A stretch of 64,000 bases of DNA from an uncultured Candidatus Rokubacteria bacterium (GTDB lineage Bacteria; Methylomirabilota; Methylomirabilia; Rokubacteriales; CSP1-6): positions 928,001 through 992,000 of the forward strand of contig CAVXJS010000021.1 in the NCBI GenBank assembly GCA_963762145.1. The letters are read 5' to 3'. Of this stretch, positions 1 to 64,000 are shown piece by piece. Under the pieces are notes generated by a model. The model was not told the DNA's origin. It saw only the letters and a program-made list of their open reading frames with translations, and did not search any database. The position numbers were made by a program, and so were the translations under genes. Positions within the stretch are counted from its first letter, which is position 1, and the number at the start of each line of letters is the position of its first letter.

Positions 1-518
1 GCGGTGCGCCAGCCGAAGACGAGAATCAGATACGTATTCAGCGGGTAGAAGATGATGGCGCTGGCCGAGGCGCCTGCGCTGATGACCCCCATCGCTGCGC
101 CACGCGAACGAACGAACCATCGGCCGACGATGGCGGCGGCCGGAATCTGGATGCAGGCAATGCCCGCACCGCCGAGGACGCCGAAAGCGATGTAGTACTG
201 CCAGAGCGTCGTCACCTGACCGGTCAACGCGAGGGCCACGCCGAGGAGCAGCCCTCCCGCCGGTACCAAGAGCCGGGCGCCCCACCGATCGTACAGCCAG
301 CCGGCCAGGGGCGAGAAGACGAGGAGCAGCAGCCAGCTCAAGGAGTAGCCGAGCGCCGCCTCGCCGCGACGCCACGCAAACTCGCCGAGGAGCGCGACGT
401 AGAACACGGAAAAGGTGGAGCGAACCGACCAGGCCAATGAGTTGACGATTGCGGATACGGACACCACGACCCAGCCGTACCGCGACTGCTGCTTTCCCCG
501 GAGCGGGTTCGAACTCAT
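1..518 (-). CDS. MFS transporter, 5' part (runs off the left edge)
   Basis: Manual translation from ATG at 518: MSSNPLRGKQQSRYGWVVVSVSAIVNSLAWSVRSTFSVFYVALLGEFAW...AGWLYDRWGAR. Contains MFS motif A and hydrophobic helices. Confidence 0.85.
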   Translation of the reverse strand, partial: MSSNPLRGKQQSRYGWVVVSVSAIVNSLAWSVRSTFSVFYVALLGEFAWRRGEAALGYSLSWLLLLVFSPLAGWLYDRWGARLLVPAGGLLLGVALALTGQVTTLWQYYIAFGVLGGAGIACIQIPAAAIVGRWFVRSRGAAMGVISAGASASAIIFYPLNTYLILVFGWRT

Positions 519-911
519 CGGCTACGCGTATAACACCGGTAGCAAACTGATGTGAAACGGGTGGCCTCCCTCATACGCTCCCGCACGAGCACCACGCCCG
601 ACCGCGACCCGACGGTGTAACGCGCCGAGGTCAGGGCCACCACCCGGTCCGGCTCGCGGATGTCGTCCGGACGCTCTCGGGCGGTGTCCACCACGCGCTG
701 CCACTCGCTCGGGCGCCCCTCCTGCACGACGAACTCAAGGGGCTCCCAGTGCGCGTTGACCATCACGTAAGAGGAGCAGGGTCACGTGCTCGGCATGCTC
801 GGAATAGACCGCGAAGTTCCAGGCTGCCTCCTCGGCGATCCACGTCGCCCCGAGCGGGTTGGGCAACTCTTCGCGGTTCGCCCAGGAAGGGGTGGAAGGT
901 TGGCCGCTCAT
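515..911 (-). pseudogene. glgX: Internally deleted glycogen debranching enzyme/isoamylase remnant
   Basis: N-terminal segment (PLGATWIAEEAAWNFAVYSEHAEHVTLLL) joins out of frame at ~770 to a C-terminal segment (YVMVNAHWEPLEFVVQEG..WQRVVDT). The catalytic domain is missing. Confidence 0.8.
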
Positions 912-1870
912 GTCTTCTTCGAATCGGCCGGCTCTGCCGGCGCGGCCTCGACGGGGAAGCCCGCCTCCCGCCACGCGTCAAGGCCCCCCGCGAGCGGGCG
1001 GATGCGCTGGACGCCGCGGCGCCGCAGAAGCAGCGCCACCCGGGCGCTGGTGGCTTCGTTGGGTCACGTGCAGTAGAGGATCACGTCTCGGTCGCGTGGG
1101 ATCTCCTGCGAGTGCCGCTCGAGCTCCTCCGGGCTCATGTGCACGGCTCCCGGAATCACTACCGAGTCAGCCCCGAAATCAAGTGCGTGACGGAGATCCA
1201 CGATCACTGGCGCTTCGCCGGCCTCGAGCTTCCCCTTGAGCTCGGCCGGGGTGATTCGCGCGATCCGCAAGGCCCGGATGAAGCGCTGGCGTCTGACGTA
1301 CTTGCCCGCGAGATAGAGGGAGAGCCCACCGAACATCAGGCCGAAAAGCCAGACGCCCAGATATCGCCCGTGGGTCGCGAGGCGTTCAGCCTGGTCGCTG
1401 AAGACATAGCCCAGCCCGGTGTACGTCCCGATCCACAGGAATGCCCCCAGAGCATCGACGAGCAAAAACCTGGACCGCCGCATCCGCAGGATGCCGGCGA
1501 GCGGCTGCGCCACCGTGTTCAGCCCCGGCACGAACTTGGCGACCAGGAGCGTCCACCCGCCGTACCGAGCGAACATATTCTGACTCCGTCGCACACAAGA
1601 GTCCGGCTCGAGCGAGATCCGGCACAGCAGGCGCATCACTTGACTCCCGCGGGCACGACCGATCTCGTACCAGATGACGTCGCTGAGCAACGACGCGGCT
1701 ACGCCCACCGCGATAGCGGACGGGAGACGGAGCAATCCGGCGCCGGCCAGCACCCCCGCCGCGAGGAGGACCGGCTCGCTCGGGACCGGCAGTGCGAGCT
1801 GCTCGGCGGCCACCCAGGCGAACAAGACGACATACCCGTGGTGGATCAGATACGCGGTGGCGTCCTTCAA
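908..1870 (-). CDS. DedA/VTT membrane protein fused to a rhodanese domain, probable selenoprotein (UGA at 1064-1066)
   Basis: DedA motifs (EQLALPVPSE, AKFVPG), then rhodanese VILYCT-UGA-PNEATSARVALLLRRRGVQRIRPLAGGLDAW. The read-through frame ends at TGA 908-910, overlapping the glgX ATG. TTG start at 1870 is inferred. Confidence 0.85.
1027..1057 (-). promoter_or_regulatory. SECIS-like hairpin downstream of the in-frame UGA
   Basis: mRNA reads GAAGC-(CACC bulge)-AGCGCC-[CGGGU]-GGCGCU-GCUUC. The loop begins 21 nt after the UGA and has G at its second position. Confidence 0.7.
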
Positions 1871-1896
1871 GTCAGCGGCGCGGCCCGGCCCACCGC

Positions 1897-3639
1897 CTAG
1901 CTCTCCGGACCGTAGCGGTTGAGGATCAGGCGGTCGATGGCGCGGCCGAGATCCGGGATCTCGCCCCGGCGCCACCGCACCACGCTCTTCTCCAGCTGGC
2001 GCGCCAGCTCCCGATCCGCGAAGACGTCCAGCACCCATCGGGAGAAGTCGCCGCGGGCGGCGTGGTAGCCGAGCACGTCGCCCGGGACGGCGACAACCGC
2101 GTGGCGGAAGCCGTGCAGGCTCTCCGCCGCCGCGACCACGCGCCCATCGTGGTTGCGGAAGAAGAAGCGCCGCTCTGGAGGCACGTGCGAATCGGCGTAC
2201 TTCTTCACGTGCCGCACGTGCATCGTCTCGCGCGCCGCCGCGACGAACGTGAGCGCCATGGGGACGCCGTTGGGGTCCTGCTTAACGACGACGAACTTGC
2301 CTCGCGGCAGCTGGGGCAGCATGGCCGCCGGCCAGGCGTCCCCGCTGGCCGCGATGTCAGGCAGCGAGACGCTCAGGAAGGCCAGCTCGTCCGGCGCGGT
2401 GACGCGCGACAGGAGGTAGACGTCCATCGCCTTGACCACGCGCTCGCGCAGCCAGCTCGGGAGGTAGGTGACGAGACAGAAGCCCCGTTCCTCGATCCCC
2501 AGGGCCTCCTCGGCCACCCCCTCGCGATGCAGCGAGTAGTGCGCCTCGTCGAGCAGCACCCAGTGGGGCCGCCCCAAGCGCCGCCTGAGGTCGCCGATCG
2601 CGCGCAGCCCGGCCTCGATCACGTCCACCTTCCGCGCGTGGGGAAGCGCCGAGAGGTCGGCGATCACCGAAGCGCCCAGGTTCCGCTCGAGCCGGGTGAG
2701 CAATCGCACCATGTCCTGCTCGCTGTGGACCGCGGCCCAGGTGACGGCGGCGAGCCGGGAGAGCACCTGATAGTCTCCCTCCGGATCAATGACGCACACC
2801 GCGTACCGGGCGGCCACGAGGCGCTCGACCAGCGCTCCGGCCAGCCAGGACTTGCCCGAGAGCGGATCGCCGTGCACCAGCACGTTGACGCCGCGAGCCG
2901 GGATCGCCACCGGCTCGGACGTCTCGGCAGCCCAGCCGAGCGGGATTCGATGCCGGGCCGAGAACTGCACCGGCAGGAGACCCTGAAGGACGGGACCTAC
3001 GACCGCCGCCGCCACCGCCGCGCCGTTCTCCCCCGGGAAGATCCAGTCGGCACGCTCCTTCACCACCGCCATGCCGTCGGCCGGGCACGCCCGCCACCCG
3101 CAGACCTCGAAGAACGGCAGATCGTTCTCGGCGTCGCCGAAGGCCAGTACATCATGGAAGGACAAGCCGAGGAATCGCAGAGCGTTCTGGACTCCCGGGC
3201 CCTTGGAGACCCCCGCCGGCAGCAACATGAGCGCGCCACGGTTGTACACGTGGACGCGATTCACGCCCACCGCTGCCAGCGCCTCACGGATTGGCGATTC
3301 GTCCCCCCGCGCGGCTCCGACGATGACGCGCCCGACCTGATGGGAAATCCCGCGGCGATCCAACTCGGCCAGGAGTCGGGTGGGCGGAGGTGGACCCTGA
3401 TTCCGGATCATTGCCGACCCGGGATAGTGGAGCACCGCCCCGTTCTCGGCGACAACGGCCTCGAAGAGATCGAGGCAGTCACAGACGCGGCTCAACTCGA
3501 AGAAGGTGCGTCCCGTGACGAGAACGAGCCGCAGCCCAGCCTGCCGGGCGCGCTCGAGGGCTTCCCGTACCCCCGGGCCGATCCGGTCGTCGGAGGCCAG
3601 GGTACCGTCGAAATCGAACGCCAACGCTTTGAAGAACAT
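1897..3639 (-). CDS. HAD-IIB (Cof-like) phosphatase fused to a P-loop ATPase domain
   Basis: HAD motifs DFDGTL and GDAENDL; Walker A GDPLSGKS; Walker B LLDEAH. Confidence 0.85.
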   Translation of the reverse strand: MFFKALAFDFDGTLASDDRIGPGVREALERARQAGLRLVLVTGRTFFELSRVCDCLDLFEAVVAENGAVLHYPGSAMIRNQGPPPPTRLLAELDRRGISHQVGRVIVGAARGDESPIREALAAVGVNRVHVYNRGALMLLPAGVSKGPGVQNALRFLGLSFHDVLAFGDAENDLPFFEVCGWRACPADGMAVVKERADWIFPGENGAAVAAAVVGPVLQGLLPVQFSARHRIPLGWAAETSEPVAIPARGVNVLVHGDPLSGKSWLAGALVERLVAARYAVCVIDPEGDYQVLSRLAAVTWAAVHSEQDMVRLLTRLERNLGASVIADLSALPHARKVDVIEAGLRAIGDLRRRLGRPHWVLLDEAHYSLHREGVAEEALGIEERGFCLVTYLPSWLRERVVKAMDVYLLSRVTAPDELAFLSVSLPDIAASGDAWPAAMLPQLPRGKFVVVKQDPNGVPMALTFVAAARETMHVRHVKKYADSHVPPERRFFFRNHDGRVVAAAESLHGFRHAVVAVPGDVLGYHAARGDFSRWVLDVFADRELARQLEKSVVRWRRGEIPDLGRAIDRLILNRYGPES

Positions 3640-3807
3640 GGCTGTCGTCGGATCATGCCCGCGTGCTGTGTGGGTGGCGCGCGTAGTCTAGCACCGCGGT
3701 CTGGGAAGGCAATCCCGTGCGAGAAAGATCCAGTCTAACCCTCGCGACTCAACTATCTAATGGTCTGGCGATGCGGAGCGCGTTAGAAAAGAGGCGAGGA
3801 GGACGCC

Positions 3808-4299
3808 ATGAACTTCGACAAGATCCTGATCCCGCTCGACGGGTCGCGCTTCGCGGAGGCCGCACTGCCGAGGGCAGTAGAGCTCGTCCGCAACAATCCC
3901 GACGCGACGCTGATCCTGCTCCGCGCCGCCGAGGCGACGACGTTTCCCGGCGTAGATCCCATCGACGCCCAGGTTTCGGTGGTTCATGAGGCGGAGGATT
4001 ACCTCGAAACCGTGGCCGCGCGGCTCCGAAAGGACGGCGTCTCAGAGGTGAAGACCTCGGTCTGGTACAGCGCCGCGGCTCCGGCAATCCTGGAGGCCGC
4101 CCGGATGACGAATCCGGATCTCATCATTATGAGCACCCATGGTCGGAGCGGCATCGGCCGACTGATCGCCGGATCGGTGGCCGAGTCGGTGCTGCGGGGC
4201 ACCCGGACGCCGATCTTCCTAATCCGGGTCGAGGGCACGCCGGTGGAAACGCCCGTCGGGCGGGCGGCCGAGCGGGGGCGGGAGACGGCCAATGTATGA
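3808..4299 (+). CDS. Universal stress protein
   Basis: KILIPLDGS...MSTHGRSGIGRLIAGSVAESVLR; GGAGG RBS. Confidence 0.95.
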   Translation: MNFDKILIPLDGSRFAEAALPRAVELVRNNPDATLILLRAAEATTFPGVDPIDAQVSVVHEAEDYLETVAARLRKDGVSEVKTSVWYSAAAPAILEAARMTNPDLIIMSTHGRSGIGRLIAGSVAESVLRGTRTPIFLIRVEGTPVETPVGRAAERGRETANV

Positions 4300-4756
4300 G
4301 CGGGTGCTCGTGCCACTCGACGTCTCGCGTCTGGCGGAGGGCATTCTGCCCTTCATCCTCCAAATCGCGAGCCCGCTCGATCCGGAAGTGGTCCTGATAT
4401 ACGTCGTGCGGCCGATAGCGCCGCAAGCCATCGAGGGTACCCGCCACTTCACGGTCGACGACGTGGCGGCGCGGCTGAAGGAGGCTCGCGAGTATCTCGC
4501 CCCCGTGGCCGCCAATTTGCGAGAAGGTGGCGTGCGGGTCACGACCGACGTTCGGCACGGGGAGCCTGTGGCGGAGATCGTGGCGGCGGCGCGGGACACC
4601 GAGGCCGACCTCATCGCCATGGCGACCCGCGGCCGGATCGGGTTTGGCCGGCTCCTGTTCGGCTCGATCGCGGAAGCGGTGCTCCGGCAGGCCCAGATCC
4701 CGGTTCTAATGATGCGGCTCACCGAGCGCCAGCTGGCAGCCGCCGCGGTGGCCTGA
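4292..4756 (+). CDS. Universal stress protein
   Basis: RVLVPLD...MATRGRIGFGRLLFGSIAEAVLR. Confidence 0.9.
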   Translation: MYERVLVPLDVSRLAEGILPFILQIASPLDPEVVLIYVVRPIAPQAIEGTRHFTVDDVAARLKEAREYLAPVAANLREGGVRVTTDVRHGEPVAEIVAAARDTEADLIAMATRGRIGFGRLLFGSIAEAVLRQAQIPVLMMRLTERQLAAAAVA

Positions 4757-5283
4757 TGGCGGCGAGGACGCTGTACACGATCGGGCACTCCACCCGCACC
4801 GCGCGAGAGCTCATCGAGCTGCTCCGGGCTCACGGGGTGGAGCAGGTGGTGGACGTCCGCACCATCCCTCGGTCGCGTCACAATCCACAGTTCACTCGAC
4901 TCGCGTTGTCGCGCTCGCTCCACGAGGCCAAGATCGCCTACCGTCACCTGAAGGCCTTGGGCGGGCTCCGTCAAGCGCGGCCCGACTCCATCAACCTCGG
5001 CTGGCGCAACGCCTCCTTCCGCGGCTACGCCGACTACATGCAGACTGGGGACTTCGCCGCCGGCCTCGAGCGCCTCGAGCAGCTCGCGGCCCGGCGCCTC
5101 ACGGTGATCATGTGTGCCGAGGCCCTGCCGTGGCGCTGCCATCGGTCCCTGATCGCGGACGCGCTCACGGTGGCCAGGTGGCGAGTGCTCCATATCCAGA
5201 GCCGTAAGACCGCCCGGCCTCACAAACGTACGCCCTTCCTCAGGGTGCGCTCCGGCCGGCTCGTCTACCCGAGAACGCCTTGA
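4756..5283 (+). CDS. DUF488 family protein
   Basis: YTIGHST, DVRTIPRSRHNPQF and MCAEALPWRCHRSLI signatures. Confidence 0.9.
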   Translation: MAARTLYTIGHSTRTARELIELLRAHGVEQVVDVRTIPRSRHNPQFTRLALSRSLHEAKIAYRHLKALGGLRQARPDSINLGWRNASFRGYADYMQTGDFAAGLERLEQLAARRLTVIMCAEALPWRCHRSLIADALTVARWRVLHIQSRKTARPHKRTPFLRVRSGRLVYPRTP

Positions 5284-5379
5284 CACGAGGCCTCGCCGGG
5301 CCGATCCTCGGGCCGATCGGCGGTGCCGTTGCACGACGCGGTCGGAGTGGCCTCACTCCGGCTGAGGAGGGGGCGTAAC

Positions 5380-6540
5380 GTGGGTGGGACAGTACGGGTG
5401 CTCACGATCCGCGGCATTCCGATCAACGTCCACGTGAGCTGGCTCGTGATCTACGGGCTCATCACGTGGACCCTCGCGGTCGGATATTTCCCACGCGCGC
5501 TGCCCGACCTTCCGGATGCCGCCTACTGGGCCAACGGGCTACTGGCCGCGTTCCTCCTCTTCGTCTCCGTCTTGCTCCACGAGCTGTCGCACTCATTCGT
5601 GGCGATGGCGCACGGGCTCTCCGTCCGCGGGATCACCCTGCACGTGTTCGGCGGCGTCTCGCACCTCGAGGATGAGCCGCCGAGCCCGCGGGCCGAGTTC
5701 CTGATCGCGGTGGTGGGGCCGGTCACGAGCTTCGCCATCGCGGCGGTGCTGTGGGCGATCAACGCCAGCGGTCTCGTGCAGCCGGCGTGGGCGCAAGCGG
5801 TGGTCTCCTACCTCGTGCTGGTGAACGTCGCCGTCGGGATCTTCAATCTCGTCCCCGGCTTCCCGCTCGACGGCGGGCGGATCTTGCGCGCCGCCCTCTG
5901 GAAGTGGAAGGGCGCATTGGGTCAAGCCACCTACATGGCCAGCCGAGTCGGGGTGGGCTTCGCTTTCGCTCTCATGGTGCTCGGCTTCGTGCAGATCCTC
6001 AGCGGTTCGGTCATCGGCGGCTTCTGGTTCATCCTCATCGGCATGTTCCTCAGGGGCGCAGCGGACGCGAGCTATTCGCAGATGGCCCTGCGAGAAGCCC
6101 TGGCCCACCTCCCGGTGCGGGACGTCATGGCACGCGAGGTCGTCACGGTGCCCGTGGAGGCGACCGTCGCGCAGCTCGCGGACGCCTTCTGGTCCCACCA
6201 CGTCACGAGCTTTCCAGTCGTGGACGGCGGCACGGTGCGCGGGATCGCGAGCGTGCAACAGGTGCACGCGGTGCCCGTCGAGCAACGGATGGAGCGGCGG
6301 GTGAGCGAGCTCATGCGTCCCTTGACCGACGACCTGATCGTCGGACCGGATGATTCGGTCTTCGACGCGCTGGGCAAGGCGTCGCGAAACCAGGTCGGGC
6401 GGCTGGCGGTACTCGAGAACTCACGGCTCGTGGGGTATCTCTCCCTCAAGGACATCACGCACGTCCTGGCGCTCAGAGGTCTCCCCGATGGCGCTCATTC
6501 CGGCGCCGGCGGCCGCGGACCGGGCCGGCGCGCGCCCTGA
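5380..6540 (+). CDS. Site-2 protease (M50) with tandem CBS domains
   Basis: HELSH and NLVPGFPLDGG motifs; C-terminal CBS pair; GAGGAGG RBS before GTG 5380. Confidence 0.92.
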   Translation: MGGTVRVLTIRGIPINVHVSWLVIYGLITWTLAVGYFPRALPDLPDAAYWANGLLAAFLLFVSVLLHELSHSFVAMAHGLSVRGITLHVFGGVSHLEDEPPSPRAEFLIAVVGPVTSFAIAAVLWAINASGLVQPAWAQAVVSYLVLVNVAVGIFNLVPGFPLDGGRILRAALWKWKGALGQATYMASRVGVGFAFALMVLGFVQILSGSVIGGFWFILIGMFLRGAADASYSQMALREALAHLPVRDVMAREVVTVPVEATVAQLADAFWSHHVTSFPVVDGGTVRGIASVQQVHAVPVEQRMERRVSELMRPLTDDLIVGPDDSVFDALGKASRNQVGRLAVLENSRLVGYLSLKDITHVLALRGLPDGAHSGAGGRGPGRRAP

Positions 6541-6567
6541 CCGTGGCAAGCTCCGGTCGATTACGTC

Positions 6568-7974
6568 ATGCCGAGAACGAAGATCGTGTGCACGATCGGA
6601 CCCGCGTCGCGGTCTCCCGAGACCCTGGAGCAGCTGATCCGGGCCGGAATGGACGTCGCGCGGTTGAACTTCTCTCACGGCACGCCCGTCGAGCACCTCG
6701 AGGTCATCACGGCGGTTCGCCGCATCGCCGAGCGCATGGGTCGGCCGATCGCCATCCTTCAGGATCTCGCCGGGCTGAAGATCCGGATCGGCGAGGTGGC
6801 ATCAGGGGCGGTCACGCTGGAAGCCGGCGCGCGGTTCACCTTGACCACGCGGCCGGTTCTCGGCTCCCGGCAGGAAGTCTCCGTCGCCTACCCGCGTCTC
6901 ACCGAGGACGTCCAACCCGGCGACTCCGTGCTCCTGAGTGATGGCGATCTGGAGCTGGAAGTCATCGGCACCGCCGGGGAGGATGTCCACTGCCGGGTGA
7001 TCACGGGCGGCACGCTGGCGTCGCGCAAGGGCGTGCACCTCCCGACCCGCTCGATCACCGCGCCCACGTTCACGGACAAGGACCGGGACGACCTGGCCTT
7101 CGGCCTCCGCTACGGTGTCGACTACGTGGCACTGTCGTTCGTCCGCACGGCCGTCGATGTCCGTCAAGCGCGGGGGATGATCCAGGACCACGACCGCGCC
7201 GTCCCCCTGATCGCCAAGATCGAGACACCGGACGCGCTCACCAATATCGACGAGATCATCGAGCACGTCGACGGCGTGATGGTGGCCCGTGGCGATCTCG
7301 GCGTGGCCATCCCGCTGGCGACGGTGCCACGGCTGCAGAAGATGCTGATCGGGAAGGCGAATCGTGCGGGCAAGCCGGTCATCACCGCCACCCACATGCT
7401 GCGGTCGATGCAAGACCACCCGAGGCCGACGCGGGCCGAGGTGACGGATGTGGCGAATGCCGTGCTCGACGGCACGGACGCAGTCATGCTCTCGGAAGAG
7501 ACCGCGATCGGCCGGTTCCCCGTCGAGGCGGTGACGATGATGCAGGCGATCGCCGCCGATGCGGAATCGAGCTTCCCCTTCGACGCCTGGATCCGTCGGT
7601 TCGAGAGCACCGGCCCGCTGTCCGAGGCAGTCGCGCGGGCCGCCTGCACCATGGCCGCTGACATCGATGCCGCGGCGATCGTCACCTGCACCCAGTCGGG
7701 TGGCACCGCCCGCCGGGTCGCCCAGTACCGGCCCCGGGCTCCGATCCTCGCTCCCACACCGCACGCCGAGACCTACCGCCGGCTCGCGCTCGTCTGGGGC
7801 GTCACGCCGCTCCTGAATCGGAGCCAGCCGACGACGGACGAGCTGATCGACGGAGCCCTCGGCGCCGCGCTGGCGGCCGGGCGCGCGCAACGCGGGGACA
7901 CGGTGATCATCACGGCCGGTGTCCCGGTGGGGCGCCCCGGCATGACGAACCTGATCAAGGTGGAGACCCTGTGA
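6568..7974 (+). CDS. pyk: Pyruvate kinase
   Basis: RTKIVCTIGP, ARLNFSHG, AKIE, MVARGDLG, DGTDAVMLS. Confidence 0.97.
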   Translation: MPRTKIVCTIGPASRSPETLEQLIRAGMDVARLNFSHGTPVEHLEVITAVRRIAERMGRPIAILQDLAGLKIRIGEVASGAVTLEAGARFTLTTRPVLGSRQEVSVAYPRLTEDVQPGDSVLLSDGDLELEVIGTAGEDVHCRVITGGTLASRKGVHLPTRSITAPTFTDKDRDDLAFGLRYGVDYVALSFVRTAVDVRQARGMIQDHDRAVPLIAKIETPDALTNIDEIIEHVDGVMVARGDLGVAIPLATVPRLQKMLIGKANRAGKPVITATHMLRSMQDHPRPTRAEVTDVANAVLDGTDAVMLSEETAIGRFPVEAVTMMQAIAADAESSFPFDAWIRRFESTGPLSEAVARAACTMAADIDAAAIVTCTQSGGTARRVAQYRPRAPILAPTPHAETYRRLALVWGVTPLLNRSQPTTDELIDGALGAALAAGRAQRGDTVIITAGVPVGRPGMTNLIKVETL

Positions 7975-8948
7975 TGGTGATCCTCGCGGGAGACATCGGC
8001 GGGACCAATGCGCGGCTCGGGCTCTTCGAGCCTGACGGTGCGAGCCTCCGCAAGATCATCACCGCGAGATTTCCGAGCCGAGAGCACACGAGCCTCGAGG
8101 AGATCGTCGAGCAGTTCCTGGCAAATGTCGGGGGTCCGGTCCAGCGCGCGTGCCTTGCCGTCGCCGGCCCGGTCAGCGAGGGACGTGTCGCCGCCACCAA
8201 TCTCGCGTGGATCGTCGACGCCGGCGGCCTCGCTCGGGTCGTCGGCCTGGAGACGGTGCGCCTGATCAACGACCTCGAGGCCATCGCCCACGGTCTCGGG
8301 GAGCTAGGAGACGCCGACGTGGCTCTGCTCCACGCGGGGCGCCCGAGCCGCGAAGGGAACCGGGCGATCATCGCCGCCGGCACCGGCCTGGGAGAGGCCG
8401 GTGCCTACTGGGACGGGACCCGCCACCACCCGTTCGCATGCGAGGGCGGGCACGGCGACTTCGGGCCCCGGACGGGCATCGAGATGGAGCTCTTGAGCTA
8501 CCTGCTCCGCAAGCATGATCGCGTGAGTTTTGAGCGTGTGCTTTCCGGATCGGGCTTGTATGAGATCTATCGATTCCTCCGAGACTCGGGCCGTGGCCAG
8601 GAGCCCGGGTGGCTCACCGATGAGCTGGCGGAGGACCCGCCCCCGGTTGTCATCTCCCGGGCCGCGCGAGACGGGCGCAGCGATCTCTGCCGGGATGCCG
8701 TGAACCTCTTCGTCTCGATCTACGGTGCCGAGGCGAGCAACCTGGCGCTCAAGCTGATGGCCCGGGGCGGCGTCTGGATCGGCGGGGGGATGGCGCCGAA
8801 CATTCTGCCCCACATCAGGAAGCCGATCTTCATGGACGCCTTCCTGGCAAAAGGGCGGATGCAGTCGCTGCTCGAGACCATGTCCGTCCGGCTCATCCTG
8901 AATGACGACGTGGGGCTCCTGGGGGCGGCCCGCCACGCGGCCACGTGA
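7971..8948 (+). CDS. glk: Glucokinase
   Basis: LAGDIGGTNARL, INDLEA, GTGLGEA, EGGH. Confidence 0.95.
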   Translation: MMVILAGDIGGTNARLGLFEPDGASLRKIITARFPSREHTSLEEIVEQFLANVGGPVQRACLAVAGPVSEGRVAATNLAWIVDAGGLARVVGLETVRLINDLEAIAHGLGELGDADVALLHAGRPSREGNRAIIAAGTGLGEAGAYWDGTRHHPFACEGGHGDFGPRTGIEMELLSYLLRKHDRVSFERVLSGSGLYEIYRFLRDSGRGQEPGWLTDELAEDPPPVVISRAARDGRSDLCRDAVNLFVSIYGAEASNLALKLMARGGVWIGGGMAPNILPHIRKPIFMDAFLAKGRMQSLLETMSVRLILNDDVGLLGAARHAAT

Positions 8949-8955
8949 AGTCCGT

Positions 8956-10503
8956 TCAGTGGTCCGGCGAGTCCTGAAGGGCCTCGAACACGCGCCCGAT
9001 CGGCGGCTCCGGATACGTGTCCACCCGCACCACGCCCGGCTCGCCTTCAGGCGCTTCATAGCGCGCCCGGTGCTCCGGAAGCAACTCGAGGTGCCCATCC
9101 GAGATGTCGCCGGAGTCGGCAGTCCGGCGGGCAAGGCGTTCGGCGATGGCGCTGTCCGGCGTCTCGCACCAGAGCGTGGCGTGCGCCACGCCCAGGCGGT
9201 GGGCCACGCGCCGGGCTTCCGCGCGCTCGGCCGCCCTTGAAAAGGTTCCGTCGACGATGACCGTCCACCCGGCAACGACGACCTCGGCGGCGAGCTCGAG
9301 GGCCTTGGTATACGTGCGGTTGCTCATGTCGGATGTGTACAGCCCCTCCCCGAAGCCCGCGGTGGCTCGTTCGTGGATGCCGACCCCTCCCAGGCGCTTC
9401 CGGACGGCATCTGTACGGATCACGATGGCGCCGAGCCGCGCGGCCACTGCCCGCGCGACCGTACTCTTTCCGGACCCCATGACCCCGGAGGTGATCAGCA
9501 GGCGGGCGGGGTTACGCGGTTCGGCGAAGCGCCCAGCGAGCGCGAAAAGCGCGCGCGCGGCCGGGACGAGCTCGGGCCGCTCGGACAGCTGGAAAGCGAG
9601 CACCTTGGCGCGCACGAGCGCGCGGTAAGCTCGATAGAAATCGAGCAGCGGCACGACGCCGTAGTCGCCGGTCTCCTCGATGTACGCGTTGATGAACTCG
9701 ACGGCCAGCTCCGAGGCACCCAGCCGCTGCAGGTCCATAGCGAGGAAGGCGATCTCCCCGCCGGTATCCCCGAAACGGAAGCGCTCATTGAACTCGATAC
9801 AGTCGAAGATCTGGATCGGCTCGATGCAACAGACGTGCTGCGCCTGCAGATCGCCGTGGCAGTCACGGATCCGGCCTTCGGAGATTCGCGCCTCCAGCCG
9901 AGAGGCCTCGCGCGTCAAGAAGTCATCCACGTAGTCCCGCAGGGCCCGCCGTTGCTCGGGGGGCCAGAGATCTGCGGGAGTCTCGGCAGTCTGCGTGAAG
10001 CATTCGTCCCAGTTCCTCCGGATCGTGTCGAGACTTCCCATCTGGTCGATCCGCCCGCCCGTCTCCGCCTCGGCGTGGAAGCGCGCCACGGTCGCCGCGA
10101 CGGCGCGCACCTGCGCGGGCTCGGCCCGTCCGGCTACCACGAGCCGATCGAGCATGCGCTCGGCGGGCAGCCGCCGCATTTCCACGGCGACCTCGACGGT
10201 CGGGCCGAGGCCGCCGATCTGGATGCGAGGACGGGAGCCTTTGAGCGCGACCACCCCGAGGTAGGTGTCCGGAGCGAGCCGTCGATTGAGGCGCACCTCC
10301 TCCTGGCAAAAGTGGCGGCGCTGACGGAGCGTTCTGAAATCGAGGAAGCCCAGGTTGACCGGCTTCTTGACCTTGTACACACGCTCTCCCGCCAGGAACA
10401 CCCACGAGATGTGAGTTTCCACCAGCTCTACCCGGTCGACTGGGTGCGGGTAGGCGCCTGGCTCGCGAAGAGCCTTGACCAGCCACGGCGTCGACCTCGG
10501 CAT
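8956..10503 (-). CDS. Aminoglycoside-phosphotransferase-like + AAA_33 kinase bifunctional protein (Rv2004c-like)
   Basis: ETHISWVFL, RDCHGDL, FDCIEFNERFR, then a C-terminal P-loop GVMGSGKST. Confidence 0.9.
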   Translation of the reverse strand: MPRSTPWLVKALREPGAYPHPVDRVELVETHISWVFLAGERVYKVKKPVNLGFLDFRTLRQRRHFCQEEVRLNRRLAPDTYLGVVALKGSRPRIQIGGLGPTVEVAVEMRRLPAERMLDRLVVAGRAEPAQVRAVAATVARFHAEAETGGRIDQMGSLDTIRRNWDECFTQTAETPADLWPPEQRRALRDYVDDFLTREASRLEARISEGRIRDCHGDLQAQHVCCIEPIQIFDCIEFNERFRFGDTGGEIAFLAMDLQRLGASELAVEFINAYIEETGDYGVVPLLDFYRAYRALVRAKVLAFQLSERPELVPAARALFALAGRFAEPRNPARLLITSGVMGSGKSTVARAVAARLGAIVIRTDAVRKRLGGVGIHERATAGFGEGLYTSDMSNRTYTKALELAAEVVVAGWTVIVDGTFSRAAERAEARRVAHRLGVAHATLWCETPDSAIAERLARRTADSGDISDGHLELLPEHRARYEAPEGEPGVVRVDTYPEPPIGRVFEALQDSPDH

Positions 10504-10534
10504 GGCGGTACCTACGCCTGCTCGGCGTACCCGA

Positions 10535-11008
10535 TCACCTTCGACGGCGGGGTACCGTCACGACGGGACACGGGGCAGTGCGAATGACCCGTTCGGCGAC
10601 ACTCCCGAGGAGCAGCCGCGGTAACCCGGTTCGTCCGTGCGTCCCCAGCACCACCATGGCGGCGCGCTCCTTTCTTGCTGCCCGCACGATCGCGGAAGCC
10701 GGCGCGCCAGCTTCGAGGCGCTTGGAGACGCGAAGCCCATCACGGCGCGCCCTAGCCGCTAGCCGCTCGAGCCCGCGCTCGGTGGTCGTTATCGTCGTGG
10801 CCCGTAGCCTATCGACAATCGCCCCGGATGCCGGGAAGGCCAGCGGCATCATGCGCGTCCCCATCCCCATCGCGAGGGGTGCGACGCTTTCGTAGGCGTG
10901 GAATAGGATGAGACGGGCGCCCAACCTCTTGGCCAGGACGCGCGCCATCGTGAACGCCGATCGGGAGGCGGGGGAAAAATCCGACGCGTGCAGAATGCGC
11001 TTCAACAT
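10535..11008 (-). CDS. Universal stress protein
   Basis: KRILHASDFS...GTHGRTGLPRLLLGSVAERV; AGGAG RBS. Confidence 0.93.
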   Translation of the reverse strand: MLKRILHASDFSPASRSAFTMARVLAKRLGARLILFHAYESVAPLAMGMGTRMMPLAFPASGAIVDRLRATTITTTERGLERLAARARRDGLRVSKRLEAGAPASAIVRAARKERAAMVVLGTHGRTGLPRLLLGSVAERVIRTAPCPVVTVPRRRR

Positions 11009-11074
11009 ACTCAGTCTCCTTTTCACAGGCATGACACGCCGGGGAGGTTGGGCTGAGCGCCGCGACCACGGTGG

Positions 11075-12590
11075 TCAGACGGGTTGTTGCGGACGCTTCG
11101 GGTCTGGCCAGTCCACGTGGAAGAACTTCCCTCGCGGCGCGTCCACTCGCTCGTAGGTGTGGGCGCCGAAGTAGTCGCGCTGGGCCTGGAGGAGGTTGGC
11201 GGGGAGCCGGGCCGATCGGTAGCCGTCGAAGTAGGACAGCGCGCTACTGAAGGCGGGCACTGGGATGCCGTGCCGCACCGCGAGCGCCACGACCTCGCGC
11301 CAGGGTTCCTGGCCCGCGGCGAGCGCCTTCTTGAAGTAGGGGTCGAGCATCAGATTCACGAGGCCGGGGTCGCGGCGGTAGGCCTCGGTGATCTTCTGGA
11401 GGAAGCGCGCGCGGATGATGCAGCCGCCGCGCCAGATGGCGGCGATGGTGCCGAAGTCGAGCGTCCAGTTGTATTCCTTCTGCGCCTCCGCCATGAGCTG
11501 GAAGCCCTGGGCATACGCGCAGATCTTCGAGCAGTAGAGCGCGCGGCGCACCGCCTCGACCAGCTTGGGCTTGGAGCCGCGGTACGCGCGTCGGCGGCCC
11601 CTTGAGCTTCTTGGCGCCGCGACGCGCTCCTCCTTCAACGCCGAGAGACAGCGCGCGAACACGGCCTCGGCGATGGCGTTGGCCGGGATGCCCATGTCGA
11701 GCGCGTTCACGCTCGTCCACTTGCCCGTGCCCTTCTGGCCTGCGGCGTCGAGCACCGCGTCCACGAAGAAGCGCGTCGGCCGGGCCGGGTCGCGCTGCTT
11801 GAGGATGTCGGCGGTGATCTCGATCAGATAGGAGTCCAGGTCGCTTCTGGTTCCACTCGCTGAAGACCTCGGAGAGCCGGTCGGGCTTCATGCCGCCGAG
11901 CGTGGTGAGGAGGTGATAGGCCTCCGAGATGAGCTGCATGTCGATGTACTCGATCCCGTTGTGGACCATCTTCACGTAGTGGCCCGCGCCGTTGGGGCCG
12001 ATGTACGCGGTGCAGGGCTCGCCGCCGGTCACCGGCTTGCCGGGCGCCCAGTCTTCCAGCGGCTTGCCCGTCTTGGGATCCACCTTGGCGGCGATGGCCT
12101 CCCAGATCGGGCGCAGGTGCTCCCACGAGGCCGGATGCCCGCCCGGCATGAGCGAGGGCCCGAAGCGCGCGCCCACTTCGCCGCCGCTGACGCCCGAGCC
12201 GAAGAAGCGGCAGTTGTCGGCATACTGCTTCTCGCGGCGGATGGTGTCGGTCCAGAGACTATTGCCGCAGTCCACCACGATGTCGTCGGGCTCGACGCCC
12301 GCGCCGAGGAGCTGTTCGACGACGGCGTCCACCGGCGGCCCCGCCTTCACCAGGATGAGGATCTTGCGCGGCTTCTTGAGCGCGGCGACGAAGTCGGGCA
12401 ACGCGGCGGCCCCCACGAGTCCGCCCGGCGTATCCCCGTGCCCGGCCACGAACTTCTCCATGACCGCGGTCGTTCGGTTGTAGACGGCGACCTGGTAGCC
12501 GTGGTCGGCGATGTTCAGCGCGAGGTTCTCGCCCATCACGGCGAGTCCGATCAGTCCGACGTCGGCGCTGGCGCGAGCGGCTGTCGTCAT
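11075..12590 (-). CDS. gnd: NADP-dependent 6-phosphogluconate dehydrogenase (one frameshift near 11840)
   Basis: [15 protein letters not shown] and KMVHNGIEY in ORF 11244-12599; GQKGTGKWT...[14 protein letters not shown] in ORF 11075-11764. Confidence 0.95.
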
Positions 12591-12600
12591 GGGCCTCACT

Positions 12601-15327
12601 CTACCTCAACCGCAGGAGCTTCACGATCTCGACCACCGCGACCGGCGCCAGAGAGCACGTGGCGACGACGGCTAGCTCCGCCGCAGTGAGTGGGACCGTG
12701 CGGAGCACGGTTTGCAGGAACGGCCAGTAGACCGCCGCGAGCTGGAGGATCAGGCACGCCAGGACCGCCGCCCAGAGCCAGCCGTTCGTGAACGGCCGGG
12801 TGAACGCCGACCGCCGCTGCGACCGGGCGTTGAAGGCGTGGAAGACCTGGGCCAGGGCCAGCGTCATGAAGGCCATCGTGACCGCGCGCCGCAGCGCCTC
12901 GCCCTCGGTGCCGTACCAGCGCAGGCCGACGAAGAAGGCGGCGAGCGTCACCCCGGCCAGCAGCAGGCCCTGCCAGACGATCAGCCCGACGAAGTGCGGG
13001 GTCACCAGCGACTGCCGCGGGTCGCGGGGCGGCTGCTTCATGACGCCGGGCGCCGACGGCTCCAGCGCGAGGGCCATGGCCGGGAAGACGTCGGTGACCA
13101 GGTTGAGCCACAGGATCTGAAGGGCCGCCAGCGGCAACGGCCAGCCGAGCATGATCGCGGCGAACACCACCAGGATCTCGGACAGGTTGCACGAGAAGAG
13201 GTAGTGGATGAACCGGAGGATGTTCGCGTAGATGATCCGGCCCTGCTCGACGGCGACGACGATGGTGGCGAAGTTGTCGTCGGTGATGACCATGTCCGCC
13301 GCCTCCTTGGCCACCTCCGTCCCCTTGATGCCCATCGCCACGCCGATGTCCGCCTTCTTCAGCGCCGGCGCGTCGTTCACCCCGTCGCCGGTCATGGCGA
13401 CGATCTCGCCCCGGCTCTGGAGCGCCTCGACGATTCTCAGCTTGTGCTCCGGCGAGACGCGGGCGAACACCGAAGCTCCGGCCGCGACCCGTTGCCAGCC
13501 CGGACCGTCCAGCGCGGCCAGCTCCCGGCCGTGCACGGTCTGCAGCGGCCGGCCCCGCGCGTCGCGGTCGATCCCGAGCTGCCGGCCGATCTCGGCGGCG
13601 GTCGCCGGCTGGTCCCCGGTGATCATCACCGTCCGGATGCCGGCCTGCCGGCAGGTCGCGATCGCGGCCTTCGCCTCGTCGCGCAGCGGGTCGATCATGC
13701 CGACCAGCCCGACGAAGACGAGGTCCCGGGCCGCCTCGCGTTCGTCGTAGCCCTCGGGCAGCTCCCGGTACGCGAGGGCCAGCACGCGCAGCGCGCTGCC
13801 CGCGAGCTCCTCGTTGACGGCCAGTACCCGGTCGCGGTCTTCCGGCGTGAGCGGGCTCTCCCCCGCGACGGTGAAGCGCCGCCGGCTCGCCTCGAGCACG
13901 ACCCGCGGCGCCCCCTTGACGTAGGCGACGGTCGTGCCTTCGGGCGTGCGGTGGACCGTCACCATGCGCTGCGCTTCGCTGCTGAAGGGGATCTCGCCGA
14001 TTCGGGGCTGGTCGCGATTCAGCGCGGTCTGCTCCAGCCCGGCCTTCGCGGCGGCGACGATCAAGGCCGCCTCGGTCGGGTCCCCGAGGACGGCGGCGCG
14101 GCCGTCGACGCGGTCGACCGTCGCGTCGCTGCACAGGGCGCCGATCCGGAGGGCCAGGGCGAGGTGCTCGTCGCGGCCGGGATCGACGCGTTGGCCCGCG
14201 ACCCGAAACTCGCCGGACGCGGCGTATCCGCTGCCGGTGACCTCGACCCGCCGGTCCCCGAGCTGGAGCGCGCGGACCGTCATCTCGTTCTGGGTCAGGG
14301 TACCGGTCTTGTCGGTGCAGATCACCGTGGTCGAGCCCAGGGTCTCGACGGCCGGCAGCCGGCGGACGAGGACGCGCATGCCGGCCATGCGCTGCATCCC
14401 CAGGGCCAGCGTCATGGTCGTGACGGCCAGCAGCCCCTCGGGCACCGCGGCGATGGCCAGCGAGATGCCGACCTCCAGCATGTAGAGGAACGGATGGCCG
14501 CGCAGCCAGCCCGCCAGGACGATCACGAGGCCGAGCGCCAGGACGACGCCGACCAGCGCGCGACCGAGCTGGGCCAGCTTCCGCTCGAGCGGCGTGTCCT
14601 GGTCGCCGGCCTCCTCGATCAGGGTGCCGATCTTGCCGACCTCGCTGCGCATGCCGGTGGCGGTGACGATCATCCGGCCCCGCCCGTCCGTCACCGTCGT
14701 GCCCATGAAGACCATGTTCCGCCGGTCGGCGACCGGCACGTTCCCGTCCGGGATCGGGTCGGTGGTCTTGGTGACCGGCTGGGACTCGCCGGTCAAGGCG
14801 GCCTCTTCGGCCTGCAGCCGCACGCTCACGATGACGCGCCCGTCCGCGGGCACCCGCGCGCCGGCGTCGAGGACGACGACGTCGCCAGGCACGAGCTCGG
14901 CGGCGGGGACCTGATGCTCCTGGCCATCGCGGATGACATGCGCCACCGCCGAGATCTGCTTCCGGAGGGCGGTGAGGGCCTGCTCCGCCTTCCACTCGGT
15001 CAGGAAGCCGACGAGCGCGTTCAGGATGATCACGACGACGATGGCGGCCGCCTCGATGCCCTCGCCCAAGGCGAGGGCCACCACGGTCGCCGCTAGCAGC
15101 AGGACCACGATGAGGCTCTTGAACTGATCGACGAGGATCGCAAGAAGCGACCGCGCCGCTTTCTCGGTCAGCGCGTTGGGGCCGTACCGCTCGAGGCGGC
15201 GGGCCGCCTCGACGCCGCTCAAGCCGCGCTCGGGTTCTGTGTGGATACGCCGGCTCACCTCGTCAGCGGGCAGCGCGTGCCACGCTTCGGCGTTCTCGGG
15301 AACGGGCGCCCTCAGTGGCGCGGTCAC
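12601..15327 (-). CDS. Cation-transporting P-type ATPase (P2A, CtpF-like)
   Basis: [29 protein letters not shown] start overlaps the upstream USP stop. Confidence 0.95.
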
Positions 15328-16232
15328 TTCACGAGGAGCACCGGCACCGGTGAGTGATCGAGAACCCCTTCGGCCACGCTGCCCAGCAGGAGTCGCGCGA
15401 GGCCGCCCGTGCCTCGGGCGCCGACCACGAGCAGATCTGCCCGGGAGGCGGTCACTTCTTGGAGCAGCTCGACCAGCGGCACGCCTTCTCGCACGACGCC
15501 GCGAGCGCGCCACCCGGCCCGCTTCAACAGGACCGCGGCTCCCGCGACCTCGCGGCGCGCCTTTCTGGTACGCTCGGCATTCAGGCTCGCGGCCGACGCA
15601 AGTACCGCTCGGCGAACCGGAGCAGGAAACAAGGCCCGCGTTCGAGGGAGCACCGGCTCCAGGATCTGGATCACCTTGACGCGCGCGCCGGCCGGTGGCT
15701 CGAGCCGGGCGAGTAAGAAGCCCAGCGCCCGGCTCGCGTTGCGGGATCCATCGGTCGCGAGGACCACCCGTCTGATTCGACGTCGGCGGCCCTTGACCAC
15801 CAGCACCGGGCAGCCCGCTCGGCGAACTACGCCTCGTGACACGCTGCCAAGCATCAGCCGGCGCGCAAATCCGAGCCCTCGGGATCCGACTACGATCACA
15901 CCCGCTCGGCGACGCCGCGCCTCTGCGATGATCGCTTCGATAGGCGGCGTGTTCATCGCGGAGACTGTCATGTCAGGCCAGCGATGACGGACAATGCGCC
16001 GCGTCCGCGATATCTCGCGCTTGAGAGCCCGTTTAGGGGCATCCGAAATGCCCGCGACCCAGATCTCAGCTGGCCACGGCCCGAGTGGGATACCCCCCCG
16101 CGCCAGCACCATGTGCGCCGTCGTGGTACCTGCCCACGGGACCGAGCCGGCGAAGGCGAGCGCAGCATGCGCTTGGCGCGATCCGTCCGTGGTCAGGAGC
16201 ACGGTGAGCCGCGCCGACCGCTTCCGGTTCAT
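15324..16232 (-). CDS. Tandem two-domain universal stress protein
   Basis: Two USP repeats (TTDGS...GSRG..GSVS; ATDGS...GARG..GSVA). Confidence 0.93.
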   Translation of the reverse strand: MNRKRSARLTVLLTTDGSRQAHAALAFAGSVPWAGTTTAHMVLARGGIPLGPWPAEIWVAGISDAPKRALKREISRTRRIVRHRWPDMTVSAMNTPPIEAIIAEARRRRAGVIVVGSRGLGFARRLMLGSVSRGVVRRAGCPVLVVKGRRRRIRRVVLATDGSRNASRALGFLLARLEPPAGARVKVIQILEPVLPRTRALFPAPVRRAVLASAASLNAERTRKARREVAGAAVLLKRAGWRARGVVREGVPLVELLQEVTASRADLLVVGARGTGGLARLLLGSVAEGVLDHSPVPVLLVK

Positions 16233-16537
16233 CTCGCCTCTCCGTATGTCTCGACCGTCTCCAAAAGCCGGCCGACCTCGGGGTTCGCGTAAGGTCCGAA
16301 TGCGTCCACCAGCAAGCCCTTCGTTCCGCTGCCAGTCTCGATCGCGCACACGATCGACGCGTCGTCAGGATCCGACACGCCCTCGAACCGCTGATACTCC
16401 CGTATCGTGATGTCTTCCGCGTCGAACGCACGTCCGCTTCCGAGAGCACGGAGCTGACCGTCTCTCACGTCGAAGCGCTCCACGAACCCACGCTCCTTCA
16501 ATTCCTCGATGACCCGGTCCAGCGTCCGGTATGCCAT
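16229..16537 (-). CDS. Conserved hypothetical protein (RFEGxSDPDD family)
   Basis: Motif RFEGVSDPDDASIVCAIE...KGLLVDAFGPY; translationally coupled to the downstream USP. Confidence 0.8.
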   Translation of the reverse strand: MAYRTLDRVIEELKERGFVERFDVRDGQLRALGSGRAFDAEDITIREYQRFEGVSDPDDASIVCAIETGSGTKGLLVDAFGPYANPEVGRLLETVETYGEAR

Positions 16538-16581
16538 GGCTCGGCCACCTTCCTTTCTCTCGAGACACCCACCTCGAGACC

Positions 16582-17094
16582 TCACGCGCCAATCGCTTCA
16601 AGAGACGTCGTGTTGACCGCGGTTTCCGCAAGCTGGGCAAGAGTCCAGATCAGATCTCGCCTGTCGCCGGCGGTTTCCTGGTGGAGTTCATTCAGCAGAC
16701 CCGCCACGCTAGCATGCTCGCGTGCTACGGCATGCGCATCCGCCAAACACGCTTCACTCATGCTGCTGAGCTCCGACACGCCGGCGCGCAACCGTTCGCC
16801 CGCCGTCATCGAGAGTGGACCGGTCCTCGTCGCCGGCTCGGTCATCGGGTACCCCAATTCTTCGAGCACTCGCCGAATGCGCTGCGCTCTCCCCCGCGCG
16901 CGCTCCGCAGCGTCGAGGACCCGGGCTCGCGGATTTGGATACCGGGTCAGAGACTCGGCACCTTGCGTAAGGCCGTGCGCCAGCCGGATCTCGGTCGCGT
17001 AGTGCCCGGCCAGCCGCTCCGCGATGTCAGGCGACGCCGGCGCCAGCGTCGCCAGCAACCGGCACCACCACGAGCGGTTGACGTTCCGCAGCAT
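16582..17094 (-). CDS. Hypothetical protein, ferritin-like four-helix pattern
   Basis: Helical ORF co-oriented with the operon. The fold is only suggested by the sequence pattern. Confidence 0.55.
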   Translation of the reverse strand: MLRNVNRSWWCRLLATLAPASPDIAERLAGHYATEIRLAHGLTQGAESLTRYPNPRARVLDAAERARGRAQRIRRVLEELGYPMTEPATRTGPLSMTAGERLRAGVSELSSMSEACLADAHAVAREHASVAGLLNELHQETAGDRRDLIWTLAQLAETAVNTTSLEAIGA

Positions 17095-17225
17095 CAGCCT
17101 CCTGAATGCTCTCACAGAGCCGCCCAGTGCCACCCTACGCGCCGCTCCCCATTGGATCCATTAGAAAGATCGTCACGCTCGCATAGATCAAGCCGAAACG
17201 TGACCCTCGATCATGGAGCTGCTCG

Positions 17226-17253
17226 TTGCGTCTTGTCCAGGCGCTCCTACAAT
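17226..17253 (+). promoter_or_regulatory. Sigma70-type promoter upstream of the sucA remnant
   Basis: TTGCGT-N16-TACAAT. Confidence 0.5.
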
Positions 17254-17272
17254 ACGAGCGCATCCGCAGGCC

Positions 17273-17602
17273 ATGGACACCTTCGACTCCATCGCGCGCG
17301 CCAATCCGGAATACGTCGAGGCGCTGTACCGCCGGTACCGGGCGGACCCGCGTTCCGTGGACGAGAGATGGGCACTCGTCTTTGCGGGTTACAACTTCGC
17401 CCTCGCGGCTGGCTCGAGCGCGAGCGGGAGGACGTCACCGCCGGTGGCCGATCTCGTCCACTCCTACCGCGAGTTGGGCCATCTGATCGCCGACGTGGAT
17501 CCGCTCGATCGCTCGCCCCACCGTCATCCGCTCCTCGAGCTCGGCGAGTTCGGCTTCGAGGAAGCGGACCTGGATTGCGTTCGCCGCCGCCAACGCCGGT
17601 GA
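17273..17602 (+). pseudogene. sucA: 2-oxoglutarate dehydrogenase E1, N-terminal fragment only
   Basis: NPEYVEALYRRYRADPRSVDERW..F.G and LVHSYRELGHLIADVDPL. Homology ends at about 100 aa of a ~900-aa protein. Confidence 0.85.
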
Positions 17603-17702
17603 CGCCATCCGCGACCCGCTGATCAGCGCCGTCAGCACACCCGGATGCGTTCTAGCCAGAGCAGCAGATACGTGCCAGCCAGAAGAGCAGATACCTATGC
17701 GC

Positions 17703-17774
17703 CTAGAACAGCACGATCAACAGTAGGAAGCCGAGGATGAACAGCACCGTACCCTGCCGTAGCTTCCTGTCCAC
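17703..17774 (-). CDS. Putative 23-aa single-helix membrane peptide MDRKLRQGTVLFILGFLLLIVLF
   Basis: GTG start with AAGGA 6 nt upstream; basic N-terminus plus an uninterrupted hydrophobic stretch; TAG stop. Confidence 0.4.
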   Translation of the reverse strand: MDRKLRQGTVLFILGFLLLIVLF

Positions 17775-17860
17775 AGCCAGTCCTTACACCCACGCAAGAC
17801 ACCTGCGCAAGGGGCGCCGGCGAACCGTGAATGGTAGCGCGCCAGTCGAGACGTCGCGCC

Positions 17861-18472
17861 TCAGTACCCGACCGTGAACCGACGTCGGCTGTGTGTGGGT
17901 CGCTCAAGCTCATCGACCATCGCGATGGCGAAATCCTCCATCGAGATCCAGCTCTTGCCCTTGTCGTCGACGAGAAGCTGATCACCGCCAAGCCGGAACA
18001 CTCCGGTCCGCTCGCCCGGCGCGAACTCCGCGGATGGCGATAGGAAGGTCCAATCGAGCACGTCCTCTCGCCGCAGTGCGGTGAGGAACTCGCTGCCCGC
18101 GCTGGCCTCCGGCTTGAACGCGGGCGGGAAACCAGGCGCATCCTTCAGCGCGTAGCCGGGAGCCACTTCGAGGCTGCCCGATCCGCCCACGACGAGGAGC
18201 CGCTTGACGCCCGCCTTCTTGACCGCGTCGACCAGAGCCGTCGCGTCCGACGTCTGGAATCGGGAGGCGCTCACCACCGCGTCATGGCCCGCAAGCAGCG
18301 GCGCGAGCGCCGGAGCAGCCGTCGCGTCCCCCGCTTTCACCACGAGGCCATCGCGGACTCCGACTTTGTTGACGTTGCGTGCGATTCCGGTGACTGCATG
18401 TCCTCGCTTAAGGAGCTCTGCCGCCAATCTCGACCCGACGCGTCCACTAATACCGATCAACGCAACTTTCAT
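17861..18472 (-). CDS. NAD(P)-binding Rossmann oxidoreductase (NADH-flavin reductase-like)
   Basis: KVALIGISGRVG, RLLVVGGSGSL, DWTFLSPS, ISMEDFAIA; AGGAGG RBS. Confidence 0.9.
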   Translation of the reverse strand: MKVALIGISGRVGSRLAAELLKRGHAVTGIARNVNKVGVRDGLVVKAGDATAAPALAPLLAGHDAVVSASRFQTSDATALVDAVKKAGVKRLLVVGGSGSLEVAPGYALKDAPGFPPAFKPEASAGSEFLTALRREDVLDWTFLSPSAEFAPGERTGVFRLGGDQLLVDDKGKSWISMEDFAIAMVDELERPTHSRRRFTVGY

Positions 18473-18756
18473 GATGTCCTCCTGTCTCGCTTCCTCTGGG
18501 TGACCGCCCGGCCCATCAGTCTACTCCCGCGGTGTCGTCGCCAGGGGCGCCCGAGGCGCTGTTCGTAGCGTCCAAGCGCTGTTACAATGCGGGCGCACCG
18601 CGGACCGCGCGCGCGACGCGCCGGGATGGCGGCAGCAGGCAGGGCTCATTCAGACGGTGAAAACGTGAGACCGTTCACCTCCCCGGCGACTTTAGGCGCA
18701 GCGGCGGCCTTCGTCGGTCGCCGTCGCGCCGGGATCGTTTCCTAGAAATCCCGGCC

Positions 18757-19855
18757 GTGATCGTTCCCTACCTCGCGCTGCCCCTGGCAATCGGTCTGCC
18801 ACTTGTCGCCGGCACGACGCTCGCCGCGATCGCCGGCCGGCGCTCGGGCCGGGCCGCGGCGTGGGCGCTCGCGGTGGTGACCACGGCCGCGCTCGGGATC
18901 GTCCTCGCCTCCGCGCCCGCGGTGCTCGCGGGCCAGCCGGTCGCGGTGAGCTGGCCCTGGGTCCCCGGGGTCGGCCTCAGCCTCTCACTCCGGCTCGACG
19001 GGCTCGCCCTGCTCTTCGCGGGCCTGATCCTTAGCATCGGCCTGCTCGTCATCCTCTATGCGCGCTACTACCTCGGCCCCGCCGACCCGCCCGGAAGATT
19101 CTACGCCCGGCTCGCGCTCTTCATGGCTGCGATGCTCGGGATCGTGCTCGCCGACAACCTCCTGCTCTTCGCGGTGTTCTGGGAGCTGACGAGCCTGGCG
19201 TCATTCCTCCTGATCGGCTACTGGCAGCACCGCGCCGACGCCCGCGAAGGCGCGCGGATGGCCCTGGCCGTGACGAGCGCCGGCGGCCTCGCCATGCTCG
19301 CGGGCTTCTTCCTGATCGGCGAGACCTCCGGAAGCTACGAGATTTCCGCGATCGTGGCCGTCGCCGACCAGGTGCGCGCCGATCCGCGCTACCCGGTCGC
19401 CCTCATCCTGATCCTGGTGGGCGCCTTCACGAAGAGCGCCCAGTTCCCGTTCCACTTCTGGCTGCCCGCGGCCATGGCGGCGCCGACGCCGGTGTCGGCT
19501 TATCTGCACTCGGTGACCCTGGTGACGGCGGGGATCTTCCTGATCGCCCGCCTCTACCCGGTCCTGGGCGGAACCCCGCTCTTCACGTACGTGGTCACGA
19601 CGGTCGGACTCGTCACGTTCGTGTTCGGAGCCTACGTGGCGGTGTTCAAGCACGACCTCAAGGGGCTCCTCGCCTACTCGACGATGAGCCATCTCGGCCT
19701 GATCACCTTCATCATCGGCCTCGACTCGCCCCTCTCGAACGTGGCCGCGGTTTTCCACATCGGCAACCACGCGACCTTCAAGGCGTCGCTCTTCATGGCC
19801 GCCGGGATCATCGAGCACGAGGCCGGCACGCGCGACATGCGGCGGATGAACGGGC
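18757..19855 (+). pseudogene. mrpA: Mrp/Pha Na+(K+)/H+ antiporter subunit A, 3'-truncated
   Basis: FWELTS, TKSAQFPFHFWLPAAMAAPTPVSAYLHS, HATFKASLFM. Homology stops after GTRDMRRMNG, and no other mrp subunits follow. Confidence 0.85.
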
Positions 19856-19899
19856 GAACAACGAACTTCGGCAATGCGTGCAACACGAGCTCACAAGCG

Positions 19900-20844
19900 G
19901 TGCGTTGCCGGAGGGGCGCATCGACGTGGTGATCGGCACCCTCGCGGCCGGCCAGGGCCACGAGACGAGCTTCGCCCAGCTCGTCGTCGAGTGGCTCGGG
20001 GGGACGCTCGACCAGGTGCGCCTGATCAGCGGCGACACCGATCGGGTGCCGGTGAGTGGCGGCTCGCACTCCGGCCGCTCGATGCGTCTCGGGGGTGTCG
20101 TCATGGCGAAGGCGGCGGACCAGATCGTGGAGAAGGGCGCGCGCCTCGCGGCGTGGCGGCTCGAGTCCGCGGTGGCCGATCTCGAGTTCTCGGGCGGGCA
20201 GTTCCGGGTTCGCGGCACCGACCGCGCCATAAGTCTCTTCGAGGTCGCCGCCGCGGCGGGGCGCCCCGACGCGCCGGAGGAGCTTCGCGGCCCCCTCGAC
20301 GGGGCCAGCGACGAGACGGTGAGCACGCCCTCCTTCCCGTACGGCTGCGGGGTGTGCGAGGTCGAGGTGGATCCCGAGACCGGCGCAGTGGACGTCGTCC
20401 GCTACACCTCGGTGGACGACGTGGGACGCGCGATCAATCCTCTGATCGTGGACGGGCAGACCCACGGCGGCATCGTCCAGGGCCTGGGCCAGGCCCTCTG
20501 GGAGCACTGCCGCTACGACGCCGACAGCGGCCAGCTCCAGTCCGCAACCTTCATGGAGTACGCAATGCCCCGCCCGCGCCGACCTGGTGCCGTCGTTCAC
20601 CACCGAGATCAGCGAGGTGCCGTCCACCTCGAACCCGCTGGGCCTGCGGGGCGGCGGCGAGGGCGGCACGACCCCGGCGCTCGGCGCGGCGGTGAACGCG
20701 ATCGTGGACGCGCTCGCCCCGCTGGGCGTGGAGCACCTCGAGATGCCGGTCACGCCCGAGCGCGTGTGGCACGCGATCCGCGCGGCTCAACGCGGCCGCG
20801 CGGCCAGCCGGTCGTGCAGCGGGGGCACCCGCGCGTCCACCTGA
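19900..20844 (+). pseudogene. Xanthine/CO dehydrogenase-family molybdopterin subunit, C-terminal fragment (frameshift near 20575)
   Basis: GQGHETSFAQL, EVEVDPETG, DVGRAINP, QTHGGIVQGLGQAL, NPLGLRGGGEGG. The N-terminal half is absent. Confidence 0.85.
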
Positions 20845-20849
20845 GCGCA
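20786..20849. repeat. Imperfect direct repeat, copy 1 (3' end of a DUF1028 gene)
   Basis: 20786-20844 matches 39044-39102 at 56 of 59 bases by manual alignment. Confidence 0.9.
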
Positions 20850-21154
20850 CGCGGGACCGCTCGCGAGTTACAGTCCGCCTGCTGGCGGGCGGCGGCCGCT
20901 CATTCAACGAGCACTGCGCGGCGGGTATCACCCGCTCGAGCCTTGAACCGGCTCCGCGTTGACGGTTCACCGTCCTGGCAAGGTTGGAGGAAGAGCGGCG
21001 CAGAGGGCTGGCCGATCTGCCATGGGTCCTTCCAGCGGCAGGGTTGAACAGTGGCCCCGTCTCGTGAGAACGTGCCGAGCGTGCCCGTGATTCCACTGGA
21101 GCCGGTCGCTGTCACGAGACGTCCCGTGAGTGGCGCAAGAGGGATGGCCGCGGA

Positions 21155-21254
21155 AAGACTGTTCGCATGGCCTGCAGGACAGCCGGATCGCTGATTCCGC
21201 GAGCGCCAATCTGGTCTTCGACCATCCGCCGCCGCTTGTCGGGAAAGCCTCCAT
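21155..21254 (-). pseudogene. pcm: Protein-L-isoaspartate O-methyltransferase N-terminal fragment
   Basis: RRRMVEDQIGARGISDPAVLQAMRTV is the typical Pcm N-terminus; homology is lost immediately afterwards. Confidence 0.7.
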
Positions 21255-21368
21255 GCTGCCGACCCTCAGTGCCACAATGACTGCAAGCGCGGTGCCGCGG
21301 CCTCATGAAGATAAACTGCGATCTCCTCAAGGAGGAATGGAACGTGATGAGGCCGCGCCGGCCTGCCT

Positions 21369-21866
21369 CTAGCCGCCCACTTCGCTCGGCGGGACCGCGC
21401 GATCAGGATCCGGGCCGCGCTCGGTCCGCCACGGGATGATGGAGATCTCCCCGTTAGTCTCGAGCACCGCGTACTTGATCTGATCCATGCGCTCGAGGCC
21501 CTGCTGATGACGTGCCGCCTCCATGATGTCCCGTGCGTCCACGAACTCTCGGTCCATGCGCGACTTCAGCGGCCGCCCCCGCTCGACGAGCACAACCGGC
21601 ACGTCATCCAGGATCTTCTCGACCCGGCGCGAGTAGCGGCGCCACTGCGACAGGCCGATGTCGATGCAGACCAGAGTGACGATCACGAGAACGGCGTTGA
21701 CGAGCGAGTAGTCCGGTCCTACCAGTGCCTGCTGCGTCGACTCGGCGATGACCAGTAGGAGCACCATGTCGAACGGCGTGATCTGCGCGAGCGTCCGCTT
21801 GCCTACGATCCTGAACACCACGAGCAGGACCAGGTACATCGCCGCGGCGCGGAGCACGCTGTCCAC
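21369..21866 (-). CDS. DUF421 (YetF) family membrane protein
   Basis: [21 protein letters not shown]; [16 protein letters not shown]. Confidence 0.92.
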
Positions 21867-21869
21867 GCG

Positions 21870-22373
21870 CTATGGGTAGACCAGCATCCAGATGGTCAGC
21901 GGAGCGAGACCCGGGACCCCGACACCGGCCTGCACGATGCCGATGGAGCGAGGGGTGAAGTGGAACGTGGCGACCACGGGGGCGGCCACGGGCCCGGCCG
22001 CAAAGACGTACCCGACCCCATCCGCGAGCACCTCGGTTCTCACCGGGTTCGGAACAACACTGTCGATCCGGACGCGGTCCAGAAGCGCCCGGCCCAAGGC
22101 CAGACGGTAACCGCCAGGACTCGGAGTCGGGATGTGAACCGTGATGGTCTGGGTTGCCTCGGCGCGCACGAAGCGCGCATGCTCGATTCGAAGCCCATCG
22201 GGACCCCGTACCTCCGTCCGGCTCAGCGGCCCCATGCCCAGGAGCCCGCCAACTCCGGCCACGAGAATCAGCACCATGCCGACACGCCCCACATGCCGGA
22301 CACGCCACATACGCTGGTGGAACTCCTCTTCGTCCGCCAGCTCGAGCCCCGCATCGGAATTGGGCGTACGCAC
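21870..22373 (-). CDS. Conserved hypothetical membrane-anchored protein (DUF421 partner)
   Basis: One TM segment (GLLGMGPLS) plus a beta-rich domain; 3 nt from the DUF421 gene. Confidence 0.75.
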   Translation of the reverse strand: MRTPNSDAGLELADEEEFHQRMWRVRHVGRVGMVLILVAGVGGLLGMGPLSRTEVRGPDGLRIEHARFVRAEATQTITVHIPTPSPGGYRLALGRALLDRVRIDSVVPNPVRTEVLADGVGYVFAAGPVAAPVVATFHFTPRSIGIVQAGVGVPGLAPLTIWMLVYP

Positions 22374-22532
22374 GTCGGTCTTACCGAGTAACAGCTTCCG
22401 GATGGCATCGCGACATCGTGCCGCCGGCCGGCCGCGCTAGAAGCGTGTACTCGTCATTTGGCCCAAGAGGGACGACCCGAACGCTCGCAAACGGCTTGAC
22501 ACTCGGCAACCCGCCCATGGCGTCCAGCCAGC

Positions 22533-22548
22533 GGCAAGTTGCGTGCCG
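22533..22548 (-). promoter_or_regulatory. Sigma54 (-24/-12) promoter candidate, leftward
   Basis: Minus strand CGGCAC-GCAAC-TTGCC with canonical GG-N10-GC spacing. Confidence 0.6.
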
Positions 22549-22563
22549 CGAAAGGTTCCCGGG

Positions 22564-22579
22564 TGGCACCGCCATTGCT
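22564..22579 (+). promoter_or_regulatory. Sigma54 (-24/-12) promoter candidate for the oxidase operon
   Basis: TGGCAC-CGCCA-TTGCT, a consensus match 12 nt before ATG 22592. Confidence 0.7.
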
Positions 22580-22591
22580 CGGTGCGAGGCC

Positions 22592-23512
22592 ATGCAGTCC
22601 ACCCTTGAGCCCGGCGGCCCCGCCGTCGAGGGGTTCGTCACACTGGCCACCGTCTTGGCTGCGGGGGCCGCCCTGATTCTCCTGCTCGTCATGGCCCTGC
22701 TCGTTCACGGGGCGCTAGGCGAGCCTAGGCGAACGAGCACAGGGCTGTGGGTCATCGGGGGCGGCATCCTGTTTCCGGTCGCCGTGCTCTCGGCGTTGCT
22801 CGGCTACGATCAGGGGCTCACCCACGCGCTGACCGCGCCCGCCTCAGCGGGTGCCCCGCGTATCGAGGTCGAAGGGCGGCAGTGGTGGTGGGAGGTGCGC
22901 TATCTCGCCCAGCCGGCCGACCACGACGCCGTGATCACTGCCAACGAGATCCATATCCCGACCGGGGTGTCTGTCGAGCTCATCCTCACGACGCCCGACG
23001 TGATCCACAGCTTCTGGGTGCCGAGCCTCGCGGGCAAGGTGGACATGGTGCCCGGTCGTCGCAACCGCCTCACGCTCCACGCGAATCGGGAGGGACTCTA
23101 CCGGGGGCAATGCGCGGAGTTCTGCGGGGTGCAGCATGCCCAGATGGCCCTGCTCGTCGTCGCGGCGCCGCCGGCGACGTTTCAGACCTGGCTGGCTCGA
23201 GAAGCCGCCCCGGCATCGGCGCCCGCCACACCGGAGACGGCCCGCGGACACGACGCCTTCCTCGCTCACGGTTGCGGTGGATGCCACACCATCCGGGGCA
23301 CCGCAGCGCTGGGCAAGTTGGGACCGGATCTCACGCACGTGGGGAGTCGTCGGACGTTGGGGGCGGGAACGCTCAGCAACCACGTGGAGGCCATGGCGGC
23401 GTGGATCGCCTCGGGCGAGCGGATCAAGCCGGGTAATCGGATGCCGTCTTTCGCTCATCTGGATCCGGGCACGGTGGGTGCCGTCGCCGCCTACATGGCC
23501 AGCCTCAAGTGA
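22592..23512 (+). CDS. ctaC: Cytochrome c oxidase subunit II with C-terminal cytochrome c
   Basis: QWWW, DVIHSFWVP, CuA site CAEFCGVQHAQM, heme c site CGGCH. Confidence 0.93.
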   Translation: MQSTLEPGGPAVEGFVTLATVLAAGAALILLLVMALLVHGALGEPRRTSTGLWVIGGGILFPVAVLSALLGYDQGLTHALTAPASAGAPRIEVEGRQWWWEVRYLAQPADHDAVITANEIHIPTGVSVELILTTPDVIHSFWVPSLAGKVDMVPGRRNRLTLHANREGLYRGQCAEFCGVQHAQMALLVVAAPPATFQTWLAREAAPASAPATPETARGHDAFLAHGCGGCHTIRGTAALGKLGPDLTHVGSRRTLGAGTLSNHVEAMAAWIASGERIKPGNRMPSFAHLDPGTVGAVAAYMASLK

Positions 23513-26016
23513 GCCTGCCGAATCCGCTCCCCCGCCCGCCCGACGAGCTCCGGCGACTCGAAGCGGTGTGGGCGCCCCCGCGGGGCTGGCGGCTACTCTC
23601 GTCGGTGAACAACACCTATGTCGGGCTTTTCTACATCGGGACCGCGCTCCTGTTCTTCCTGTTCGGCGGCAGCCTCGCTCTGCTGGTGCGAGCGCAGCTC
23701 GCGGTCCCGGGCAATACGCTGCTGGGGCCGGAGACCTACAACCAAGTCTTCACCATGCATGGGACCATCATGATGTTCCTGTTCGCGGTGCCCGTCGTGG
23801 AGGCCATCGCCGTCTATCTGCTGCCCAGCATGCTCGGCACCCGCGATCTCCCCTTCCCATGGCTCAGCGCCTATGCGTTCTGGGCCTATGCGCTCGGAGG
23901 CCTGGCCTTCTGTTGCTCGATCCTCTTCGCGGTGGCGCCGGACGGCGGCTGGTTCATGTACCCTCCGCTCACGAGCTATCGCTTCTCACCCACCATCAAC
24001 GCGGACTTCTGGTTGCTCGGCATCGGGTTCATCGAGATCTCGGCCATCGCGGGCGCGGTCGAGCTGGTCGTCGGGATCCTCCGGACTCGGCCCCCCGGCA
24101 TGACGCTCGGCAGGATGCCCGTGTTCGCGTGGGCCATGCTCGTCGTGGCGGGCATGGTGATCTTCGCCTTCCCGCCGATGATCCTGGGGACGCTGCTGCT
24201 CGAGCTGGAGCGGGCGTTCGGCTGGCCGTTCTTCATCGCCGAGCAAGGCGGCGACCCGCTGCTGTGGCAGCACTTGTTCTGGTTCTTCGGGCATCCGGAC
24301 GTCTACATCATCTTTCTCCCGGCCGCCGGCATCGTCTCCACGATCGTTCCCACTCTGGCCCAGACGCCGCTCGTCGGCCATCGCCTCGTGGTGGGGGCCA
24401 TGGTGGCTATGGGGGCGTTCAGCTTCGCGCTCTGGGTCCACCACATGTTCGCGGCCGGGTTGTCCGTCCATTCGATGCGCCTCTTCTCCGCGGCCAGCAT
24501 GGCCGTCGCCATCCCGAGCGGTATCCAGGTATTCGCCTGGATCGCCACGCTACGGCGGGGACGGCGCCTCCGCCTCACCACCCCGGCCCTGTTCGTTCTG
24601 GGATTCTTCTTCGTATTCACGCTGGGGGGACTCACGGGCGTCATGGTGGCCGTTCTGCCCTTTGACTGGCAGACGCACGATACCTACTTCGTGGTCGCGC
24701 ACCTGCACTACGTCCTCATCGGCGGAATGGTGTTCCCCCTCTTCGCGGCCTTCTACTACTGGGCGCCCACCGTGAGCGGGCGGCCGCTGTCAGCGGGGCT
24801 CGGCGCTTGGGTGTGCGGGCTGCTGTTCGCGGGCGTGAACCTTACGTTCTTCCCGATGCACCTGAGCGGTCTGCTCGGCATGCCGCGTCGGGTCTACACG
24901 TACCCCGCAGGGCTTCACTGGGAGTGGCCGAACCTGCTCTCGAGCCTGGGCGCGGGGCTGGTGGCCGCCGGGGTCGTGGTGTTTCTGCTCGACCTCGCGC
25001 TCCACTTGCGCGTCTCCGGAAAAGTGGACACCAATCCGTGGAACGCCTCTACGCTGGAATGGCTCCCGTTCGACGACTACGGTGCGCGCAGCATCCCGCG
25101 GGTCGAGAGTCGCGAGCCGCTCTGGGATCGGCCGGCCCTGCGCGAAGAGGTCGCCAGCGGACGGCACTACCTGCCCGGGACGGCGACCGGCGGCCGAGAA
25201 GCGCTGGTGACAAGCCCCGTCGACGCCCGCCCCCAGTACATTCTCCTCCTGCCGCGCGACGGGTGGACCCCGTTCCTCGCGGCCGCGGGGACCGCGGCGT
25301 TCTTCCTGCTGCTGACCGTGAAGCTGATGACGCCGGCCGTGATCGCCGGGGCTGTAGCTCTCGCCCTGATCCTGCGCTGGCTGTGGCGCACGGATCGGGG
25401 TCCGATAGGGCCGCCCGTCGATATCGGCGAAGGCGTGCGGGTGCCGGTGTACATCACCGGGTCCTGCTCGCACTCTTGGTGGGGCATGGTCGTGCTGATT
25501 TTGGTCGCGGGCACGACCTGGACCTCTCTTCTGTTCTCGTATTTCTATCTCTGGAGCATCGCGGTCGAGTGGCCGCCGCCGGAGCAACGGCTCCCCACAT
25601 GGGGCTGGCCCGCCACCGCGGCGGCCGCCTGGATCGCCAGCAGCGGCCTCGTGATCGCGGCGAGCCACGCCCTCGCGGCCCAAGCCACGGCCCGGTTCCG
25701 CTGGCTGCTCGCTGGCGGCACGCTGGTCATGGTCGCGGCGCTGGCGCTGGACGTCGCCGGCCACGTGCAGGCCGGCCTGGCTCCGAGCGCTCACGGGTAC
25801 GGCGCCACCGTTGCCACGGTCTCCTTGGTCCAGACGCTGTTCGTCGCGACCCTCGTGATCATGGTGGCGTACACGCTCGCCCGCTCCTGGCGGCACCTGC
25901 TGGACGCGGCCCGTCGCGTGACGTTCGACAACACGATGCTCCTCTGGCACTACGCGGTCGCCCAGGCCGCCGTCGGGCTCGTGGCGCTCAACGTGCTCCC
26001 GCGCTGGCTCGGATGA
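23509..26016 (+). CDS. ctaD: Heme-copper oxidase subunit I fused to a subunit III-like domain
   Basis: FTMHG, WFFGHPDVY, WVHHMF, VAHLHYV; C-terminal ~250 aa hydrophobic extension ending LLWHY. Confidence 0.95.
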   Translation: MSLPNPLPRPPDELRRLEAVWAPPRGWRLLSSVNNTYVGLFYIGTALLFFLFGGSLALLVRAQLAVPGNTLLGPETYNQVFTMHGTIMMFLFAVPVVEAIAVYLLPSMLGTRDLPFPWLSAYAFWAYALGGLAFCCSILFAVAPDGGWFMYPPLTSYRFSPTINADFWLLGIGFIEISAIAGAVELVVGILRTRPPGMTLGRMPVFAWAMLVVAGMVIFAFPPMILGTLLLELERAFGWPFFIAEQGGDPLLWQHLFWFFGHPDVYIIFLPAAGIVSTIVPTLAQTPLVGHRLVVGAMVAMGAFSFALWVHHMFAAGLSVHSMRLFSAASMAVAIPSGIQVFAWIATLRRGRRLRLTTPALFVLGFFFVFTLGGLTGVMVAVLPFDWQTHDTYFVVAHLHYVLIGGMVFPLFAAFYYWAPTVSGRPLSAGLGAWVCGLLFAGVNLTFFPMHLSGLLGMPRRVYTYPAGLHWEWPNLLSSLGAGLVAAGVVVFLLDLALHLRVSGKVDTNPWNASTLEWLPFDDYGARSIPRVESREPLWDRPALREEVASGRHYLPGTATGGREALVTSPVDARPQYILLLPRDGWTPFLAAAGTAAFFLLLTVKLMTPAVIAGAVALALILRWLWRTDRGPIGPPVDIGEGVRVPVYITGSCSHSWWGMVVLILVAGTTWTSLLFSYFYLWSIAVEWPPPEQRLPTWGWPATAAAAWIASSGLVIAASHALAAQATARFRWLLAGGTLVMVAALALDVAGHVQAGLAPSAHGYGATVATVSLVQTLFVATLVIMVAYTLARSWRHLLDAARRVTFDNTMLLWHYAVAQAAVGLVALNVLPRWLG

Positions 26017-26342
26017 GCGGGTTTGATCGCTTCCCGCACCGCCCTCTGGCTGGTCCCGGCGTCGCACTCGTGGTCTGGGCGGTTGACTTCGCGGTGATGT
26101 ACGCGGGGACGACATTCTGGTGCGGGCACCCGGCGCTCGGCTGGATCGCGACGCTCGGTTGCGCGGCCATCGCCCTGGCGGTCTTGCTGTGCCCGCTTCG
26201 CGCGGCGTGGAGCGCTCGCGATGCAGCTGGCGACCAGGACACACAGCGCCTCGCCCGGGACGCGGCGATCGTCATCTCGCTCCTGGCCCTCATCGCCATC
26301 CTCTGGCACGGGATCGCGGTGCTCTCGCTCCCGGCCTGCTAG
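26013..26342 (+). CDS. Small membrane protein associated with the oxidase
   Basis: ATGA overlap with ctaD; three hydrophobic segments; C-terminal Cys. Confidence 0.75.
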   Translation: MSGFDRFPHRPLAGPGVALVVWAVDFAVMYAGTTFWCGHPALGWIATLGCAAIALAVLLCPLRAAWSARDAAGDQDTQRLARDAAIVISLLALIAILWHGIAVLSLPAC

Positions 26343-26572
26343 TCGACCCCGTCTGGATCAACGATGCGTCAAAGTCGCTGTTCCTGGAGGTAGCGCCAAG
26401 GGCCGCTGCCAAGTTGGTCATCCTCGGCGCAGATGCTCCGGATCGTGCGTTGCACTTCGCGCTCTAGTTCACCGGGCTCGATCAGCCCTTGGCAGATGAA
26501 GCAAGGTTGGCGAGTGCCTTGCTGGGCGCCTGGTGGCTTGCCGAGTTCGGGCCGGCGGTGCCATAATCCGTC

Positions 26573-26902
26573 ATGGGCCGGTCGTGGTGGCTCCCGTTCC
26601 TCGTTGCGCTCACCCTCCTCGGCGGTTGCATCTCCATCAACTTTGGCCGGGCTTTCCCCTCGCCGGACCTGCCCGCGATCGTGGCCGGCCAGACCGACAA
26701 GACCGCGCTCCAGCGCATGTTTGGCGAGCCCTACCAGGTGGGGATGGACAGCGGGGACGCCACCTGGCGCTGGTTCTACGGCCGGCGCGAGGGGGGGATC
26801 GAGATCACCAAGGATCTAACAGTCCGCTTCAATGCGAACGGAACCGTCAAGTCCTACTCGTTCACGTCCAACTTCCCCGAAGACATGCAACGGCTCAAGT
26901 AG
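26573..26902 (+). CDS. Lipoprotein, SmpA/OmlA(BamE)-like
   Basis: Lipobox LGGC; GQTDK...FGEP...W.WFY...L.V.F...G.V pattern. Preceded by TTGCCG-N18-CATAAT. Confidence 0.8.
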   Translation: MGRSWWLPFLVALTLLGGCISINFGRAFPSPDLPAIVAGQTDKTALQRMFGEPYQVGMDSGDATWRWFYGRREGGIEITKDLTVRFNANGTVKSYSFTSNFPEDMQRLK

Positions 26903-26950
26903 GGTGACGTTCGCCCTCGCGGGGCTGGTCGGCGACCGGCCGAGGATCGG

Positions 26951-28565
26951 ATGACCTGGTGGCGGAGCGCGGTGATGTACCAGATCTACCCCCGCTCGTT
27001 CCAGGACACCGACGACAACGGTGTCGGGGATCTGAGCGGCATCCGCCAGCGGTTGCCGCATCTGAGCGAGCTGGGCGTCGACGCCATCTGGATTTCGCCC
27101 ATATTCCCCTCGCCGATGGCCGATTTCGGGTACGACATCTCCGACTACACCGGGATCGATCCACTGTTCGGGTCGTTGGAGGAGTTTGACGCGCTCCTGA
27201 CCGCCGCCCACTCGCACGGCCTCAAGGTCCTGCTCGATTTGGTGCCGAATCACACCTCCGACCAGCATCCGTGGTTCCAGGAGAGCCGCTCCTCGCGCGA
27301 GAGCGCAACGCGCGACTGGTATATCTGGCGCGATCCGGCGCCGGAAGGCGGCCCCCCGAATAACTGGCTGTCAGAATTCGGCGGCAGCGCGTGGCAGTGG
27401 GACAGCCGCACCGGCCAGTACTACTATCACGCGTTCCTGGCTGCGCAGCCCGATCTGAACTGGCGCAACCTGGCGGTTCGCGATGCGATTCACGAGGTCA
27501 TGCGCTTCTGGGCTTCGCCGGGGAGTGGACGGATTCCGCCTGGACGTAATCTGGCATCTGCTCAAGGACGACCAATTCCGCGACAACCCGCTAAACCCCG
27601 GCTTTCGGCCAGGCGAGCCGCCGCATCGCGCCGTTCTCCCGCTCCATACAACGGACTTGCCCGAGGTGCACGAGGCCATCGCCGGACTTCGACGGGTGCT
27701 CGACGAGTTTCCCGACCGGGTGCTGCTCGGCGAGGTCTATCTGCCGATCGAGCGCCTCGTGACCTACTACGGTCGCGACCTCAAAGGTGCCCACCTGCCG
27801 TTCAACTTCGCGCTACTGGAAGCGCCGTGGCGGACCCGTGACATCGCGAAGCTCATCGACGACTACGAGGCGGCGCTGCCGCCGGGCGGCTGGCCAAACT
27901 GGGTGCTGGGCAACCATGATCAGCCTCGCATTGCAGGTCGTGTCGGTCCGGATCAGGCGCGTATCGCCGCCATGCTGCTCCTCACGCTGAGGGGCACGCC
28001 TACCATCTACTATGGCGACGAGATCGGAATGCCGCAGATGCTTATCCCTCCCGATCGCGTGCGTGATCCGTTCGAGCGCAACGTACCCGGCATCGGGTGT
28101 GGGCGAGACGGCGCGCGTACCCCCATGCAATGGGACGCTACACTCCACGCGGGTTTTTCCCGCGTAGAGCCGTGGCTGCCGGTGGCAACCGGGTTCGGAA
28201 GAGACAACGTCGAGCGCGAGCGGCTCGATCCTACATCCATCTACAATCTCTATCGGCAACTGATCGCCTTGCGTCGCCGGTCGCCGTCCTTGCTGATCGG
28301 CCACTACCGCCCGATCGTGGCGAACGGAGATCTGCTGTTGTTCGTCCGCGAGCACGAGACCGAGCGCATCCTGGTCGGCTTGAATCTGGGAGGGGACACT
28401 ATTGTGGTGACATTTCCTGACCAGCAGCTTCGGGGTGAGCTCGTCGTGTCCAGCGCCGGGGATCGTAACGGGACTGCGGTCCATGGCGAGATTACGCTGC
28501 GCGCAAACGAGGGAGTGGTGATGACACTCGGACCGGACGTGATGGTGCCGAGATGCATCGTCTGA
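26951..28565 (+). CDS. GH13 alpha-glucosidase (frameshift near 27510)
   Basis: YQIYPRSFQD, DLVPNHTSDQHPWF, QPDLNW, GVDGFRLDV, LGNHD, RDGARTPMQW. Confidence 0.93.
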
Positions 28566-28667
28566 GTAGCGATGCCTGCTCGAGGTCAAGATGACGCTTG
28601 AACCGTAAAGCCCAGTCGCATGCGGTTCGGATTCGCATCGACAATGTGTGCCTCCGATCGTGGACGT

Positions 28668-29120
28668 CTACTTGCTGGGCGAACCCAGATCGATCAGGGC
28701 CAGCCCGATCTCCGGGCGCTCTCGGCGCCGGAGGTGGGGCGGGGATTCGACGAGGACCACTTCGAGGGTGGGACGTACTCGCCCCTCGAGGAGGTGACCG
28801 CCGACGGTGCTCCCGTCACGCTTGCCGAGCACCACGTGAGCGTGGACCTTGGGGTGGTCCTTCTCATCGCGGGCGATGTTTCCCGTCATGGACAGAAGCT
28901 CGACCTGCTCCTCCACGGGGAGCTTCCTGTACTCCTTACGATCGATCTCGAAGAAACCCAGCGTGGCCCGGCTGAGGGCGCCGATGGCGGTCAGATGGGC
29001 GGCGGCAATGTCGTGCTCTCTCGCGAAGCGCGTGAGGCCTTCGACTGCTTCCTCTTCCGGGTCAAAGACGAGGAGATAAGTCGTCTGGCCGGCATCGGTA
29101 TGCAACACTTTCGAGTGCAT
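28668..29120 (-). CDS. PPC/DUF296 domain protein
   Basis: ELLSMTGNI, HAHVVLG, GGHLLEG, PTLEV; GGAGG RBS. Confidence 0.9.
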   Translation of the reverse strand: MHSKVLHTDAGQTTYLLVFDPEEEAVEGLTRFAREHDIAAAHLTAIGALSRATLGFFEIDRKEYRKLPVEEQVELLSMTGNIARDEKDHPKVHAHVVLGKRDGSTVGGHLLEGRVRPTLEVVLVESPPHLRRRERPEIGLALIDLGSPSK

Positions 29121-29244
29121 GGTCGGTTCCTCCATAATGTCCTCGGCAATGCGCTTCGATGCCCTCCCGCGACGGACGCAAGCATTGCTATGTGAAGACG
29201 CGCAGGCTGATGTCGAAATCCCGATCCGCTGACTTAAACGTGAC

Positions 29245-30900
29245 TTAAAAGCTCGTTCGGTTAGGCACGTTGTCCGGGGCACCCACGCGATACCAGCGAT
29301 GACCGTACGGCGGGAGCGTGACCGCGTGCACGCCCTTCTCGGACCGGCTGTGATCCCTGTCGAAGACGTCGACTAGGAGGTCACTGTTGTCGGTTCTGGG
29401 ATCGACGGTCAAGGATTGGCGTCGGCTCGAGAAGTTGTGGAGGGTGAGCATGGACACGCCGCGGAAGTCGTACCGGATCGCGAGCACCTCGGGGACATCG
29501 AGCCGCAGCACCGTGAAGTCACCCCACCCGAACTCGGGACACTCTTTGCGCATCCGGATCCGTCGCTCAACCCAGTTCAGCAGGGACTCCGGCTCGCGGC
29601 GCTGCTGCGCGACGTTCACCTTCTCGTAACCATAGACCACGTCGTTGATGACAGGTCGTACCGTCCGCTCTGCCCGCGAAAAGCCGCCGCGCGGCTCGTT
29701 CGTCCACTGCATCGGCGTTCGGGCGCATTCGCGCTCCTCCATGGTCAGATCATCACCCATGCCGATCTCGTCGCCGTATTGCATCATCGGGGTGCCGGGC
29801 AATGAGAACAGCAGGCTGAACGCGAGCTCGAGCCGCCGCCGGTCGTTCTTCAGCATCGGCGCTAGGCGGCGGCGGATGCCGCGGTCGTAGAGCTGCATCG
29901 ACTTGTCCGGCGCGAACTCCTTGAAGACGGCCGCGCGCTGCTCGGGCGAGAGCCGCCCGAGGTCGAGCTCGTCGTGGGACCGGAGGAAATGGACCCATTG
30001 AGCCGCGTGGGGCTTCTTCGACGTCTGCTGAAGGGCCCACGTGAGCGGCCCGATATCGCCGGTGGCAAGGGCATAGAAAAGGCGTTGGTTGACCGGGAAG
30101 TTAAGCATGAGCTGCAGCCGGTCGCCTTCCGGACCGAAGAACTCCATGCTCTCGTCAGGCGGCACGTTTGCCTCTGCAAGCATGATGGCATCGCGGCATC
30201 GCCACTGCAGGAACTGCCGGAGCTCGTGGAGGAATCCGAAGTCATGCTCCGTCGGGATCGCCACTCCCTTCTTCGCAACGATGAACGGCACGGCGTCCAT
30301 GCGGAATCCCGAGATCCCGAGCTCCAGCCAGTAGCCCATGATCTTGGTGATCTCGTGCCGCACGGATGGATGGAAGGTGTCGAGATCAGGCTGGTGGTCG
30401 TAGAAGCGGTGGAAGTACCACATGCCCGCGGTGTCGCTGAACGTCCACGTGGACTTCTGTGTGCCTGGGAAGACCATTCCCTTGTCGTAGTCATCGGGGC
30501 GCTCGTCGGACCAGACGTACCAGTCGCGGAACGGCGACCGCGGGTCAGCGCACGCCGACTGGAACCAGGGGTGCGCGTCAGAGGTGTGGTTCACGACGAA
30601 ATCGATGATGACTCGAAGCCCGAGCGCCTTCGCATGGTTCATGAACTCCACAAAGTCGCCGGGTGTGCCGTGCTTGGGATGGACCCCGTAGAAGTCGCTG
30701 ATATCGTATCCGTTGTCGCGGTTAGGCGACGGGTTGAACGGTTGTAGCCACAGGCAGGTCACGCCGAGACCCGCAAGGTATTCGAGTCTGCGGTGGAGCC
30801 CCTCGAAGTCACCGATTCCATCGCCATTCGCGTCCATGTACTTTTCAACATCCAGACAGTACAGGATCGCGTTCTTGTACCAAAGGTCGTGGACGGCCAT
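29245..30900 (-). CDS. GH13 trehalose synthase-like/alpha-amylase family protein
   Basis: DLWYKNA, RDNGYDISD, VVNHTSD.HPWF, GFRMDAVPF, AEAN, FLRSHDEL, GIRRRLAPML. Confidence 0.92.
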   Translation of the reverse strand: MAVHDLWYKNAILYCLDVEKYMDANGDGIGDFEGLHRRLEYLAGLGVTCLWLQPFNPSPNRDNGYDISDFYGVHPKHGTPGDFVEFMNHAKALGLRVIIDFVVNHTSDAHPWFQSACADPRSPFRDWYVWSDERPDDYDKGMVFPGTQKSTWTFSDTAGMWYFHRFYDHQPDLDTFHPSVRHEITKIMGYWLELGISGFRMDAVPFIVAKKGVAIPTEHDFGFLHELRQFLQWRCRDAIMLAEANVPPDESMEFFGPEGDRLQLMLNFPVNQRLFYALATGDIGPLTWALQQTSKKPHAAQWVHFLRSHDELDLGRLSPEQRAAVFKEFAPDKSMQLYDRGIRRRLAPMLKNDRRRLELAFSLLFSLPGTPMMQYGDEIGMGDDLTMEERECARTPMQWTNEPRGGFSRAERTVRPVINDVVYGYEKVNVAQQRREPESLLNWVERRIRMRKECPEFGWGDFTVLRLDVPEVLAIRYDFRGVSMLTLHNFSSRRQSLTVDPRTDNSDLLVDVFDRDHSRSEKGVHAVTLPPYGHRWYRVGAPDNVPNRTSF

Positions 30901-32219
30901 GCTACAGACTCCCGGCGTGGAACGGGCCGCCTTCCTGGTTCGCGCTCTTCCACCTTCCCTTACTCGTACTCCAGCGCGTGCACCCGGTAGAGGTTCTCGC
31001 CCCCGTGATGAAATGTCCGGCGGCATCTCTCATAGTCCGGGCATTAAGCTCGTCGCTTGGCGGTTCCATGATAGCCCCCTCTGGTGTTCGGCTTGCACGG
31101 CGAACGGACCCCGGCAGAAATCGAAGCCGGTCACCCGTGCCTTGTCAGCTGACCGGGGAGTCCGAAGAAGACGGGACCGGTGTTCCCCGATGCCGCCATG
31201 TGAGGCGTACCCAAGTCAGAACTCCAGCAAGGGCTGTGCCTGAAGCTGCCGAAGATCAGCATCTCGTAACGGGGTTTGAGCCTCTCCTATGGTGCCGGCC
31301 GTCTCAATGCCGTCCCCGTACTTCCTGGTTCCGCCGATTCTGAACGATCTGCCATAGATCAGCCGTCATCTCACGGTCGCCACCATCAGCGATCGCGATG
31401 TGCTCGAGGCACAGCGAGGCCAAGAGAGCCGACTGCCCTGACGTCAGTTCCCGATTGCCGGACGCCGGCTTCGAACACACTTCACAGTTCGTCATCCCAT
31501 CTGGCGCCCAACGCAAGGGCTGTGCCGCGTCCCGTGCGCCTACGTCTCGAGTGGTTCTTCCAGACACTAGGGATGACTTCGCAGGGGAATTTGTTACCGG
31601 GTCGCGGTCCGATGGGCCTTGGCACCCTGGCGTCGATCCCGCGATGACCCTCTCAGGCGGGCGGCTTGACCCGGACGTAACCGATCCGCGTCCGGATCGG
31701 CCTCGAGCCTCGCGTATCAAAGCAACAGTGCCGGTAAGTATCACCGAGCAGTCTCTACCTTCCGCTCATGCATAAGAGGCAGAACTCGCTCTCTGCAATT
31801 TGATGGTGGCGGACCGATCGCGGCATACTCCTTGCTCTGTCGGGCTTTGCTTTTGTTCGGAACTCAGTAACCGAAGCGGCGCGGGCCGCCTCAGAGAGTG
31901 ACGTGAACTTCAGAACAGCCATCGCGGTCGAACTGACAGGCTTCTTTCCCCCCTCCCCCGCGCCAGCGTGGCAGCGAACCGGCGGCAGATCGAGCAGCGG
32001 GACGGGCTCACCTGGTGGTGGGATGCCCACGCCAGGCGCGCCGACCTCATCCACCCGCGTCCGGATCGAACACACCCCGATCTCCCAGCCATGAACAACC
32101 CCAGTCAGGATCCAAACAGCCGCTGTCCTGCTGGTCACACGCGGCCGAAGACGAATCAGCCGTGCCAGCCCACGATCAATAACCCGGCACCGAAGAACAA
32201 GTAGCGAACGGAGCGTGTC

Positions 32220-32745
32220 ATGGAATCACCCGTTCAGACAATCGGCACCGAACAGCCCGCCCCGGTCCACGACGCTCACATCACGATCAGGTTGAACGGA
32301 ACCGCGCGGGGGCTCGACGTGGCCCCGTGGACGACCCTGCTCGACGCCCTTCGCGAACACTTAGACATGACTGGCACGAAGAAAGGCTGCGATCACGGCC
32401 AGTGCGGCGCCTGTACCGTCCTGGTGGACGGCACGCGCATCGTGTCCTGCTTGACCCTGGCCATCATGCAGGATGGCGCCGAGGTCACGACCATCGAGGG
32501 CCTGGCCGAAGGTGACACGCTGCACCCGCTACAAGCCGCGTTCCTCGAGCACGATGCCTTTCAGTGCGGGTACTGCACGCCGGGCCAGATCTGCTCCGCC
32601 ATCGGGCTGATCCGCGAGGGGCGAGCGCAGGACCGCCGACGAGATCCGCGAGCTGATGAGCGGCAACCTCTGCCGCTGCGGCGCTTATCCCAACATCGTG
32701 GCGGCGATCCAGGCGGCGATGGCCGGCGCGGGGCCGCCGCGATGA
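32220..32745 (+). CDS. paoA: Aldehyde oxidoreductase 2Fe-2S subunit (PaoA/YagT-like; frameshift near 32630)
   Basis: [25 protein letters not shown], then GNLCRCGAY in the shifted frame. Confidence 0.88.
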
Positions 32746-33735
32746 ACCGCTTCGCCTACACGCGGGTCGACGACGTTGCGAGCGCGGTTCGCGAGATCTC
32801 CGACGACGGCGCCGCCAGGTTCATCGCGGGCGGCACGAATCTCCTCGACCTCATGAAGGAGAACGTCGAGCGGCCCGAGCCGCCTGATCGACATCACGCA
32901 TTTGGCGCTTCGGGACATCGAGCCGACCGCCGAGGGTGGGTTGCGGCTCGGCGCGCTGGCGACGAACACGGACGTCGCCTATGACGCCCGGATCGAGCGG
33001 CGCTACCCGCTCGTGGCGCAAGCTATCCTAGCCGGCGCCTCCCCGCAGCTGCGAAACATGGCCTCTGTCGGAGGTAACTTGATGCAGCGCGCCCGTTGCG
33101 CCTACTTCTATGACACCGCGACGCCGTGCAACAAGCGCGCACCGGGGTCGGGGTGCTCAGCGGTCGGTGGGTTCAATCGATACCATGCCATCCTCGGGGC
33201 GAGCGAGCAGTGCATCGCGGTCCATCCTTCGGATATGTGCGTGGCCTTGGCCGCGCTGGAGGCGGTGGTCCGTGTAACGGGAGCCCGTGGGGACCGTACG
33301 ATCCCGTTCGACGACTTCCACCGCCTCCCCGACGACACGCCGTTCCTCGACACGAACAAGCGCCCCGACGAGCTCATCACGGCCGTCGACCTGCCCGCCG
33401 ATGGCTTCGCCGAGCACTACGCCTACCTGAAAGTCCGCGACCGCGCCTCGTACGCCTTCGCATTGGTGTCGGTGGCGGTGGCCTTGCGGATGGACGGCGA
33501 GACGATCCTGGCGGCGCGGCTCGCGCTCGGGGGAGTGGCCCACAAACCGTGGCGCGACCGCTCGGCCGAGGCCGCACTACAGGGCCGGCCGGCCTCGCAG
33601 GCATCGTTCCACCACGTGGGGGAGATGTTAGTGCGGGACGCCCGGGGCTTCGGCCACAATACATTCAAGATCGATTTGGTAAAGCGTGCCGTCGTCCGCG
33701 CCCTCGGCCAGGCCGCCGGCATCGAGGCCGCCTAG
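32742..33735 (+). CDS. paoB: Aldehyde oxidoreductase FAD subunit (PaoB/YagS-like; frameshift near 32880)
   Basis: AGGTNLLDLMK, ASPQLRNMA, RCAYFYD..CNKR.PGSGC, YLKVRDRASYAFAL. Confidence 0.9.
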
Positions 33736-33759
33736 AGCCAGAACAGGGAGTCACCCGCC

Positions 33760-36003
33760 ATGACGACCGCGCACATCGGACAACCCACTCCCCGGGTCGA
33801 CGGCCGCGCCAAGGTGACCGGCGCGGCCCGGTATGCCGCCGAGTACAACGTGCCTCACCTGGCCCATGGCTACGTGGTCGGTAGCGCGGTGGCCAAAGGT
33901 GTGATCGTCTCGATCGACGCCAGCGCGGCCCTCGCGGTGTCGGGCGTGTTCCAGGTCTTCACGCACGAGAACGTCCGGGGGCTTCCGCGGCGCGACAGCA
34001 AGTACCGCGACGAAGTATCCCCGCCCACCGGCTCGCCATTCCGCCCGCTCCGCAACGATGAGATCCAGTTCAGCGGGCAACCCGTCGCGCTCGTGGTCGC
34101 CGAGACCTTCGAGCTGGCGCGGCAAGCCGCGACCCTCGTCCGCGTCGAGTACGCCCCGCAAGGCACACCACACGAGCCTGGAAGTGGAGCGCCATGCCGC
34201 CCATGAGCCGCGAGCACCGGACACCGCCCCCGGATGCCCGTGGCGACGCCGACGGAGCCTTCGCGGCCGCCGCAGTGCAGCTCGAGGCCGAGTACCTCGT
34301 GCCGGCCGAGCACCACAACCCGATGGAGCTGTTCGCGGCCACCGTGGTCCGTCATGACGACGGGACGTTGACGGTCTACGACAAGACCCAGGGCGTGCTA
34401 GAACGTCCAGGACTATCTCTGCCAGCGTGTTCGGCGTACGCCCCGGACGAGCTGCGCGTCGTCTCTCCCTTCGTGGGCGGGGCGTTCGGCTCGGGGCTGC
34501 GCCCGCAGTACCACGTGTTCCTGGCCGTGCTGGCGGCGCGGGAGCTGAAGCGCTCGGTCCGGGTGTCGCTGACGCGCCAGCAGATGTTCAGCCTTCGGGC
34601 ACCGCCCCGCCACCTGGCAGCGCGTCGCGCTCGGCGCCTCCCCCGACGGCACGCTGGAGGCCGTCATCCACGAGGCGATCGCCGAGACCTCGCAGTTCGA
34701 GGACTATCAGCGAGACGGTCGTCAACTGGTCGGGCATGCTCTACCGGTGCGACAACGTCACGTTCGATCACAAGGTGGTCAAGCTCGACTGTCTACACGC
34801 CGATGCGACATGCGGGCGCCGGGCGCCGCCTGGGGCGTGTACGCGCTCGAGATGCGCGATGGACGAGCTGGCCGTCAAGCTCGGCATCGACCCGGTCGAG
34901 CTGCGGCTGCAGAACTACGCCGAGAGGGACCAGAACGAGGACAAGCCGTTCTCGAGCAAGGAGCTCCGCGCCTGCTACCGGCAGGGCGCCGAGCGGTTCG
35001 GCTGGGCGCGCCGCAACCCCGAGCCGCGGTCGATGCGCGAGGGCGACCGCTCGTCGGCTGGGGCATGGCCGGCGGGCGTGCTGGGAGGCGCAGCAGCGAG
35101 CCGGCGACGGCGAAAGCCGTGCTCACCGCCGACGGCAAGCTCACGGTGAGCAGCGCGACGGCGGACATCGGCACCGGCACCTACACGATCATGACGCAGA
35201 TCGCCGCCGAGACTCGCTCGGGCTGCCGATCGAGGACGTGACGTTCACGCTCGGCGATTCGTCCCTGCCGAACGCGCCCGTCGAGGGCGGGTCGTTGACG
35301 GCCGCCTCGGTCGGGCTCGGCGGTCCAGGCCGCCTGCAACGAGGTGCGTGAAAGCCTGTTCGAGCTCGCGCGGAAGCTCGACGACTCGCCGCTCGCGGGC
35401 GCCGAGCTCGCGGACGTGACGTTCACCGACGGGCACCTCCGATTGCCGCGCGACCCGTGCCGGGCCGTGTCCCTGACCGAGATGCGCCTGCAGGGCGAGT
35501 CGACGACCATCGAAGCGGAGACGACGGCCGGGCCCTCGCCAGAAGCAGCAAGGACTACGCCGATCTACTCGCACTCGGCGGTGTTCGCCGAGGTGCAGGT
35601 CGACGAAGACCTCGGCACGGTGCGGGTCACGCGGGTCGTCAGCGCGGTGGCGGGCGGCCGCATCCTGAACCCGAAGACGGCGCGCAGTCAGATCCTCGGC
35701 GGGATCGTCTGGGGCATCGGCATGGCGCTGGAGGAGGAAAGCGTGCTCGACCACAGCTTCGGGCGGTTCATGACCCACAACCTGGCCGAGTACCACATCC
35801 CGGTCAACGCCGACGTGCAGGACATCGAGGTGATCTTCGTCGAGGAACACGACGAGGTCGTCAATCCGCTCGGCGCGAAGGGGCTGGGGGAGATCGGCGT
35901 CGTCGGCGTGGCGGCGGCGATCGCCAATGCGGTCTACCACGCCACGGGCAGACGCGTCCGCGATCTGCCGATCACCCTCGACAAGTTGCTCGCGGCCACG
36001 TGA
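33760..36003 (+). CDS. paoC: Aldehyde oxidoreductase molybdopterin subunit (PaoC/YagR-like; multiple frameshifts)
   Basis: RVDGRAKVTGAARYAAE, HHNPME, FVGGAFGS, DIGTGTYT, NPLGAKGLGEIG spread over several frames. Confidence 0.88.
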
Positions 36004-36173
36004 GCGTCAGGTCGGCTTGCGGCCCAAACCCTCGCGCAACTCCCCTTCGCGCGCTCGAGCAGGAGACAGCTGCCGCGCTCCAGCCACCCAGGCTGTGAGG
36101 TGGGAGCAAGCCGCCGACGAGCAGATTCGCCATCGCCCGTGGCGGCGACTTCAATCGCTACTAGGACGATCCC

Positions 36174-36938
36174 TTACCGGATTCCCCGTTCCCAGTACTT
36201 CGGCCGGTCGTGATGCTCGAAGAGCCGGGTTTCGTACTCTCGCTCGAACGCCCGGCTTGGATCATATTCGGGTGCCGCCTTGATGTCGTTCTGACGGAGA
36301 CCAACGTGGACCTTCGATTCGGGCCAGCTCACCGTCTTGATCCAGTCGGGCGAAAGCACCACCTTCTTGCCGGGCCACCAGTTGCGTGTATCGACCACCA
36401 GGTAGCGGATCGCCCATGCCGGGTCATCGATGAGGAAGTCCTCCACGTGACCGATGTCGCCGTCGAGTGCGGCAATGTAGTAGCCGGTCACGTCGCGCGC
36501 GCTCCGGAGGTACGGATCTCCCTTGGGGTTGTCGCGGTCGCAGGCGGTCATCTCCTCCAGGACCGGCGGCACCGGCGGCATCCCGGGATAAGCCAGTAGA
36601 CCCCAGCGATTCGGACCTTCCCAGTAGTACTGCTGGTTGTAGTAGCGCGCGAGCGCTTCCTCCTGCTGACGGTCCACCGGCTTGTCGGCGTCGATCGGCG
36701 GGCTGTTTTCGACCTGCTCCCGACTGAGGTTTACAGCCACCCTGCCGGTCAGCAACTCCCCGCGCACCGACAACGGGGAGATCAGCACCTGACGGCCGGG
36801 CAGCCAGTTGCCGGTATCCACCACTAGGTAACGAATGGTCCACGTGATGTGGTCAAAGTAGAGATCGCGGATACTGCCGATGTCTCCGTCCATGGCCGCG
36901 ATCGAAAGCCCCCTGAACCCGCTCGCCGGATTGAGCAT
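36174..36938 (-). CDS. Tandem PRC-barrel domain protein
   Basis: Two repeats of A.DGDIG...D...D...W.IRYLVVDT.NW.PG..V..SP; AGGAGG RBS. Confidence 0.92.
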   Translation of the reverse strand: MLNPASGFRGLSIAAMDGDIGSIRDLYFDHITWTIRYLVVDTGNWLPGRQVLISPLSVRGELLTGRVAVNLSREQVENSPPIDADKPVDRQQEEALARYYNQQYYWEGPNRWGLLAYPGMPPVPPVLEEMTACDRDNPKGDPYLRSARDVTGYYIAALDGDIGHVEDFLIDDPAWAIRYLVVDTRNWWPGKKVVLSPDWIKTVSWPESKVHVGLRQNDIKAAPEYDPSRAFEREYETRLFEHHDRPKYWERGIR

Positions 36939-37179
36939 GGTATTCCTCCTTTCCGCCTCCCAAGGCATTTCCCGTGCAAACGCTCAATAACGCGCAGGAG
37001 GACGCGGTCCCCACAAACGTCGATGGCAGGCCGTAAGGTTTACCGGGAAAGATCGCGGCGCCAGTAACTCGTGGGCGCCGCACGGGCGGCAATTAGACGG
37101 GGACGGCGCTCCCGCGGGTCGGATCGGACACGCTGCGCGAGGGAGCCGAGGGATCGCCGTGCGCATCGTTGCCTCACTG

Positions 37180-37305
37180 GGCAAGGCACTCGTTTCGAGC
37201 ACAGTGCGCGATCTCACCGACTGTTCCGGCTTCCCGTTTGTCGATCGCGGCGTGCACACGCTGAAGGGTGTGCCCGAGCCGCGTCAGGTATTCGCCCTGG
37301 TCTAA
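37180..37305 (+). pseudogene. Class III adenylate/guanylate cyclase C-terminal remnant
   Basis: Manual translation GKALVSSTVRDLTDCSGFPFVDRGVHTLKGVPEPRQVFALV*, containing the LKG motif. Confidence 0.7.
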
Positions 37306-37365
37306 GAACCGACTCCCGGTTGCGTTCCCGGGGTTCAAGTCGTGTTGGGTGCCGTTGGAAGAAGG

Positions 37366-37683
37366 CTATTTTGCCCGCTCATGGATGCACGCGAGATACG
37401 TCTGCCGGTAAACTGGTTCCTCACCAATGGGTGCAACTCGAGACGGGGATGTGCCCGACTGGGCACTGTCGGCCACCCACCCATCGGTCGGGTTGCTCCC
37501 CGGCGGAGGAGCTGACGGAGGCGTGGTTCCGGCGCCTGGCTTTACGGGGGCCGCCTTGCTGACTTGTGCCGCCTTGTGGTCGCAGTAGTCCATATCCCCC
37601 TTGGTGGGGTGGGCCGCCAAAGCACCGCCGGCTAAGGTCCCGACTACGAGGACCCCGGTCCCGACGAATCGCCAAAGCTTCAT
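37366..37683 (-). CDS. Small secreted hypothetical protein
   Basis: Signal peptide (ALA-A), two Cys, Pro-rich linker; GGAGG RBS. Confidence 0.7.
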   Translation of the reverse strand: MKLWRFVGTGVLVVGTLAGGALAAHPTKGDMDYCDHKAAQVSKAAPVKPGAGTTPPSAPPPGSNPTDGWVADSAQSGTSPSRVAPIGEEPVYRQTYLACIHERAK

Positions 37684-37952
37684 GGCTCCCTCCTCTCGAT
37701 TCGACATTCAAAGACGGGCGCATATTCCGTTCCAATCAAGAAGGCTCACGTGTCGGACCTCTTTCGGGGCCTCTGACCGACTAGAGGTAACCCTTACATA
37801 GAAAGAACGTGGAGATATCAATTCTCCGGACCTACGTAGCTGAGCCCCAACGCGACAATGAGCCTTTTCCGGGTCACCCCCGAGCGCTGTGGAAGGCGAT
37901 CCGCGCTAAGGTCCTATTGCTGAAGGGCCGGCCTGTCCTACAGAGGAGGCTC

Positions 37953-39044
37953 ATGCGAACGAGAGCTCCTGTGGCTCTTCTCCTTGCCGCCGCGCTCGGC
38001 GTGGTGGCCTACCGTCGTGCGCTCGCACGGATAGGGTCGTCAGCACTCGCCGGAGGCCTCGCGCTCGGCGGCTATGGTCCCTCTCCGAGACGTGCGTCCG
38101 TAGCCCGGCCGGATCTCCTGAAGCTGCGCCGCGCCGAGGCCGAACGGAATAGGAGCGCGCACCGCCGAGTGCTCGTTCGGCTGCTCGAACGCATCAAGGC
38201 CGAGTACGACCGGTACACCGCGGGCGCACAGAAGGAACCGCCGGTGCTCGACGTCCTGATCGTCTCGGGCGGAGGGGACTGGAGAGCGTTCGGGGCGGGG
38301 TTTCTCAAGGGGTGGCATAAGGTGCCTGCCCAGCACCCACTCGCCAAGCCCGAGTTCGACATCGTGACCGGGGTGAGCACCGGCACCCTGATCGCGCCGT
38401 TCACATTTCTGGGGGACGAGCCGGCGCTCGACCAGATCGTGAACCTCTACCGCAACCCAGGGGCGGACTGGGTGAAGCCGCGTGGGATGCTCTATTTCCT
38501 ACCTGACAACATCTCGTTCAGCATTGCGAAGGCGGGCGCCGACGGTCGAATGCTGGTGGTGAACACGACCAACCTCGACGACGCCGGACCGCGTGTGTTC
38601 GACCTGGTCGAGGAAGCGCAGCGCGCCGCCGACTCGGGCGAGCTCGAACGTCTTCACAGCATCATGTTGGCCTCGGCGGGCATCCCCGGCGCGTTCCCGT
38701 TCCGGATCATCGACCAGGAGCTCTACGTGGATGGCGGCGTGACGGGAAACATCCTCTATGGCGGACAGGCCGAAGAGGAGGATGCCCTGCCGGCCCTCTG
38801 GCAGCGGACCTATCCAGACGTCCCGATCCCCAAGATCCGTTTCTGGATCATTTTCAACAATCAGTTCCGCCCGGTGCCGCACGTGACGCCGCCGAAGTGG
38901 ATCGCGGTCGTTGAACGAAGCCTGGAGACGGCAACGCGCGCGTCCACGGCCACCGCGGTGAAGCATCTCGTCGCGCTCGCGGAGATCGCTCGACTCAAGC
39001 GCAAGGCCGACGTGGAAATTCGCCTCGTGTCGATTCCCGGCGAC
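37953..39044 (+). pseudogene. Patatin-like phospholipase, 3'-truncated at the repeat junction
   Basis: SGGGDWRAFG, GVSTG, YVDGGV. After RLVSIPGD the frame runs into the antisense strand of DUF1028 with no native stop. Confidence 0.75.
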
Positions 39045-39106
39045 TCAGCGCGGCCGGGCGGCCAGCCAGTCGTGCAGCGGGGGCACCCGCGCGTCCACCT
39101 GACGCA
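39044..39106. repeat. Imperfect direct repeat, copy 2
   Basis: Matches 20786-20849. Confidence 0.9.
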
Positions 39107-39758
39107 GGTTGTAGTACGGGATCGCGGGCCGGTAGACGTCGAAGACCCGCCGCAGCTCCCCGATCGGCTCGGCGTGGACGTCCACGCGGAGATCGACGTG
39201 GGCGAAGGGCCGGTCGTCGAAGACCAGGAGGGCGGCGGACTGCTGGCCTCCGTGCTGCCCGCCCGCGTCGCGCCCGGCCTCGATCGTCCGGAGCAGGCGC
39301 TCCTCGAGATCCTCGCCGGGATCGGCGGCGAAGGCCTTCTCCATCGCGTCGAGCACGTGCTCCCCGGTGAGCACGTTGCCGAGCACGATGTGGTCGTTCC
39401 GCACGTGGTGGCCGGCCCAGTCGCGATTCATCTTGCCGGTGCGCGCGGCCGCGAAGCCGTCGGCGTCAATGACCCCGAGCTGCCGGTACTCCGCGTAGGG
39501 GTCGGCCTTGACCAGCTCCTCGATCACCGCGGGCGCCTTGAAGCCCATCTCGAGCAGCCGCAGCGCCATGTAGCCCAGGCGCGCATCCGCGATGGCCATG
39601 ATGGCGACGGCGCCCAGTCCCGCGCGCACGTGAGGCACCCGCGCGCCGACCGCGAGCGAGCGGGTGGCGGTGGCGATGCCGAGGCGCCCGGTTCGGGGAC
39701 AGCGTCCGAGCACCGTGAACGTATGGAACTCGACGCCCGGCGGCCGGCCCGCGCTCAT
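39045..39758 (-). CDS. DUF1028 family (Ntn-hydrolase-like) protein
   Basis: HTFTVLGRC...GIATATRSLAVGARVP, YRQLGVID, GN.L, AGG...GQQSAAL, DLRVDVHAEPI.EL.R. Confidence 0.9.
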   Translation of the reverse strand: MSAGRPPGVEFHTFTVLGRCPRTGRLGIATATRSLAVGARVPHVRAGLGAVAIMAIADARLGYMALRLLEMGFKAPAVIEELVKADPYAEYRQLGVIDADGFAAARTGKMNRDWAGHHVRNDHIVLGNVLTGEHVLDAMEKAFAADPGEDLEERLLRTIEAGRDAGGQHGGQQSAALLVFDDRPFAHVDLRVDVHAEPIGELRRVFDVYRPAIPYYNLRQVDARVPPLHDWLAARPR

Positions 39759-40957
39759 CGCGCGCCCCCCGCGGCGGCCGGATCCACGTAGTCCGGCCGC
39801 ACCGCGTACGGATACGGGCCCTCGACCGTCTGGCCCCGGGCGAACCGGCCCAGACCGAATGCCTCGATGTCGACCGTCTTGGCCCGACCGTCCGTGATGA
39901 GCTCCGCCATGCACGTGCCGACCGCCGGGGCGATCTTGAAGCCGGACCCGCTGAACGCGGTGGCCAGGTAGAGCCCGTCGATGCCCTCCACCGCCCCCAG
40001 GATCGCGTGGCGGTCCGCGCTGTAGCCGTCGAAGGCACGGTAGCCGCGGGACAGCGTCGCCCGCTCCATCGCCGGGATGCGATGGGTGAGCAGCTGCGCG
40101 CCAAGGCCGGCCGCCTCGGGCGGCAGCCCGGTGCCGAGGGTATCCGGATCGATATCCCACTCCTGGCACGGCACGCCGACCAGCGTGAGTCCGCCGCTTT
40201 CCGGCCGGAAGTAGTTGCCCTGCACGTTGTCGATGAAGACCATGTGCGGATCGCGCAGCGCGGCGGGCCGGCTCACCGCCACCGTGTCGATGGCCTTCGG
40301 CCGCGCGGGCACCGCGAGGCCGATCTCCTCGCAGAGCCGGCGCGACCAGGCGCCCGCGGCCACCACCACGTGGCCCGCGTCGATCGGGCCCGCGGCCGTC
40401 TCGACGCCGGTGACGCGGCTCTCGCGCCGGACGATGCGGGTCACCGCGGTCCACGGGAGCACGCGCGCGCCCAGCTCCACCGCGCGGCGCCGGAAGCCCT
40501 CCACCGTCTCGGCCGGGTTGGCGTAGCCGCTCTCCGGCTCGTAGGCCGCCGCGCCGACGTCGTCCACGTGGGCGAAGGGCTGGAGCTCCCGCAGCTCGGC
40601 CGGGGTGATCGCGGTGGTGTTGACCCCGATGCGGCGGAGCATCTCCACGTTCCGCCGCAGGTGATCGGCGTAGCGCGGCGCCACCACGTTGACGAAGCCG
40701 GTGTGGGTGAACACCGGCGGGCCGCCCATCAGCTCGGCCCAGTGCCGGAACATCGGGAAGCTGGCCCAGGCCAGGCGTGCGTCCCATTCATTCGTGTAGT
40801 GCATGCGTACCAGCGCGCTCGAGCGGCCGGAAGCGCCGCCCGCGAGGGCTCCCTTCTCGACGAGGACGACCTTCACGCCCTTCGCGGCCAGCGCGTAGGC
40901 AATGCTCGCGCCGTTGACCCCGCCGCCGACCACCACCACCTCGGCCGTCTGGCTCAT
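39755..40957 (-). CDS. FAD-dependent oxidoreductase (DAO/sarcosine oxidase beta-like)
   Basis: VVGGGVNG, GASGRS, YEPESGYANP, AAGAWS, FSGSGFKIAP. Confidence 0.92.
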   Translation of the reverse strand: MSQTAEVVVVGGGVNGASIAYALAAKGVKVVLVEKGALAGGASGRSSALVRMHYTNEWDARLAWASFPMFRHWAELMGGPPVFTHTGFVNVVAPRYADHLRRNVEMLRRIGVNTTAITPAELRELQPFAHVDDVGAAAYEPESGYANPAETVEGFRRRAVELGARVLPWTAVTRIVRRESRVTGVETAAGPIDAGHVVVAAGAWSRRLCEEIGLAVPARPKAIDTVAVSRPAALRDPHMVFIDNVQGNYFRPESGGLTLVGVPCQEWDIDPDTLGTGLPPEAAGLGAQLLTHRIPAMERATLSRGYRAFDGYSADRHAILGAVEGIDGLYLATAFSGSGFKIAPAVGTCMAELITDGRAKTVDIEAFGLGRFARGQTVEGPYPYAVRPDYVDPAAAGGAR

Positions 40958-40965
40958 CGCCGAGC

Positions 40966-41784
40966 CTACTTCAGCAGCGCGCGCGCGGCGGCCAGGTTCG
41001 CCTCCGCGCCGCTCTTCAGGACCAGCACCGCGTCGTCGAATCCGAGGTCCCGCAGGCGCCGGATCCGCTGCGCGGCGACGTCGGGGGCACAGCGCAGATG
41101 GAACGGACCGTCGTCGGGACACGGCTCCGTGGGCCCGGTGAGATCCACTGCGATGTTCGTCACGATCGCGCGCTTGCCGCCCGCGGCCCGGTATCGCTGG
41201 ATCCCGTCGGCCAGCGTGTTGAGGTTGGTCTTGCCCGCCGAGGCGATCCAGCCGTCGAACTCCTGGGCCGCCCGCGGGATCCAGCGCTTGCCGCCCCAGC
41301 TCCCGATCAGCACCGCCGGGCCGCCGAGCGCGCCGGGCCATGGAGTGAGGTTGGCCGCGCCGACCTGCTCCCCGCGCCAGAGCCGACGCATGACCGGCAG
41401 CGCGTCCTCGAAGGCCTGCAGGCGCGCGGCGTAGTCGAGCCCGAGCGCGTCGAAGTCGGCCTTGGTGGACCCCGCGCCCACGCCGAGCAGGAGCCGCCCG
41501 CCGGAGATGAGGTGCGCGGTAAGGATGCGGTGGGCCAGCTCGACGGGGTTGCGCAGCGGCACCTGCAGCACGCACGTTCCCACCTCGACCCGGGTGGTGA
41601 CCGCGGCGGCGACCGAGACGCCGATCAGCGGGTCGGGCAGGATGAAGCCCCGGTTCATCGCGTCGAAGAACCAGAGGCTGTCGAACCCGATCCGCTCGGC
41701 CGTCCGCGCGCTGCCGACCAGCACGTCGCCGGTGAGCGGCGAGCCGTCCGGGCTCAGCGTGGCCACCCCGATCCCGAGGCGCAT
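40966..41784 (-). CDS. LLM-class flavin-dependent oxidoreductase
   Basis: AERIGFDSLWFFD, PLRNPVELA, SGGRLLLGVGAG. Confidence 0.9.
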   Translation of the reverse strand: MRLGIGVATLSPDGSPLTGDVLVGSARTAERIGFDSLWFFDAMNRGFILPDPLIGVSVAAAVTTRVEVGTCVLQVPLRNPVELAHRILTAHLISGGRLLLGVGAGSTKADFDALGLDYAARLQAFEDALPVMRRLWRGEQVGAANLTPWPGALGGPAVLIGSWGGKRWIPRAAQEFDGWIASAGKTNLNTLADGIQRYRAAGGKRAIVTNIAVDLTGPTEPCPDDGPFHLRCAPDVAAQRIRRLRDLGFDDAVLVLKSGAEANLAAARALLK

Positions 41785-41787
41785 GGC

Positions 41788-42198
41788 CTAGGTCGCCTCG
41801 CTGCGGTAGCCGCGCGCGTCGCTCGTGACGCCGTCCTGGTAGTTGACGATGCGCTTCGGGGAGACGTGGGTGCCGAGCAGGCGCAGCACCTGGTCGCCCA
41901 CCACCCGGAAGGCGTGCGGTGTCTCCGGCGGTACCGCGATCGTGTCGCCCTTGCGCAGCACCACCGCGGACTCGGGCTGCCCGTCGATCCACGCTTCGGC
42001 CACGCCGTCCAGGATGTGGAGGATCTCGATGTAGGGGTGCGAGTGCACCGCGGCCGCGTAGCCGGGCTGCGCGGTCTGGATCCCGGTGCGCACCGGCGTG
42101 CTGCCCGCGTCGTCGCCCACGATGGGCTGGTAGTGCGACAGGGGGCCGAAGCTCACCCGCTCGGTATCGTCCAGCCGGATGACCGTGATCGCCTTCAT
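41788..42198 (-). CDS. Cupin domain protein
   Basis: HSHPYIE...G and GD...VPP.TPH cupin motifs. Confidence 0.88.
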   Translation of the reverse strand: MKAITVIRLDDTERVSFGPLSHYQPIVGDDAGSTPVRTGIQTAQPGYAAAVHSHPYIEILHILDGVAEAWIDGQPESAVVLRKGDTIAVPPETPHAFRVVGDQVLRLLGTHVSPKRIVNYQDGVTSDARGYRSEAT

Positions 42199-43288
42199 GC
42201 CGCCTCCTTCCGCGCCGCCGCCACCTGCCGGAAGACGCGCACGTAGTTGCCGCCGATGAGCTTCGTCGTCTCCGCCGGGCTGAAGCCTCGCCGGAGGAAC
42301 AGGTCCACCACCGCGGGCAGGTCGGCGTAGTCGTCCCACACCTCGTTCACGCCCCCTCCATGTCGGTGCCGAGGCCGACGTGATCCACGCCCGCCACGTC
42401 CACCAGGCGCGCGATCCCCGAAACCCAGTCGCGCGCGTCCACGAACTGGTAGGCGGCGGGCCACACCCCGATCACCCCGCCCGCCTGCGCCATGAGCTTT
42501 GCATGGTCGGCGGAGATCAAGCGCGTGTAGGGCTGAAGGGGCGCGGTGGTGAGCGAGGTGTGCGAGAGGATGAAGGGCACCGCGCTGACCCGCGCCGCCT
42601 GCTCGACCAGCTTGAAGGTCCCATGGGCCACGTCCACCACGATGCCCAGCCGATTGCACTCGCGGATGGTGTCCACGCCGAGCGGGCTCAGCCCGCCCCA
42701 CTTGGCCTCCTCCGTCTGCTGATCGCCGAGCTCGCTCGGCATGTAGTGCACGACCTGGAGCTGGCGGACACCGCGGCGATACACCTCCTCGACCCGCTCG
42801 AGACGGCCGTCCATGAAGTGGCAGCCCTCGATCGTGACGATGAGCGCGGGCCGCCCCGCCGCCTTCGCGGCGTCGAGATCGGCCGGGGTCAGCACACGGG
42901 TCAGACCCGCCGGCCCCAGCAGCGAGTCCATGAAGGTCAGCCGCTGCCGCGTGAACTCGTAGAGCTCGCCGGGCGCGGGATCGCGGTATTGCCGGATTCT
43001 ACCGCCGGTAGGCGGCCGGCGAATGACCGGCCCATCCGCGGAGTGACAGAGGCACACCGCCGACATCCGCCCGCGCCGCATGTGATCCGCCAGGTCGTAC
43101 TTGGCCACCCGCGAGAACCCCGCTCCCGCGGAGTGAGTATGCATGTCCACCGAGATCGCGCCGGCCAGCACCCCGGGCACCCGCGGATCCAGATCCTCCA
43201 GCTTCCGCCCCTTGACCCCCGCGCACCCCGCCACCGCCATCGCGGCAGCACCACCCAGAAACGCCCGCCGGCTCAAGCCCTGGGTCAT
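42195..43288 (-). CDS. Membrane dipeptidase (M19) with Tat/lipoprotein signal (frameshift near 42352)
   Basis: SRRAFL...VAGC, DMHTH, IEG, DVAHG, SHT, DHVGLGTD, then GGNYVRV in the shifted frame. Confidence 0.88.
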
Positions 43289-43365
43289 GAGCCCGGATTC
43301 TACGCCAGGAGCCCGTCCCGACACCAACGGCTCATGCCAACTCCCGGACAGCTTGGCCGCTCCGA

Positions 43366-43443
43366 GCACGGGCTTCGCCCGTGCATCCTGTTTCTGGGGG
43401 GAGGTCCGGAAGGGGGGCAAAGCCCCCCTCCGGGTCACCCTAG
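43366..43443. repeat. Intergenic double-hairpin (REP/MITE-like) element
   Basis: GCACGGGC-TTC-GCCCGTGC (43366-43384) and CCGGA(A)GGGGGGC-AAA-GCCCCCCTCCGG (43406-43433), ending at CTAG. Confidence 0.55.
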
Positions 43444-44185
43444 ATACGCCCCGCCGTTTGCGTGGATGAGCTCGCCGGTGATGAACGCGGCCTCTTCCGA
43501 GGCGAGGAACACGGCGACCCGCGCGATCTCGTCGGGCTGCGCCATGCGCCCGAGCGGGATCTCCTGCGCGCGCGCCGCGATCTGCTCCTCGGTATTGCCG
43601 TAGCGGGGCTGCTGCGTGTCGGTCAGGCCGGGCGCGATGGCGTTGACGCGGATGCGATGCGGGGCCAGCGCGAGGGCCATCGCGCGGGTCATGCCGAGCA
43701 CACCCGCCTTGCTGGCCGAGTAGTGCACGCCGCGCGCGTCGCCCCGGATGGCGGAGGACGAGATGTTGATGATCGCGCCCGGCTTCCCGGCCGCCACCAT
43801 CGCGCGTGCCGCCGCCTGGGCGCACAGGAAGCCGCCCTTGAGATTCACCCCGAGCACGTGATCCCACTCCGACTCGGCCAGCTCGAGGAACGGGGCGCGC
43901 GGGAAGACCCCCGCGTTGTTGACGAGGATGTCGGGCGTGCCCAGCGCCGCGGTCGCCGCCGCCATCATCCCCGCGACATCCTCGCGCCGCGCGACGTCAC
44001 CCGCGACGGTCATCGCCTTGCCGCCGTGGCTCCGGACCTCGGCCGCGACGCGCTCGGCGGCCGCGCGGTCGTCCAGGAAGTTGACACAGACACTGGCGCC
44101 GTCTCGTCCCAGCGCGATGGCGATGGCCCGGCCGATGCCCTGCTGGGCGCCCGTGACGAGCGCAACCCTGACCGTCGAGTCGCAT
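43435..44185 (-). CDS. Short-chain dehydrogenase/reductase (FabG-like; +1 base near 44167)
   Basis: MRLDGQ/VALVTGAQQGIG, NNAG, YSASK, VNAIAPG. Confidence 0.92.
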
Positions 44186-44213
44186 GGACGAGAAGGAGGG
44201 CGGCCGGCGCGGG

Positions 44214-44666
44214 CTACTGCGTGGGCGGCGGCGCCGGCGCCGCCGGCGGGGAAGCCGGAGCGCTGGGGACCCACACCCACTGCCAGGGCTGCGACACGCC
44301 GTCGCCGTAGAGCACGTACTTGCCGTGCGCGTACACCACCTCACGGTTCACCGGCGGCGGCGCCACGTAGGTCGTCGGGGCCTGCTGGTAGGTGACGACG
44401 GGCGGCGACGAGTAGTAGTAGCTCGGCCCATAGTAGTAGGACGGGTAGTACGGGTAGTACGCGTAGGGGTACCGGTACGGCGCGGCGAGCGCGGCGCCCA
44501 GCGCCAGGCCGCCGACGAAGAAGCCCGCTCCGTAGCCATACCCGCCACGATAGTAGCCGCCACGGTAGTAACCACCCCTCCCGCCGGCCCAGGCATCGGC
44601 CGGCACGAGCGCCACCGGGACCAGGACCGCCACCACCAGGAGCCACGCCATCCACTTCTTGCTCAT
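44214..44666 (-). CDS. Secreted Gly/Tyr/Pro-rich low-complexity protein
   Basis: Signal peptide (AWA), GGYYRGGYYRGGYGYG repeats; AGGAGG RBS. Confidence 0.8.
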   Translation of the reverse strand: MSKKWMAWLLVVAVLVPVALVPADAWAGGRGGYYRGGYYRGGYGYGAGFFVGGLALGAALAAPYRYPYAYYPYYPSYYYGPSYYYSSPPVVTYQQAPTTYVAPPPVNREVVYAHGKYVLYGDGVSQPWQWVWVPSAPASPPAAPAPPPTQ

Positions 44667-44733
44667 ACCCGTCCTCCTGGCCCACATCTTACACCGTGGG
44701 CGAGCGCTCCTGGCTGGTACCCTTCAGGGGGCC

Positions 44734-46050
44734 ATGACGCACCCCGTCTTCCCGCTCCGCGCGGTCACCGCTCTGTTTCTGGAGCGGCAGCACCTGACCC
44801 GGCCGCGCGTCCGGCCGCTCACCCCCGCGCGCTTGACCCGGTTCGTCGAGGACGTGGGCGGGCTGCAGATGGACTCGATCAACGTGCTCGACCGCGCCCA
44901 CTACCTGACGGTCTGGAGCCGCTTCGGCCCCTACGATCGGCCGCGCCTCGATCGGCTGGTCTATCGCCGCCGGCTCTTTCTCGAGTACTGGGCCCACGCG
45001 GCCTGCCTGGTGCCCGCCTCGATGCTGCCCTGGTGGCGGCGCGCGATGCTCGACTACCAGCGACGGCACACCGGCTGGTCCAACTGGCTCCGGCGCAACA
45101 CGAAGCTCCTCGGGCTCGTGACCGAGACGATCCGCGCCAACGGTCCGATGAGCCATGGCGAGATGGAGGAGCGCGGGCCGCGCCGCGGCAGCCGGGGGTG
45201 GTGGAACTGGCGGCCGGTCCAGCACGCGATCCACTATCTCTGGATGACCGGCGTGCTCACCGTGCACTCGCGCCGGCATTTCCAGAAGCGCTACGATCTC
45301 CTCGAGCGCGCGGTCGCGCCCACCGGGACGGAGCCGGTGTCCGCCGAGCAGTTCCTGCGCTGGCACGTGGAGCGGTCGCTCCACGCGATGGGCGCGGCCA
45401 CCGAGCTCGACCTGAGCCGGTACCTCACCTACCCGCGCCTGCCGCGAGCCGCGCGCCGCGCGGCCCTCCGCGCGATGGTGACCGAGGGCCTCGTGACCGA
45501 GATCACGGTGAAGGACCGGGCCGGCCGCTGGCTCGTGCTGACCCGCGACCTGCCCGCGCTCCGCCGCGCGGGCCGGCGCCGCACCGTCGCGGACGGGACC
45601 ACCCTGCTCGCGCCCTTCGACTCGCTCCTCTGGCACCGCGACCGGGTCTCACGGCTGTTCGGCTTCGACTACCGCATCGAGGTCTACACGCCGGGCCCGA
45701 AGCGCGTGCACGGCTACTACACGCTCCCGATCCTCCACCACGGCCACCTCATCGGCCGGCTGGACGCCAAGGCCCATCGCGGCGCCCGGTGGCTGGAGGT
45801 GCGCCACGTGCACTTCGAGCGGTGGCTCGCCCGGGGCGAGTCGCCCCCCGCGGGCTTGGGCGAGGTGGACCGGGATCAGGTCGTGACGGAGCTCGCCGAC
45901 GCGCTGGTCTCCCTGGGCGCGTTCGTCGGCGCGGAGCGCATCACGCTCGGCCGCGTGACGCCGGGCCGCCTGCGCGCCCCGCTCCGGCGCGCGGTCACTT
46001 CTTCCGGTACACGTTCAGCCCCACCTTCTCCTCCCGCTCCGGAACCGTGA
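44734..46050 (+). CDS. ycaQ: YcaQ/AlkZ-family winged-helix crosslink-repair DNA glycosylase
   Basis: LQMDSINV..RAHYL..WSR (QxD motif), EYWAHAA, LLAPFDSL, FDYRIEVYTP..KR.HGYY.LPIL. Confidence 0.88.
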   Translation: MTHPVFPLRAVTALFLERQHLTRPRVRPLTPARLTRFVEDVGGLQMDSINVLDRAHYLTVWSRFGPYDRPRLDRLVYRRRLFLEYWAHAACLVPASMLPWWRRAMLDYQRRHTGWSNWLRRNTKLLGLVTETIRANGPMSHGEMEERGPRRGSRGWWNWRPVQHAIHYLWMTGVLTVHSRRHFQKRYDLLERAVAPTGTEPVSAEQFLRWHVERSLHAMGAATELDLSRYLTYPRLPRAARRAALRAMVTEGLVTEITVKDRAGRWLVLTRDLPALRRAGRRRTVADGTTLLAPFDSLLWHRDRVSRLFGFDYRIEVYTPGPKRVHGYYTLPILHHGHLIGRLDAKAHRGARWLEVRHVHFERWLARGESPPAGLGEVDRDQVVTELADALVSLGAFVGAERITLGRVTPGRLRAPLRRAVTSSGTRSAPPSPPAPEP

Positions 46051-46171
46051 TGTTCCCCTCGGTGGAGGCGATGATGATGGTCTTGCCCGAGGCGGACGGA
46101 CCGAACTCCTTGGTGAGGTCCACCTTGATCGTCAGGATGTTTCCGGCTACCGTCATCTCCACGTTTTTCAT
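45995..46171 (-). CDS. Conserved 58-aa hypothetical protein
   Basis: MKNVEMTVAGNILTIKVDLTKEFGPSASGKTIIIASTEGN; GAGG RBS and host-like codon bias. Confidence 0.8.
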   Translation of the reverse strand: MKNVEMTVAGNILTIKVDLTKEFGPSASGKTIIIASTEGNITVPEREEKVGLNVYRKK

Positions 46172-46201
46172 GTCCTCACTCACTTTCCTGGGAGGTGCAC
46201 C

Positions 46202-46681
46202 ATGAGCGCACGGGCCGAGTCGCTGGCGAAACAGTTCGAGACCAAGGCCGCCGAGCTGACCGCGGTGATCAGGGGCCTCTCCGACGCCGACTGGAAGAAG
46301 ACCACCGAGGCCGAGAAGTGGTCCGTCGGGGTCACCGCGCATCACGTCGCGGGCAGCCACGAGGGCATCCTCGGCATCGTGAAGACCCTCGCCGCCGGCC
46401 AGTCGATTCCGAACTTTACCATGGACATGCTGCACGAGATGAACGCCAAGCACGCGAAGGAGCAGGCCGGCTGCACCAAGGCCGAGACCCTCGCGCTCCA
46501 CGAGAAGAACGCGGCCGCGGCCGCCGCGGTGGTGCGCGGGCTCTCCGACGCCGAGCTCGACCAGAAGGGGACGGTGCTCGCCGGGATGCCGGCGATGACC
46601 ACCCAGCAGGTGGTCGAGGCCATCCTGATCAACCACATCAACGATCACATGGGCAGCATCCGCAAGACCGTCGGCGGCTGA
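46202..46681 (+). CDS. DinB/YfiT-like metal-binding protein
   Basis: W..WSV...AHH and terminal H...H pattern; GGAGG RBS. Confidence 0.8.
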   Translation: MSARAESLAKQFETKAAELTAVIRGLSDADWKKTTEAEKWSVGVTAHHVAGSHEGILGIVKTLAAGQSIPNFTMDMLHEMNAKHAKEQAGCTKAETLALHEKNAAAAAAVVRGLSDAELDQKGTVLAGMPAMTTQQVVEAILINHINDHMGSIRKTVGG

Positions 46682-46690
46682 GCGCCCGGC

Positions 46691-47071
46691 GTGCGAGCCG
46701 TCGCGACGCTGCTGACCGTGCTGGTGGCGGTGGAGCACATCGGGATCATGGTGCTGGAGATGTTCTTCTGGGATCACCCGGTGGGCCGCCGGGTCTTCAA
46801 CATGACGCCGGAGGTCTCGGCGACCTCCCGGGTGCTCGCGGCGAACCAGGGCCTCTACAACGGCTTCCTCGCGGCGGGACTCTTCTGGGGGCTCTCGCGG
46901 GGCGATCGGCGGGTGAAGGTGTTCTTCCTCGTCTGCGTGGTGGTCGCGGGCCTCTTCGGCGGCCTCACCGCGAAGCCGTCGATCGTGCTGACCCAGGCCC
47001 TGCCCGCAGCCCTCGCGCTGGCGGCCTACTTCTTGAGCCGGACGTCCTCCAGGGGCGCCGACCACGGGTAG
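46691..47071 (+). CDS. DUF1304 family membrane protein
   Basis: EH..I..LEMFFW and ANQGLYNGFLAAGL. Confidence 0.9.
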   Translation: MRAVATLLTVLVAVEHIGIMVLEMFFWDHPVGRRVFNMTPEVSATSRVLAANQGLYNGFLAAGLFWGLSRGDRRVKVFFLVCVVVAGLFGGLTAKPSIVLTQALPAALALAAYFLSRTSSRGADHG

Positions 47072-48555
47072 GGATCGATCAGCATCAGCGCGGGCTCGGC
47101 CACCCGCGGGCCGACGGCGCTCGGCCAGATGTAGTCCATGATCGGCGCGAAACGTACCCGCTCGTGGATGAGGCGCTGGATCTGGTGGAGCTGGGCCTCC
47201 CGCTTGCGGGGATCGGTCTCGCGGGCCTGCTGCTTGTAGAGGGCATCGATGTCCGGATAGCCGCCGTACGCGAAGGCGCCGTCGCTGGGCACCGTCTCGG
47301 CGATGCGCGAGGCCGCGTTGCCATAGACCGCGTTGATGCAGACGCAGAGGCCCTTGAGCTTCTTCGACGCGAGCGCCGGGTAGAAGGCGGCGCGCTCCAT
47401 GATCCGCAGCCGCACCTTGATCCCGACCGCGCCGAGATAGTTGCCGACCGCCTCGCCCATCGAGGTATAGGGCGGCCACGGGTAGAGCTCGCCCGCGTCG
47501 AATCCGTTGGGGTACCCGGCCTCGGCCAGCAGCTGCTTCGCCTTCGCGGGATCGTACGGGTGAGGATCGAGCGGGAGCGCGAACTCGAACTTCCGCGGGA
47601 TCAGGCTCCCGTTGGGCCGGGAGGCGCCGAGCGTCTCCGCCTCGCTCAGGGCCTGACGGTCGAGCGCGAGACTGGCAGCCAGCCGTACCCGCCGGTCGTG
47701 CCAGGGCGATTTCGGATCCCACTGATCAAAGTAGTCGAGGTAGTAGGTTCCGATGCCGCCCGAGAAGGCGAGCTTGAGCGAGGGGTCCTTCTTGATGTCC
47801 TGCGCCTGCGGGGCATCCAGGAGATAGGCCAGGTCCACCTCGCCGCGCTTGAGCATGGCCAGCCGGGTGTTGGCGTCGGGCACGCTCTTGTAGACCAGCC
47901 GCTTGACCGAGGGCATCTTGCGCCAGTAGCCCTCGTAGGCCTCCATCACCAGCTCGACGCCCGGCGTGTGGCTGACGAACTTGTAGGGCCCGAGACCCAC
48001 CGGATTCTTCTTGAAGCCGTCGGGCCCCACCTGCTCCATGTACTTCTTGGGGGCGATCCAGCCCGCGCTGGTCGCGTAGGTGCCGTAGAAGGTCATGAAG
48101 TCGGGCCACGGCTCGTGGAGGTGGAAGCGCACCCGGTAGGGCCCCGCGACTTCCACGTCGCGCACCTTCTCCTGGAGCACCTTGGCACCCTTGGCGCGGT
48201 GGAAGCTCCACCGCACGTCCTCGGACGTGAACGGGTCGCCGTTGTGGAACTTCACGCCCTCGCGCAGCTTGAACTCGTACACCCGCCCGTCCGGGCTCAC
48301 CTTCCACGACTCGGCCAGGCTCGGGGCGAGGAGATTGCCGGGCATCGGCTTCACGAGCGCGTCGTGCATCGCGGTGAGCACCCAGAACGGGGTCAGCACG
48401 CCCACCACCTCGGCCGGATCGAACCAGGCCGGCGCGAGCGTCACGTAGAGCGCCCAGCGCATCTCGCCCTCGGGCTTGGCCTGGGCGGAGGCGGGAGCGA
48501 GACCGGCACCGAGCAGCAGGACGACCACCAGGATCACGGACACGAGAGCGCGCAT
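47026..48555 (-). CDS. Peptide/nickel ABC substrate-binding protein (family 5)
   Basis: Signal peptide; SLAESW, F.LREGVKFHNG, GLGPYKF, YDPAKAKQLLAEAGYPNGF. Confidence 0.93.
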   Translation of the reverse strand: MRALVSVILVVVLLLGAGLAPASAQAKPEGEMRWALYVTLAPAWFDPAEVVGVLTPFWVLTAMHDALVKPMPGNLLAPSLAESWKVSPDGRVYEFKLREGVKFHNGDPFTSEDVRWSFHRAKGAKVLQEKVRDVEVAGPYRVRFHLHEPWPDFMTFYGTYATSAGWIAPKKYMEQVGPDGFKKNPVGLGPYKFVSHTPGVELVMEAYEGYWRKMPSVKRLVYKSVPDANTRLAMLKRGEVDLAYLLDAPQAQDIKKDPSLKLAFSGGIGTYYLDYFDQWDPKSPWHDRRVRLAASLALDRQALSEAETLGASRPNGSLIPRKFEFALPLDPHPYDPAKAKQLLAEAGYPNGFDAGELYPWPPYTSMGEAVGNYLGAVGIKVRLRIMERAAFYPALASKKLKGLCVCINAVYGNAASRIAETVPSDGAFAYGGYPDIDALYKQQARETDPRKREAQLHQIQRLIHERVRFAPIMDYIWPSAVGPRVAEPALMLIDPYPWSAPLEDVRLKK

Positions 48556-48560
48556 GGGTC

Positions 48561-49461
48561 TTAGCCTCGAAGCTTCGGATCCCACGCGTCCCGCAGCGTG
48601 TCGCCGAAGAGATTGAACCCCAGGACGGCCAGGCTGATCGCCAGGCCCGGGAAGAGCGCGAGCCACGGCGCCTGCTCCATGAACGCGCGGCCGGTGCTGC
48701 TGAGCATGAGGCCCCACGAGGGCATCGGCGGCTGGGTGCCCACGCCGAGGAAGGACAGCGACGCCTCGATCAGGATGGCGTTGCCGAGCCAGATGGAGGC
48801 GATGACCAGGATCGGCGCGGTCACGTTGGGCAGGATGTGGCTCAGGATGATCCGCGGATGGCGGCAGCCGATCGCCTGCGCGGCCTCCACGTAGCGGTTC
48901 TGCTTGGCGGCCAGCACCGCGCCGCGGACGATCCGCGAGTTGCCGGGGATGATCACCATCGCGATCGCGAGCATCGCGTTGGTGGTGTTGGGCGTGAGCA
49001 CCGAGACGATGGCCAGCGCCAGCACCAGCCCGGGGATCGCCTGGATCGCATCCATGATGCGCTGGAGCACGAGATCGGTGCGCCCCTCGCAGTAGCCGGA
49101 CACGAGCCCGATGATCATGCCCGCGATCGTGCCGATGCCGACCGCGAGCAGCCCGACCCAGAGCGAGATGCGGCTGCCGTAGATGACGCGGCTCAGCACG
49201 TCTCGCCCGATGTCGTCGGTGCCGAAGGGGTGCTCCCAGCTCGGGGCCGCGAGCCGGATCTCCGGCTGGGCCGCGAGCGGGTCGTAGGGCGCGAGCACGT
49301 CGGCGAAGATCGCGGTGAGCACGATCACCGCGATGAGCGCGGCCGAGACGAGCCCCGAGCGGCTTGCGCCGCATCACGGTCCAGAGCGCCCGCGCGCGAC
49401 CCGAGCTCGACGCAGTGGGCTCGGCCGTCCGAAGTGGGCCGCGGGCGCGTGTCACGGCCAT
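48561..49461 (-). CDS. Peptide ABC permease (OppC-like; frameshift near 49350)
   Basis: FGTDDIGRDV, YVEAAQAIG, EASLSFLG, PSWG. Confidence 0.92.
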
Positions 49462-49475
49462 CGCGGGCCCTCGCC

Positions 49476-50427
49476 TCACTGGTACCGGATGCGCGGGTCG
49501 AGCCACGCGTAGGTGAGATCCACCAGCAGGTTCAGCGTGACCAGCGTGCCCGCCACCAGCATCACGTTGGTCTGCACCACCGGGTAGTCGCGGAAGAGGA
49601 TCGCCTCCACGGTCAGCCGGCCCATGCCGGGCAGCGCGAAGATCGTCTCCACGATCACGGTGCCGGCCAGCAGCACCCCGAGCTGGCCGCCGACGATGGT
49701 CACCACCGGGATCAGCGCGTTCTTGAGCGCGTGCTTGTAGACCACGATGCGGCCCTCGAGCCCCTTGGCCCAGGCGGTGCGCACGTAGTCCTCGCGCAGA
49801 ACCTCGAGAACGGTTGAACGAGTCATTCTCATAGTCGCGGCGGAGAGGCGGAAGCCGAGCACCGCGGCGGGCAGCAGGAACTGCTGGAGGTTGCGGAGCG
49901 GCGACTCCCAGAAGCTCACGTAGCCGATCGCGGGAATCCAGTGGAACCAGATCGCGGCGAACGTGATGACGAGCGTGCCCAGCCAGAAGTCGGGCAGCGA
50001 CAGGCCCGACACCGCCACCACCCGCCCCACGTAGTCGGACGCGGTGTCCTGCCGCGTGGCCGACAGGACGCCGATCGGGATGGCGACGACCAGCCCGAGG
50101 ATCATCGCGAGCGCGGCGAGCTCGAGGGTGACCGGGATCGCCTTGGCCAGGCTGGTGGTGATGGGCTCGCCGGTGAAGATGCGAGTCGCCGGGATGGAGG
50201 CTCACCATCTGCCAGAGCCAGATCAGGTACTGCTCGTAGTACGGCAGGTCGAGGCCGAGGTCGACCCGGAGCTTCTGCAGCTCCTTCTCGCCGATGTTGC
50301 CGGACTCGCCCATGAGGGCGGTGAGCGCGTCCCCCGGCATGACGCGCATCAGCCCGAAGACGATCAGCGAGGACAGCAGGAGCACCGGCACCGCCAGCAT
50401 GAACCGGCGGAGCGTGTACTTGTACAT
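49476..50427 (-). CDS. Peptide ABC permease (OppB-like; frameshift near 50185)
   Basis: LGLDLP..EQY, EDYVRTAWAKGL, HALKNAL, LDPRI. Confidence 0.92.
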
Positions 50428-50451
50428 CGCGCGCGGCCTCTCCCGCGCCCC

Positions 50452-52149
50452 CTACTTCTCCAGCCAGACCCGCGAGATGGTGGAGGAGCCGTAGCCGTCG
50501 GTGCGCCGGAGGGCGGCCGCGGCCCCGTTGCGCACGTGCGGCTGGAAGACCAGGAACCCGTTGTCGTAGGGCATCCACATCCGCAGCACCTGGTCGAACT
50601 CCCGATCGACGATCTTCTTGGTGAGGGCGCGCTGATCGGCCTGTCCCGGCGTCTGGCGCAGCTTGGTGGTCAGCTCGTCGATGACCGGATCGGCGACGCG
50701 GAAGAAGTTCTTCGTCGACTTCGAGTGCATGTACTGGTAGGTCCGCTCGTCGAGACCGATCGCGTGGCCGGACTGGAAGCCCCACGCCATGCCGTCCCAC
50801 TTGCTCTCGACGTAACGCCCGTAGTAGGTCGTGTAGTCGAGCTTGGTGATCTTGACGTTGATGTTGAGGTTGCGCTTGAGATCCTGCTGCACGAGCTGCA
50901 CCTGCGAGGTCATCTGCGGGAAGTACTCGTAGTAGAACAGGGTGGTCTCGAAGCCGTTCGGGTGCCCGGCCTCGGCCAGGAGCTTCTTGGCCTCCGCGGG
51001 GCGGTACTGCCACCACGGGCCGAGCTCGGCCAGCGGTGGGCGGCTTGTCCTGGTAGTAGATGTACGGGTACGCCCCAGCCGAGGATGCCGTGCCCCTCGA
51101 AGATGGTGTCCACCTGCTTCTGCCGGTCGATCGCCATCGAGAGCGCCCGGCGCACGCGCACGTCGTTGAAGGGCGGCTTGTCCTGGGCCAGCGCCATGCC
51201 GAACGGGGTCAGGGTGTTGTGGTACGACTGCACGATCGCGCTCGGCGTTCGTCTTGCGGACGCGTCTCCACCTCGGAGGGGCTCGCGAGCCAGATGAAGT
51301 CGCTCTGCCCGGTTCGGAACGCGGCCATCCGGGTCGCCGCGTCCGGGGTCGAGAGGATCACGTACTCGTCCACGTACGGGCGGCCCTTGTCCCAGTAGTC
51401 CGGATTGCGCGTCGAGCACCACCCGGACCTTCCGGTTGTGCTCCTTCAGGATGAACGGGCCGGTCCCGATCATGCGCTTCTTGAGATCGCCGTCCTCCTC
51501 CAGCACCTCGCGGGAGAAGATCACCGTGATCGGCTCCGCCACGTTCTGCGGGAAGAGCACGTTGGGGGTCTTGAGGTGGATGCGGACGGTGTGCTTGTCC
51601 GGCGTCTCGATGCCCTCGACCTCCTGGAAGGTGAAGGACTGCGCCCCTTCCTTCGCGTAGGCCTCGAGGCAGTACTTGACGTCGGCGGCCACGAACTCGC
51701 GCCCGTTGAGCGGCGCCACGTTGTGCCACTTCACGCCCTGGCGCAGCTTGAAGGTCCACACGCGGGCGTCGGGGGTCGACGTCCACGACTCCGCGAGGTC
51801 GCCCTTGAGGCTCATGTCGGAGGGGCCGGTCACCTCGTCCGGGAACGCGTAGCGGACCAGCCGGCTGCCGACGAGGCCCGCGAACTGGTAGAGGCCGACC
51901 GACTGGGTCAGTCGCGGATCCATCACCGGCGGATCCCAGGCGGAGGCGCGGGTCAGCAGTCCCGCCCCGCTTGGGCGGCTTGGGGCTGGCCGGGATCCAG
52001 TCCGGATGCGCAGCCCCCGCCTGGGCGAGGGCGCGCCGGCGGCCGGGGCCAGCGACGAGGGCGGTGGCGCCCAAGCCGGTCCATCCAGCACGCGTGAGGA
52101 ATTGACGGCGGTTGAGCCGGTTACGCTGGCCGGGGCGATCGAAGGGCAT
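50452..52149 (-). CDS. Tat-exported peptide ABC substrate-binding protein (several frameshifts)
   Basis: NRRQFL Tat motif; GDLAESW, LRQGVKWH, IGTGPF, DVRVRRALSMAIDR across frames. Confidence 0.88.
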
Positions 52150-52284
52150 CGCGGCTCTCCTTCTCACGTGGTCGTGAAGGAAAGGACCTCCGAGCGAACT
52201 CGAGCCGATGCGTCATTACACCGGCTCCGAGTGCCCGGGACTATGCCGCACCCCGAGCGTCGAAGTCAAGCTATGCTACCGGCC

Positions 52285-53361
52285 ATGGACTTCGGACTGT
52301 TCTTCCTGATGCAGCGCGACGAGCAATGGAGCGAGCGGGCGGTCTACGACTCGGGTCTCGAGCAGATGCTGGCCGCCGAGGCCCTCGGCTACTCGTCGGT
52401 CTGGATCGCCGAGCACCACTTCAACGACTACGGCCTCTGCCCCGTCCCGCCGGTGCTCGCCGCGTACCTGGCCGCCCGCACCCGCGCGCTCCGCCTCGGC
52501 ATGGGGGTGAGCCTGCTGCCGCTCCATCACCCGGTGGACCTGGCCGAGCAGCTCGCGGTGCTGGACGTGGTGAGCGGCGGCCGGCTCGACGTGGGCATCG
52601 GGCGCGGCGGCACCCTGCAGGACTACCAGACCTTCCAGTCCGACCGCGAGGACAGCCGGGCCCGCGTCGAGGAAGGCATCGCGCTGATCCAGAAGTCGTG
52701 GAGCGGCGAGCCGTTCGACTTCGCGGGACGCTTCCACTCCGCCGAGCGGCTGCACGTGCGCCCGCGCCCGGTGCAGCGGCCGCACCCGCCGCTCTACATC
52801 GCGGCCAACAGCGAGGACAGCGTGCACTCGGCGGCGCGCCTGGGCCTGCCCACGCTCTCCTCGTTCTTCGTGCCGATCGAGGAGCTGCAGCGCCGGCATC
52901 AGCTCTATCGCGAGGAGTCGCGGGCGCTCGGGCGGTCGGAGGGTGAGATCGCGGCGCTCGAGGACCGCGCGTGGGGGATGCGCGTCGTCCACGTCGCGCC
53001 GGACCGCGAGGCCGCCCTCCGCGCGGTCGAGGGCCCGTTCATGGGCTACCAGCGCAAGATGTCCGTCCTGCGCTCCGATTCCAGCGGGGGCAGCGTGCCC
53101 AGCTCGTTCAACCGCTCGCTGCTCCGGCTGCGGACGTTCCCGGAGTACCTCGCGGACGGCTGGGCCCTCATCGGCTCACCCGCCGAGGTGCGCGAGGGCC
53201 TGCAGAAGTACCTCGACGCCACCGGCTACCGGCACGTGCTGCTGCTGATGGCGCTGCCGGGTCTCGACACCGCCCTGGCGATGCGCTCGATGAAGCTCTT
53301 CACCGAGCAGGTGGCGCCCGCGATGGCGCCCGCGAGCCGGCCGGTCGTGACCGGCCGCTGA
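52285..53361 (+). CDS. LLM-class flavin-dependent oxidoreductase (luciferase-like)
   Basis: SVWIAEHHF, PLHHPVDLAEQ, SGGRLDVGIGRG, PRPVQRPHPP. Confidence 0.93.
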   Translation: MDFGLFFLMQRDEQWSERAVYDSGLEQMLAAEALGYSSVWIAEHHFNDYGLCPVPPVLAAYLAARTRALRLGMGVSLLPLHHPVDLAEQLAVLDVVSGGRLDVGIGRGGTLQDYQTFQSDREDSRARVEEGIALIQKSWSGEPFDFAGRFHSAERLHVRPRPVQRPHPPLYIAANSEDSVHSAARLGLPTLSSFFVPIEELQRRHQLYREESRALGRSEGEIAALEDRAWGMRVVHVAPDREAALRAVEGPFMGYQRKMSVLRSDSSGGSVPSSFNRSLLRLRTFPEYLADGWALIGSPAEVREGLQKYLDATGYRHVLLLMALPGLDTALAMRSMKLFTEQVAPAMAPASRPVVTGR

Positions 53362-53383
53362 CCCGCGGGCACCGCGCCCCGGC

Positions 53384-54646
53384 CTAGCCGCCGACCGTCA
53401 CCCCGCTCCGGGGGGCGCCCGCCTCCGCGCCGTTCGTGCTCGCGCGCCCGCGCGACGCCGCCGCGTCCGCCTTCGCGAAGTCGGCCTCGGTGAAGCCGTA
53501 GAGGTGCGCCCCGCCCATCAGGATCTGCGCGGCGGTCTCGCGCGAGCAGCTCTTGAGCACGTTCTCCGACACGTTGGGGAAGTTCGAGTCGAAGTGCGGG
53601 TAGTCGGTGGAGACGCACATCCGGTCGGCGCCGATCAGGCCGGCGGTCGCCTCGATCTCCGGCTCGCTGCCCTCGACCGCGGCCCAGCAGTTGCGGCGGA
53701 AGTACTCCTTCGGGGTCAGGGAGAGGTACGGGCGCGTGCGTGTCGCGATACTGCGGGTAGTCCCACTCGATGCGCGACAGGATGCCGGGCACCCACGAGT
53801 TCTGCGCCTCGAGGAAGCCGACGCGCAGCTTCGGATGGAACTCGAACACGCCGCCGATGATCATGGCGATCAGCGCCTGCTGCATCTCGATCCAGTGGCT
53901 GGCCACGTGGCGGTAGAAGCGGTTCTCGCCGTAGAGCACGTTCATGTGCGAGTTCCACGCGCCGGTGCCCTCGTGGAAGCCCCAGGTGACGTTCAGCTCC
54001 TCGTGCAGGGTGTAGAGCGGATCCCAGTAGTTCGAGTGCCAGTAGTGGCCGTTGACCAGGTTCGGCCGGATGAACGACCCGACCGCGCCCAGCTCGCGCA
54101 CGCAGCGCATGCAGCTCCCGGCAGGCCAGATGCACGTCGTGCACCGGCAGCATCGCCACGAACTTGAGCCGCTCGGGGCTGTAGCCGGCAGAACTCGTGG
54201 ATCCAGTTGTTGTAGGCCTGGCAGAGGGCGAGCGAGAGCTGCGGGTCCATGTTGTCGCGCGCGAGCAGGCTCAGGCCGGTGGTCGGGTAGAGGACCGCGA
54301 TGTCGACGCCCTCGATCGCCATGCCCATCACCTGCGCCTCGGGGTCGTAGTTGCGCTCGATCGCGAAGTCGAGCCGGTTCGTCCCCTGCAGCCGCGAGCC
54401 GGAGAGCGGCTGCGTGCTGTGCGCGCTGGCCGCCCCGCCGCGGCTGCGCTTGCGGTACTGCTGCAGCTCGGCGTCCATCGTGGTGGGCAGCCCGTCGATG
54501 ACGATGGTGCCGCGCTTCGGGCGGCCGTCGGCGCCGATCGGCAGGATCACCCGGTCGCGGAACTTCGGATCCAGGTACCGCTCGAAGAGATCGGGCGGCT
54601 CCATGATGTGCATGTCGGAGTCGACGAAGCGGAGGTTGTCTTTCAT
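53384..54646 (-). CDS. Amidohydrolase_2 family protein (frameshifts)
   Basis: DSDMHIME, AYNNW, FHEG, VGFLEA, STDYPHFD. Confidence 0.9.
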
Positions 54647-54666
54647 GGCTCGGGCCTCCTGTGGTC

Positions 54667-55167
54667 TCAGACCTTGTCGTAGGCCAGGCGCTTCACCTTG
54701 TCCATGTTCCGGCCCTCGATGCGGATGAGGCGCGTCGGCCCGTCCCGGCGCGGGGAGTGGAGATCCCCCTCGTTGTAGACGTGGGCCATGCCGGGCTTCA
54801 GGGGATAGCTCCGGACGTGCCGCACCTTCCCGGGCTTCGCGTCGCTCGCCGGCTCCACGAGGGCCCAGTCGTTCATGAGCGTCTCGCCGCGCGCCTGGCC
54901 GTAGATGGCCCAGGTCGGCCCGTGATCGTGGGGATTGCTCTCGCGCGCGCCCTTGTAGACGTGGGCGAGGATGCAGAAGCCGAGCTGGGGATCCTCGAAG
55001 AGGATCTTCCGCTCCGGCACGTCGTCGCCCAGGTGCTTCGCGACGAAGGCCTCGTCGGTCAGCACCTCCTGGACCAGCGCGCGGACCTTCTCGCGCCCGG
55101 CGGGCCCGGGCTCCGCCGCGAGGATGTCGTGCATCGTGGCCGCGAGCTGCTCGAGGGTGTGTCCCAT
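54667..55167 (-). CDS. Cysteine dioxygenase-like cupin
   Basis: PHDHG..WAIYG and GDLHSP. Confidence 0.75.
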   Translation of the reverse strand: MGHTLEQLAATMHDILAAEPGPAGREKVRALVQEVLTDEAFVAKHLGDDVPERKILFEDPQLGFCILAHVYKGARESNPHDHGPTWAIYGQARGETLMNDWALVEPASDAKPGKVRHVRSYPLKPGMAHVYNEGDLHSPRRDGPTRLIRIEGRNMDKVKRLAYDKV

Positions 55168-55182
55168 GGAGGCCTCCTTGGC

Positions 55183-56166
55183 TTACAGGGTGTTCAGAAA
55201 AGCGATCATCGCGTCGTTGACGTCCTTCGGGCGCTCCTGCTGCGTCCAGTGCCCGCAGCCGGGCAGCATGATCGTCTGCCGCAGCTCGGGGACGAACTGC
55301 TTCAGGTTCGGCAGGAGCTGGTCCATGCCGCGGAAGTGGACCACCAGATCCTGGTCGCCCGCCACGTAGAGCGCGGGCACCGTCACCCGCGCGCCCGCGT
55401 ACGGGGCCAGCAGCTCCCAGTTGCGGTCGATGTTGCGGTACCAGTTGAGCCCGCCGCGAAACCCGGTGCGGGCGAACTCTCCCGCGTAGAACTCCACGTC
55501 GGCCTCGGTCAGCCAGGCCGGCAGCGCGGGCGGCTCCGCCGTGTGGTTCAGGAACCCGCCCGTGCGGGGCACCATGCCAACGGCGGCGGGATTGCCGAGC
55601 CCGCGCGCCCGTCCGCCGGCCCTCGCCCGACCCCGCATAGAGCACGCGGCGGATCGTGCTCCGCACGTCGCGCGAGAGCTCCGCCTCCGCGACGCCCGGC
55701 GTCCTGGAAGTAGAGCTGGTAGAAGATCGCGTCGTCGGTCTGCGGCATCGCGGTGGTCGGCCGCACCGAGCCGCGCGGCCGGAACGGCACGCTGAGCCCG
55801 ATCACCGCGCGGAAGCGGTCGGGGCGCAGGAGCGCGGCGTGCCACGCGACGGGGGCGCCCCAGTCGTGGCCCGCGATCACCGCGGGCCCGCCGCCCAGCG
55901 CGTCCACCAGGCCCACCATGTCGCCGACCAGGTGGAGCAGCGTGTACTGGTCGATCTCGGCGGGCTGGTCGGTCTGGCCGTAGCCCCGCATGTCCGGGGC
56001 CACCGCGTGGAAGCCCGCGGCGGCGAGCGCCGCGAGCTGGTGGCGCCAGGAGTACCACGACTCCGGGAAAGCCGTGGCAGAGGAGCACGAGCGGCCCCTC
56101 GCCCTGCTCGGCCACGTGCATGCGGATGCCGTTCGTCTCCACCGTCCGGTGCCGCACGTCGCTCAT
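55183..56166 (-). CDS. Epoxide hydrolase-like alpha/beta hydrolase (frameshifts near 56065 and 55700)
   Basis: HGFP, APDMRGYG, GHDWGA, LNWYRN, CGHWTQQE. Confidence 0.92.
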   Translation of the reverse strand: MSDVRHRTVETNGIRMHVAEQGEGPLVLLCHGFPGVVVLLAPPARGARRRGLPRGGPGHAGLRPDRPARRDRPVHAAPPGRRHGGPGGRAGRRARGDRGPRLGRPRRVARRAPAPRPLPRGDRAQRAVPAARLGAADHRDAADRRRDLLPALLPGRRASRRRSSRATCGARSAACSMRGRARAGGRARGLGNPAAVGMVPRTGGFLNHTAEPPALPAWLTEADVEFYAGEFARTGFRGGLNWYRNIDRNWELLAPYAGARVTVPALYVAGDQDLVVHFRGMDQLLPNLKQFVPELRQTIMLPGCGHWTQQERPKDVNDAMIAFLNTL

Positions 56167-56185
56167 CGCCCCCTCCGCGGGCCCT

Positions 56186-56195
56186 ATTGTATACT
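56186..56195. promoter_or_regulatory. Overlapping bidirectional -10 elements
   Basis: ATTGTATACT gives TACAAT on the minus strand and TATACT on the plus strand, within a 38-bp divergent spacer. Confidence 0.55.
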
Positions 56196-56204
56196 CCGTT
56201 TCCC

Positions 56205-56780
56205 ATGCCCAGAGTGCGCGAGATCGAGGACGACGGCGGCGACCCGATCCTGAAGGACGTGTTCGCCCGGGAGCGGGAGATCTTCGGCGGGCTCCTGAAC
56301 ACCACCAAGGTCTTCGCGCACTGCCCGCCCATCATGAAGGCGGCCAAGCAGCTCGGGGCCGCCATCGAGAAGTCCGGGCGGCTCCCCGCCGCGCTGCTGC
56401 CGCTGATCTATCTCCGCGTCGCCCTGATCAACGGCTGTCCCTTCTGAATCGACATCAATGCATCCCGTGGGATGCAGGCGGGGGCGGACGAGGACAAGGT
56501 GCGCGAGATCCCGACCTGGCGCGAGAGCCGGCGCTTCTCGGACGCCGAGCGCGTGGCCTTCGAGTACGCGGAGGCCATGACCATCACCGGCCAGCGGGTG
56601 AGCGACGAGCTGTTCGCGCGCCTCAAGGGCTGCTTCGACGAGGCCCAGATCGTCGAGCTCACCGCCGCGGTGGCGCTCGAGAACTTCCGCAGCAAGTTCA
56701 ACGTCCCGCTCGGGATCGAGGCGCAGGGCTTCTGTGCCCTTCCCGGGCTGCAGCCAGAGAGCCCGGCCCATCCGGCATAG
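56205..56780 (+). CDS. AhpD/carboxymuconolactone decarboxylase-family protein, probable selenoprotein (UGA at 56445-56447)
   Basis: LRVALINGCPF-UGA-IDINAS continues in frame into FSDAERVAFEYAEAMT...FDEAQIVELTAAVALENFRSKFN. CxxU motif. Confidence 0.9.
56459..56476 (+). promoter_or_regulatory. SECIS-like hairpin
   Basis: UGCAUCC-[CGUG]-GGAUGCA, a perfect 7-bp stem; the loop starts 18 nt after the UGA and has G at its second position. Confidence 0.75.
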
Positions 56781-56796
56781 GGTCGCCGCGCCCCCG

Positions 56797-57576
<780 letters not shown>

Positions 57577-57580
<4 letters not shown>

Positions 57581-58283
57581 GCCTGTCAGCGTCGAGGGCG
57601 TCAGCGCGGGCTACGAGCAGATGGAGATCCTGCACGACGTCTCGATCGAGGTCCGGCCCGGCGAGATCGTGACGCTCATCGGGCCCGAACGGCGCCGGCA
57701 AGTCGACGCTGATGAAGACGGTGTTCGGCCTGCTGCGCCCGCCGCCGCGGCTCGATCCGGCTCGACGGCGACGACATCACCGGCCTGCGCCCCGAGCCTG
57801 CTCGTGCGCCGCGGGCTGTCGTACGTGCCGCAGGTCGACAACGTGTTCCCCTCGCTGACCGTCGACGAGAACCTCGAGATGGGCGCGGTGGTTCGCACCG
57901 ACGACATTCGCGCGCGGCTCGAGGACGTGCTGGCCCTCTTTCCCGGCCTGCGGCCCAAGCGGCGCCTCAAGGCGGGCGGGCTGTCGGGCGGCGAGCGCCA
58001 GATGGTGGCGATGGCCGGGCCCTGATGCTGGACCCGCACGCTGCTGCTGCTCGACGAGCCGTCGGCGGGACTGTCTCCCCTCCTCGTCGACAGCGTGTTC
58101 GAGAAGATCGAGGTCGATCAACCGAGCGGCGTGGCCATCCTGCTCGTCGAGCAGAACGCGCGCGAGGCCCTGAGGCGCTCGCACCGGGGATACGTCCTCG
58201 CGGGCGGCCAGGTGCGGCTCGAAGGGGCCGGCCCCGCGCTCCTCGAGAATCCGGAGGTGGGACGCCTTTACCTCGGTGGATAG
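57577..58283 (+). CDS. livF: Branched-chain amino acid ABC ATPase (LivF-like; frameshifts)
   Basis: NGAGKST, YVPQ..NVFPSLTV.ENL, LSGGERQM, LLDEPSAGLSP, LLVEQN, YLGG. Confidence 0.85.
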
Positions 58284-58324
58284 GTGTGGCAAGATGCGGC
58301 CCTGAAAATCCCCAGGAGGCCACG

Positions 58325-59546
58325 ATGACGCTGAATCGACGTCAGTTCCTCGCCACCGGGCTCGCCGGCGGCGCCGCCGCGCTGGTGGGCGGCCGCGCGC
58401 ACGCCCAGCCGGAGGCGCTCCGCATCGGCGTCCTGACGCCGCTCACCGGCGGCGGCGCCGTGTACGGCACCACCATGTCCCACATGTACGCGCTCGTCGC
58501 CGACGAGATCAACAAGGCGGGCGGGGTCGGCGGGCAAGCAGATCCAGCTCTTCACCGAGGACGACCAGACCAACCCCGACGCCGGCGTGCGCGGCGCGCG
58601 CAAGCTCGTGGACGTCAATCGCGTGCACGCCATCCTCGGCACCTGGTCGAGCGCGGTCACGCTGGCGGTGGCCCCGATCGCGGTGCAAGCCCGCATCCCG
58701 CAGTTCTGCGTGTCGAGCTCCCCCGCCATCTCGACGTTCAAGGACGACGACTTCCTCTACCGCACCGCGTACTCGCAGGCGGTCATCAGCACCGTGTACG
58801 CGACCACCGCGCAGAAGCTCGGGTACAAGACCGCGGCGCTGCTCATCCTGAACAACCCCTACGGCATCGGCCTCGGGGACAGCTTCCCGGCGAGCTTCGC
58901 CAAGGTGGGCGGCACGGTCACCGGCAAGGTCATCTACAACCCGAGCCAGTCGAGCTACCGCTCCGAGATCCAGCAGGCACTCGCGGGCAAGCCCGACGTC
59001 GTCCTGTTCGGCGGCTACACCCCGGACGGCATCCAGGTCTTCAAGGAGTGGTTCCAGCTCGGCCTCGGCGGCACGTGGATGGGTCCCGGCTTCGCGCTCG
59101 ACCAGAAGTTCATCCAGGGCATCGGCACGCAGGCGGCCGAGGGCATCGTGGTCGTGGAGGGCGCGCCCAATCTACAGTCGTCCGCGTACAAGAACGCGGA
59201 CAAGCTCTACCGCGCGGCCCACGGCGGCCAGGAAGCGGACTTCTTCGCGTCGATGGCGTACGACCACCTGATGGTGATGGCCCTGTCGGTGCTCGCCGGC
59301 AACGGCAACACGGCCGGGGACTCCATCAAGGCCAACATCCGCAAGATCTCGAATCCCCCCGGCAAGGTCGTCGGGAGCTGGGCGGACGCCGCCGCGGCGG
59401 TCAAGGCGGGGGAGAAGGTGAACTACGAGGGCGCGTCCAGCGCGTGCGACTTCGACGACAACGGCGACGTGCAGACCGACTTCGGCGTCTACCGCGTCAA
59501 GGGCGGCAAGTGGGCGCTCGATCGCGTGATCAGTTCGGCGAGCTGA
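58325..59546 (+). CDS. Tat-exported branched-chain amino acid ABC binding protein (frameshift near 58535)
   Basis: NRRQFL, IGVLTPLTG, EDDQT, NYEGASS..DFD..GD. Confidence 0.9.
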
Positions 59547-59553
59547 AGACCAC

Positions 59554-60414
59554 CTGATCGGCGAGTTCGTCCACCTGACCGTCACCGGGCTTCTCGTCGC
59601 GAGCCTGCTCGCGCTGGGAGCGGTGGGCCTGTCGCTCACCTTCGGCATCGCCCGCTTCGCCAACGTGGCGCATCCGGACTTCATGATGCTCGGCGCCTAC
59701 ACCACGTTCGCGTTCAACGTCTTCGCCGGCGTGCCCTTCGGGTGGGCCGCGCTCCTGGGCGTGGCCGCCGCCCTCCTCGTGGGCGTGCCCGTCGCGCGCC
59801 TCGCCTACGACAAGCTGCCGGTGACGGGCACCGTCCAGCTCCTCATCATCTCGATCGGCGTGTCGTTCATCCTGCGGCACGTCGTGCTGTTCGTGTTCGG
59901 CAGCAGCCTGCTCCAGTTCGCGGTGCCGCTGCAGCGGCCCTACGTGTGGGGGCCGGTCCGCCTCACGGTCTATCAGATCGTCACGCTGGTGGTGGCCGCC
60001 GTGCTGGTGCTGGCGGTGCACCTGCTGCTGTCGCGCACGAAGCTGGGTCGCATCCTGCGCGCCATCGCCGACAATCCCGTGCTGTGCGAGATCGCGGGCG
60101 CCGACGTCGACGCGGGCGCGCCTCGCGATGTGGGCGATCGCCATCGGCCTGGCCGCCACCGGCGGCATCCTGTTCGGGCTCAACCTCGTGATCCAGCCGA
60201 ACATGGGCTGGGACCTCGTCATTCCGATCTTCTCCGCCGCCATCCTCGGCGGCATCGGCAACCCCTACGGCGCGATGGCGGGCGCGCTCGTGATCGGCCT
60301 CGCCGGCGAGTGGTCGACGCTGTCATTCCCTCGGCGTACAAGGAGATGATCGCCTTCGTCGCGATGGCGCTCTGCCTCATGTTTCGCCCCCGCGGGCTGT
60401 GGAGCGCGGCGTGA
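59554..60414 (+). CDS. livH: Branched-chain amino acid ABC permease (LivH-like; frameshifts)
   Basis: ANVAHPDFMMLGAY, TKLGR..RAIADN, AAILGGIGNPYGA, RPRGL. Start is uncertain (CTG 59554). Confidence 0.88.
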   Translation: MIGEFVHLTVTGLLVASLLALGAVGLSLTFGIARFANVAHPDFMMLGAYTTFAFNVFAGVPFGWAALLGVAAALLVGVPVARLAYDKLPVTGTVQLLIISIGVSFILRHVVLFVFGSSLLQFAVPLQRPYVWGPVRLTVYQIVTLVVAAVLVLAVHLLLSRTKLGRILRAIADNPVLCEIAGADVDAGAPRDVGDRHRPGRHRRHPVRAQPRDPAEHGLGPRHSDLLRRHPRRHRQPLRRDGGRARDRPRRRVVDAVIPSAYKEMIAFVAMALCLMFRPRGLWSAA

Positions 60415-61316
60415 CCGAGTATCTCGTGGCGCTGGCGACGATCATCGGCATCCAGGCCCTGCTCACGCTGGGCCTCACCATGCACTACGGCGTCACCGGC
60501 CTCGTGAACTTCGGCCACGTCGCCTTCTACGCTCTCGGCGCCTACACCTCCGGCCTCCTCACGCTGGCCGGGGTCCACTTCGGGGTGGCGATGGCCGCCG
60601 GGGTCGTGCTCGCGGTGGCGGCGAGCCTGCTCGTCGGCGCCACCACGCTGCGCCTGCGCGAGGACTACTTCGCCATCGTGACGCTCGGCTTCTCCGAGCT
60701 GCTCCGCCTGCTCCTGCTGAACGCGCGCGAGCTGACCCGCGGCCCGCTCGGCATCCCCGGCATCCCGCGGCCTTGGCGCAACCTGTTCGGCGTGCCCGAC
60801 CACGTCGCGTACCTGGCGCTCGTCGCCATCGCGGTGCTGATCGCGTTCGTCCTGAGCGAGATCCTGGCGCGCAGCCCGCTCGGGCGCACCCTGCGGGCCG
60901 TCCGCGACGACGACCAGGCCGCGATGGCGCTCGGCAAGAACGTCCTGCGCTTCCGTCTCACCGCCCTCGGCTGGGGCGCCGGCCTCGCCGCCGTCGCGGG
61001 CAGCCTGTGGGCGCACTACGTCACCTACGTCGTGCCCGACCAGTTCACGCCCGAGATCACGTTCTACACCTGGATGGCGATGATCATCGGCGGCCCGGGC
61101 TCCATGCGCGGCGCCCTCTGGGGCACCGCTATCCTGGTTGGAGTCCTGGAAGGCACGCGGTTCGCGAAGGAGGTCCTCCCGATGATCGACGCGCCCCGGC
61201 TCGCCGCCCTGCGCCAGATCGCGATCGGCGTGGGCCTGATCGTGATGACCGTCTACGTCCGCAAGCTCGGCGGCCGCACGCGCCCCCGCGTGGCGCCCGC
61301 CTCGGTGTCGGCGTGA
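60411..61316 (+). CDS. livM: Branched-chain amino acid ABC permease (LivM-like)
   Basis: GLVNFGHVAFY..GAY, LRLREDYFAIVTL, GRTLRAVRDD. Confidence 0.92.
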   Translation: MTEYLVALATIIGIQALLTLGLTMHYGVTGLVNFGHVAFYALGAYTSGLLTLAGVHFGVAMAAGVVLAVAASLLVGATTLRLREDYFAIVTLGFSELLRLLLLNARELTRGPLGIPGIPRPWRNLFGVPDHVAYLALVAIAVLIAFVLSEILARSPLGRTLRAVRDDDQAAMALGKNVLRFRLTALGWGAGLAAVAGSLWAHYVTYVVPDQFTPEITFYTWMAMIIGGPGSMRGALWGTAILVGVLEGTRFAKEVLPMIDAPRLAALRQIAIGVGLIVMTVYVRKLGGRTRPRVAPASVSA

Positions 61317-61347
61317 GCCGACGCGACCAGCCTGAAGGGAGACAGCC

Positions 61348-62112
61348 ATGACCACGCTCTTCGACCTCACGGGCAAGGTCGCCATCGTCACCGGCGCCGG
61401 GCGCGGCCTCGGCAAGACGATCGCGCTCGGCCTCGCCCAGCACGGCGCCGACATCGTGGCGGTGAGCCGCACCCTGCCCCAGGTGGAGAAGGTGGCGGCG
61501 GAGATCACCGGCCTCGGCCGCAAGGCGGTCGCCATGAAGATCGACACGTCCCGGAAGGCGGACGTCGACCGCATGGTGGCCAAGACGATGGAGACGTGGG
61601 GCCGCGTCGACGTCCTCGTGAACAACGCGGGCATCGACAACATCAAGCCCGCCATCGACTACACCGAAGCGGAGTGGGACGAGATCGTCGACATCAACCT
61701 CAAGGGCTATTTCCTCTGCGCGCAGGCGGCCGGCCGGGAGATGCTGCGCCGGAAGCGCGGCAGCATCGTCATGAACTCCTCGATGGCGGGCTCGATCGGC
61801 ATTCCCTGGCTCGTCCCCTACGGCTCGGCGAAGGGCGGCGTGAACCAGCTCACCCGAACGCTCGCGGTGGAGTGGGCGCGCGAGGGCGTGCGCGTGAACG
61901 CCTTCTCCCCGGGCTACTTCGAGAACGTCATGCAGGGCGCCGAGAACATCCACAACGAGGAGAAGGAGCGCCACATCCGCGAGCGCACCCCGATGGGCCG
62001 GCGCGGGCGCGCCGAGGAGCTGGTGGGTCCCGTCGTGTTTCTCGCCTCCGACGCGTCGTCGTACGTCACCGGCCATCTGCTCATGGTCGAAGGCGGCTGG
62101 ACCGCCGCATGA
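61348..62112 (+). CDS. Short-chain dehydrogenase/reductase
   Basis: TGAGRGLG, NNAG, YGSAK. Confidence 0.93.
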   Translation: MTTLFDLTGKVAIVTGAGRGLGKTIALGLAQHGADIVAVSRTLPQVEKVAAEITGLGRKAVAMKIDTSRKADVDRMVAKTMETWGRVDVLVNNAGIDNIKPAIDYTEAEWDEIVDINLKGYFLCAQAAGREMLRRKRGSIVMNSSMAGSIGIPWLVPYGSAKGGVNQLTRTLAVEWAREGVRVNAFSPGYFENVMQGAENIHNEEKERHIRERTPMGRRGRAEELVGPVVFLASDASSYVTGHLLMVEGGWTAA

Positions 62113-63173
62113 TCTTCGAGTACCTCGCCAAGTACGATTTCCGCAAGGTAGTGCTCTGCCACAACGCTGACGTCGGCCTGAAGGCCGTCATCGCCGTCCA
62201 CTCCACCGCCCTCGGCCCCGCCTGTGGCGGCCTCCGCATGTGGGCCTACGCCTCGGAGGAGGAGGCGATCATGGACGCCCTGCGCCTCGGCCGCGGCATG
62301 ACCTACAAGTACGCGGCGGCCGGGGTCAACCTCGGCGGCGGCAAAGCCGTCATCATCGGCGACCCCAAGACGCAGAAGACCGAAGCGCTCATCCGTGCAA
62401 TGGGCCGCTTCATCCAGTCGCTCCACGGCGAGTACAAGACCGGCGAGGACGTGGGCACCACGCTGGACGACATGGAGCTGCTCTACCAGGAGACCGAGCA
62501 CGTCATCACGCTGCCGGAGTATTGCGGCGGCGCCGGCAACATCGGCCCCGCCACCGCCTTCGGCGTGCAGCAGGCCATGAAGGCGTGCGCCCACGAGGTG
62601 TGGGGCTCCGACCGCCTCCAGGGGCGCACGATCACCATCCAGGGCCTCGGCGCCGTCGGCTGGCCCGCGGTCGAGGGGCTCGTCAAGGAAGGCGCCCGGG
62701 TGATCGTGGCCGATATCGACCCCGCCAGGGTCGAGCGCGCCAAGCGCGAGCTCGGCGTGGCCGCCGTCGACCCCGCCGAGATCCACGCGCAGGCGTGCGA
62801 CATCTACGGTCCCTACGCGCTCGGCGCCGTCATCAACGACCGAACACTGCCCGAGCTCAACTGCAAGATCGTGTGCGGGAGCGCCAACAATCAGCTCGCC
62901 GAGGAGCGCCACGGCGATCTCCTGCACGAGCGCGGCATCCTGTACGCGCCCGACTACATCGCCAACGCGGGCGGAACCATCTTCGACACCGATCGGATCG
63001 CCCAGAAGGGCGGCTTCAACCGCGAGCGGGCATGGCGGAACGTGTCCCGCATCCGCGAGCGCATGACGGAGCTGATCGACATCTCCAAGGCCGAGCGGAT
63101 CCCGACTTGGCTGGCCGCGAATCGACTGGCGGAGCGTCGGCTGGAGATGGCGCGACAGCTCCGGATGATCTGA
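62109..63173 (+). CDS. Leu/Phe/Val dehydrogenase
   Basis: HSTALGPACGGLR, GMTYK, GGGK, EDVGT, QGLGAVG, GSANNQL, PDYIANAGG. Confidence 0.93.
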   Translation: MIFEYLAKYDFRKVVLCHNADVGLKAVIAVHSTALGPACGGLRMWAYASEEEAIMDALRLGRGMTYKYAAAGVNLGGGKAVIIGDPKTQKTEALIRAMGRFIQSLHGEYKTGEDVGTTLDDMELLYQETEHVITLPEYCGGAGNIGPATAFGVQQAMKACAHEVWGSDRLQGRTITIQGLGAVGWPAVEGLVKEGARVIVADIDPARVERAKRELGVAAVDPAEIHAQACDIYGPYALGAVINDRTLPELNCKIVCGSANNQLAEERHGDLLHERGILYAPDYIANAGGTIFDTDRIAQKGGFNRERAWRNVSRIRERMTELIDISKAERIPTWLAANRLAERRLEMARQLRMI

Positions 63174-63189
63174 CGTGTTGGCTCATCAC

Positions 63190-63291
63190 GTGGATACTCG
63201 CAAGGGCGCGAAGCCCGCCGATCTTCCCATCGAGCAGCCGACCAAGTTCGAGCTCGTCATCAACCTCAAGACAGCCGCGACGCTCCGCTTC
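63190..63291 (+). pseudogene. C-terminal remnant of a PF04392-type ABC binding protein
   Basis: KGAKPADLPIEQPTKFELVINLKTA is the family's C-terminal signature, yet it sits upstream of a full-length start. Confidence 0.8.
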
Positions 63292-64000
63292 ATGAACCGG
63301 CGTACCTTCATCGGCGGCACCACCCTCGGGCTCCTCGCGGCACCCCACGGGATCCCCGCGCAGCCCGCGCGCAGGGTGGCCCGCATCGGCATGCTCGGCC
63401 TGGCCGCGACCGCCGAGCTGACCGGGCCTCACCCGAAGAGCCGGTCCGCCGACGCCTTGTTGCGTGGACTGCGCGAGCTCGGCTACGTATATGGTGAGCA
63501 CTTCGTGACCGAGGGGCGCGGAGCCGACGCGAAACCGGAGCGCTTCCCCGCTCTGGTGGCCGAGCTGATCCGCCTTCGCGTGGACGTGATCGTCGCCGCC
63601 GGGCCGTCGCACTCCGCGCTCAAGCAGGCCACCTCGACGATCCCCGTGGTGATGGCGGCGTCCTCCGACCCGGTGGGTCAGGGACTCGTCCAGAGCCTCG
63701 GACGTCCGGGCGGCAACTTCACCGGGCTGAGCTTTCAATCGGTGGAGACGACCGGGAAACGCCTCGAGCTCCTCAAGGAGCTGGTGCCGGGCGCAGGGCT
63801 GGTCGCGATCATCTGGAATCGTTCGAACATTTTCCACCTGCAGGCCGCCGAGGCCGCCGCACAGGCGCAACGGGTGAGGATGCTGTCGATCGAGATCAAC
63901 GACTCGGGCGAGATCGAGGGCGCATTCAAGACCGCAACCGCGGCGCGGGCCGGCGCGGTCCTCGTATTCGCGGCCGGAGTCCTCTACCCGCACGCCAGGC
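63292..64000 (+). CDS. Putative ABC transporter substrate-binding protein (PF04392-type), runs off the right edge
   Basis: MNRRTFI leader, GLRELGY, VDVIVA, DPVGQGLVQSLGRPGGNFTGLS, KRLELLKELVP. Confidence 0.9.
   Translation, partial: MNRRTFIGGTTLGLLAAPHGIPAQPARRVARIGMLGLAATAELTGPHPKSRSADALLRGLRELGYVYGEHFVTEGRGADAKPERFPALVAELIRLRVDVIVAAGPSHSALKQATSTIPVVMAASSDPVGQGLVQSLGRPGGNFTGLSFQSVETTGKRLELLKELVPGAGLVAIIWNRSNIFHLQAAEAAAQAQRVRMLSIEINDSGEIEGAFKTATAARAGAVLVFAAGVLYPHAR

Follow-up and report, generated by a model that had tools for sequence, protein, structure and literature searches.

A UGA codon inside the rhodanese domain of a DedA fusion protein from an uncultured Rokubacteria bacterium almost certainly encodes selenocysteine

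The window, a stretch of 64,000 nucleotides of DNA from an uncultured soil Rokubacteria bacterium, carries on its minus strand a DedA-rhodanese open reading frame that runs to ...DVILYCT and there meets a TGA at 1064-1066. Does this TGA end the protein, or is it read as selenocysteine (Sec)? Beyond it the same frame stays open for 51 codons (PNEATSARVALLLRRRG...GGLDAW...KKT) until a second TGA is reached at 908-910 (Table 1). The original prediction had taken this continuation for a rhodanese C-terminus, and the Pfam Rhodanese model indeed spans the TGA (residues 263-358 in a read-through of 378 aa, with the TGA at 325 in that numbering; 48.3 bits against a gathering cut-off of 22.2), which falls in the rhodanese active-site loop, LYCT-U-PNEATS. 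The N-terminal part matches VTT_dom (PF09335; 64.3 bits against a cut-off of 33.9). The start codon is likely the TTG at 1868-1870, because the upstream gene stops at 1897-1899 and the public calls for close relatives are also 268 aa to the TGA. PF09335 and PF00581 thus lie in a single chain of about 310-330 aa, the architecture of the Cys-type DedA-rhodanese proteins. In our preferred reading the gene very probably encodes one 320-residue inner-membrane selenoprotein, a DedA/VTT domain joined to a cytoplasmic Sec-rhodanese, with a role in chalcogen or redox handling at the DedA transporter.

Table 1. Features at the DedA-rhodanese locus, with positions in the window
Feature	Position	Strand	Basis or remark
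Predicted DedA-rhodanese selenoprotein gene, 320 codons	908-1870	minus	Likely TTG start, Sec codon 269, TGA stop
DedA/VTT membrane domain (residues 29-155)	1406-1786	minus	Pfam PF09335, 2e-17
Cys pair C83...C92, motif LCRISLEPDSC, Arg-rich DedA-domain loop	1595-1624	minus	Family-specific, alignment-based
Last transmembrane helix (about residues 172-192), then basic linker KYVRRQRFIRALRIAR	1295-1357	minus	AlphaFold2 helix 158-200
Rhodanese domain (residues 207-302), TGA inside	965-1252	minus	Pfam PF00581, 1.5e-12; PDB rhodanese matches 6mxv, 3tp9
Cys267 codon TGC, 2 residues ahead of Sec; candidate resolving Cys	1070-1072	minus	
UGA, almost certain Sec codon, residue 269	1064-1066	minus	Same-column TGA in relatives and other phyla
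Putative SECIS hairpin, stem CAGCGCC/GGCGCUG, loop CGGGU	1031-1049	minus	RNAalifold and comparison
True stop TGA, without hairpin	908-910	minus	Overlaps the ATG (909-911) of the 58-aa ORF
CBM48-fragment ORF, 58 aa	735-911		ATG at 909-911

We compared the TGA column across homologues. The codon is TGA in 38 of 47 full-length loci from this genome and its relatives (32 genomes), the remaining nine having Cys (2), Glu (1), Ser (1) or a degenerate site (5). Among 80 loci from other phyla, 49 have TGA and the other 31 have Cys, so that Cys and UGA alternate at this position in both locus sets (pooled, 87 loci with TGA and 33 with Cys). The predicted alignment of the UGA to a cysteine of YCxCPNE homologues was borne out, U269 falling on their invariant second Cys. 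Of the 120 database homologues listed, 59 end in ...YCT and 42 read YCxCPxE; those of 311-333 aa are annotated DedA/rhodanese, and full-length homologues with 53-60% identity read YC[TAS]CPNE and retain the LCRISLEPDSC Cys pair. One homologue (P0025, with 241 aa and 88% identity) has Cys at the Sec column in its protein sequence.

The recurrence of the TGA bears directly on whether it might come from faulty sequencing or assembly, or be a nonsense mutation confined to one strain. This explanation is extraordinarily improbable and we consider it refuted, because the same TGA is found in the genomes of 32 relatives and in 49 loci of other phyla, and because 1064-1066 is free of variants in contigs from three other runs, belonging to three other studies. 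A 441-nt piece from a strain of another study, about 90% alike, also bridges the TGA. Independent assemblies keep the TGA. One contig from an RNA library (X17) covers only 1078-1344 and so lies outside the TGA; at 94% likeness it comes from a relative and gives no sign of expression or read-through of this gene.

Is the TGA then an ordinary stop, so that the product is a DedA protein of 268 aa whose rhodanese stump is dead, and the 51 codons downstream are a decaying relic? Public pipelines call the gene in this way, and 54 of the 120 homologues listed are 268 aa long and are named DedA or VTT domain-containing protein. However, the downstream frame is open and retains the rhodanese hallmark residues in the 87 TGA-bearing loci, which come from several phyla, and in 118 rows conservation is 97% or higher at A276, A279, L282, G286, P292, L293, G296 and W300. 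The pN/pS ratio downstream of the UGA (0.51) also resembles that upstream (0.41). Residue conservation is the stronger argument for coding, since 0.51 is only modestly below 1 at such divergence.

An ordinary stop is also difficult to reconcile with the RNA that follows. The original prediction had placed a bulged 11-bp hairpin after the UGA; a hairpin does follow, but the conserved structure has a stem of 7 bp without a bulge and a loop of 5 nt, CG(G/U)GU; this hairpin starts 14 nt past the TGA and lies within codons +6 to +10 (S-A-R-V-A). The published bacterial SECIS model has a loop of 3-9 nt, a stem of 4-16 bp, a G in the first two loop positions, a spacing of 16-37 nt and an MFE <= -7.5. 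With 5 nt, 7 bp, CG.., 21 nt and -12.1 kcal/mol, the hairpin agrees with all four published rules and so fits the consensus, as predicted. RNAalifold independently predicts the helix (18-24/30-36). In the alignment of relatives 95.9% of the cells are paired, a level that none of 500 shuffles reached. At pair 18-36, 18 rows have GC, 9 have CG and 3 have GU, while 8 are unpaired, and a compensatory change within the stem occurs in one row.

Synonymous sites within the hairpin are nearly frozen in the Sec forms. Codons +6 to +10 of the relatives' Sec forms are AGC (37/37), GCC (36/37), CGG (35/38), GTG (31/31) and GCG (37/38), whereas the conserved Gly, Leu, Pro and Ala codons that flank the hairpin vary freely at synonymous positions; pS is 0.19 in the hairpin codons, compared to 0.57 downstream (codons +12 to +40) and 0.47 upstream. 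The Cys forms of other phyla (31, against 49 Sec forms) serve as a control with similar GC (0.66 for Sec vs. 0.64 for Cys). All seven pairs form in 37 of these Sec forms and six of the seven in the other 12, whereas each Cys form has only three to six. Likewise, Ala+7 is GCC in 49/49 Sec forms but in 13/31 Cys forms, and Ala+10 is GCG in 49/49 but in 14/30, respectively. The second loop position is G in every one of the 49 Sec forms. A SECIS confined to five conserved codons, with the Cys forms as a built-in control, makes a clean case of synonymous freezing.

The hairpin alone is no proof of Sec decoding, because among the relatives it persists in two loci with Cys and in one with Ser. When the 76 nt after the UGA are folded as a single sequence, the result is unexceptional (z = -0.57; 58 of 200 shuffled sequences reach an equal or better fold), and the MFE structure is a different, non-conserved 10-bp stem. 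This outcome is what an ordinary stop would give, and folding of single sequences is uninformative here because the DNA is GC-rich. The significance of the hairpin as a putative SECIS comes only from the comparison with relatives.

The genome possesses the full machinery for Sec insertion. A tRNA-Sec scores 69.3 bits against a cut-off of 47 and is called SeC by ARAGORN, with anticodon tca; selA scores 500 bits, a SelB wing domain (74.6 bits) is found in a 667-aa frame adjoining selA, and two copies of selD lie above the cut-off, one of them with an in-frame TGA. The genes selC, selA and selB cluster on contig C9 (751780-756726). All four sel genes are therefore present. Against this machinery, a conserved hairpin that is frozen at synonymous sites in TGA forms only, and the retained rhodanese, we regard an ordinary stop as very improbable. 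Judged by comparative sequence evidence, the TGA at 1064-1066 is almost certainly a Sec codon. The original prediction of a hidden selenoprotein, a DedA protein fused to a Sec-bearing rhodanese, is supported by the alternation, the hairpin, the sel genes and the independent assemblies; we found no TGC, TGT or TGG in the independent contigs, no lack of selABC and no lack of conservation of the UGA, any of which would have spoken against it. The hairpin would recruit SelB and tRNA-Sec so that the UGA is read as Sec, and scarce selenium would yield the truncated 268-aa product that gene callers predict.

How this protein relates to known systems was examined with family models. The best NCBIfam match of the C-terminal domain is NF041203, rhodanese_LYCAU (residues 200-309, model positions 17-125 of 126), a rhodanese fold with an L-Y-C-x-U motif in the same place; LYCTU at residues 265-269 agrees with that motif, which we took from the model name. 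In a scan of the genome with this model the DedA-rhodanese gene was the best match. Membership was nevertheless rejected, as the scores of 83.8 bits for the protein and 79.2 bits in the genome scan fall short of the cut-off of 115. The model also stands for a separate protein of some 126 aa, whereas here the rhodanese forms the C-terminal part of a membrane protein with a DedA domain. A selenoprotein review files the related rhodanese family under a 'CxU' motif and does not mention DedA. The Cys-type architecture is likewise known (COG0586 DedA plus PF00581, e.g. PA1209 of P. aeruginosa, 311 aa; PMC10127716, PMC12893004); these fusions have the same two domains and length, PA1209 being likened here by its description, but have Cys in place of Sec, and none of the 31 Cys forms has all seven hairpin pairs. 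Searches of the literature returned no Sec-bearing DedA-rhodanese fusion, which supplementary tables may nonetheless list. Since the CxU rhodanese selenoprotein and the Cys-type fusion are both known already, the Sec-bearing fusion is a variant of them. The locus had been put forward as the best candidate in the window for a novel system; it is instead a catalogued type, the CxU rhodanese selenoprotein, in a fused variant.

Which residue would act as the nucleophile? Rhodanese domains are the sole PDB matches of the structural model in Foldseek, and a suitable residue stands at the start of the active-site loop, the choice between C267 and U269 as the canonical position being ambiguous. Sec269 would be the nucleophile, heading the six-residue loop U-P-N-E-A-T. 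The usual active-site loop of a sulfurtransferase has six residues, which matches the loop counted from U. The best PDB match (6mxv, 70 bits) places both its catalytic Cys on the U column without a gap. Cys267, a position that is Cys in 119 of 125 rows, could then be a resolving thiol for Sec269 (CxU).

The opposite assignment takes Cys267 as canonical, with Sec269 at +2 in an enlarged eight-residue loop, and makes the domain an oxidoreductase that forms a selenenylsulfide instead of a Sec sulfurtransferase. In HMMER alignments 3tp9 and 6pfz have their catalytic Cys at the first Cys, with a two-residue gap, and the AlphaFold2 model, in which Cys267 directly follows a strand (263-266) and a loop (267-272) leads to a helix from 273, fits it about as well. 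Both Cys are invariant among the Cys forms, and the listing of the related family as 'CxU' is also in keeping with a redox pair. However, the gapless 6mxv alignment and the six-residue loop count against it, as do three homologues (L042, P0140 and P0164) that lack the first Cys and keep the second position; in L042 Cys267 is replaced by Tyr and the U is kept. Single losses of either residue occur among the wider cluster representatives. We consider a redox pair of this kind possible, if somewhat unlikely.

The membrane domain is homologous to that of the DedA flippases (E. coli YghB/YqjA and UptA; hhalign probability 97.3% to YghB). E23 and K112 are the counterparts of YghB E39 and R130 (the K112 position has K in 120 rows and R in 5), the position of D51 is variable in the family, and the position aligned to R136 is not basic in most of 125 rows (N 45, S 45, G 18, T 14, H 2, A 1). 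According to a paper on DedA proteins, R130 and R136 likely bind the phosphate. The UptA equivalog models gave 55 bits against a cut-off of 300 and 45.7 against 250. Membership in the UptA-type undecaprenyl-phosphate flippases was rejected, given these scores and the retention of only one of the two basic positions. A catalytic-grade Sec, taken with the absence of one of the phosphate-binding Arg, suggests that undecaprenyl phosphate is not the substrate; the DedA domain would then differ from the flippases in what it carries.

The Cys pair C83/C92, invariant in alignment A2 and at least 97% conserved in 118 Sec and Cys rows, has no Cys counterpart in YghB. By the positive-inside rule the rhodanese should lie on the cytoplasmic side, and the Cys pair probably faces the cytoplasm too. 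The protein would thus comprise, in the inner membrane, an N-terminal DedA/VTT transporter-like domain, the last helix with its basic linker and a C-terminal rhodanese. In a Rokubacteria clade (L059-L063) the DedA Cys pair and the rhodanese active site have been lost together, and in L052 partly. This co-loss was dropped as evidence that the two are coupled, since among 89 wider representatives with letters at all four positions nine losses affect the rhodanese only, seven the DedA pair only and two both. The data hint only weakly at a functional link between the two sites.

The Sec of known selenoproteins is generally a catalytic residue (PMC13188914). A Sec of catalytic grade speaks for an enzymatic or redox role of the rhodanese in the DedA-rhodanese fusions. 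Its function is probably that of a cytoplasm-facing Sec sulfurtransferase or redox domain on a divergent DedA transporter, which may handle sulfane-sulfur or selenium species, or carry out a thiol/selenol redox step, at the mouth of the DedA domain. The role in selenium and sulfur trafficking suggested in the original prediction is more tentative than its reading of the UGA. By analogy, the protein may resemble systems of transporter-coupled sulfur transfer listed in the selenoprotein review, namely the YeeE/YedE thiosulfate transporters (GUxSG) and the TsoB rhodanese/DsbD fusion, in which Sec or Cys sits on or beside a membrane domain for chalcogen anions, but whose membrane folds are unrelated to DedA. 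Membership in TsoB (NF045694) was rejected at 22 bits against a cut-off of 805. E. coli YgaP is likewise a rhodanese tethered to the inner membrane and is a structural match of the C-terminal model (5hbl/5hbo, E about 6e-4), but it lacks Sec and relies on one catalytic Cys. Its domain order is the opposite one, and it has a simple two-helix anchor and no DedA transporter.

A bolder proposal, which we think quite unlikely, is that the DedA-rhodanese family is at root a selenoenzyme-transporter. Sec269/Cys267 and, on the same cytoplasmic face, Cys83/Cys92 would form a chalcogen relay that captures or reduces thiosulfate, selenite or polysulfide while the DedA domain moves the oxyanion across the membrane; Sec would be the older state in the sampled family, with Cys having replaced it at least 5-9 times. 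An older study reportedly linked a DedA protein to selenite resistance, unexplained. If true, the proposal would give that link a mechanistic basis. It would also provide a function for the Cys-type DedA-rhodanese fusions, of which the paper on DedA proteins says that the 'connection to UndP is unclear'.

The neighbourhood of the gene was surveyed in 80 loci with 3-kb flanks, family names being read from example sequences and not from Pfam calls. Two divergent Usp genes lie about 1.9 kb from the gene, but the predicted setting in a stress cluster is not a conserved context, no neighbour family occurring in more than 20 of the 80 loci. The largest non-self cluster (20 loci) looks like an antisense ORF, and the others are SDR (18), M50 (16), YceI-like (15), nitroreductase-like (13) and MarR-like (12). 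With no widely common partner family over these loci, no pathway can be inferred for the protein. The ATGA overlap at 908-911 is real, but the translational coupling read from it is weak because the partner is a 58-aa gene fragment (CBM48, isoamylase N-terminal; profile positions 1-34 of 83). Elsewhere in the genome, the same U-P-(N/D)-E rhodanese and hairpin follow the membrane anchor of a trypsin-like protease that is unrelated to DedA-rhodanese.

A Sec-rhodanese that acts as a gate on the DedA domain in response to sulfane-sulfur, selenium or redox state, with the UGA tying its output to selenium supply, could account for the lack of a conserved partner gene in the 80 loci and for the second rhodanese on a protease anchor, which looks like a portable regulatory module. 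The persistence of DedA fusions with a degenerate rhodanese (L059-L063) would also agree with a sensor. However, the active-site loop is conserved among homologues in the manner of an enzyme, and the general rule that Sec is catalytic also argues against sensing alone; we regard a sensor as unlikely.

Predicted transporter-fused selenoproteins of this type are common in dominant soil phyla, by MAG labels (Rokubacteria, Acidobacteriota, Nitrospirota, Dormibacterota and others), which points to a wider use of selenium in soil than current catalogues hold. About one third of the best-matching clusters at 50% identity (47 of the best 150 representatives, out of 1161 with E of 1e-30 or lower) stop exactly ahead of the Sec column and are stored as a 268-aa 'DedA/VTT domain' protein, cut at what is almost certainly a Sec codon. 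The real products of these entries would be at least 51 residues longer and would include the active site.

On the minus strand, the gene at 908-1870 begins with a TTG (1868-1870) and, read in frame, reaches ...RDRDVILYCT before an in-frame TGA at 1064-1066 (residue 269), beyond which 51 further codons (PNEATSARVALLLRRRGVQRIRPLAGGLDAWREAGFPVE...KKT) end at a second TGA (908-910). The 320-codon reading is natural, because the upstream gene stops at 1897-1899 and homologues share the start position. The product has a VTT/DedA domain (64.3 bits vs. a Pfam cut-off of 33.9) and a Rhodanese domain (48.3 vs. 22.2 bits); since the latter match spans the TGA uninterrupted, the original prediction was correct in reading the continuation as a rhodanese C-terminus. 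Public annotation systematically truncates this form. The last residues are ...YCT in 59 of the 120 listed database homologues, with a length of 268 aa in 54 of them; NCBI 'VTT domain-containing protein' records from Candidatus Rokuibacteriota MAGs are among these 59. A further 42 homologues are longer proteins with the motif YCxCPxE. Likewise, 47 of the best 150 representatives clustered at 50% identity end exactly before the U269 column.

The predicted alternation of Cys and UGA at this column was borne out in two sets of loci. The first comprised 47 near-full-length matches from 61 genomes (our own and 60 relatives), excluding fragments, single-domain hits and one unpublished genome (G029), on which none of the conclusions depends. 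TGA occupies the exact column in 38 of these, from 32 genomes, and the remainder have Cys (2), Glu (1), Ser (1) or a degenerate loop (5). A wider scan of one genome per species, from which the best 80 of 593 relatives were taken (2 loci duplicating the first set), gave 49 TGA and 31 Cys, a share that is not a frequency, as the set was ranked by likeness to the Sec form. The MAGs concerned are labeled mostly Acidobacteriota, but also Nitrospirota, Dormibacterota, Baltobacteraceae, Planctomycetota, Binatia, Chloroflexota, Verrucomicrobiia and 'delta proteobacterium'. Eight rhodanese residues 3' of the TGA show conservation of at least 97% over 118 rows, and pN/pS is 0.41 on the 5' side of the TGA and 0.51 on its 3' side.

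Freezing of synonymous sites is the strongest argument for the proposed Sec decoding. Given the 38 aligned Sec forms, RNAalifold found unaided a helix at nucleotides 18-24/30-36 from the U of the UGA, with the loop CGGGU; 95.9% of its cells are paired, which 0 of 500 shuffles reached, and the closing pair is GC (18 rows), CG (9) or GU (3), the two positions being unpaired in the other 8 rows. A hairpin had been predicted after the UGA and is present, although the conserved one is a plain 7-bp stem rather than the bulged 11-bp form described. It also fits the published bacterial SECIS model (section 5 of PMC13188914) in all four of its constraints. Codons +6 to +10 from the TGA (S-A-R-V-A) are nearly invariant (AGC 37/37, GCC 36/37, CGG 35/38, GTG 31/31, GCG 37/38), whereas neighboring Gly, Leu, Pro and Ala codons, equally conserved as residues, vary freely at the DNA level; pS is 0.19 in the hairpin vs. 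0.47 upstream and 0.57 downstream. The Cys forms, of similar GC content (0.64 vs. 0.66), serve as a built-in control: none of 31 forms all seven pairs, compared to 37 of 49 Sec forms of other phyla (the other 12 form six), and the same Ala positions use GCC in 13/31 vs. 49/49 and GCG in 14/30 vs. 49/49. On this comparative evidence, the UGA is very probably decoded as Sec, and the DedA-rhodanese is a real, widespread selenoprotein. In run X10, several short contigs match only 1023-1076 (40-55 nt, spanning the active-site codons and the hairpin), at 90-95%, and continue into unlike sequence on both sides; other organisms may have this segment in extremely conserved form at the DNA level.

A search of the 6.26-Mb, 25-contig assembly recovered the complete set of selA, selB, selC and selD: tRNA-Sec (69.3 bits vs. 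a gathering score of 47; ARAGORN call SeC(tca)), selA (500 bits), a SelB wing domain (74.6 bits) within a 667-aa frame adjoining selA, and two selD genes above cut-off. The selD at 419505-420437 of contig C11 (locus L011) has an in-frame TGA; therefore, selenophosphate synthetase is itself a selenoprotein in this genome, a known arrangement. Sequence error at 1064-1066 was ruled out in independent data, as contigs of three other runs from three studies hold no variant there and a 441-nt piece of a strain about 90% alike bridges the TGA.

A FastTree phylogeny of 125 distinct rows (85 U, 33 C, 7 other) requires at least nine U/C changes; well-supported branches force 5-7 of them. Within U clades there are nested Cys forms, a placement that does not prove the direction of change because the tree is unrooted. 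Among the relatives' loci, the hairpin persists in three forms without Sec, two with Cys and one with Ser, which fits recent Sec-to-Cys replacement. One of these, our genome's own Cys-form paralogue (L048), retains the hairpin sequence 3' of its TGC codon. In the Cys form of genome G014 (L047), the full 7 pairs are kept. Both hairpins may be fossil SECIS elements from such recent changes. Two Sec-type DedA-rhodanese copies occur in six relatives' genomes (G003, G015, G034, G044, G046 and G048).

In the AlphaFold2 model (18-row alignment; mean pLDDT 81.6, pTM 0.73), eight helices extend to residue 200, followed by a rhodanese fold with a strand at 263-266, a loop at 267-272 and a helix from 273. 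Foldseek matched the model to rhodanese domains only, including the membrane-anchored YgaP. By the positive-inside rule, the linker KYVRRQRFIRALRIAR, which comes after the last membrane helix, and the Arg-rich stretch carrying C83 and C92 would both face the cytoplasm. As for the nucleophile, both catalytic Cys of the best PDB match, 6mxv (70 bits), fall on the U column without a gap, and the active-site loop counted from U269 has six residues, the usual sulfurtransferase length. Both observations speak against Cys267 as nucleophile, a role that 3tp9 and 6pfz would assign to it by aligning to this first Cys with a 2-residue gap and that the model's secondary structure fits about equally well; we consider it rather doubtful. 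Sec269 is the favored nucleophile, probably correctly so, with Cys267 a possible resolving thiol. Natural variants have lost the first Cys alone (L042, P0140, P0164) or the second position alone (L052, L056 and several representatives).

The DedA domain is a homologue of E. coli YghB, with an hhalign probability of 97.3%, and scores far under the UptA flippase cut-offs. YghB E39 and R130 correspond to E23 and K112, whereas the R136 position holds N, S, G or T in the family; R130 and R136 of YghB are described as likely to bind the phosphate group of undecaprenyl phosphate (PMC10127716). C83 and C92, in LCRISLEPDSC, are invariant in the family and absent from YghB, and are kept together with C267 in 46/46 truncated (Sec-form) representatives reaching these columns. 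They co-vary with the rhodanese site in one Rokubacteria clade. However, such co-variation was not found in 89 wider representatives (9, 7 and 2 losses), and a four-residue relay of C83, C92 and the rhodanese pair is therefore hypothetical. Our preferred reading of the rhodanese part is a Sec-dependent domain on the cytoplasmic side, a sulfurtransferase or a redox domain, that would act on sulfane-sulfur or selenium species at the DedA transporter, and this partner would carry a substrate other than undecaprenyl phosphate. Comparison establishes the predicted Sec decoding; we infer both the chemistry and its link to transport.

Catalogues have listed rhodanese selenoproteins since 2004-2005. 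A 2026 review distinguishes five forms, among them 'form 3, NF041203, CxU', and a 2022 review has the entry 'COG0607 form 2, CxU'. Among NCBIfam models, our C-terminal domain matches NF041203 ('rhodanese_LYCAU', 126 positions) best, though at a score under its cut-off (83.8 vs. 115 bits). Cys-type DedA-rhodanese fusions such as PA1209, of unknown function, have already been described as part of the ~7% of COG0586 proteins with extra domains (PMC10127716, PMC12893004). A full-text literature search found no link between DedA/VTT and selenoproteins, Deng et al. 2026, PMC12013261 and the supplements being places where the family may be listed, and the 2026 review does not mention DedA. That review cites Deng et al. 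2026 for a Methylomirabilota MAG with 63 selenoprotein genes. The protein is a new variant, by fusion, of a Sec-rhodanese type already known, rather than the novel system for which the original prediction saw it as best candidate.

A second selenoprotein of this genome (L146) has a signal peptide, a Trypsin_2 domain (4.9e-25), a membrane helix and a C-terminal rhodanese, VVAYCT-U-PDEETSARVA, its TGA being followed by the near-identical hairpin CAGCGCC-CGGGU-GGCGCG. Therefore, at least two membrane proteins of this genome, unrelated to each other, carry the U-P-(N/D)-E rhodanese with its SECIS as a fusion. In relatives, many more rhodanese-domain matches (query residues about 204-315) fall within open frames of 500-740 aa that contain a single in-frame TGA, and these suggest several further Sec-rhodanese fusion types across Rokubacteria.

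Coordinates of features associated with the DedA-rhodanese gene (G000, own genome; C9, contig; L numbers, fetched loci)
Feature	Position	Strand	Remarks
SECIS hairpin	1031-1049	-	folding energy -12.1 kcal/mol
Upstream gene, HAD-type phosphatase + HerA/AAA-like P-loop fusion	1897-3639	-	Hydrolase_3 5e-27, DUF87 1.9e-5, AAA_16 3.5e-5
Short ORF, 58 aa	735-911	-	matches only CBM48 (isoamylase N-terminal domain) positions 1-34 of 83
Second short ORF	515-766	-	no Pfam match
Cys-form paralogue L048	G000:C9:385115-386032	+	48% identical, YCACPNE
Second selenoprotein with same module, 543 aa	L146:1441-3072 = G000:C9, about 262960-264591	-	

No conserved neighbor gene was found around the DedA-rhodanese loci, and the window neighbors point to no pathway; they comprise the upstream HAD/HerA-like ATPase fusion, two divergent Usp genes, DUF488, an M50-CBS protease, a glgX remnant and an MFS gene. 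The architecture of the upstream fusion is unusual. The ATGA overlap with the next gene exists as predicted, but that 'gene' is only a CBM48 domain fragment. Both short ORFs come directly after the DedA-rhodanese stop (515-911) and together resemble what is left of a glgX-type debranching enzyme after deletion. A similar debranching-enzyme stump is seen in a close relative (L019).
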